Shown here: positions 1-64,000 of the stretch, in pieces | Numbering within the stretch: the stretch's first letter is position 1 | How the letters are laid out: each line of letters opens with the position of its first letter | Source: Sminthopsis crassicaudata | Lineage: Eukaryota | Direction: 5' to 3' | NCBI RefSeq assembly: GCF_048593235.1 | Contig: NC_133622.1 | Span: 183,954,001 to 184,018,000, forward strand | DNA length: 64,000 bases | Position numbers and translations under genes: made by a program | Notes under the pieces: generated by a model | The model's database searches: none | What the model saw: only the letters and a program-made list of their open reading frames with translations | Told to the model about the DNA's origin: nothing

Positions 1-281
1 ATTTACTGGAATAGACACTGTGTATCTGACACTGTCTTGGGCATCAGAAGGTGGTTTCTGGTTTTTAAAACATTTTCAATCTAATTGTGATGAATAGGAC
101 CAAATAAATGCACAAGAAGAAAAATAAAAGAGTTAAATAAGAAAGCAAGAAACGTCTTGGAGTAGCAAGCAGCTAGTTTGTGAAATAGTATGGATGGAAA
201 CTGTTGTGAATCCAGAAGAGAAAGCGCTCCGACTAGATCATCTAGGAAGACTGCATGGAAGAAATCAGGCTTGAAATGATA

Positions 282-434
282 TTTGTTTTTTGTTGTTTTA
301 CAAAGTAATTGGAGTTAAGTGACTTGCCCAGGGTCACACAGCCAGGAAATGTTAAGTGTCTGAGGCCATATTTGAACTCTGGTCCTCCTGACTTCAGGGC
401 TGGTGCTCTGTCCTCTGCTTCTTCTAGCTGCCTC
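282..434 (-). mobile_element. CORE-SINE (WSINE1/Mar1-type), moderately diverged
   Basis: Reverse complement reads as a tRNA-derived head (gaggcagctagaag...gagcaccagccctgaagtcaggaggaccagagttcaaat) plus CORE (ctgtgtgaccctgggcaagtcacttaa) and an A-rich tail. Confidence 0.85.
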
Positions 435-1064
435 AGAATAGTTCTATTTTGACTCAAATTAATTTTAAGAGAGTTCAGAGAGTAAGGCATTGAAGGAGGC
501 CTTGAAGCCAGGAAGGCCTAATTTTTGATCCCACCTCTGACCCATAAAGTGCATACGATCCTGGGAAAATCACTGAAACTCTTAGAAATCTGCACAACTG
601 AGAGTCGTGTGTGTGTTTGTGTGTATGTGTGTGTCTTTGCTTCAATACCTTACTCTCTGAACTCTCTTAAAATTAATTCTTTGGGGGGGGTGGGGATAGA
701 AATTAATAGATGGGGAATCAAGGTGTCCCTATAAATTCTGCCATTCTTAGAACAATCTCTGCAGTCCCTCAGCTCCAGGGCAAGCCTGCTGACCTTTGAA
801 ATAACATGCTTGGGCTTTGTGATAAGAGGAAGGTCACAATAGAGAAGTTCTGGGACTTTCCCTATGCTGGGAGGGGCTGGAAAGCGGTAACCAATAACAA
901 TGCCTTAATTACCAATGCAAACTGACTGGTTTTTCATAATGAGGGCTGGCCCAGAAAAAAAAAAAAAAAAAAAAAAAAAGTTGTAGTGTCTTCCTGGCCA
1001 GAAATCCTTGGTGCCTCCTGAAGAAGACCCAGGTAATTGTGCTTTCTGTCACATTTTTTTTTTG

Positions 1065-1066
<2 letters not shown>

Positions 1067-1107
<41 letters not shown>
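1067..1107. repeat. (TG)n microsatellite
   Basis: Uninterrupted GT dinucleotide run. Confidence 0.95.
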
Positions 1108-1112
<5 letters not shown>

Positions 1113-1663
1113 CCCTTCTTGCTTGAAAAGTGAAGAGAGGTATATATATTTATATGTATTTCTCTGCCCAGGCCTCTTTCCTGTTGGCTGTTTCCAACAA
1201 CTAAGCTTTCCTGTTTTTGCTTTCGAGCCCTAGGTTTGGCTATTGGAACTAAGCCTATTTATTTGGAGTATAGAGGCCCAAAGTTTGGCCCTGGCATTTT
1301 GCACAGTTTGGGCAAACAGAAGGATTTCTGAACCTGGGATGTCTTGGAAGGTTTTCTCCAGGGCTGGGGAAGACGGGGGAGCTTGGGAACAGTAACTCCG
1401 TCATTCCTTCAAAGCCGCAAGAGGAAGGAAATTTAGTAACGTAGAAAGAACAGTGATCTTGGACTCAGATGATAAGTTATATAGCCTTAACTCTGATTCC
1501 TGCAATTTGTGTGACTTTGGATAAATCACTTTCCTTCCCAGGTTTCTGTATAATTAGGGGGTTGGAATAGATGATAGCTCTAAGAGACTCTTCTGCTATG
1601 GTATTTGTGGGTTGGTATGGTGAAAAGAGCTGTGACTTCCAGAGTCAGATAATGTGACTTTTT

Positions 1664-2999
1664 ATTTTATTTTATTTTTCTGGTTATATATGTGGATTCA
1701 TTTTTAAAAATATACATTTTATGAATCATGCTGGGAGAGAAAAATCAGAACAAAAGGGAAAAACCAGGAGAGGAAAAAAAAAAAAAAAACAGAAGAAAGA
1801 AGGGGGAAAAGTGAATATAATATATGTTGATTGACATCCAATCTCCATAGGTCTCTCTCTGGATGCAGATGGCATTTTCCATCCAAAGTTTGAGATTTCC
1901 TTGAATCACTCACTGAACTGCTGAGAAGAACCAAGTCTTTCATAGTTTGTTATCAAGCAAATTTGCTGTTACGTGTACAATGTATTCTTAGTGCTGCTTG
2001 TTTCACTCAGCATCACTTCATGCAAATCTTTCCGAGCCTTTTTGAAAATCCGTTCATTCATTTTTTTAATAGAACAATAATATTCCATTACTTTTATATT
2101 ACCATAACTTATTCAGCCCTTCCCCAATTGATGGACATCTTCTCATTTTCCAATTCTTTGCTACCATTAAAAGAGCTGTTACAAACATTTTTGCACATAT
2201 AGGTCCTTTTCCCTCCTTTATCATTTCATTGGGAAACAAACCCAGTAATGAGACTGCTGATCAAAGGGTCTTCACAGTTTGATCACCCTTTGGGTATAAT
2301 TCCAAATTGCTCTCCAGAATGGTTGGATCATTTCACAACTCCACTAACAATGTATTAGCGTCCTAGATTTCCCACATTCTTCCCAACACATATCATCTTT
2401 TCTGTCATTTTAGCCAATTTGAGAGATGTGAGGTGGTACTTCAGAGTTGTTTTAATTTGCATTTCTCTAAACAATAGTAATTCAGAGCATTTTTTCATAT
2501 GACTATAGATGGCTTTAATTTTATCATCTGAAAATTGTCATTGAGCATTTTTCAATTGGGAAATTATTTGTATTCTTATAGATTTGACATAGTTCTTTAT
2601 ATATTTCAAAAATGAATACTTTATCAGAAAACTAGGCTGTAAATTGTTTTTCCCCAGCTTTGTACTTTCTTTTAATCTTCTTTGTGTTAGTTTTGTTTGT
2701 GCAAAATTTTTTTCACTTAATGTAATCAAAATTGCCCATTTTATATTTCATAATTTTCTGTAGTTCTTCTTTGGTCATAAATTCCTACCCTTTCCAAAGA
2801 TCTGCTAATTAAACTATCCCTTGCTCTCCTAAACAGCTTATGGTATCGCCCTTTATGCCCCAAATCATGTACCAATTTTAACCTTATTTTGGTATGGGAT
2901 ATGAGATATAGGTCTATGCTGAGTTTTTGACATTATTTTCCAGTTTTCCTAGCAATTTTTGTGAAATAGTGAGTTCTTATTTCAGAAACTGGAGTTTAA
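1664..2999 (-). mobile_element. Older 5'-truncated LINE-1 (3' UTR plus degraded ORF2 C-terminus)
   Basis: T-rich tail at the left; colinear with the younger L1 at 46749-48528 (gccaatttgagagatgtgaggtggtacttcagagttgttttaatttgcatttctc); many stops; ORF 2538-2729 resembles degraded ORF2 text. Confidence 0.9.
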
Positions 3000-5554
3000 G
3001 GGCTAATAAAAGGGAGGCTGGAATTGGGGGAGAGGGATAGAAAAAAGAAATTGGGGAAAGGCAAAGGTGAAAAAAATGGAAGTTGTTGAAGAAAAATTCG
3101 GTCTACTACACATTTTTACTGAGAATCCACCCTAATTCTTACATTGCTCTTTTTCATCATTTTCTAAATTACATAAGCCATGTTTGAGACAGTCTTCTGA
3201 GCAAAGGAAATGTAGAGATCTACATGCTTCCATGGAATGATGATTCAGTGTAAAGGAAGAGGCAAGAATTATGATCAGTGTGACTTGGTTTCCTTGTGTA
3301 CCTGTGATGTGGGGAGGAACTGGGTCTGGGGACTCCTAATTCTTCAAATATGAGTAGACAAGCTTTCCTTGTTTGCAAGACTGAGTTAAAACATTTGTGA
3401 AGCATTTGAATGGAGGGACTATGATACTCTGGCTTATCAGACACGAAAAGTCTAAGGATAGCCTGGAAGTACGATTTAGTGAAGCCATCCATGGTTTAGA
3501 TTAGGTGACCTGTGACATCCCTTCCAGCCCTACCATTCTATATGGGTTTGATTATATGAAGCTACCAAGAGACAACATGGTGCAATGGAAAGAAAATAAC
3601 TCAAAATCTTAAAAAAAAAAAAAAGTCTGCAGTCAGACTTTCTTGACTCTGGGAATTTGGACAAATGATTCCCTTCCCCCCCCCCTTTTTTTTTTGCCTC
3701 TGTCTATATCCTACAAAAGGAAATAATGATACTTTACAATTTTGTCATGAAAAAAGCATTTTGTAGATCTCAAAAGTGTTTTATATATATGGATATTAAG
3801 ATATCCATATGTATGCAAATATATTTATGCATATATAGTGCAAATATTTTGAAACAAATGTACAATATCATATATAAATATATGCAATGATGAATTATAT
3901 ATTTCTTTGTGCATAAGGTATAGGAACAGGAACTGGATGGGGTGACATAGATGGTAGAGTTTTGAATTTGTTGTCTGGAAGACGAGTTCAAATCTCATTT
4001 TAGACAGTTTACTTCTTTGAGCCTCAAGTTTTTTCATTTATTAAATTGAGAGAGCTGTCCATGATGATGTCTAAGGCTCTTTCCAGCTCTAAATCTATGA
4101 TTGACTGATCTGTGGTATAACTGATATGGGGAGTTCCCAGATGAGCAAGCTTACTCTACTAAAGCAGACTGGCACCTTCTCTGTATGTAGCTTATAGTCT
4201 TAGAGAGTTGTCCAGAATACAGAAAAGTTAATTGACTTGCCCATGTTCACACAGTGCCAGGGTTTGAAATCTGTTGTTTCTAGCTTCAAGATGGGCTATC
4301 TGTGTTGTGTATTCCAGCTATAGTCAGACAAATTTCTCGTTTCCCTTCAACAAAATGCATTTTATTCATATCCACCAGAAAGACCAAAATGAATATAATT
4401 CCTTCTAACATACAGCAAAGGGTGATTACAAAAGTTTGCTTGAAACTTTTGGAATTTGCTTGGGCAAAAGAACAATGATAATGAATGAGAAGAAATACAT
4501 CCGTGGGGAGGGGGAAATGTGGATAGGATGCATAAGGAGAGAATGGATATAACTTATCCATGCTGATATGTCATAGAATTTTACAACTGGAAAGATGTTT
4601 AGGAAAGGGAAAAATGGCATCTCACATTTATGTGGAACCCAAGAGTTTAAAAAGTCAATTCTGCAGTTGGAAGGGAACTTAGAACTGAGAAAGTTTGTGG
4701 TGAAAAGTCTTTTAGAAAATAACATTTTAAAAGAAATCTTCACTGAAGGAGCTGTACAGATTACTTTTTTTTTTTTTCCTATTCCCAAAGAATAAAAAAT
4801 GCCACTGGGTATTGATAAGCCTCTCTTCCTCATTTAAAAAAACACACACACTTTAGATATGAAGCCTTCATCTAAAAATAGGAGGTAGGTTGGATCCTGG
4901 TTTTGAATCTATCGCCAGAAGGAGGGACTTTGTCTTGACAAACTGTATTGGTTGCTATAAATAATTCTCTTTGTGTCTACTTCCTTTTACCTCTGTCTTG
5001 TACAGAACCAGACCTGCTCATTTGGGGAGGTACAGTTGTTGAAACTTGGGGTGAGGTTTTGCCTGCTCTGAGCCATTATTATCTGAATTGATCTCAGAAT
5101 TAACCAAGAGGTGTCATTTGGCACCATGCTAATTGGGTGAGTTTTTTTTTTTTCCCCTTCTTTTAAATGTTGGCTATAACATATTTTACATATAGATAAA
5201 AACAATGAATTTTGAATCAAGAATATCTAGGTTTGAGTCTCCACTGTAATATTTATTATCTATGCAAAATTAAAGCAATTCACTTTTATCCCTTTAAGCC
5301 TTAGTTTTCCTATCTGGGGGTAATACTGTTTGTAAAACTTATTGGCCAAGAGAGGATAGGAAGAAGTCATTGTAAATATGGATTTATATTATAAAATAAG
5401 AATTGTAATTCTTTGGGGAGTTATTCCAAAAATCTTCATGCAGTTTTAAGTTACTAAAATTTCAATACCTTAAAATTATATTCAGACTTTCAGGACACCC
5501 ATAAGATACTAAACTAATAAAACTTAAAACTATTTTTACTAACCATAAAGTCAC

Positions 5555-5690
5555 ATAACCCTTTTTGCCTCAGTTTCCTCATCTGTAAAATGAGCTGTAC
5601 AAGGAAATGGCAAGCCACTCCAGATATCTTTGTCAAGAAAGCCCCAAGTGGGATTACTACGAGTCAAAAGGATTGAAATACTGAACAATA
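5555..5690 (+). mobile_element. Mar1-type SINE 3' part with RTE-like tail
   Basis: cctcagtttcctcatctgtaaaatgagctg...aaggaaatggcaagccactccag...tctttgtcaagaaa. Confidence 0.8.
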
Positions 5691-6832
5691 GATGCTGAAT
5701 ATCCTCATTTTATAGACAAAGAAACAGGTTCAGACTGAGTGACTTGCTCAGGATTATTCAATTAGCATGTATCTTAGGCAAGATTAAACTCAGGTTTAAT
5801 TATTGTGCCACTTGATAAATCAGCATGCTTTCAATAGACTAACAAATTTCCCAATACTCACCTGCTCTGAAAAGATAAGGCTCAAATTATTTGTGTGTGT
5901 GTGTGTGTGTGTGTCTGCATGGGTGTGACAGTCACTGAGGGGACTTTGGTGCCTGATGAACACCCCTTCCTTCCTGTGAGGCTCTCTATGTTGCTGACTC
6001 CTGTTCCTTAGGAGTAATAACAGGAAAATCTCCAGGACTTTTGCTTTGCTGACTGAGACTGCTAAGCTAGTGCTTTTGTCTCTTCAGCAGTGCACTCCCA
6101 AAGATATGCGGTCCCTTTGAGAATACCTCTTGAGAGGGGAAATGCAGGAATGTGAGCCTTATGTAGAAGTGGATCTGCTAGTTTGCCAATCCCAAGAGTT
6201 TATCAGCTTTTAGGTCTCCACCCTAGAGAATTTCTGAGTGCATCAGGTGCTTGATCTTTTTTTAAATTAATCAACTAGCTTTTGTTGCTTGTTGGTGATA
6301 CAAAGAGAATAATGAAATAGTCCCAGTCTTATTAAAAGCTTACATTCCAGCCTCTGCATTTTAGGAATCAATTCCTGTAATTCCTGCAAGTCAATTCTTT
6401 GTAATTCCTGTAAGTGAAGATGTTGAACTACAACCGGAGTCTCCCTCCATCTCCTTTTCCTCCTACTAGATTTTGAGGCAGATGAGAACTATATTTGAAT
6501 CTCCATTCAATTTATTAGGTAACGCTTTTTTTTTTCTATAAGAAATCTCAGTTTTCCCCAAATGAAGGTAATATTTCTCTTTGTCATCTTCTGTTATTCC
6601 TTCTCTTCTTCCTCTCCTTGGACAAGTTGAAAGTGCCACAGCTCCTCAAAGAGCCTTACCCTACAACTAAATGGATCAGCAGAAGAATTCTGACTTGCTT
6701 TATTATGATGTGGACCTTTTGGCTCTTTTTGGGACATATTATCCTTTTCTTAGCACTCCTCCCTTGCTAGGGGTTTACTTTATTAGTGCCACACACTATA
6801 AATACCCTATTAGCTTATCTCTACCACCACCA

Positions 6833-6915
6833 CTCAGAACTCTGGAACTCAAGTGAACCACCAACCTCAGCTTCTCTTGTAGCAGGAATTACAGGGTTTG
6901 GTACCATGCCTGGCC
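6833..6915 (-). pseudogene. 7SL (SRP RNA) 5' Alu-domain fragment
   Basis: cagaactctggaactcaagtgaaccaccaacctcagcttctcttgtagcaggaattacagg...ccatgcctggc matches the reverse complement of the 7SL 5' end. Confidence 0.75.
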
Positions 6916-6929
6916 TAGATCAGTGGTTA

Positions 6930-7295
6930 TTAGTTTGTGGTAGTCCATGGACCCCTAAGGGCTTCGTGAATAGATTCTAGGGGATGTGAACTTGGGTGGG
7001 GAAAAAAAATCATCTCTATTTTTCATCAACCTCTAACTGAAATTTATTATTTCCTTCAGCTGTGAATGGCAGCAAATCATGACACAGCATTATGCCTTTA
7101 GCTCTAGTAGAAATTATAGGAATTTTCACAGCATATTTGTAAATATCTCAAAATATTATTTGCATTCTTTAGTATGTTGAAAGGACTATGGCAGTTAAAC
7201 TATTTGCTAGATGTTTCTAAATTGTAATTTTAAAATATTTTGATAACTGTTTTTCAATATAACTAGCTTCCTTTATAATCCAATGTATTTTAACA

Positions 7296-7379
<84 letters not shown>

Positions 7380-7465
7380 GATTCTGAGAAGGATTTTATG
7401 ACTGGTTTTATCAGATTGCTTAAAGAATCCATTACAGGAAAAAGGGTTGTATCTTAAGGTTTCTT
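6930..7465. mobile_element. Old hAT/Charlie-like non-autonomous DNA transposon containing a (TA)n expansion
   Basis: Recalled MER-like consensus (gtccatgga...gtgaacttggg...ctctaactgaaattt...aaaatattttgataactgt...attctgagaagg); shorter copies at about 39620-39770, 50089-50250 and 59200-59370. Confidence 0.65.
7278..7352. repeat. (TA)n microsatellite, about 75 bp
   Basis: Pure TA run. Confidence 0.97.
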
Positions 7466-7484
7466 CCAACTCTAATGTTCTGTC

Positions 7485-7639
7485 CTTTTTTTTTTTTTTT
7501 TTTTTTTGAGGCAATTGGGATTAAGTGATTTACCCAGAGTCCCACAGCTGGGAAGTGTTGTGTCTGAGATCAGATTTGAACTAAGGTCCTCCTGACTTCA
7601 GAGCTGATACTCTATCCCCTGCACTACCTAGCTGCCCCA
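7485..7639 (-). mobile_element. WSINE1-type SINE with TSD
   Basis: Poly-T tail plus SINE body ending gctgcccc; TSD aatgttctgtc at 7474-7484 and 7640-7650. Confidence 0.9.
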
Positions 7640-8669
7640 AATGTTCTGTCTTAAGGCCTCTTTAGCCTTTAAGGTCTTGTGATCCATTTATGACAGGATA
7701 TAGCCTAGTGCCTCCCAATAAGAATTGCCAGTTCCAAGAGTTTATCAGCTTTTATGTCTCCACTCTAGAGAACTGAGTGCACTAGGGGCTTGATCTTTTT
7801 TTCTTATTAATCAACAAATATTTGTTGATAATAATCTTCTGAGTACCAGAGAGGTTTCCATTTAAGTGGAACTTAACAAAAGTACAACTTTTGCATCAAA
7901 AATTGCCTTAATATTCTGGATGGTTGGTCCCAGGTACTGATGGGGTAAATAGAGGGTGATATTTTGGTGGGTAGTTGTAGAAAGTACTTGATATACTATT
8001 AGTAGCCTGTTTGTTAACCAGAGTCAAGAATTTGAGAACAGGTAATATAATTATGTGGTTTATTGAATAATATATATATACAACCACATGAACATATTTT
8101 TATGGGGAAGGTACAAAAAAAGCATCTCTTTATCTTTGGCCCACCTCATTGATACACATTGTTAAGTCCAGAGCTATGAAGCTGCATGGATAACTACTCC
8201 AAAGGCCACTCTATTCCAGCTAATAGTCTGACCACTGGTATTTTAAATTGAAGGATTTCTGGAACTTATTTGGAGTTAAAGTCTGTATTCATGCATATTC
8301 ATTAGTCATGCTTCTATATCCACCTGCTGGTCTGTTTATTCCCTCTCCCTCACACCCAACCTGGGTTTAATAGTCCCCAGATTCTAGGGAATAAGTAGCT
8401 CATTCAGAGGAGGACTGTACTTCAGCAGCCTCCAAACCTAATAAGGCTAATTTAATAAGTAATTCCAAACAAAGTAGAGCTTTAGATTTTAAATTCCTTG
8501 AGGACAGACTGTGTTTCTCTTTGTGCTTAGAACAGTACTAGGCATGTGCGATAATAAATGATTGTTGATAGTGGAGCGAATGAATGGCTCCCAGGCAAAA
8601 TGAAGTTTTCTGTTCATCAAACAACATCTGCTTTGAAGCCGGTGTGCCATGGCAGCTTTAGAAAAGACA

Positions 8670-8830
8670 TTGATAATCTGGGGAGCAGCTGTCCAGGGGA
8701 AGACCCAGTGGTTGAGGATCTGAGTCTGACATATGAAAGAAAATTCATTGAAAGAAAGGGAATGTTTTAACCTGAAGTAGAGAAGGTTGTAGAAGAGGGA
8801 AAATTGGATAATCATCTTTAAGTACTGAAA
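8670..8830 (+). mobile_element. CR1/L3 fragment
   Basis: agaaagacattgataatctggggagc...gaatgttttaacctgaagtagagaagg...atctttaagtactgaa resembles the CR1 RT C-terminal region. Confidence 0.65.
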
Positions 8831-9554
8831 ATGTGAAAGCCATTCAATTTGTTTTGTTTGACTTCAGAAGGCACAATGGGTAGAAGTTGTCCAATTTAGT
8901 CTCCTAATATTCATGTCTAAGTATAATGCTCCCTTGGTGGGGAGCATATTCTCTCTCCAAGGAGATCTTCTAGCCAACCTGGAGAATGAATGGGTTGGGT
9001 GGAGTATAGTCAAGATTCTTTTTGGGATATCCGTTGGAAGAGATGACTGATATGGGCCCTTTCAGAGTTGCAATTCTGTGATTCTCTGAGCTGATAAAAG
9101 AGGCTCATAAACATTAGAATGCAACTGATCTGGGAGTAAGAAAATAAAGCTTTTGAGCTCAAGCTCTGGAATTCATTTGGATTGAGGGGTTGTATTCCTA
9201 TGTATTCTTTTATCACTATTGTCTCCACCTGCATACCCTCCTCCCCACTCCCCATAAGAAAAGAGACTTAATTTAACTGACTATATCCGTCCAATAACCA
9301 ACTAGTTATTTTTTGATGAGGAATACATATCTTCCTTTCTCTGGGTTTCCCTTTGCTCCTCTACAAGGTGAAGAGGTTAGCAGTGAGTTTTTTGAAAAAT
9401 CCTTTTGGTCTCAATTCTGTATCCAATATATAGTTGCATTCAGGTGGCATTAATATTTTCAATATTTATTTTGTAGTCTCCTTTTAATATCTTCAATGTT
9501 TATTTAATAGTCTGCTATTTCCATTTAACAAATGTATATTAGGTACTTACTGCT

Positions 9555-9655
9555 TAATTATTAATATTATTGATTAATATGGTTAATATTAATTATGGTT
9601 AATATTAATTATGGTTAATATTATTGATTAAATCTGGTTAATATTAATATTAATA
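9555..9655. repeat. Degenerate 16-bp AT-rich tandem repeat (ttaatattaattatgg)n
   Basis: Repeated ggttaatattaattat units. Confidence 0.8.
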
Positions 9656-10261
9656 TCTCTATAGGTAGGTAGATAGATAGAGTCTTTTACTAGGCTGGAG
9701 AGAGGGCATATAAGGAGACAGCATGGTATAATGGAAGGAATAATACAAGAAGACCTGAATTTCAATTCTACCTCTTTTACTTAAATACCTGTGGGAATGT
9801 GAACAAGTAATTTAATCTTTTTGGGTCACAGCTTCCACATCTATAAAATGAGGTGGTTAAAATTAGATCTCTTTCACATCTGTGTTTCTGAGCCTATAAA
9901 AAATGAAGGTTCTTCCATTCTCATAGAAGAGATAGATATAATGGACTCCTAAGTTAGTTTGCTACAATGTCAGATTTAATAAGAAAAAAGGAAAGATACA
10001 GAATTCTTTCAGAAAATTTGAATTTCAATTGGTGACAAGTCAACTCTATGAAGATTATACTAATACTTTGATACCATAACTTCACATAAACTAGAAATGT
10101 AAGCTAACCCACACAATTATGTCCACCATCTGAAATTAAGTATCAAAATATTCTAATGTCAACTTTGACTTTGGCATTAACCAATTGAATCCTGGGCTCC
10201 ATCCTACAGAAAGTTTCTGAAGGGTTCTCAAAATCATAACTTTTCTACTGACCCTCTAAGC

Positions 10262-10495
10262 CAGTGGTTCTCAAACTTGTCTTCAGTATTTTATGCTATT
10301 AAAAATTATTGATGATCCATCCAAAGAGTTAATATATATAGATAAATATATTTTTACTGCATTAGAAATAAAAATAAATATAGATAGATAGATAATATAT
10401 ATTTACCACATTAGAAATAAAAATAATTTTTAAATTGTAGACTCTCTGAAGGGTCTCAGAGACCTCTACAATTCTCTGGACTTCAAGAAACATTG
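10262..10495. mobile_element. hAT (Charlie/MER5-like) MITE with perfect 8-bp TSD
   Basis: Starts cagtggttctcaaac and ends ttcaagaaacattg (imperfect TIR); flanked by ctctaagc at 10254-10261 and 10496-10503; internal ~55-bp direct duplication. Confidence 0.85.
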
Positions 10496-11761
10496 CTCTA
10501 AGCAACCATATTACCTCAAGTAAATGATGTCCCATATTTCAGAGGTAATGTGGAAAAATGCTAGCTAGCATATGCTGATTCTTGTCTTACCTCCTAGGTG
10601 CCATGTTGCTTCAGCTATACATGTCATGTGTCTATGTCATTGCTGTCTTTTCAGTAGAATGTAAGTACTTTCAGAATTTGGATTCTTATTATTTGTAAAT
10701 TAGGGTCTAGCACAACTTCTGGCACTATGAAAAAGAAAGGTATGAATTAAAATTCTGCCTTTGGAATTCACCAGTATTGTGATATTGAAATCAGTTGTAG
10801 TCAACTCCCTAAGACTTTCCCAAGTGCCAGAAATTCCCCAACTGACAACAATCACATTCTCAGACTTGATACTCTGATCTCTTCTTTCTGTGACTTCAAA
10901 TTGGAGTTAATAATATAATGGAAAACATTCTAAACTGAGTCCAAAGATAGGGCTTCTATTGAGTCTTTGACTTTGGAAAAGTCATTTGCCTTTAATTTCC
11001 TCAGCCAGCCCCAATTGTCTGATTTTTTTTTTATATATATAAGGTTATTGTCAGTATCAAATGAAATTAGGGAATGACAAAACTTTGCAAATTCAAAGGC
11101 TATATGTTATAGATTTTCACCTTCCCCTCCTCCAATATCATTTTAAAAATCTTGATGACCGTATTTACTGACCTGATATATGTGTTCCCAAGATTACTGA
11201 TCTCACTCTTACATCTCCTCATTCTGGACAGAATATCTTTCATCTCTACAATCTATAATCAACCAATCAGCTAACATTTATCAAGAGCCTACTGTGTGCA
11301 TTGTTCTAAGCTTTATAAAACACTTGTTCCTCTTCTGCTTGTTGAAATCCTTTTCTTCAAAGCCCAGTTAAATGTTAACTCTTCCATGAAATCCAGGGAT
11401 TTTCCCTAGTTGACAGTGATTTCTTTTTTTTGTAGAATCAATGTAACATAATTCTTAACATCTGTTCTGTATGTGACCTTGGCTATGGCATTATTATTCT
11501 TCTGATTATCAGTTTTTTTTTTTTCCATTAGTAAATTGCCAGTAATGTAATAACTATGAAAAAAGTCCCTAAATTTAGAATTGTAATAGAAATACAATAC
11601 CAATAATTAATAATAATAATTATATAATAATTAAATGATTAAATAATTATAACAATAACAACATCTAGCACATTTATACCACTTTAAAGTTTAAGAAGTG
11701 TTTTACAAAAATCTTATTTTATTCTCACAACAACTTTGGGAGGTAGGTGCTATTATATTTA

Positions 11762-12247
11762 TTCATTCCACATCGTTGGGGTTAGAGGCCAATGTCCCAT
11801 GATCTGGAAAATCCATGTAAAATATTTTGGTTATTCCCTTCATATCAGAGAAGATGTCTGAATTTTTTATCCGTTTCTTTTATGCAATGTTTTCAACAAC
11901 TTATTGTAAAATTTGGTTAAGTATTTGGTCATAGACTTTGGTTGGCCTTCATGTGTCATTTGTAGCTTTCACAAAACTCCCCCCAAATTCCCATTTAATT
12001 ATTTGGTCATAAACTTTGTTGGCCTTCGTGTCATTTACAGCTTAACAAAAATCCCCTTAAATTCCCATTAAATTATTTGGTCAGAGGCTCCATTAGCTTC
12101 CAAATGTCATTTGCAGCTCCCACAAAACTGTCCCCAAATACTCATTTAAGTATTTGGTCAACTTCCCCCAAATTCCTTTCTAGTTTCTTATGCAACCTGT
12201 GACATATAGAATCTGCAACAGGTAAAATTACATTGTGGAAGGATGAT
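11762..12247. mobile_element. Tigger/pogo-like MITE inserted into a MIR, with internal tandem triplication
   Basis: Imperfect TIRs (tcattccacatcg / cattgtggaaggatga); MIR halves on either side (ctcacaacaactttgggaggtagg... and cctcattttatagaagaggaaactaagg); 74-78-bp units starting tatttggtc at 11922, 12000, 12074 and 12151. Confidence 0.7.
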
Positions 12248-13559
12248 TAGATTTATCCTCATTTTATAGAAGAGGAAACTAAGGTAGAAAAAATGTTAAA
12301 TGCATTGCCCAGGATCACATAACCAGTGTGTGATTTGTACTCAGGTCTTCTTGCTTGCAAACCCAGCACTCTATCTACTGTACCACCGAGCTTCAAACTT
12401 TTCATTTTAAAGATGAGGAAGCTGATATCCGGGACATCTTTTAATCAAGGAGTCACAGGGGGTAAACTAGGGGTCTCTGATTCTAAATCCTTCACTTTTT
12501 CCATCATAGTGCATTGTCAATTAGGAATTGTTCCACAGATAATAAGCTGTTACTAATTTCCTGATAATGTTGGATGGCAGATAAATAAGATTCTGCTGCG
12601 ACTGTTATTGTTTGTTTTTTATTCCTTCTTGATTTCTCTCCCCATCTCCTCCAAGAAACTCAGCATCTGGTCATCTATAGTATGCTCCTGTCACAGTTGG
12701 ATTTCTCTGATGACAGCATTATCCTCTAGACTGCTGGGCGACAGCATTTCCTCACACCCTGGACTCTGTATTTTTCTCTTTTGGTCTCTGTTTTTACAGT
12801 TTGATACAGATCATGAAGTCACTTCTCTTCCCCTGTTTTACCAAAAAAAATGTGTATATGTGTGTGTATGTGTATGTGTGTGTATGTGTGTGCATGTGTA
12901 TAAGTGTTTAGGGTAGGAATAAATAAATAAGGCACATGAATCTCTTGGCATGGGAAATAAAGACAACATTTTGGACAGGCTTTTAACTCCTTCCTTACTT
13001 TTGATCACTATGACTTGATAAAATATGCTTTTTTTTTTTTAATTGTATATTTAAACATCTTCATTAAAAATAATTGTTTAAAAGATTCAAGTTAATTAAT
13101 GTCAGAATTCCAGATCTTAAATTTAGCTCTGACTTTGCCTTGAGTCATTTCCCTCTCTGTTTCAGTTCCATGTCTTTTTTTTGTGTGTGTGTGTAACATA
13201 AAGACAGTGATGCTTTTGTGGCCCTTCCTTCTCAGAAGGATTCTGTGAAAAGTGCTTGTAAACCTTAAAGGATTATAGAAATGTGAAGGTTATTACTATT
13301 GTTTTAGGTGACAAGGCTGGTTATACAGGCCATAGAGGAGTTTCACGCTTTTGAATTTCTGAACTATTTATTTTCCCTGAAGCATAGAACAATGGCCAGA
13401 TAGAAGAACCTGATGACTTTTGGGAAGTGGGGACATCTAACAGACTCAGAATGTTAGAGCTGGGAGAGATTATAATATAACAGGATGTAGAATGAAGGTG
13501 CTGAAAATCTCTCTTTATTATAGCTAAGGAAAGGAAGACATACAAAGGAGAAATTAAGA

Positions 13560-14460
13560 GAATTTGAGAGATGGAAAGGACTTCAGTTTAATCCATGCCT
13601 GAAAAGGAGTCCCCTGCTACATATACCACCTCACCCCCTAAAAAGAGTTATCCAGGCTCTGCTTGAAGACCTGTGTCTATGACCCAGTAGCCATTCACAC
13701 CTGATACAACCTATTGCATTTATGGACAGCTTTAATTGGTAGGTAGATTTTCCTATTATCAATCATAAATGAGCTCAATCCATCCATTGTTGCAGGAAAG
13801 ATCCAATGGGACCAAAAAGAGCAAATTAATGTCTTCTATTTAAGAACTTGAAGCTAATTAGCTACACTGCCCCCTGCAAACTTTTCTCCTATGGCTTATG
13901 ACCTCGACTCCAGGACATTTTCTATCTTCATTTTCTTCCTCTGCAGTTTATCTCCAGTTTATCAAAGTCCTTACTAAACTGGCACCCAGAACTAAACACA
14001 ATATCCTAAAGGTAGCCTGACCATGGCAGAGAACAGGGTAATTGCCACCTTCTGATTCCTGGAAGCGGCTGATCTTCCTCAATGAAACCCAAGATTGCCT
14101 TAGGTTTTTGGCTGCCTCACCACATTGCTGACTCATATAGAACTTACCGTCTACTCCTCATTCCCCCCCCCCCCCTCTCTCTGGCCTTTCCTCTCCCTTC
14201 TCTGATTATACAAATTGATTGTTTGAGGCCAAAGGTAAGATTTAAGGCTAATCAGGTAAGATGAAAATCCAGGAGGATAAATGTCTTCTGTCCCTTTTGG
14301 ACTTTGACTGTCATCCACTACATCAGCCATCTCTCTCCACTTTGTGCCTTCTGCCAGTTTTGATGAACATGTCTTCTGTGTCTTAATCACTGCTTGAAAT
14401 GTTAAAGAGTATTCAGTCTGATTATTAATTCCCTTCAATTACCAATTTTTTAATCCTATT
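13560..14460 (-). mobile_element. CR1/L3 LINE fragment (RT C-terminus and 3' end)
   Basis: ORF 13948-14136 MSQQCGEAAKNLRQSWVSLRKISRFQESEGG... matches the recalled CR1 motif MSQQCxxAAKKANxILGCI...VQFWAP. Confidence 0.8.
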
Positions 14461-15056
14461 CAAAGTTTCTTCTAGTTAGACCAAGAAAGGGAGAATTTGA
14501 ACCCTAGTCTGATGGCTCCTGTATTCTTTCTGATAAACTCACTACAGTAATATAGCAGCAAAACTCAGCCTAGAATCTGGTTCTTTCCTAGCTTTCCTAT
14601 TCCTCTATTTCACTAAGCCTGAATCATCTCCCTTGTTTAAAATACAGTGCAAATACCAGACTTATTCATTTGCTGTGTAAAGGGAGACAAGGCATTTCAC
14701 CTCTGTGAGATTTTTTTTTCCCCCCTGTCTCCTGAGGGGGGTGGAATTTTATTATCTCCAATGTCTTTTCCAGTTCTAACATTCTATGTTGTAAATGTGT
14801 CAAAAGAGCTGGATGGGAGCATTATGGTAAGCCTGGGTATTTGCACAAAGTAGTTGTGCTGTTAGACTAGACAGCTGTAGTTCTCTGTTGATTCCTGGAA
14901 TATATGAGACAGTGCAGATAACACTAATGTCTCAGATCTGACTTTCCTGTGAAGGGAATAGAAGTACTTAGATTTCTTTCATCTCCCAATAGCCTTAGTG
15001 ACTAAGGTTCTGTGCCAAGGGGGTGACCTGATGGTGTCCACATCAGAAAGCAATGG

Positions 15057-15658
15057 TATAAGGATGCGGTTCCCGCAAAACAAGAGAAGGGAATTGTAAG
15101 GGCCCTTTAAATGGGCGGCACCACAGTGCAACAGGAGATTTGAGTGGCCTAGAAGTATTCTCTGTGGATATAGGACTGCCCTGTGGGTGGGATCCTGTCC
15201 ATATTGAGATAGCATCGTAATGGGTGACAGCTCTTTCTCTGGTTGGCTGTGTGTGTGACCTCACAGGCCCTTTATAAGTCCACTGCAGACAGCAGTTGCT
15301 CTCTTTAACCTGGCTCCCTAGCCTGGGGTAGCCAACCCAAGCCAAGCTGATGGATAGCCGAGAAGTAAGGAGTTTGGTAGAGAACACGTGGGTCTTCAGA
15401 CCAGGTGTTCACTAGGGAACTGACAAGTCAGGACATTATGTGAGTGGTTATAATAAAGGCTTTTAAGATTACACATGGCTGTTCTTGAGCGTGCTACTGG
15501 TTATTAAACTATAGATTCAAGAGATCGTGGCCAGAGACCGAGAAGGCCTCAGAGGAGGCGAGCCGGGTAGAGTTGACACTGCAAAGATCAGTGGTCAAAG
15601 GTGCTCTGTTGGGCCTACGTCAGACTAGTAATTGTAACTGTCAGGAGGGCATGTTACA
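15057..15658 (+). mobile_element. ERV2-type LTR (15095-15658, TG...CA) with retained PPT/internal stub; same family as 51720-55567
   Basis: Colinear with the reverse complement of the 51720-52295 LTR (roughly 85% by eye); TATA 15271-15278, splice donor GAA|GTAAGG at 15365, AATAAA 15452-15457; TSD caatgg at 15051-15056 and 15659-15664. Confidence 0.92.
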
Positions 15659-16691
15659 CAATGGAGTGGGAAATGTGATGGACTTGTAGTCAGTGTGCCC
15701 ACAGAGCCTGGGTAAAAGTCTTCAGTTTCTCTCACCTATAAAATGGGGAGGATAATCCTTTGAATCTTGAGTCACTTATTTTATCCTTGTAAGTAAATCA
15801 GTTACTACTAGTAACAATTATTGACCAACTGCAACCAATGAGTAAGTTAAGCCCAAGAGCCCAGACTACCCTAGTTATTACTCTAGGAAGCAATCTTTAT
15901 GGACATATGACTTGGCAAATGCTTCTGCCCATGTTGCTGTCATGGCTACTGATGACTCAGAAAAGAAATTTCTTGCACCAAAATCCTTGGTGCTGTCAAA
16001 TGCTATAATATCAGAAACTGATATGATGTTATTAACAGAAATGACATTAAAGCAGAGGGATTATCATCTGCTTTACTTCTGTCCCTTAACAATCAATGGA
16101 TTTTTGTCAGTGGAACTTTTCATAGACATTGTCTTCTGAATAGAATGTGAGTGGCTTGGAAGCAAGGACTGCCTTTTAGAATTTATATTCTTGGATCTTA
16201 GCATGGTGTTTTGCACAAAGTAAGCACTTAAGTGCTTTTTAAAAATCATTCATTTCTTCTTTACAGTAGAAATATAAACAAATACAAGTCAATTTGAGGA
16301 GATAAAGGTAGTTGAGGAGAAGTTGTATGAAGAAAAAAGTGGTACTTCAGCTATATCTTGAAGGGAAAAAGGCCTCATATCAAGGCAAATCAGAGTAGAA
16401 AATGTATTCCAGTTACTGGACCACTATTACAAAGGTAAGGAGATAGGATCTAGTGTGTGCTGTGTGAAGAAGAAAAATCAATTTAAATTTCCACTCATAG
16501 AATGGAGGAGTAGGAATAATTTTCAATGAGGCAGGAAAGAAAGATTTGAGCCCAGTTATATAAAGACTTTATAAATTAAACAAAATATTTTCCTATAGGT
16601 CATAGGGAACCAAAGTAATTGTTGAGTAGAGGGAATCACAAGGTCACAAATTTAGTTAAACATAATCACTTTGGCAGCAGTGTACAGTATT

Positions 16692-17043
16692 ACTGTTCGT
16701 CCTTCATTTTTGAAGATGACCAATGAATGATATGCTAGAGCAAAGTACTTGCTTCTGCCACATTCTTGACCATTGCCACAATTGTTCTTATTCACCCATT
16801 CTGTCAGAATAACTCTTCACATGCTCCAAGAGACACCCTCCTAATTCACTGATGGGTTTGAGGTCTGTAAGTTGCCTTCTATCTGATTTAGTCTCTCTGA
16901 TAATAGTTTACTGGTGTCTGGCTGCTGTACATGTTACAGCTTCTTAGACCCACAGGTAAGAATTGGGTGAATCAGATGGACGTCAAAGGTAGATGAGCAG
17001 TTCTCATACCAGAAGTACTACTCCTCACTTTATACCCCATACA
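16692..17043 (-). mobile_element. RTE-derived SINE / RTE fragment (WALLSI-like)
   Basis: ctgttcgtccttcatttttgaagatgacc tail plus RTE 5'-like body (cactgatgggtttgagg...acagcttcttagacccacaggtaag). Confidence 0.75.
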
Positions 17044-17789
17044 CGCCAGTGTGTAGGTTAGGCTGGAGTGGGAGAAACTTGAGGAAAAAAGACCAATTAG
17101 GTACAGCTCTTGCAATCATCTGATCAAGCTTGACAATGAGTTAAGGTAGTAGCTGTGTGAATGGAAAGAGACTGGAACACTGTGGAAAAGCATTATTTGA
17201 CAACTGATTTGTTTTGTGGGCTGAGGTAGAGTTGAGCAGGATTGTGCAAAGACCTGTTTTAAACTATTTGGAGGAATTTCAAGGTGCTAATTCCTATCTG
17301 TTAGTAAGACACTAATTACCCAGGGAAAATGAAAACTTAATGAAAAGGAAAAACTGGCCAGATTTAAGATGAATGCTATATAAACCATTATAAATGAAAA
17401 GGGAATAATAAAAGTTCCTGCAGAAGTATACGAGAATTATGATGAGAGGAGAGAGGGAGAATGAAGGGTCAAGGTCCCAGACTAGGAAGGGGATTCATGT
17501 TTCCATATCCTGGAGTTACAAAGGAATATAATTTTCTGACTTATTAAAAAAATCAAACAATTATGAATTATGAAAAATGCTTGGATTTAGAATCATGAGC
17601 CTGAGACAGTATTTTGGCCCTGGTACATATTAACTTTGTGATCCTGAGAGTAAATCATTTATTTCATCCTTTCTGTCCCTTCATTTACTCATCTGGAAGG
17701 TAGGAATCAACACTTGTATCATTTACCTTTCAAGTCTGTTATAAACTAGATGTTCCGTGAATTATTAAAGAACTACAGCAACATATTTT

Positions 17790-17877
17790 ATTTTTTTTTG
17801 ACAGGATTCTTTTATTATATTTTATTTGTTACAATATAACCTAGATACAATACATGTATGTAAATACCATTTTCTTG
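17790..17877 (-). mobile_element. Very short L1 3'-UTR insertion
   Basis: Matches about 46850-46930 of the young L1 (gacagg...gttacaatata...tacaatacatgt.tgtaaata.cattttcttg); TSD cag(c/t)aacatatttt at 17776-17789 and 17878-17891. Confidence 0.75.
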
Positions 17878-19451
17878 CAGTAACATATTTTCATAGAGAG
17901 TGAGGACCTACAGGTCTGTATGTGCTATCAGCCATCAGTGATCTTGCTTACCTGTTTTCCTTCATCAAAAGGAATGGTTTGATGATGGGGGGTTGTGGTA
18001 TTATTTTTTTTCTTAGTATTAATCTTTGGTATTAAAAGGGTTTTCAATACAAGTTTAGGGGACAAAGAAAAGCAATGAATCTTCAAATGGTTTGCTATTC
18101 AACAAATATTTGCATGTCAACTGCTGTCTGTGGGAGATTTGGGAAGAGGTGATTCAGAGAGGTTAAAACATAGCCCTTTCCCTCAAGAAGATTGTCATCT
18201 AGAAAGGGTTAAACATCTGCCCAGCCCTGGAGGGACAAAAACAGAATGTCTTCCTAAGGGTTCAAAGCAAAGAGCAATCACATTTGGAGGAAGGGATAAA
18301 TTCTGGGAAGTCTTTAGAAGGAAGGTTTTTCATCTCTGTGGCCTGAAGAGACCAGGGAGTGTGTTAAGAGAAGATTAAGTAATAACAATTTGGAATATGG
18401 GGTATGTGAGAGGGAGAATAGGAAAATAAGAACAAAGAGGGAGGTTGAGCCTAGAATTTGGCCAGCCTCCACTTTTCTCCTTAGAAACCCTTCCTTGACT
18501 GGTTTCATAGATACCTTTATAAATTAGACCAATTGACTAGCATATCCTGGGACATTTGCCAACCTGCTGGAAAAAAGTAGGGGAGACAGCTTAGTAAAAA
18601 AAAGAAAGCTCTCTGGATTTAGACCAAGGTGACCAGGATCCAAATCTGACTCTGCTTTTTTATTAGCTGAGTGACCCCAAATAAACAGCATCTTCTTTTT
18701 GAATTTTCATTTCTTTATCAGTGAGATGAAGGTAATACTTTAATTTCTTTCTTCTCAGAATTGTTTTGGGGAAAATACTTTGTAAAATTTAAAAAGCTAT
18801 AGGAAGTATAATTTAGTTTAATGATTTTAAAACAATTTAATTATAGAAATCATAAATATTATGAGCCAAAAAATCAGAGTTAGTGCACAATTACTCTAGT
18901 AATTTATACTGTAGGGATTCTTTAAAATGCCCAAGCACTTTTGGAATCTTTGGGATAAAATTAATTTTAGATTTTTCTTAATGGACATTGAATATCAGAT
19001 CTGGGAAGGACTTGAGAGATCATTTAATCCAGTTTATAGATAGGAAATTGAGGCCCCAATGGCAGAGGGGACTTATTCAAGTCACAGAAACTAAGCAATT
19101 GGGTCAGGACTACAATTTTGAGTACTCTAAATCCCAGCTTCTTAAATTTTGGATCGCATATCGGGTCTTGTAACTGAATGTAGGGGGCCATAAAATGTAT
19201 TAATTATTATCAGTAAATGTTTGATTTATATGCCTATTTTATATACCCAAGGTCATATAAAAATATCTTGGGTGAAAAGGGGTCATGAATGGCAAAACCC
19301 CTTTGGGGTTCAAGGGACTTAAAGGATGCATAGGATTTGGAGTTGAGAGTGAAAATCTTACCACAATGGAGAATGTGATCATAATTATGAAGGCATTATT
19401 TATGGGGTTAGGTTTAGTAAGAAAACCAGCTTCTTTGGAAAAGATATTTCA

Positions 19452-19790
19452 GAGAGTTGTTGTTTGTCCTTCATTTTCAAAAAGGACCAATGACGTTATG
19501 GAGTGATGTCTTGACTTGTGAGTGAATTGGGTAAATAAGACAGAAATGCACAGCCATGTGCGTCACTCTTTCTTCCAGTCGTTAAAGTGCAGTAGCCAGA
19601 CAAAAGTCAGGATGACTGGCAATGACCCAGGATGCATTGGATATCCTTAGGATCTTTGATAGCTGACCAAGCTCTAAGTGCTCCATAGTGCCTGATTTGC
19701 TGCCTTCATGCCAATTGGAACAAATTGCTTGCATCTACCATTTCCAATGGGGGCAGTTGTCACGTGTTTGGGATCGACATCCCTCTAACC
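19452..19790 (-). mobile_element. RTE-tailed SINE (WALLSI4/RTESINE-like)
   Basis: gttgtttgtccttcattttcaaaaaggaccaatgacg...gacaaaagtcaggatgactggcaatgacccaggatgca. Confidence 0.8.
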
Positions 19791-20112
19791 ATCAGATGGT
19801 TATATGCTATATATGCTATATATACTATATATGCTACAGCTTCTAGGAACCACAGAGGAATAATGGGCAGGTTTGAATGTGTGGCCAAGGAGTTTGAGTG
19901 GTATTGCAGAGATAAAGAGAATCGGTGTAAAGAAAAAAATGATCACTCTAAATGGTCAATCCATTGCTCCCCCACCTTCTCACTCCCTTCTTTGTTCTTA
20001 GTTCTTTTACCTAGGATCATCCCTCTTCTAAAACAACCCTTCAAATATTAGAAGAGAAGTTTCCTGGTCTCCCCACTTGCCTAAAGTGTTTTTTTTTCTT
20101 TAAGATAAATAC

Positions 20113-20268
20113 ACGGGCAGCTAGGTGGTGCAGTGGATAGAGCACCAGCCTTGAATTCAGGAGGACCTGAGTTCAAATTTGGTCTCAGACACTTAACACT
20201 TCCTAGCTGTGTGACCCTGGGCAAGTCACTTAACCTCAGCCTCAGGGGGAAAAAAAAAAAAAAAAAAA
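20113..20268 (+). mobile_element. Young WSINE1 with poly-A and TSD
   Basis: gggcagctaggtggtgcagtggatagagcaccagcc...cagcctcagggggaaaa; TSD aagataaata on both sides. Confidence 0.93.
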
Positions 20269-22171
20269 AGATAAATAGATCCTTCAAAGTAGGTAGTTTG
20301 ATATATTAGAAATAAGACTAGCTATGGAGTCAAGGGATCTCCCATCCATCCCACCTTGGATGCTAGCTGCTTTTTTGTAGTTGAACAAGCCATTCAACTT
20401 CCTAGGTCTCAGTTTTTCCATCTGTAAAACGAGGGTTTGGACTACATAGCCTCTGAGGTCTCCTAACTTCAGATCAATAGGCCAAAAAAGGGGCCTCCTA
20501 TCTCAGAGCCCCCCACCATCTTGTTTTCTTCTGGATGTTTTCCAGCTTATCAACATCCTTCCTGAAATCTAAGTTATTGGATAGTTTCCATGTACATCTG
20601 TGTCAGTCTCTTCAGTTTCTCCTTTGAGGTATCTGTCCTTTTACCTTCACTCACATTGTGATCACCCCTTTCAGGCCCTTTTCTTGCCTAGTTTATATTA
20701 ATAGCCTCTTAGCTGATGTCTGTGCCTCTGTTCTATCTTTCACACAGCTGCCAGATCAATCATTCTAAAATGTTATCTTGATATAATCTTGCTCAGAAAT
20801 CTATGCCATCTTCATTGCCTCCATAATAAAGCCCAATGTCCTTGGTCTGGCAATTAAGTTCTTCTGCAAGGTGGCTTCGATCCTCATTTTAATTTTGGGA
20901 TAGGGACTACAGCAATGATTTCATTAAAGAGGGAACTCCCAAAGGAAAATTCTCTTCACCAAAGCACATGGACACTTTCTCTGTAGTTTATAGCCTTACA
21001 ACTTAGAACCTAGAACCCCAAGGGCTTAAGTGACTTGACTAGGGTCCCACAATCATTTATCTTGACTCTGAGGCTAACTCTCTGTTCATTATGCTATGCT
21101 GCTTTCCTGGAATTAGTAAGGTGTTAATAAGTAGTTTTAATGTATGATCAATCAATAAACATCCACTAAATAGCTGTTATTTGCTAGAAAGTGCTGCAAA
21201 TAGAAATATGATGGTAGAAATAATCCCTGTTAAAATAATTTATATTCTAATGGGGGATAGGTACACACACACCCACAAGAATAAATGCAAAATAGTTAAA
21301 TACCGGTAGTTTAGGAGGCAATCTAATAACAATTGGATGAGATGGAGTATTTTCTTTGTGAAACAGACAGAAAGCCAGTGACATTGGATCAAGAGTATAT
21401 GTAACAGAGGGAAGGAGGAAAAAAAAAAAGAACTCAAAGTAAATATTGAAAACTATTTTTACATGTAATTGGAAAAATAAAATACTAATTTTTTTTTTTT
21501 TAAAGAAAGACATCCTCTGACAGCTGGCTCAATAACAGCTGGATTACATTGGGAGACTGGAGGCAGAGGGACCAGTGAGAAGGCTGGAGCATAAGTTAGC
21601 TATTTTGCAATATATTCTCCTGGACACCGAGGCTCATCCTCCCTGCCTCCCCCACCCTCCTCTGAGCTTTTCAGGACTTGTGAAAAACCAATGGCTGTTA
21701 AAAAATCCCCTTTATTCTTAGCCAAGCCTGCAGCTGTGGAGAGCCTTACAAACAGGAAACTGAGTAATAATGCCAAAGGGACACAGTGAGGAAAGGAAAT
21801 ATCCTGGGACCCCTCTGATGGTTGCAGTTCCTGGCCTCTTAACACCACTTCCAAAAAAGATAGAATCCCTGGGTTCCTTTAAAGCAAAGTTCTTGTTTTC
21901 CCTCTCTTTCCCTATTTCCCCTTAAGTAGTATTCTTTCAGCTAGGTTTTTTCAGTGACTAGACTGCTGGACTTGAAGTCAGACCTGAGTTCAAATTCTTA
22001 CTAATGATATGACTTTGGATAAGTCACCTTCAGCCTTAATTAATTTCCTCATTTGTAAAATGAGCATAGCAGTTACATTCCATGATTGATGTGGGTATGA
22101 TAGTTGATGAGATACATAAAGTGCTTTATAACCCTTTAAGTTCTCATATATAAATGTTAACTACTATTATT

Positions 22172-22256
22172 TTTTCCTTTTCTTTTTTTTATTATAGCTT
22201 TTTATTTACAGCAGATGGCAGGTTGACCAATACATGTTAAATATGTTAAAGTATAA
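22172..22256 (-). mobile_element. 85-bp L1 3'-end insertion with internal deletion
   Basis: TSD gttaactactattatt at 22156-22171 and 22257-22272; junction tttatttaca|g|cagatggcagg lacks ~95 nt present in the copies at 23620-23833 and 36250-36460. Confidence 0.85.
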
Positions 22257-22889
22257 GTTAACTACTATTATTAACACCATTATTACTACCATTATTATGC
22301 TGCCTTTGCTGTATATCCTACCCTCACTATCCGATTTTTGCTTAACCCAAATTAGTGAAGCCCATTAGCTGGTCCATGTCCCTGATAATTGCTGGAGGTG
22401 CAGTGAAATGTAGCAACCTCAGAACCAGGAAGGGGTTCTCTAATGGTGCTGGTGCACAGAAGAGAATGTAAAGTACTTGCTGAATGTCAGCCCTGAGAAG
22501 CAGCTTTGGATAATATCAGTAACTCAGAGGGATTGTAGAATGGAGCCTGTGGAATGTCGGAGCTGGAAGGAAGCTGAGAGGTTACCTGGTCACACATTAA
22601 CACAAAGGCCCAGGATAACCAGCCGGTTACCAGAGTGGCCTTGAAAGACACAGATTCTCAATAACTTTGTTGCACACAAAACTTTCCTTCTTACACATGA
22701 ATTTATGTGTTACAATGTAAAAAATTACAATGAATTACATACATTACTCCTAGATTCTAAAGTGTACCTCTGTAGGAAATACCTGTGCCAGACCTGCATG
22801 TGGTCAACACAATTGTAATGAGCCATTTAAACCTGGGGTCTCAAAGAGGAGACAGCCAGAAATGAAAGGGAAGCTATCCCTTCCCAGGT

Positions 22890-23110
22890 GGGCAGTGAGA
22901 TGGCACAGCAGATAGACCACTGGGTTTGGATTCAGGAAGTCTCAGCTCTGAGTTCAAATTTGGTCTCAGATACTTAACAGCTCTCTGACTAGCCATTGAA
23001 CGTTGTTTGCCTCAGTTTCCTCATCTGGAAAATGAGCTGGACAAGGAAATGGCAAACCATTCCAGTGTCTCTGCCAAGAAAACCACAAATGGGTCATGAA
23101 TCCAATCCAA
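22890..23110 (+). mobile_element. Mar1-type SINE with RTE tail
   Basis: gggcagtgagatggcacagcagataga...gagttcaaatttggtctcaga...aatgagctggacaaggaaatggcaaacca. Confidence 0.85.
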
Positions 23111-23619
23111 GGATTGGAACTTTTGAGACTGAACCTCCCAGTGTCACGCTCCACTTCTTGCTTACCTGTGAGTCATCTTTAGTTTATTGACTTACTTTCC
23201 TAGGTATTGGGAGGCTTTGAGAAAAGAGAAGATTTATCTATGATTTGCAATGTTTATTTTGGCAACTGTAATATAAGGGAAATAGCAGCCAAGACTGAAC
23301 TGGGTCATTAATTGGCTATATGACTTTAGGAGAGTGCTCAGCTGTCTTTGGATCTGGCTCCTCTCTGGTTAAGTTAGTGGGGTGGGGCAGGCCTGGGTGC
23401 TCTCTGACGCCCTATTCAGTGCTGACATTCTTGGGGAGTTGGGGAAGAAAACTCCTAGCCCAGCACTGTGTTTATGGTGCGAAGAAGCAGAGTCCAAGGA
23501 ATGTGGGGACAATAGGAAGAGAGGGGTGGAGTAAACTTTGAACCATGACCAAGAAAGACCAGGACTAACTTTACTGAGTGCTTCTCTGGGGATGGCCTTT
23601 GAAACTAGGTTATTTTCAA

Positions 23620-23833
23620 CTGTTTGGACATGTATACATGTATTGTATTTAATTTATACTTTAATATATTTAACATGTATTGGTCAACCTGACATCTGGG
23701 GGGAGGGGGAGGAAGGGGAAAGGAGGGGAAAAATTGGAATAAAAGGTTTGGCCATTGTCAATGCTGTAAAATTACCCATGCATATATCTGGCAAATAAAA
23801 AGCCGTAATAAAAAAAATAAAATAAAAAAGAAA
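23620..23833 (+). mobile_element. Short 5'-truncated L1 3' end with 19-bp TSD
   Basis: G-rich tract, AATAAA and A-tail; TSD gaaactaggttattttcaa at 23601-23619 and 23834-23852. Confidence 0.9.
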
Positions 23834-23865
23834 GAAACTAGGTTATTTTCAAGGGAGAACAATAA

Positions 23866-24175
23866 CTTTTTTTTTTTTTTTTTTTTAAAGCTGGGTCTCC
23901 GTATATCTCCTTGTCTGGAAATGTACCAGCCAAAATGGGCTCAATATCAGTGCTGATCAGTGGGGAAACTTTGACTTGCTTTGTTTCTGATCTGGTTCAG
24001 TTCCCCAATCTTAACTAGTATGATGGTCCTCCCCCTTTCTCCACAGAGCCCAATATATTGGTACTAAATCAGTGTGCAGCCCCAGTTGTCTTTATCCCTA
24101 CTGAAGCTCAAAACTTCTGAGCTTGAGCTATCTACCAGCCTCAACCTCCCCCAGCAGAAGGAATCATAAGCAGGG
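23866..24175 (-). pseudogene. RN7SL: Near full-length 7SL (SRP RNA) retrocopy with poly-A tail
   Basis: Colinear over ~290 nt with the recalled reverse complement of 7SL (gggtctc...gctgatcagt...tttgacttgct...gtttctgatctgg...atggtcctcccc...ccagcctcaacctccc); 21-nt poly-T at the left; heavily diverged. Confidence 0.85.
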
Positions 24176-51090: not shown

Positions 51091-51719
51091 AAATACTATT
51101 GTTTATCAAACAGCACACCAATAAAAAAAGTATTTTTTGGAAAATACTATACTTTGATCCACATTCAATCTTCACAGTTCTCTCTTTGGATGTAAGTGGC
51201 ACTTTCCATCCCAAGTCTATTATAATTGGCCTGAATCACTTCATTGTTGGAAAGAGCCACATCCATCACAATTGATCATGGAATAATCTTGTTGTTGCTG
51301 TGTATAATGTTCTGTTGTTTCTGCTCACTTCACTTAGCATCAGTTCATGTAAGAACCATCCTGCTGATCGTTTCTTATACAACAATAATATTCCATAACA
51401 TTTATATATCATAACTTATTCAGCCATTCTCCAACTGATGAGCATTCACTCATGTCCGAGTTCCTTCCTACTACAAAAAGGCTGTTACAAATATTTTGGC
51501 ACAAAATTTTCCCTTTTTTACAATCTCTTGGGGATACAGGCACTGTTTGATCAAAGAGAATAATACACAGTTTAATAGCCTTTTGGGCATAGTTCCAGAT
51601 TGCTCCCCAGAATGGCTGGGTCAATTCACAACTCTACCAACAATGTATCAGTGTCCCAACATTCCCTCCAACAATTATCATTATCTTTTCCTGTCTTTTT
51701 ATCTAATCTGAGAAGTATG

Positions 51720-52295
51720 TGTAACGTGCTCTCCTGGCAGTTACAATTACTAGTCTGTCCTAGACCCACCAGAGTACCTTTGACCACTGTCCTTTGCAGT
51801 GTGAGCTCTACCCGGCTCGCCTCCTCTGAGGCCTTCTAAGGTCTCTGGCCACAATCTCTTGAATCTATAGCTTAATAACCGGTAGCGCACTCAAGAACAA
51901 CCACGTGTAATCTTAAAAGCCTTTATTATACCTACTCACATAATGCCCTAGCTGATGCCCTGACTTGTTGGTTCCTGAGTGAACACCTGGTCAGAAGACC
52001 CATGTGTTCACTACCAAAATCCTTACCTCTTTCGGCTACCCATCTTGGCTTGGCCACCCAGGCTAGGAGCCAGGGTGAATAGCACGAGGTTAAAGAGGGC
52101 GGTTGCTGCCTGCAGTGGGCTTATATAGGGCCTGTGAGGTCACACACACAGCCAATCAGCGAGAGAGTCACCCATTACAAAACTATCTCAATATGGCCAG
52201 GATCCCGCCCAAGGGCAGTCCTAATATCCACAGAAATTACTTCTGGGCCTCAATCTCCCGATGCACTGTGTCCGCTCATTTAAAGGGCCCTTACA
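51720..52295 (-). repeat. 3' LTR
   Basis: Matches 54992-55567 except 52080 T/55352 C and 52274 G/55546 A (by eye). Confidence 0.98.
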
Positions 52296-52313
52296 ATTCC
52301 CTTTCTCTTGTTT
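52296..52313 (-). other. Polypurine tract
   Basis: - strand AAACAAGAGAAAGGGAAT immediately before the 3' LTR TGTAAGG. Confidence 0.9.
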
Positions 52314-52422
52314 TGCGGGAACCGCACATCTCACCAAGCTAAACTTTTAGCACCAGCTATAGTTCACTTGATCCATGAGATGACAATGTTATGCCCAAGG
52401 AGGTACAAAGCAGCAGATCAGT

Positions 52423-52467
52423 AAACAGAAGTATGACAATGAGAACCAGGCTCAACAGTGGCCCAAA
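52423..52467 (-). pseudogene. env membrane-spanning-domain remnant
   Basis: - strand FGPLLSLVLIVILLF resembles the gamma-type env GPL(hydrophobic)n helix and lies just upstream of the PPT; flanked by stops/frameshifts. Confidence 0.5.
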
Positions 52468-52681
52468 TGTTCAACCCATTCATCAAAGTCATACTCGAGA
52501 TAATAGGCCAAAGAGATTGGATGCCAATGAGGTAGGATGTCAACACTGAGGTGGGAAGTCAACAAGGTAAAACATCACAATTCTAGTTAACAAATATCAG
52601 TAGGTAGGTTGTCACAATTCTAGTTACATTTATCACAGTTCTAGACCAATTCTAGTTTCTTACAATTTTCTGTTGCACTTT

Positions 52682-52955
52682 TCACACTCCTAGAACAATT
52701 CTAGCTTATCACAATTCTCAATTGCACTTGTCACAATCCTAGAACAATTCTAGTTTATCACAATTCTCAATTGCACTTGTCACAATCCTAGAACAATTCT
52801 AGCTTATCACAATTCTCAATTGCACTTGTCACAATCCTAGAACAATTCTAGCTTATCACAATTCTCAATTGCACTTTTCACAATTCTAGAGCAATTCTAG
52901 CTTATCACAATTCTCTATTGCACTTTTCACAATTCTAGAACAATTCTAGTTTCAC
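52682..52955. repeat. 49-bp tandem array (5 full units + partial; decayed units back to ~52596)
   Basis: tagaacaattctag core at 52691, 52740, 52789, 52838, 52887 and 52936 (exact 49-bp period). Confidence 0.97.
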
Positions 52956-53309
52956 AGGTGCACATAAGCAGTCATGTCCAGTAACATTGTCTCAATAACA
53001 ATGGCAGGTGGGTGTGTTGGTTTTTCACCCACTAATTTAAAAGCATAGTCCTTCAATAGAAAGCATAGGGCAAAGCCTCTTCCCAGGCCACCATATGGCA
53101 AGTGGCCACGGGAGAAGCAAGCAGGCCCATTGTCCATTTACAGTCTTTATATTGCGTATCACCCAAAACAGTCCATTTCAGCTGCAACACTGGAACTGTG
53201 TCTGCTGTCTCTGGTGTCACGGTCAGGAGGGGCATCGCTGCCATCAGCGTCTGAAGGGCTGCGGACATCTGGCTGGTCTCTCTGGACTGTTGTCTGGTCC
53301 TTCTCTTGG

Positions 53310-53432
53310 ATCCCCAAGTTACAAATGTCTCTGGTGGGGATCAACTCTGCTGCTGGATCTGCACCTAGGAAGGAATGTCCCCGGGGCCCAACTTGGGCCT
53401 TTCCAAATGCCATCCAGGCCTTTCCACATCAC
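53310..53432 (-). pseudogene. Betaretroviral integrase C-terminal domain remnant (frameshifted)
   Basis: - strand VMWKGLDGIWKGP, then in another frame RGHSFLGADPAAELIPTRDI; resembles recalled V.WKD...WKGP...WGRG..CV...W.P.R motif. Confidence 0.65.
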
Positions 53433-53548
53433 AGTGGAAACAAAGTTGTTGTCAAAAAAGATTAACAAGTCAGACAAAAGTCAGTCTGTCACTTAGCTGC
53501 ACTTTCTGTGTATGCCTGAAGTGCATTGCTAAGGTAAAATGCAAAGAA

Positions 53549-53680
53549 TTTAAAAATGTAAAACCAAAATAATTTAAAAGTGTAAAACCAAAATAACTTT
53601 AAAATGTAAAATCAAAATACTTTGAAGATGTAAAACCAAAAATGTTTAAAAATGTAAAATCAAAATTTAAAATTGTAAGC
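53549..53680. repeat. 24-bp tandem array (U-rich on the element's sense strand)
   Basis: tgtaaaa at 53557, 53581, 53605, 53629 and 53653 (exact 24-bp period). Confidence 0.95.
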
Positions 53681-53842
53681 AATCACATATCCCAAAATTC
53701 CCTTCTCTTGTTTAGAAGAGAAGATCTTGGGGATAGTCTGTGCAGTAATGACTTTACTAACACTCGGCTATATCCCTGAATTCTTTTGCCTAAAAATCAA
53801 AGTTTGAGTTTCTGATACCGAATTGTACTCCAGGAGTGTGAA

Positions 53843-54868
53843 TCAATAAATCTGATATTTTCCTCCTGGGTCAAAGATCACACACTGTCTATTTATTCTA
53901 GTGATTAAAACAGCAATTTTCCAACCCATTCTAGACATAAACACTGTTTTATAAGTACCCGTAGGGGGTTGGGAAATCAAGCTCACCTGTGGAAGTGGAA
54001 AATCCACGAGGTAAGAAAAGAGGAGTTTCAACTCTCCAAAGACGATCCTAGCAGTTTTACAAGTATAAAACTCCACTCTCTCTAACTGCAAGGTCTTGTC
54101 CCTGTAAGGTTTCTTAGAAATTAACTGAACTGTATTTTTAAAACTTTTCTGATTATAGTCAATACCCCACAATTCCTTTTTGCCTTGGGGCATAAAGCCT
54201 ACTCCTGTCCTTTGAAATGAAGACACAGGAGTTTTAAATGGATTAATGGGCAGTGCTGATGATATTATCGCCCTTCCTTTTCCTCCTCCCCCTTCTCCCT
54301 TGGCCCAAGAAGGTGAGGCAGAGGGAAGAAGAATTGGAAAATTCCCCAAAGGCTGATTTAAAATCAAACCTGAGCTTTGCACATAAAAAGAACTAAACTT
54401 CTTCTCAATGAAAGAGTAATCAATAAATTCCTTAAAACAACAATGCACGAGGTAAACCAACAAAACGCTAAGAAGAATTTCTACAACTGAAATCCATGTG
54501 GTTCGTTTATTTCCTTCCTTAGTTTCAGCCACTGGTTTGAACTCTTCCTGTTCTATCTGTAGTAACCTAGCTTTTTCTTCTTTCTCTAGCTCAATCTGTA
54601 GTTTAACCTGCAATTCCAGCAACTCTTGCTGTGGCATTTTGTACTCTATACTGTCATACATACGCACTAGCTCTAGGTTGCTCCCTCTCCGAGCTATATT
54701 TAATGGGTGTGGGGATAGCCTTCTCGGAGCTTGATTACAAGCTTCCTGCTGTTCTTCAGTGGTGATCTTTGTTAAAAGATCTTCCATCTGGCTCTTTAAC
54801 CTCTTTATATAATAAGCATTATGTTCAGCTGTGTCCTTGAGTCTGATCCCAGATTTACCTGGGTCCAT
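53843..54868 (-). CDS. 341-aa ORF of unknown family in the gag position: coiled coil (aa ~80-110), TM helix (aa ~125-145) followed by Cys-Cys, unknown C-terminal domain
   Basis: Longest uninterrupted ORF in the window; strong Kozak (gcaatATGG) about 100 nt after the PBS; no MG start, MHR or CCHC knuckle. Confidence 0.7.
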   Translation of the reverse strand: MDPGKSGIRLKDTAEHNAYYIKRLKSQMEDLLTKITTEEQQEACNQAPRRLSPHPLNIARRGSNLELVRMYDSIEYKMPQQELLELQVKLQIELEKEEKARLLQIEQEEFKPVAETKEGNKRTTWISVVEILLSVLLVYLVHCCFKEFIDYSFIEKKFSSFYVQSSGLILNQPLGNFPILLPSASPSWAKGEGGGGKGRAIISSALPINPFKTPVSSFQRTGVGFMPQGKKELWGIDYNQKSFKNTVQLISKKPYRDKTLQLERVEFYTCKTARIVFGELKLLFSYLVDFPLPQVSLISQPPTGTYKTVFMSRMGWKIAVLITRINRQCVIFDPGGKYQIY

Positions 54869-54971
54869 ATTGCTTCTCTGTCTTCCCTCTTAAGTGGCGT
54901 TTCTACCGGATCTTTCAGAATCTTAATTCTGAATATTAAATATTTTCAAAACCTGATAATTTCTGATGCGT

Positions 54972-54989
54972 CCACCACGTTGGGCGCCA
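54972..54989 (-). other. Primer binding site, tRNA-Lys1,2 (CUU)
   Basis: TGGCGCCCAACGTGGTGG 2 nt downstream of the 5' LTR; first 15 nt match the canonical Lys1,2 PBS TGGCGCCCAACGTGGGGC. Confidence 0.92.
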
Positions 54990-54991
54990 TT

Positions 54992-55567
54992 TGTAACGTG
55001 CTCTCCTGGCAGTTACAATTACTAGTCTGTCCTAGACCCACCAGAGTACCTTTGACCACTGTCCTTTGCAGTGTGAGCTCTACCCGGCTCGCCTCCTCTG
55101 AGGCCTTCTAAGGTCTCTGGCCACAATCTCTTGAATCTATAGCTTAATAACCGGTAGCGCACTCAAGAACAACCACGTGTAATCTTAAAAGCCTTTATTA
55201 TACCTACTCACATAATGCCCTAGCTGATGCCCTGACTTGTTGGTTCCTGAGTGAACACCTGGTCAGAAGACCCATGTGTTCACTACCAAAATCCTTACCT
55301 CTTTCGGCTACCCATCTTGGCTTGGCCACCCAGGCTAGGAGCCAGGGTGAACAGCACGAGGTTAAAGAGGGCGGTTGCTGCCTGCAGTGGGCTTATATAG
55401 GGCCTGTGAGGTCACACACACAGCCAATCAGCGAGAGAGTCACCCATTACAAAACTATCTCAATATGGCCAGGATCCCGCCCAAGGGCAGTCCTAATATC
55501 CACAGAAATTACTTCTGGGCCTCAATCTCCCGATGCACTGTGTCCACTCATTTAAAGGGCCCTTACA
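54992..55567 (-). promoter_or_regulatory. 5' LTR with CCAAT box, TATA box, internal splice donor and poly(A) signal
   Basis: On -: ATTGG 55424-55428, TATATAA 55393-55399, GAG|GTAAGG donor (GT 55297-55298), AATAAA 55194-55199. Confidence 0.93.
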
Positions 55568-56509
55568 AGTATGAATTGCTATCTCAGAGTTGTTGAATTT
55601 GCATTTCTCTAATCAATAGTGATTTAGAATATTTTTTCATATGACTAAAAATGGTTTCAATTTCTTTATCTGAAAATCATATCCTTTGACCACTTATCAA
55701 TTGGGGAATGGCTTTTATTCTTATAAATTTACCTCAGTTCTCTATGTATTTTAGAAATGAGTTCTTTATCAGAAACATTGAAGGTAATTTTTTCTTTCAG
55801 CTTTCTGCTTTCCTTCTAATCTTGACTACATTGATTTTGTTTGTACAAAAATTTTTAAATTTAGCATGATCAAAACTATCCATTTTGCATTTCATAATGT
55901 TCTCTAGTTATTCTTTGGCTATAAATCCATTTTCACCAATTTGAGAAGCAGACTATCTTTTATTCTTCTGATTAGCTTATAATATCACCCTTTATGTCTA
56001 AATCATGAATCCATTTTGATCTTATCTTGGCATAAGGTGCTAGGTGTTGGTTAATGCCTAGTTTCTGCCATGCTATCTTCCAGTTTCCCCAGCAATTGTT
56101 GCCATATAGTGAGTTCTTATGCCAGAGACTGGAGTCACATACGTTCTTAATAAATACTGGCATTAATTTGTCATTTGTTCACTGAATATGCAGAGAAATA
56201 GCATCCCAGCATCCACTTGTATGCTTCCAGCAATAAGGAACCTACTACTTATCAAAGCTAACTCTTTCTGGCTTGGATTAGCTTCAGTGATTAGGAAGTT
56301 TCTCTAAAATCTATTTCCCTTGCTGCTCTGAGAGTTTGTGAACTCTGAAATTCTTTGATGCTCTGTACAAAAACAGAAAGACTTCAAACACAGGACAAAG
56401 TGAATTTGATAAGGTAATTGATGTTGGGAGAATCTCAAGCTCCTTTCAGTCAATTGAAAGCAGCTAGTTTGAACATATTATAAACTATGGTGCTAAAAGG
56501 ATAATAATT

Positions 56510-56840
56510 TAGAGTCCATGCTGTATGAAAACCATCAGAATTTAGGATAATTAGATTGAAAATTCAGGGGGAACATGATTGTTCTCTCAGTATTTGAAGT
56601 AGCACTCTCAGAAGAAGGATTAGACTTGTTCTCTTTGCATCCAGAAGAAAGATCCAGGAGACAGATACTGGGGATATTATAAAGAGATGGATTTAGGCTT
56701 GATAACAGAAAGAGTTTCCCAATAATTAGAAGTGTCCTAACATGAAATGGACTGCCTTGGGAGGTAATGGGTTTTCATTCATTAAAGGTCTTCAAGCAGA
56801 GTTTGGATACCATTGGTCTGGAATCCTGTAAGTTGGGAAT
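56510..56840 (+). mobile_element. CR1/L3 3' end
   Basis: agtatttgaag...gaagaaggattagacttgttctc...aatggactgccttgggaggtaatggg...ggtcttcaagcagag. Confidence 0.8.
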
Positions 56841-57129
56841 CATTTTAAAAAATATCTTCCAACTGGAAATTTTTTTTTTTTTTTTTTTTTTTGATCTTTG
56901 AATCCAGTTGGAAATGTTTGAAAAGCAAGGACGTAGAAAGGTGCTGGCAACATGGTACAGGGAAAAGAAAATTATATTGGGAATCAGAGATCTGAAATTG
57001 AATTTACTTGTGTGATCTTGAGCAACTCATTCAATTTTCTGGATAATAATTGATTTATTGTAAAATTAGTGGGCTTTCCCATATCTAAATCCTATAGGGC
57101 AAAAATTCTCCTTCCCCCATCTCTTTTTT

Positions 57130-57305
57130 TCTTTAAAGGAAGAAGGTAAAACTTCCAAATGATCAACTATGGGCTTGATGACAATTTCTGACAAAATTGT
57201 AGGACATGACATTAATGGTTTGTATGTACTTAGGAAGGGAATCCATGCTCATTAAGAACTAAGATGAGTTCAGCAAGAACAAGTCATTTGAGACTAATTT
57301 CACTT

Positions 57306-57336
<31 letters not shown>

Positions 57337-57640
57337 GAACATCATCAGACTTGGTGGGTACAGTGTGGCATAGTGGGTGGAGGGTTGGTTTTGGATTCAG
57401 GAAGTCCTGGATTTAATTTATATAGGCCATGCTATCATAACCAAGTGGCCTAGGGAACTCTTTTAAAAAGATAAGATATATAAAAGTTGCCTAAGTGAGG
57501 GAATTTTGTTACCAGGCATTCCCCATGCTGAAAAAATACCAGGTTCAAACTTTTCTCCCACTGTCATCAACACAAAAAAGGTTAGGTAGATCAGGAAGAT
57601 GTCATATATATATGTGTGTGTGTATATTTATATGTGTGTG

Positions 57641-57677
<37 letters not shown>

Positions 57678-58400
57678 ATATAATTGACCTTTGTTTTGGG
57701 AAGATGTTTGACAAAATCCATCATTATATCCTTTGCAATAAGATGGGAAATGATACTTGATGATAGTATAATTAGGCCGGTTGAAAATTTTTTCTCTATG
57801 GGGACCTAATGAGAAGAGAACAATGGCATTCTAGAAGGATATAGCCTGTCTTTGATATCTCTCCTAACTCCTGTTGAATTCAATTCAAATTTAAAAAATG
57901 TTTTAAGTGCTTGTCTTCATGGTGCTTATAAGGAATAAGAAAGGTGCCCTGATTAGGCCATATTGGGAATTACACTTGGTTCAGTTATTTTTATAAGTGA
58001 CATCAACAAGCTTGTTAATTAATTACTTAATAGCTTGTTGATATGATAATAATATAGCATGAGGTATAGTGGAGAGGAAGACCAAAAACCAGGTACTAAA
58101 GTCATTTAAAATGGTGCCTTGAAAGTTAGTATTTGACAGCAATAGTAGGAGTTGTTGATACAACACATTTTTGTGGACCTAAAAAGATAAATTGAGTGAT
58201 GATTAGTTGGCTGGTTAGTTAGTGTCCCTCATTCTTGAAAATGTCCAAATGCTGTGTCAGAATTCAGGTTCAGTGTGTTAACTATGGCTGATCAGATCGT
58301 TATGAGCTTGAAAAGCTCTATCACTGGTTGGACACAAATAATTCATATGAATATTCTCTGGGTGATGATGGAAAGGGGAATGATTATTTAGACCTGGAAG
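57130..58400 (+). mobile_element. Degraded CR1/L3 RT region with MIR and microsatellite insertions
   Basis: Degenerate coding for QHGF..N.SC.TNLISF and D.SKAFDK...HDIL..K (cagcaagaacaagtcatttgagactaatttcacttcc; gaagatgtttgacaaaatcc). Confidence 0.7.
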
Positions 58401-61400
58401 GGATTTTAAAGATTAACAAGTCCAACCATCTCCTTTATAGAGCAGAAAATTATGATCAAGAGAGGGCTAGTGACTTAGGATGATAGATATAGAGCATTTG
58501 GTCAAAGATATACAAGTGTCAAGTAGTGTATCATAGCAAAGCTGCAATGACAGGGAGGTGACTGGAATACAGACCTTTTTTCCAGGTCTGCAAATTGGGA
58601 GTATGGAGAGAAAAAAACAAACAAACAAACCCTGAGAATTGCCAGGAATATAATATGTATCCTTAATGAGAGTGCAGGGTTTCCATTAAAAAAAAAAAAG
58701 CTTTAGGACACTAAGGACTTTACTGCTAATAGAGATTTCAAAAGCCATATTGGAATGAGCTTTGCAATGATTTCAATTGAGTTGGAGTGGGATAGTAGAG
58801 ATGTGAGGGATGTCAATCTCATGTATAATTATGATTTTTGCATGGGACTAATACAATAGAAGATTGATTGATGCTCTTTCAATGTCTGACTCACAGATTT
58901 AATATATTGTTGTTTTGCTATAGTTTCTTAGAATCCTAGGACTCAGATCTGGAAGAGACTTTAGAGATGATTTAAATTATAGCATCTTAAACTGTGAGTC
59001 ATGACTCCATTTGGGGGTCATGTAACTGAATGTGAAAGTTGCAAAATTTTGACTTATTTTAAGTAAATGTTTGAATTATATACCTACTTTATATACCTAT
59101 ATTTCCAGGGTCACTATAAACATACTCAGTCTCCTTTCTGAGCCAGTTCTTAATACTTTACAATGGGAATGGAGGTGAGATTTAGATATTCTTAATGTTG
59201 GGTCCCTGGCCTTTTTTGTTGATACTTGTATTTCAATATAATTGCTTTTCCTTTATAATCCTATACATTTTCTTATATATATTTAAAAGTTGATTCTAAG
59301 AAGTGGGCCTTTAAGGTCCACCCGACCATCCCAGGGGGCCCACTGACACATAAAATGTTACAAATTCTTGGATTAGATGATTTCTCCCTGCTCTCTAACA
59401 TCAGATTCTATGAAATTCTAGCTTCAAACTCCACCTACTGCTTTTGAGGAAGGTCCTCTCTCCACCCCTGTAGATAAGCAGGGACAAGATAAGAAGAGGT
59501 TACTTCAGCTGCTTCCCCATGTGGTTATGACTCACTAGGGGAAGTGGATCAAGAGAGAAAGGTGACAGCATAACTAGGAAATGTGACTTACAGCCCAGCC
59601 CAAACTCCTTTAAGCTCAGCTCACCCTCTTGCTAAGGCTAAAAATCTGCCAAACTAAAGCTGGCCAAGTTTGATTGCCCCAGAATTACTGCATTGATTTT
59701 TATTTTGTTTTGGTTTTTTTTTAATTTTTCTTCTCCCAGGGTGAGAAGGTAAAACACTTGCCCATGTTCACACACATTTTTGTGTTGGTATTTGTCCTGT
59801 TAAGTCCCTCTGAAATACCAGCCAAACCTCCAGTTCAAATGGGAGTTTTCCAATCTTTGGCAGCCAAGTGAGAGGAGAAAATATTGTGTGAAGCTAAGGA
59901 GTTGTTCTCTCTTTCTGAAAGTTTTAAAGAAATATACTGTATCTAAATGAAATAAAGGATTATTTATTTTTAAGTTTTAGTGAGAGGTAACAAGGTATAA
60001 TTCATCAGGAGATGTCCTCAAAATCATGAAAACCTAGGTTCAAGGCCCACAAAAAATGAATGACCTTAAGCAAGGTACTTACTTTCTCTATGCCCCTATA
60101 TCTTTCACATTCTCCAATTCTCTATAAATTGTATAATGGTTTCTTTACCAGGTGTATCCCACACCACAGAAACTGACATCATGACTATCTTTTGTTTATT
60201 ATAATTCCTCATTTTTCTTCTTTTATTATGCCTTATTTCATACTAAAATCTTATAGCCAATGAATGGCAGATCTTAGGTTTTGTGCCTATGCATTTTACT
60301 TTTTAAATATATTTTGCTTTATTTATTTAAATATTTCCCAGTTATATGTTAAAAAAAAAAAAAGTTTTATTTTTTTTAATTTGAGTTCCAAATTCTCTGA
60401 AGAAGGGAGTTGGGTTCATTTATGTGGTCTCTGCCACTTAGATGACCTTTGGCAAATCATCTTTTAACCCCCTCTGACCTTCATTTCCCTCAATGGACAG
60501 GGAAGGGTGTGCAATCATGGTGCCTTCATAACATTGTTAAAAGGATCAAAGACCATCATGGTTATGAAATTCTAGAGAGGTGGGGCTTGAGTAGTGGCCC
60601 AACAATCTGCTTCATCATCCAGAAGATTGACTTGCAATTAAAGTCTTAATGAAGATAGAAAGTAACTTTGAGAGGAAACTAAGATGTTAAACTCTTAAAT
60701 AAGTAGTAGTGGGGATTAAAGGCTAGAGAAATTTTCAGCTAAGACCAATCAGCCTGGGCTGGAGTGGTTGGGGAAACTTAATAGGGGAAAGAAAATTTGA
60801 CCTGAAAACTCCAAATCAGTTCAGTTTATTAAGCAAAAGTTACTAAGTACCAGATGTAGGTTTCCATAAAGACAAAACAAAGCCCTGTCCTTAAGGAGCT
60901 CACATCATTATCTTCATCTTTGTCATCATACTTACCCTCATCCTCATTACATTTATATGGCACTTTAATGCTTTCTAAACAATTTACAGATCTTATCTTA
61001 TTTTTGTTCTTGTACTAGCCCTAGGAAAGAGGTACTAATATTATTATCCTCATTTTATAGATGGGGAAACTGTTGAAGGCATGAATTAATTATGGATTTT
61101 ACATCACTAGTAAATATCTGAGGCTGGATTTGAACTTAAGTCTTTCTGACAATAGGTGTGCTACTTTTTCCACCAAACCACAGGAAGGGTTTAGATCAGT
61201 GGGGAGATGGGAGCAAAGTGTTCCAACAGAACAGAATAATTTATGAGCAGAGAGGCACTAAATAGTTGTCTTTGGAGGGATTTGCTCATGCATAAAAGAA
61301 TAGTGAAAAAGGGGAGGAGATGGAAAGTTTTGGTTGTGATAACATTGGCGGGATCTTGAGTGTCAAGCACAGGCATTTTGGGATAATGGATTTATAGGGA

Positions 61401-61844
61401 GAGGTGGGGCTGTAGGAGTGATCTCGTCTGATGCATTATTTTATAGATGAGGAAAAAGGTTCAAAGAGGTTAAGGAGGTCAGAGGAAATAATGGAACTAT
61501 GATGCAAATCCAGGTACCCAGATTCCAAATCCAGTATTCTTTGGCAGGCCTTGGGGGAGCTAGAAACAACTTAAGCAGGGAAAATAAGATTTTAAGTATA
61601 GTCTCTATTTCCAATTTTGTGGAAAGAGTGCTCTTATTAAAGCTAAAAGAGAGCACAGTGTCAGGATTTAATCAGACAACTTTACATTTGAATCTATAGT
61701 GAGTACAGTCTAAGTCTTTGACCAATCATGCTCAACCTTTCCCTCCCCATACATGAGTTAATGCTTCAAAGAAATGGCAAACCCTGCTTTTATCGAAGTG
61801 GATCACAAAGTCTATACAACTTAGCAATGCTCAAAGACCATTGG

Positions 61845-62170
61845 CTATAAGAGAGATAGATAGATAAATAGATAGACAATAACAGATAGATAATCAAATG
61901 GATAATATATATGTGTGTTACTTAAATACACATAATATATAAACTTAATACACACACATATATATAATATACATATAAAATGCCTATATATAAATATGTG
62001 TATAAATTCATAATATATAATGTATGCCAATATGCATATGCATATATTTACATAGAAACACATGTATATACATAACTGTATAATATATATGCATAGAACA
62101 TATACATACATTGTATATATAAATATACAAATGCATAGACACATGTGCGTGCACACATACGCTCACATAT
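61845..62170. repeat. AT-rich low-complexity (TA/CA/GATA) tract
   Basis: Mixed tata/taca/gata runs. Confidence 0.9.
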
Positions 62171-62947
62171 ACACAGGATTCAAGATTTTATCAGTATAGG
62201 GAGCTCTAAGTTGAGAACTTCTACCAAAGAAGATCAGCTCCAATGCAGCTTTTGGTCTGGAAGGATTGACTTGGCCACTGATAGCTTAAATAACTTGCTC
62301 AGGATCACAATGAAAGCAGGACTTTGTATCAGGTCTTCCTGTCCTAAGATCAGCTCTTTGTCCACTACATCATATTGTCTAACCACTGACTATCCTGTCA
62401 ACTCAGTTAGTCTCTCCAGACTTATCAAAGCTGGTTTTTCAACAATGGAGAAGGGCCTGTATCAGATATTCTATATAATGACTTAATGTCTCTAGTATGT
62501 AGCAAGCAGAGATTTAAGGAAAAGTGGTGGTGGTTGTGTGTGTGTGTGCGCGCGCACGTGTGTGCTGAGGAGTAATATTGTAACAGAACTTTAGGAAAGA
62601 AAATGTGGCTGTAAAAGTGCTAGATTTAAACTGGGTTCTGGGCCAGGTGTAGTTGTAACTCACAGTGTGGTCTTAGGCCAGTCAGCTTTTGATCTTTGGG
62701 ACTCTGTATCCATGGGAAATCAGGGTATTAGAACAGAGTATCTTGAAGGGTTCCTCCAGAGAGAGAGAAATGGAAAGAGAGAGAAAAAAAAAACCAGAGC
62801 AGTGAAGAGAGAGAAAAAAAGAGACAGAGAAAAAGAAATACAGAGAGAGACACACAGAGAAAGCTGAAGTCCTCTCATGCTGCTGAAGTTTGGTATTCTT
62901 AACTTGGTTGTGAAACTTTGTTCACTTTCACAATTCTTTTCTTACAG

Positions 62948-63019
62948 ATACTCGACTCTCTGATGGCTGCAGGGCCACTGCGGGGACATCTCTCGGCCCA
63001 ATGGGAACTTTTCCAACAG
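62948..63019 (+). CDS. Candidate 72-nt symmetric internal exon of an unidentified gene
   Basis: ttcttttcttacag|...CCAACAG|gtacc; GC-rich with 3 CpGs against an AT-rich background; open in phase 1 (DTRLSDGCRATAGTSLGPMGTFPT) and phase 0 (ILDSLMAAGPLRGHLSAQWELFQQ). Confidence 0.55.
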
Positions 63020-64000
63020 GTACCAAGCATTACATAGTAACAGCTTTAACTAGGGTGGGATAACTAGGGTTTTCTCCTAGTCACAGAAGTTTAGAAGGTG
63101 AATATATTTAATACATGCATTCCTTTAGCAGTATCCCATGGAACAACTTAGCTCAGTACTTAGAACAGTGCCTGACACATAGTGGGCACTTAATATATGT
63201 TTATAGACTAACTTTGTTTTATTTCATTTATTATTTTCACACCCTAAAGGAACAAGGTGCTTTGCTTTCATGCAGTTTTTGGGGGGCACCAAAATGTCTA
63301 GTTTAGGTTTACTAACTCTTCTAACATCACTTGCATGATATTTTTACTCTGTTTGAGATAGTAGTGCTTGGGCTCTGAATCTAAGAATGGATGAAATATG
63401 GGTTCCTTTCTGTTTCTCACTGACTCTTTTCATTTCTGTAAAAAGCCACATCTAAGACCAGGCCAGTCGCTCTCTGAAACCTCAGCACAGGGTCTATTTT
63501 TATCTCAGACACAATGCAGGCATCCCTCACTTCTTATAACATGGGTGTTCCTGGGAAAGCTCATCAAACTTTAATTTTAATTTAAATACACCCAGTAAAT
63601 CAATTATTTAAAGAGTACTTGGGGTGAGTCTTTTTGCAACAGGAAAAAAAAAACAAAAAAACTATTTCTATACATAAATAATCAATCCCCTGATTCATCT
63701 TCTATATGTCTGGGGTGAGGAAGGGCTCCATGGATGTTCTGAATTGATCCTGAAGGAAAGTGAGAAGAGTAGTTGGCAGATAGAAGAAGGGAATACTATG
63801 AGCACAGGATAAAGATGGTTATTTCCTAGGGTTTTTTGGTCCTTTGAATGGCTGGTGAGTGACCACAAATATTCCCCTGTATTTAATTTAGAAACAAAAT
63901 GCTTTTTCATGGCTTAGGCAAAATAAACTCCAGCATCTCTATAAATTTATCATGTATTGTGACAACAGTTTCTGTTTGTAGTAATAATTATTAAGCTAAA

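Follow-up and report, generated by a model that had tools for sequence, protein, structure and literature searches.

The stretch of Sminthopsis crassicaudata DNA analysed here (64,000 nt, hereafter the window) raises the question of what kind of element occupies positions 51720-55567, and whether this element carries a gene of its own. Our analysis identifies the segment as one copy of a recently active, multi-copy family of retrovirus-like elements in the genome of the fat-tailed dunnart, and this is a real, non-autonomous and class-II-like ERV family that is probably undescribed. In contrast, the claim of the family to carry its own gene is unproven, and the reading frame concerned, ORF341, is a candidate gene only. 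Note that the anatomy reported in the first-pass annotation, namely the LTRs, target-site duplication, primer-binding site (PBS), polypurine tract, ORF341 and both tandem arrays, is present in full, with all features of the element on the minus strand.

The 5′ LTR (54992-55567) and the 3′ LTR (51720-52295) are both 576 bp long with TG...CA ends, and their alignment gave 574 identical positions, with exactly 2 mismatches and 0 gaps. Direct reading revealed the same six bases, CATACT, on both sides of the element (55568-55573 beyond the 5′ LTR and 51714-51719 beyond the 3′ LTR), and this perfect 6-bp duplication, along with 2 differences in 576 positions, bears out the initial description of the element as very young. 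Within the 5′ LTR, a TATA-like box (55393-55399) and an AATAAA signal (55194-55199) serve as landmarks whose positions suggest a U3 of ~195 nt, an R of ~195 nt and a U5 of ~185 nt. The PBS (54972-54989), two bases past the LTR, matches at 16/18 positions the PBS-Lys1,2 string published in two papers (PMC8775094, PMC1084362), its first 15 nt being perfect, compared with only 11/18 for Lys3; no tRNA gene for a direct comparison was found in the window or in the loci of the other copies. Between PBS and ORF lies a leader with an 8-bp-stem hairpin (54869-54971; 2.0% divergence among copies), and the U5-PBS-leader region folds better than its shuffles (z -3.67), so that leader and U5 together form the best candidate for a packaging or dimerisation region, a putative function. 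At the other end, an 18-nt polypurine tract (52297-52314) stops 1 base short of the 3′ LTR. The region 5′ of it (52315-52604) is conserved, with no special fold (z -0.88) and no protein match, and the stretch 52296-52604, polypurine tract included, displayed 1.8% divergence among copies.

While the first-pass annotation had made its reading depend on the number of copies, nine further copies, recent and independent insertions, were found at eight loci on five dunnart chromosomes, with 94.5-97.5% identity to the window copy. The ten internal copies sampled, window copy included, share a common layout and represent a lower bound for the family; the PBS is kept in all of them (14-16/18 matching positions) and the polypurine tract is identical in 10/10. 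Eight insertions, including that of the window, are fully bounded and each shows a perfect 6-bp duplication, the seven further ones having seven different duplications at TG...CA LTR ends and LTR pairs that differ by 0-2 mismatches, except for one copy with 12. The copies are 2-5% apart from each other but their LTR pairs are near-identical, which indicates that replication continued until very recently in several diverged lineages. By region, the divergence between copies ranged from 1.6 to 3.7% and was lowest in the leader, in the stretch just past the ORF and in the polypurine-tract-proximal region, as expected for cis-acting parts.

The same loci could be read as members of a host gene family that segmental duplication had spread, in which the ‘LTRs’ would be flanking repeats; indeed, NCBI annotates them as paralogous ‘uncharacterized protein’ genes and two copies stand in tandem at one locus. 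However, the perfect 6-bp duplication differs from one bounded copy to the next and is placed exactly at the TG...CA ends, the similarity ends at the LTR ends, and PBS and polypurine tract occupy their canonical places. The tandem pair itself shares its middle LTR and has a single duplication round the whole unit, the pattern given by LTR-LTR exchange. The distinct duplications and the restriction of similarity to the LTR-bounded unit refute segmental duplication, to which we attach practically no probability.

How such a unit moves is suggested by what it retains and what it lacks. The element possesses the full set of provirus cis parts (LTRs with TATA and poly(A) signal, Lys1,2-type PBS, structured U5-leader and polypurine tract). 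Reverse transcriptase, protease, integrase, gag and env domains were not detected in any frame, in agreement with the first-pass term ‘non-autonomous’ as far as pol, pro and gag are concerned, and the stop-to-stop pieces of at least 40 aa from the internal region gave no Pfam family at E<=1. Reverse transcriptase, protease and integrase are thus lacking, yet multiple recent integrase-type insertions exist, as characterises a derivative mobilised in trans; it is from this absence of replication genes, combined with clear integrase-type insertion signs, that we infer movement in trans. The RNA transcribed from the 5′ LTR would be packaged, reverse-transcribed off a tRNA-Lys primer and integrated, and the proteins for these three steps would come from an autonomous ERV with activity in the same germ line.

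Class II ERVs typically have a 6-bp duplication and a PBS of the Lys type, but these features are not exclusive to them, and the Lys1,2 primer is also used by foamy viruses. The betaretrovirus-like hallmarks noticed at first pass (Lys1,2-type PBS and 6-bp duplication) are real, and they suggest a class II assignment that is drawn from PBS and duplication length in an element offering no pol for a tree. The helper may be sought in the env-less, IAP-like MEBrv 3 clade or in another Lys-primed, betaretrovirus-like dasyurid clade; indeed, the fat-tailed dunnart was reported to harbour a class II ERV clade that is active, lacks env and has identical LTRs (PMC11334065). Mobilisation in trans has precedents in ETn/MusD, VL30 and IAP I-delta-1 (PMC6466679). 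The family was absent from the literature searched, as the first-pass annotation had thought possible, and the one systematic survey of dasyurid ERVs restricted its screen to those with gag, pol or env (PMC11334065). Since surveys of this type miss such families, the ERV activity of dasyurids is under-counted.

The interior holds two tandem arrays, recovered by repeat detection, which the first-pass annotation had both described as structured RNA. This description applies to the 49-nt array (52605-52956; 7.2 units, each with two short palindromes), which folds better than its own shuffles (z -3.95, a generic excess of folding) and comprises 3 to 9 units depending on the family copy. It does not apply to the 24-nt array (53534-53666; 5.5 units, U-rich on the sense strand), for which no structure was predicted relative to shuffles (z +0.95) and which underwent two 24-nt copy-number changes among copies. 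A search for known RNA export or packaging elements (of the CTE, RTE or MTE kind) yielded no Rfam hit below E 0.85 and nothing close to a gathering score. Between the arrays, a G+C-richer middle region (52957-53533) without significant family match contains a 53-aa open piece (53322-53480), and the antisense open frames of this region look like composition effects. Against PDB, the 53-aa piece retrieved only chance-level matches, two of them to chains of the MMTV integrase C-terminal domain over ~15 residues (E 2 and 2.4), while three other internal pieces retrieved nothing; a 7-residue match to the integrase DNA-binding domain of another dunnart ERV reached E 0.057 for one comparison. The likeness of the same piece to Toxin B repeats (E 0.004, 22 residues) was judged to be a chance likeness of a short repeat. 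The integrase, env and env TM ‘stubs’ proposed earlier could not be upheld, with no Pfam match at E<=1 and integrase likeness only at E ~2.

An interior without detectable likeness to retroviral proteins may suggest a recombinant element comparable to recKoRV/PhER. A single ERV lineage would then have supplied the LTRs and terminal cis parts, and the interior would stem from a host transcript or an unrelated retroelement, with ORF341 as a passenger. A marsupial case of recombination involving older retroelements is on record (PMC6112702), and the window holds an older, almost wholly deleted relative on the plus strand (15057-15658), made up of 38 nt of polypurine-tract-proximal sequence and a 564-nt LTR with 82% identity to the LTR of the element. 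This relative is flanked by CAATGG on both sides (15051-15056 and 15659-15664), and it has in common with the element no more than the LTR and 31 nt proximal to the polypurine tract. However, this relative is internally deleted and therefore uninformative on its own former interior, the searches yielded neither a donor sequence nor a host or viral protein similar to ORF341, and the weak integrase-like trace, if real, would favour simple decay of an ancestral provirus. We regard a recombinant origin as unlikely. Two other sequences were discarded, namely a pol fragment of an older ERV flanking the copy at locus L005, without significant DNA or translated similarity to the element, and a sub-threshold Pfam match to GM-CSF at 43485-43862, without PDB support.

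ORF341 (53843-54868, 341 codons) is an orphan reading frame. Two N-terminal helices and one transmembrane helix at about residues 123-146 were predicted, and the AlphaFold2 model built from a 9-sequence alignment has no confident fold, C-terminal half included, and was too poor to be usable (mean pLDDT 34.6, pTM 0.17); the frame would encode a single-pass membrane protein with a helical N-terminal part and a poorly ordered C-terminal half. Neither Pfam nor PDB gave a match, no relative was found in IMG/VR or in JGI metagenome contigs, and the N-terminal 150 residues used as a query for shorter annotated relatives returned nothing. Among 1.84 billion representative proteins, there was no homologue beyond its own cluster and no donor gene; the replacement of gag-pro-pol by an unrelated membrane-protein gene, as initially inferred, is unproven. 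The only profile match outside the family (P0009) is an SRCR/zona-pellucida repeat protein whose score was summed over repeats (BLASTP E 1.2), and it was rejected. Two known retroviral products were also considered and set aside. For Gag, no family appeared at E<=1, no PDB relative was found, and CCHC, major-homology-region-like and late-domain motifs are all lacking. As for the MMTV superantigen (Sag), ORF341 occupies the gag position and not U3, has 0 N-glycosylation sequons and gave no viral Pfam match above chance. A single predicted membrane span is the sole likeness between ORF341 and Sag.

Whether ORF341 works for the element is best addressed by comparing the copies. It should be noticed that these were located via annotated proteins, which biases the count of open frames and weakens all arguments from stops, indels and openness. 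With this bias in the sample, the frame is open in 9/10 copies across lineages 2-5% apart, has 0 real stops in ~80 substitution events where 2-5 stop-making changes were expected (P 0.01-0.12), and carries indels fourfold more rarely than elsewhere in the element (3.9 versus ~14-17 per kb). These observations, together with a start codon in good context, the NCBI models of the loci as protein-coding, a lower omega-like value in the N-terminal 120 codons (0.39-0.57) and the precedent of the cis-acting novel ORF of IAP I-delta-1 (PMC6466679), would be explained if ORF341 encoded a working protein of the element, maintained by selection acting on the lineages that replicate, either as a membrane-anchored cis factor for its own RNA or particle assembly, or as a fast-evolving host interactor under mixed purifying and diversifying selection. 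However, substitutions are spread over the codon positions as 27:27:25, without third-position excess, and the omega-like value of the whole frame (0.58-0.86; pairwise NG86 median 0.61) has p 0.018-0.30, the upper, non-significant value being obtained with the element’s own mutation spectrum. In addition, ORF341 diverges among copies as fast as or faster than the non-coding parts of the element, has neither homologue nor confident fold, is preceded by four upstream ATGs in the leader, and occurs in two length classes (341-360 codons in the family) with unrelated C-terminal tails. We therefore hold a selected, working protein to be possible but doubtful.

Our results instead suggest that the amino-acid sequence of ORF341 is at most weakly constrained, and that the frame most likely comes from a coding region of the family’s ancestor and is now in almost neutral drift. 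Its openness may mainly reflect the youth of the family, perhaps with weak selection for an open 5′-proximal frame in addition. Altogether, we consider it probable that the dunnart elements constitute a non-autonomous LTR family with class II hallmarks, moved by the proteins of others, in which ORF341 is near-neutral.

It appears rather improbable that this is a now-active satellite ERV whose lineage-specific membrane-protein ORF is selected for its own spread at the expense of the helper, or for host manipulation. If true, such a satellite would follow a strategy new to the helper-dependent retroelements of mammals and, moreover, would be where a small family of ‘uncharacterized protein’ genes in the dunnart annotation came from; a functional ORF341 would mean that an ERV dependent on a helper is able to carry and retain a gene of its own, unlike ETn and VL30. 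At least nine ‘uncharacterized protein’ loci of the dunnart are copies of the element, which matters for gene counts and orthology. Since LTR pairs are 0-2 mismatches apart and the dunnart is becoming a laboratory model, insertional polymorphism and new mutations are also likely to arise from this family.

Among known systems, VL30 of the mouse and recKoRV/PhER of the koala belong to class I (gammaretrovirus-type) and have 4-bp duplications, compared with the Lys PBS and 6-bp duplication of the dunnart element, and VL30 is without a long ORF. The likeness lies in the carriage of defective LTR elements by a competent retrovirus (PMC6466679, PMC6112702), which for recKoRV is ongoing in a marsupial (PMC6112702). 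IAP I-delta-1 of the mouse is a partly deleted, non-autonomous element whose novel gag-pol fusion ORF is cis-acting, and it out-competes its full-length relatives (PMC6466679). Both it and the dunnart family are non-autonomous class II-type elements keeping one long ORF, and I-delta-1 is a possible model, by analogy, of how an ORF might assist the RNA that carries it; however, its ORF is recognisably gag-pol, whereas ORF341 matches no gag or pol family and shows no clear constraint. ETn/MusD of the mouse (class II, ERV-beta7) resembles the dunnart family in its organisation (LTR-PBS-interior-polypurine tract-LTR), in the lack of replication genes, in its many young insertions, in its class II-type hallmarks and in the dependence on foreign proteins, which was shown for ETn (PMC6466679) and would hold here by inference. 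In contrast, ETn has no coding capacity while the dunnart family has an open frame of 341-360 codons, its progenitor MusD is known while the dunnart helper is only a candidate, and the host here is a marsupial. Finally, MEBrv 3 of the Dasyuridae (Harding et al. 2024) is also class II-type and recently active in the dunnart, with identical LTR pairs (PMC11334065). Compared by description, MEBrv 3 is 7.3 kb long with gag-pro-pol and a 469-nt LTR, whereas our element is 3.8 kb long with a 576-nt LTR and none of these genes, and MEBrv 3 is the obvious candidate for the source of the proteins that would move it.

Direct sequence analysis bore out the LTRs, duplication, PBS, polypurine tract, ORF and arrays that the first-pass annotation had drawn for the minus-strand element at window positions 51720–55567. 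A direct repeat with a start-to-start spacing of 3272 was extended base by base into two 576-bp minus-strand LTRs (5′ LTR, 54992–55567; 3′ LTR, 51720–52295), each beginning with TG and ending with CA, which differ by 2 mismatches and 0 gaps and are flanked on both sides by the six bases CATACT. Within the LTR, position 169 has a TATA-like box and position 369 has AATAAA. The 18-nt PBS starts two bases past the 5′ LTR. It agrees at 16 of 18 positions, the first 15 without a break, with the PBS-Lys1,2 sequence given in PMC8775094 and PMC1084362, and at 11 of 18 with Lys3; at the other end, an 18-nt purine run stops one base ahead of the 3′ LTR. The interior (52296–54991) contains ORF341, a 341-codon frame running from 54868 to 53843 on the minus strand and starting 124 nt past the 5′ LTR, as well as two minus-strand arrays located by Tandem Repeats Finder, with 24-nt (53534–53666) and 49-nt units (52605–52956). 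All the cis-acting parts that a retrovirus needs to replicate are present in the element, and all of the proteins are missing. Note that the presumed R region holds an upstream ORF of 6 codons whose start context is strong.

For these proteins, all stop-to-stop pieces of the interior of at least 40 aa, on both strands, were scanned against Pfam (E ≤ 1), and none matched a family of reverse transcriptase, protease, integrase, Gag or Env. This result agrees with the proposed non-autonomous nature of the element, but leaves the integrase and env stubs of the first-pass annotation without Pfam support. In PDB sequence searches with the proposed stub pieces, three gave zero matches, and a 53-aa piece (53322–53480) gave matches at chance level only, among which two MMTV integrase C-terminal-domain chains align to one ~15-residue stretch with E-values of 2 and 2.4. 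A further, non-significant match, 7 residues long, to an integrase DNA-binding domain from an unrelated dunnart ERV goes in the same direction. An integrase remnant is thus no more than possible, and for the env stubs these searches gave no support at all. Elsewhere in the window, two overlapping open pieces of 248 and 268 aa (47108–48576, minus strand) resemble the C-terminal part of LINE-1 ORF2 without any Pfam match, and are an ordinary repeat.

Further copies were reached via annotated proteins matching ORF341, whose loci were then fetched. The eight ORF341-like proteins derive from eight loci on five chromosomes of GCA_048593235.1, which confirms a multi-copy family; all eight share the LTR-ORF-arrays-LTR layout with 94.5–97.5% identity to the window copy. 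The 6-bp duplications are perfect at all seven bounded insertions in these loci and, together with that of the window copy, form eight mutually different duplications, with 0, 0, 0, 1, 1, 1 and 12 LTR-pair mismatches in the seven insertions; in two further copies, the 5′ LTR is partly or wholly missing. Divergence between copies is 1.6–3.7% depending on the region, and the window copy lies within the diversity of the dunnart copies, so that it most likely stems from the dunnart or a species very near to it. Locus L001 (1858–9323) shows an LTR-interior-LTR-interior-LTR structure with two identical ORFs inside a single duplication (GGGACC), probably resulting from unequal exchange between LTRs. 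In the copy of L002 (LTRs 5305–5877 and 8713–9286), 11 of the 12 LTR-pair differences fall in the R-U5 half although the duplication is perfect, as if the inserted element had later undergone conversion or recombined with another copy. In addition, a ~223-bp segment directly past the ORF, found in three copies only (L004 7099–7342, L006 7100–7345 and L008 7099–7341) and with no other match within the analysed window and loci, marks a subfamily.

Several other features were observed beside these copies. The window also has, at 15051–15664 on the plus strand, an older member of this LTR family (82% LTR identity), reduced to 38 nt of polypurine-tract-proximal sequence plus the 3′ LTR, with CAATGG on both sides; because it opens with bases similar to the start of an LTR, it seems to have lost nearly all of its interior by deletion and not to be a classic solo LTR. 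Locus L005 harbors older ERV pol pieces (integrase core and integrase DNA-binding domain; 3410–4199, plus strand) ~1.1 kb upstream of its copy, with no similarity to the element. A 919-aa open frame adjoining the L006 copy (1620–4376, plus strand), with RVT_1 (reverse transcriptase) as sole domain, is probably a young LINE ORF2, and at L008 the copy lies ~2 kb downstream of a gene (1–3912, plus strand) whose product matches the interferon-gamma family.

The ORF341 product would comprise two predicted N-terminal helices, one strongly hydrophobic span (residues ~123–146, Kyte-Doolittle 2.34) and a C-terminal half without confident structure, and its sequence lacks N-glycosylation sequons, zinc knuckles and late-domain motifs. 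Searched against 5.8 billion clustered proteins, it has a single match, a 90% cluster whose eight distinct members are all named ‘uncharacterized protein LOC...’ from Sminthopsis crassicaudata, and a nine-sequence profile searched against 1.84 billion representative proteins recovered nothing beyond this cluster and one spurious repeat protein. Two length classes exist (341 aa and 358–360 aa), whose C-terminal tails are unrelated. That the frame has a real coding origin is very likely, since 341 open codons are not produced by chance at 40% G+C. On whether it is the element's own gene, the evidence points both ways. In favor, 9 of 10 copies keep the frame open (the broken one having two frame-shifting indels and zero substitution-made stop codons), although open frames are over-represented and frameshifts under-represented here, since annotated proteins were the route to the dunnart copies; no real stops were seen for 2–5 stop-making changes expected, and indel events reach 3.9 per kb in the ORF versus ~14–17 in the rest of the element, with no clear depletion when in-frame indels are taken alone. 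In contrast, variant events are spread 27:27:25 over codon positions 1, 2 and 3, the median pairwise dN/dS (NG86) is 0.61, the omega-like ratio is 0.86 (p 0.30) with the context-dependent spectrum of the element's non-coding parts and 0.58–0.72 under other mutation spectra, the ORF is at least as diverged as these non-coding parts, and four upstream ATGs precede it. Present function as a gene is thus unproven. Note that ORF341 contains two near-consensus splice-donor-like sites, one directly past the third codon (54859–54867) and one in the last fifth (53987–53995, both minus strand), and that the genes modelled by NCBI at L005 and L008 splice out of this frame, the L005 model running on into flanking DNA.

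The least diverged parts of the element are the leader, the stretch directly past the ORF and the polypurine-tract-proximal region. Their low divergence and a U5-PBS-leader that folds much better than shuffles (z −3.67) are both in line with roles in packaging and priming. Of the two arrays proposed as structured RNA, only the 49-nt one agrees with this description: its nearly identical units (3 to 9 per copy) each contain two short palindromes, it folds better than shuffles (z −3.95) and it matches no Rfam family, whereas the 24-nt array, which is U-rich, lacks structure. Our guess is that the arrays might aid RNA export or packaging.

With an assumed generic mammalian rate of 2–3e-9 per site per year, the 2/576 LTR differences place the window copy at less than ~1 million years, which, with its perfect duplication, upholds the view of a very young insertion. 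Insertions so young from lineages so diverged imply that replication went on in several of these lineages up to very recent times. Since these are integrase-type insertions without an integrase gene, the replication proteins would be provided in trans. Harding et al. 2024 (PMC11334065) described MEBrv 3 in the fat-tailed dunnart, an IAP-like class II clade that lacks env and has identical LTR pairs; by its published description, it is the obvious candidate helper. Their screen was restricted to ERVs carrying gag, pol or env, solo LTRs being estimated by subtraction, and would therefore have missed the present family.

No description of such an element in dasyurids was found in the literature searched, and the repeat itself could already be catalogued in Dfam or Repbase. 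In its mode of working, the element can be likened to ETn/MusD, VL30 and IAP I-delta-1 (PMC6466679), and it is reminiscent of recKoRV/PhER (PMC6112702). However, its own long open frame sets it apart from ETn and VL30, and, unlike that of IAP I-delta-1, this frame is not gag-pol.

Follow-up and report, generated by a model that had tools for sequence, protein, structure and literature searches.

A candidate chimeric, signal-anchored protein encoded by a young non-autonomous class II endogenous retrovirus of the dunnart Sminthopsis crassicaudata

The longest reading frame in a stretch of 64,000 nucleotides of the dunnart Sminthopsis crassicaudata (NCBI RefSeq assembly GCF_048593235.1, contig NC_133622.1, positions 183,954,001 to 184,018,000), which is called the window here and whose own numbering is used throughout, has 341 codons and runs from an ATG at 54868 to a stop at 53843 on the minus strand (ORF341, P0002). 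This locus raises the question of what such a frame encodes and how it comes to be open next to decayed protease and integrase remnants. The first-pass annotation had reported 341 stop-free codons, and these are indeed present, on the minus strand; the plus strand at 53843..54868 is closed by many stops. The chance of such a run is about 2e-11 at the local composition and about 2e-7 across the window, and the peptides that the annotation quoted were all located in ORF341.

The element and its reading frame

ORF341 is the sole long frame of an LTR element that occupies 51720–55567 on the minus strand and measures 3,848 bp (Table 1). That this is a young non-autonomous LTR element is almost certain, and its interior is of class II (ERV-K/ERV2) ancestry as judged by eye from the matches of its pro part and integrase end to MEBrv3. 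From the differences between the LTRs and an assumed 1-3e-9 changes per site and year, the age of the insertion is 0.6-1.7 million years (range 0.07-6.3). The host sequence at the insertion site we take to be an L1 fragment on the minus strand, from its likeness to 47105-48576 and to L1 ORF2. The first 15 bases of the primer binding site are those of the MEBrv1 site and the first 11 those of the MEBrv3 site, and the site is presumably of the tRNA-Lys type. When all six frames of the interior were searched with Pfam, no gag, pol or env family was found, and the integrase remnant gave no match in Pfam or in a homolog search. Outside ORF341, 28-37 stops occur per 515 codons on the strand of the element. 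A purine run at about 53695-53715 was considered as a second polypurine tract and was rejected because it sits within the protease remnant.

Table 1. Features of the LTR element, in positions of the window (aa, residues of ORF341)
Feature	Position	Strand	Remarks
5' LTR	54992..55567	-	576 bp, TG...CA; TATA 55399, AATAAA 55199, donor-like site 55300
3' LTR	51720..52295	-	576 bp, 2 differences from 5' LTR; AATAAA 51927
Target site duplication, 6 bp	55568..55573 and 51714-51719	.	
Primer binding site	54972..54989	-	2 nt behind LTR
Polypurine tract	52296..52313	-	before 3' LTR, read in sequence
ORF341	53843..54868	-	ORF list and translation
aa 1-124, orphan helical coiled-coil-like leader, predicted cytosolic	54497..54868	-	
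aa 125-145, single predicted TM ending in Cys-Cys, predicted type II signal anchor	54434..54496	-	
aa 150-211, probable decayed matrix fragment	54236..54421	-	weak match to MEBrv3 Gag N-terminus by eye
aa 228-337, N-terminal pro part (slip-site region and pseudo-dUTPase)	53858..54187	-	by eye
Ancestral pro frame continued	53790..53857	-	translated in 358-360-aa copies, out of frame in this copy
Decayed protease remnant	53667..53789	-	4 stops in 42 codons; faint TD.P, G..D matches to MEBrv3 protease by eye
24-nt tandem array	53534..53666	.	5.5 copies
Broken integrase C-terminus remnant	53320..53432	-	VMW...WKGP, then another frame, by eye
GT-AG intron	53365..53986	-	used by RefSeq model P0010; donor also by P0007
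49-nt tandem array	52605..52956	.	7.2 copies; 3' untranslated part

An older copy of the LTR family lies at 15057-15658 on the plus strand and is 91% identical over the ungapped columns, with 50 gap columns. It consists, in order, of a 6-bp target site duplication, 7 bases like the start of the LTR, the last ~31 nt of the interior with the polypurine tract, and a whole LTR, and it looks like a provirus whose interior has been almost wholly deleted. It follows from this copy that the LTR family is much older than the insertion at 51.7-55.6 kb. Each LTR of the element has a consensus splice donor about 100 nt past its TATA box (55300 and 52028, minus strand), and solo LTRs could act as alternative first exons by way of these donors. 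The leader RNA folds better than shuffled sequences (z -3.1), which is expected of a retroviral leader and is uninformative on ORF341, and there were no Rfam matches in the window. Elsewhere in the window an AT-rich degenerate repeat family of ~47 nt is present in 7 copies at 44830-45673, and two long overlapping open frames of 248 and 268 aa at 47105-48576 (minus strand), with no Pfam match, read like what we take to be the C-terminal part of L1 ORF2.

ORF341 begins 121 nt past the start of the primer binding site. Its start codon is in the strong Kozak context that had been claimed, with A at -3 and G at +4; the first-pass annotation was silent on four short upstream ORFs of 6, 23, 1 and 14 codons that lie between the TATA box of the LTR and this start, one of whose ATGs is in a strong context. 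The claim of a single transmembrane segment followed by Cys-Cys, with no signal peptide, agrees with the hydropathy of the protein, in which the Kyte-Doolittle 19-residue maximum is 2.34 at aa 126-144, the best window past residue 160 reaches 1.28 and no hydrophobic stretch is found at the N-terminus. The charges that flank the segment are +2 before it and -2 after it, which predicts an N-in/C-out orientation, that is, a type II signal anchor. The coiled coil that had been proposed from a heptad-like pattern stood only in part: in the AlphaFold model of full-length ORF341 there are long helices at 11-45 and 80-109, at low confidence (pLDDT 34.6, too low for its fold search to be meaningful), but the heptad pattern is only moderate, the a/d positions being hydrophobic at 5/8 and 5/9 in the best phases in aa 17-45 and at no more than 4/8 in aa 80-110.

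Origin of the parts of the protein

Harding et al. (2024, PMC11334065) describe MEBrv3 as a class II ERV, IAP-like and without env, that is dominant in the genomes of dasyurids. Its Gag, Pro and Pol sequences, taken from the supplement of that paper, were aligned to ORF341 by eye with all counts made by hand. Residues 252-337 of ORF341 match the N-terminal part of MEBrv3 Pro with 33 identities in 86 positions and 3 gaps, and the matches come in the same order, namely KPY, LQL.R.E.Y, I..GE.K, PP...YKTV, W and RQCV...PG. The long forms of the protein that are found in other copies add 7 identities in 13 positions, which brings the count to 40/99. The raw BLOSUM62 score, computed by hand, is about 109, or 47 bits, and the E value of this match is about 2e-8 in an assumed search space of 341 x 7,000 and about 0.8 against a library of 1.84 billion proteins. 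Because of the latter value it is to be expected that the HMMER search of 1.84 billion representative proteins returned only the dunnart cluster (P0003). Upstream of this match, QGKK (aa 228-231) fits the pro-frame reading of the gag/pro slip region of MEBrv3, the slip run itself being lost here. These alignments make it very likely that residues 228-337 descend from pro.

The echo of dUTPase that the first-pass annotation had heard at the C-terminus was borne out, since KIAVL...DPGG is by eye in register with the motif 3-4 region of the pseudo-dUTPase in MEBrv3 Pro. When compared by eye to the published MEBrv5 Pro, which shows all five dUTPase motifs (for the role of the motifs see PMC4531489), the C-part of ORF341 has none of them, the catalytic Asp of motif 3 included; its motif 3 region is 5 residues shorter than that of MEBrv3, and the region of motifs 4-5 is out of frame in this copy. 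As judged from its sequence, ORF341 is not an active dUTPase and reads as a pseudo-dUTPase behind the position of the gag/pro slip site. The N-terminal domain of MEBrv3 Pro is likewise without the motifs that MEBrv5 shows, and therefore MEBrv3 itself bears a pseudo-dUTPase; a dead dUTPase domain is thus part of the ERV lineage that is most abundant in dasyurids. A keyword search of the main text of PMC11334065 did not return the words dUTPase, non-autonomous or transmembrane. A fold comparison of the C-part, which had been suggested as a check, speaks neither for nor against a dUTPase fold. The C-terminal 110 residues of a long form gave an all-beta single-sequence model with 8 strands and a pLDDT of 41, and this low-confidence model had no significant match to dUTPase in Foldseek or VIA-align (best Z 4.0).

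The likeness to betaretroviral matrix behind the transmembrane segment, also drawn by the first-pass annotation, fared less well. IE...GL...SP.W does fall on the first half of MEBrv3 matrix, in the expected order and place, but the match is weak, with about 9 identities in 36 positions over that half and a hand score of about 20, which is non-significant alone, and no Gag_p10/matrix family was matched in ORF341 by Pfam. On this alignment we lean towards a matrix origin of residues 150-211. For residues 1-149, which hold the helical coil and the transmembrane segment, no match was found. A reading of aa 80-145 as the stalk and anchor of a beta-type Env was rejected, as it had no Pfam support and was unlike MEBrv5 Env by eye. 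Two short motifs of the leader were absent from the supplement of PMC11334065 in a keyword search, and the MEBrv2, most of the MEBrv4 and the gamma clade sequences in that supplement could hold a closer match to the leader. In the MEBrv1 record an unannotated ORF of about 36 codons is seen by eye between pol and env at ~nt 6290-6400; it has a hydrophobic stretch followed by four cysteines, a layout like that of the ORF341 anchor, with no clear homology.

The order of leader, matrix, pro, integrase end, 3' repeats and polypurine tract in the element is the ancestral one. The LTR differs on reading from the published 469-nt LTR of MEBrv3, also by three 8-mers of the LTR and 3' end, and pol is missing here; because of this difference in the LTR, the parent was probably a sister family of MEBrv3. 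The homology is read from a hand alignment to one published sequence, and the Pfam, PDB sequence, ESM Atlas and fold searches lent it no support of their own.

Copies of the frame and its probable maintenance

The relatives of ORF341 form one cluster among 1,609 candidates, which consists of 8 RefSeq proteins of S. crassicaudata named 'uncharacterized LOC' that are 86-96% identical and lie on at least 5 scaffolds. A search for shorter homologs found none among 201 candidates, and ESM Atlas gave no usable match. The sub-threshold Pfam matches to FIN1 and Herpes_UL73, obtained with ORF341, its parts and the six frames, were taken as noise from the coil and the transmembrane segment, and the PDB sequence search gave a single chance row per query. 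A parent integrase was sought with the remnant peptide among 87 candidates and was not found, which is a weak test, and none of 81 pattern matches in viral contigs was confirmed. That at least 8 copies on several chromosome-sized scaffolds are annotated as genes would fit a benefit to the host, in which the protein serves dunnart development or antiviral defence (addiction of the Bik-1/ERNI type, or ERV interference) and host selection keeps the copies. Young multicopy single-ORF ERVs without pol can be needed for development, and Bik-1 copies are about 94% identical, as here (PMC12067270). However, Pfam found no capsid-like domain and the protein searches found no homolog in other annotated marsupials, and we consider this explanation quite improbable.

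RefSeq models usually rest on RNA reads. Two of the 8 models leave ORF341 at one consensus donor (exon end 53987) and one of them continues within the integrase remnant, past a consensus acceptor at 53364; this use of the donor hints at transcription and splicing. The splice joint 53986/53365 was not among the 15 of 160 joints listed, and none of the 23 public runs listed is labelled as RNA on record. The stretch is carried by 22 of these 23 runs (6 organism codes, 11 studies), with 60-70% of the sampled words. In three runs that we guess to be RNA, the listed contigs over ORF341 are ungapped with two exceptions, one of low depth (2 gaps, 26 differences) and one at the start of the frame (8 gaps, run X1), and a 543-nt contig from another organism code differs by 19 substitutions and is ungapped; this comparison covers 40 of 282 variants and 12 of 132 indels. 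In the three runs the LTR and the 3' interior have a greater contig depth than ORF341, depth being no measure of copy number. A contig of run X1 departs from the element at 53779 into 146 other bases, and it possibly comes from a sister subfamily or helper that shares the 3' interior without ORF341.

The 8 relatives were chosen by the annotation pipeline for having ORFs, so that this RefSeq set favors open frames; together with ORF341 they make nine copies. Forms of 358-360 aa are found beside shortened or spliced forms of 301, 307 and 341 aa. Four of the nine (358-360 aa) stay in the ancestral pro frame 22 residues longer, three, ORF341 among them, leave it after K337, and there are two in-frame deletions of one residue, one of which is common to 4 copies. 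The hydrophobic segment is intact in 8/9 copies, the ninth having an Arg within it and being frameshifted. These copies bear on the proposal that the protein is an accessory factor acting in trans like glycoGag, in which the cytosolic coil would engage a host sorting or restriction factor, or helper Gag, and so aid the whole family. The predicted layout, with a leader, then a TM where it meets the putative matrix part, and a type II orientation, is that of glycoGag, and at aa 98-103 all nine copies fit what we take to be an acidic dileucine-type motif, but the Yxxphi motif at aa 71 is missing from 4 of the 9 and 12 shared variable columns fall within aa 1-124. There is no glycosylation sequon anywhere in ORF341, an antagonist acting at entry would be useless to an element without env, and a trans product would be hard to keep in a non-autonomous lineage, as broken copies are helped equally. 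Loss of enzyme activity need not make a dUTPase-like protein dispensable, as BIV shows (PMC4531489). On balance we regard a trans accessory as unlikely.

There are several indications that the frame has been kept open. The first 131 codons of the pro-derived ancestral frame contain no stop; in the 42 codons of the remnant there are 4 (53759, 53756, 53714 and 53669), where 3.2 are expected at random, and the chance that all 4 fall in the protease remnant is about 0.004 when the boundary stop is left out. It is because the adjoining protease remnant in the same frame is full of stops that we take the frame to have been kept open. At 10-20% neutral change a frame of 341 codons stays stop-free with a probability of only 0.006-0.00004, and the long forms terminate where the dUTPase-like domain terminates. 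We consider it likely that the frame is under some selection. The residues behave differently from the frame. Conservation of codons across copies, which the first-pass annotation had put forward as a check, was not observed: of the 15 variants listed in the ORF, 3 are synonymous and 12 non-synonymous, as for neutral change, for which the synonymous share is 0.23-0.29, and hence there is no sign of purifying selection on any part of ORF341, the anchor included. The accessory or restriction-antagonist role that the same annotation had suggested sits badly with this neutral spectrum. Of the 33 residues shared with MEBrv3 Pro, only about 11 are encoded by a different codon by hand count, and 53 of the 86 residues differ; silent sites are thus a long way from saturation even as most residues have been replaced. 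C-terminally shortened forms spread too, and this fresh insertion is one of them. Probably the frame, and probably also the anchor, is kept while the residues drift.

The same observations could be explained at the level of RNA, either because long translation would shield the unspliced RNA from decay or because the frame was inherited from a sister autonomous family, the protein being a short-lived by-product. The neutral-like spectrum of variants, the forms of 301, 307 and 341 aa alongside those of 358-360 aa and the change of amino acids at nearly the rate of silent sites are all in line with this, and in an autonomous Gag-Pro-Pol a dead dUTPase has to stay open anyway. But the protease and integrase remnants are decayed and the derivation from an intact parent is thus not recent, the long forms stop at the domain boundary, and the 450-nt leader resembles acquired coding sequence, with its hydrophobic segment intact. 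We hold an RNA-level device to be somewhat unlikely.

A possible role for the frame and its parallels

The explanation that we favor, to which we give a probability of about 40%, is that ORF341 is a chimeric signal-anchored protein that a non-autonomous class II ERV keeps in cis for docking at the ER and packaging by a helper. By-eye comparison supports that a MEBrv3-related env-less class II ERV would have lost capsid, nucleocapsid and RT by deletion and that the deletions would have put matrix-like and pro-derived sequence in one frame. The stops in the remnants support that this frame was kept open during the decay of the adjoining protease and integrase sequence. The RNA would be transcribed from the 5' LTR and translated past the four upstream ORFs, upon which SRP would capture the segment at 125-145, and the protein would be inserted as type II, its coil facing the cytosol. 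SRP binds an internal signal anchor while it is being translated, and the mRNA is thereby brought to the ER. In this way the nascent anchor would deliver the RNA of its own element to the ER for packaging by an env-less helper ERV, with RT, integrase and capsid supplied by an autonomous partner that has the same LTR. The gain would fall to the RNA under translation, and what is selected would then be an open frame with a hydrophobic anchor and not the exact residues, while the C-terminal end with the matrix and dUTPase parts would be loosely constrained cargo. Because a trans product helps broken copies equally, only benefits to its own RNA should be keepable in a non-autonomous element, and the neutral variants together with the spread of shortened forms fit such cis selection on frame and anchor. 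It has been reported that IAP, when it lost env, acquired an ER signal that reads in frame with Gag (bioRxiv 10.1101/2022.06.22.497016), and that SRP directs Ty1 RNA to the ER while it is translated, a step that nucleates assembly sites, with Gag showing no cis preference for its own RNA (PMC3945221). Since Gag has no such preference, Ty1 backs the targeting of RNA to the ER and not the selfish gain. MEBrv3 Gag, as published, has no hydrophobic N-terminal signal, and for that reason we only infer that the helper assembles at the ER. A stronger form of this explanation, which we find rather doubtful, is that the three-piece gene of a satellite docks its own RNA by SRP at the assembly site of the helper, that its pseudo-dUTPase would be the first one tethered to a membrane and the working end of the protein, and that the family is still inserting.

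What this locus would represent is the assembly of a gene within a selfish element, out of an orphan leader and parts of two retroviral frames. The 'uncharacterized LOC' models probably conceal more genes of this kind, because Pfam, HMMER, ESM Atlas and screens for gag, pol and env miss this one. If targeting in cis is true, it would be a mechanism by which non-autonomous ERVs compete for helper particles. Dunnarts are laboratory marsupials, in which expression, topology and the location of the RNA are testable.

The combination of a TM leader, matrix-like sequence and a pseudo-dUTPase as the sole gene of an active satellite was not found among the open-access papers listed in literature searches, and the element may already bear a repeat name. 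The closest published relative, MEBrv3, is like it in the N-terminal domain of Pro (about 38-40% identical by hand), in faint matches to matrix, protease and the end of integrase that follow one another in the same order, and in having a similar primer binding site and polypurine tract, a 3' tandem array and no env. It is unlike MEBrv3 in its LTR (576 vs 469 nt), in having no capsid, nucleocapsid or RT, and in its extra 450-nt coil-TM leader and its matrix-like and pro-like sequence in one frame with the slip site lost. The parallel with MLV glycoGag (gPr80), which the first-pass annotation had drawn, holds for the predicted layout of a leader, a TM at the junction and then matrix-like sequence, with type II orientation (PMC12530543). 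It does not extend further, as ORF341 has no sequon, starts at an AUG and not at an upstream CUG, is of class II and not gamma, comes from an element without env, and carries pro-derived sequence in place of a full Gag with capsid and nucleocapsid. Mouse IAP likewise belongs to class II, has no env and acquired a hydrophobic segment ahead of Gag and in its frame, but there the signal sits at the N-terminus of a complete Gag that assembles and is flanked by direct repeats, whereas in ORF341 the segment is internal, little of Gag is left and a search for flanking repeats over 16 nt found none. BHIKHARI-1 Gag of zebrafish and ERNI/ENS-1 of chicken, from other retroviral clades and with developmental roles shown, have retained a capsid domain and lack both a TM and a dUTPase part; behind the coil of ORF341 no capsid family was matched, and the space holds matrix- and pro-like sequence. 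The adenovirus E4-ORF1 and herpesvirus dUTPase-related proteins are dUTPase-derived and motif-less and yet are kept. The dead dUTPase peptide of BIV/JDV is likewise derived from a dUTPase, has lost the five motifs and is kept. Unlike these dead viral dUTPases, that of ORF341 is fused behind a TM leader in a non-autonomous endogenous element. Pre-gag ORFs also have precedent (PMC6995185), and each piece of ORF341 is precedented, in pol-less single-ORF ERVs, in TM leaders on Gag, in pre-gag ORFs and in dead dUTPases.
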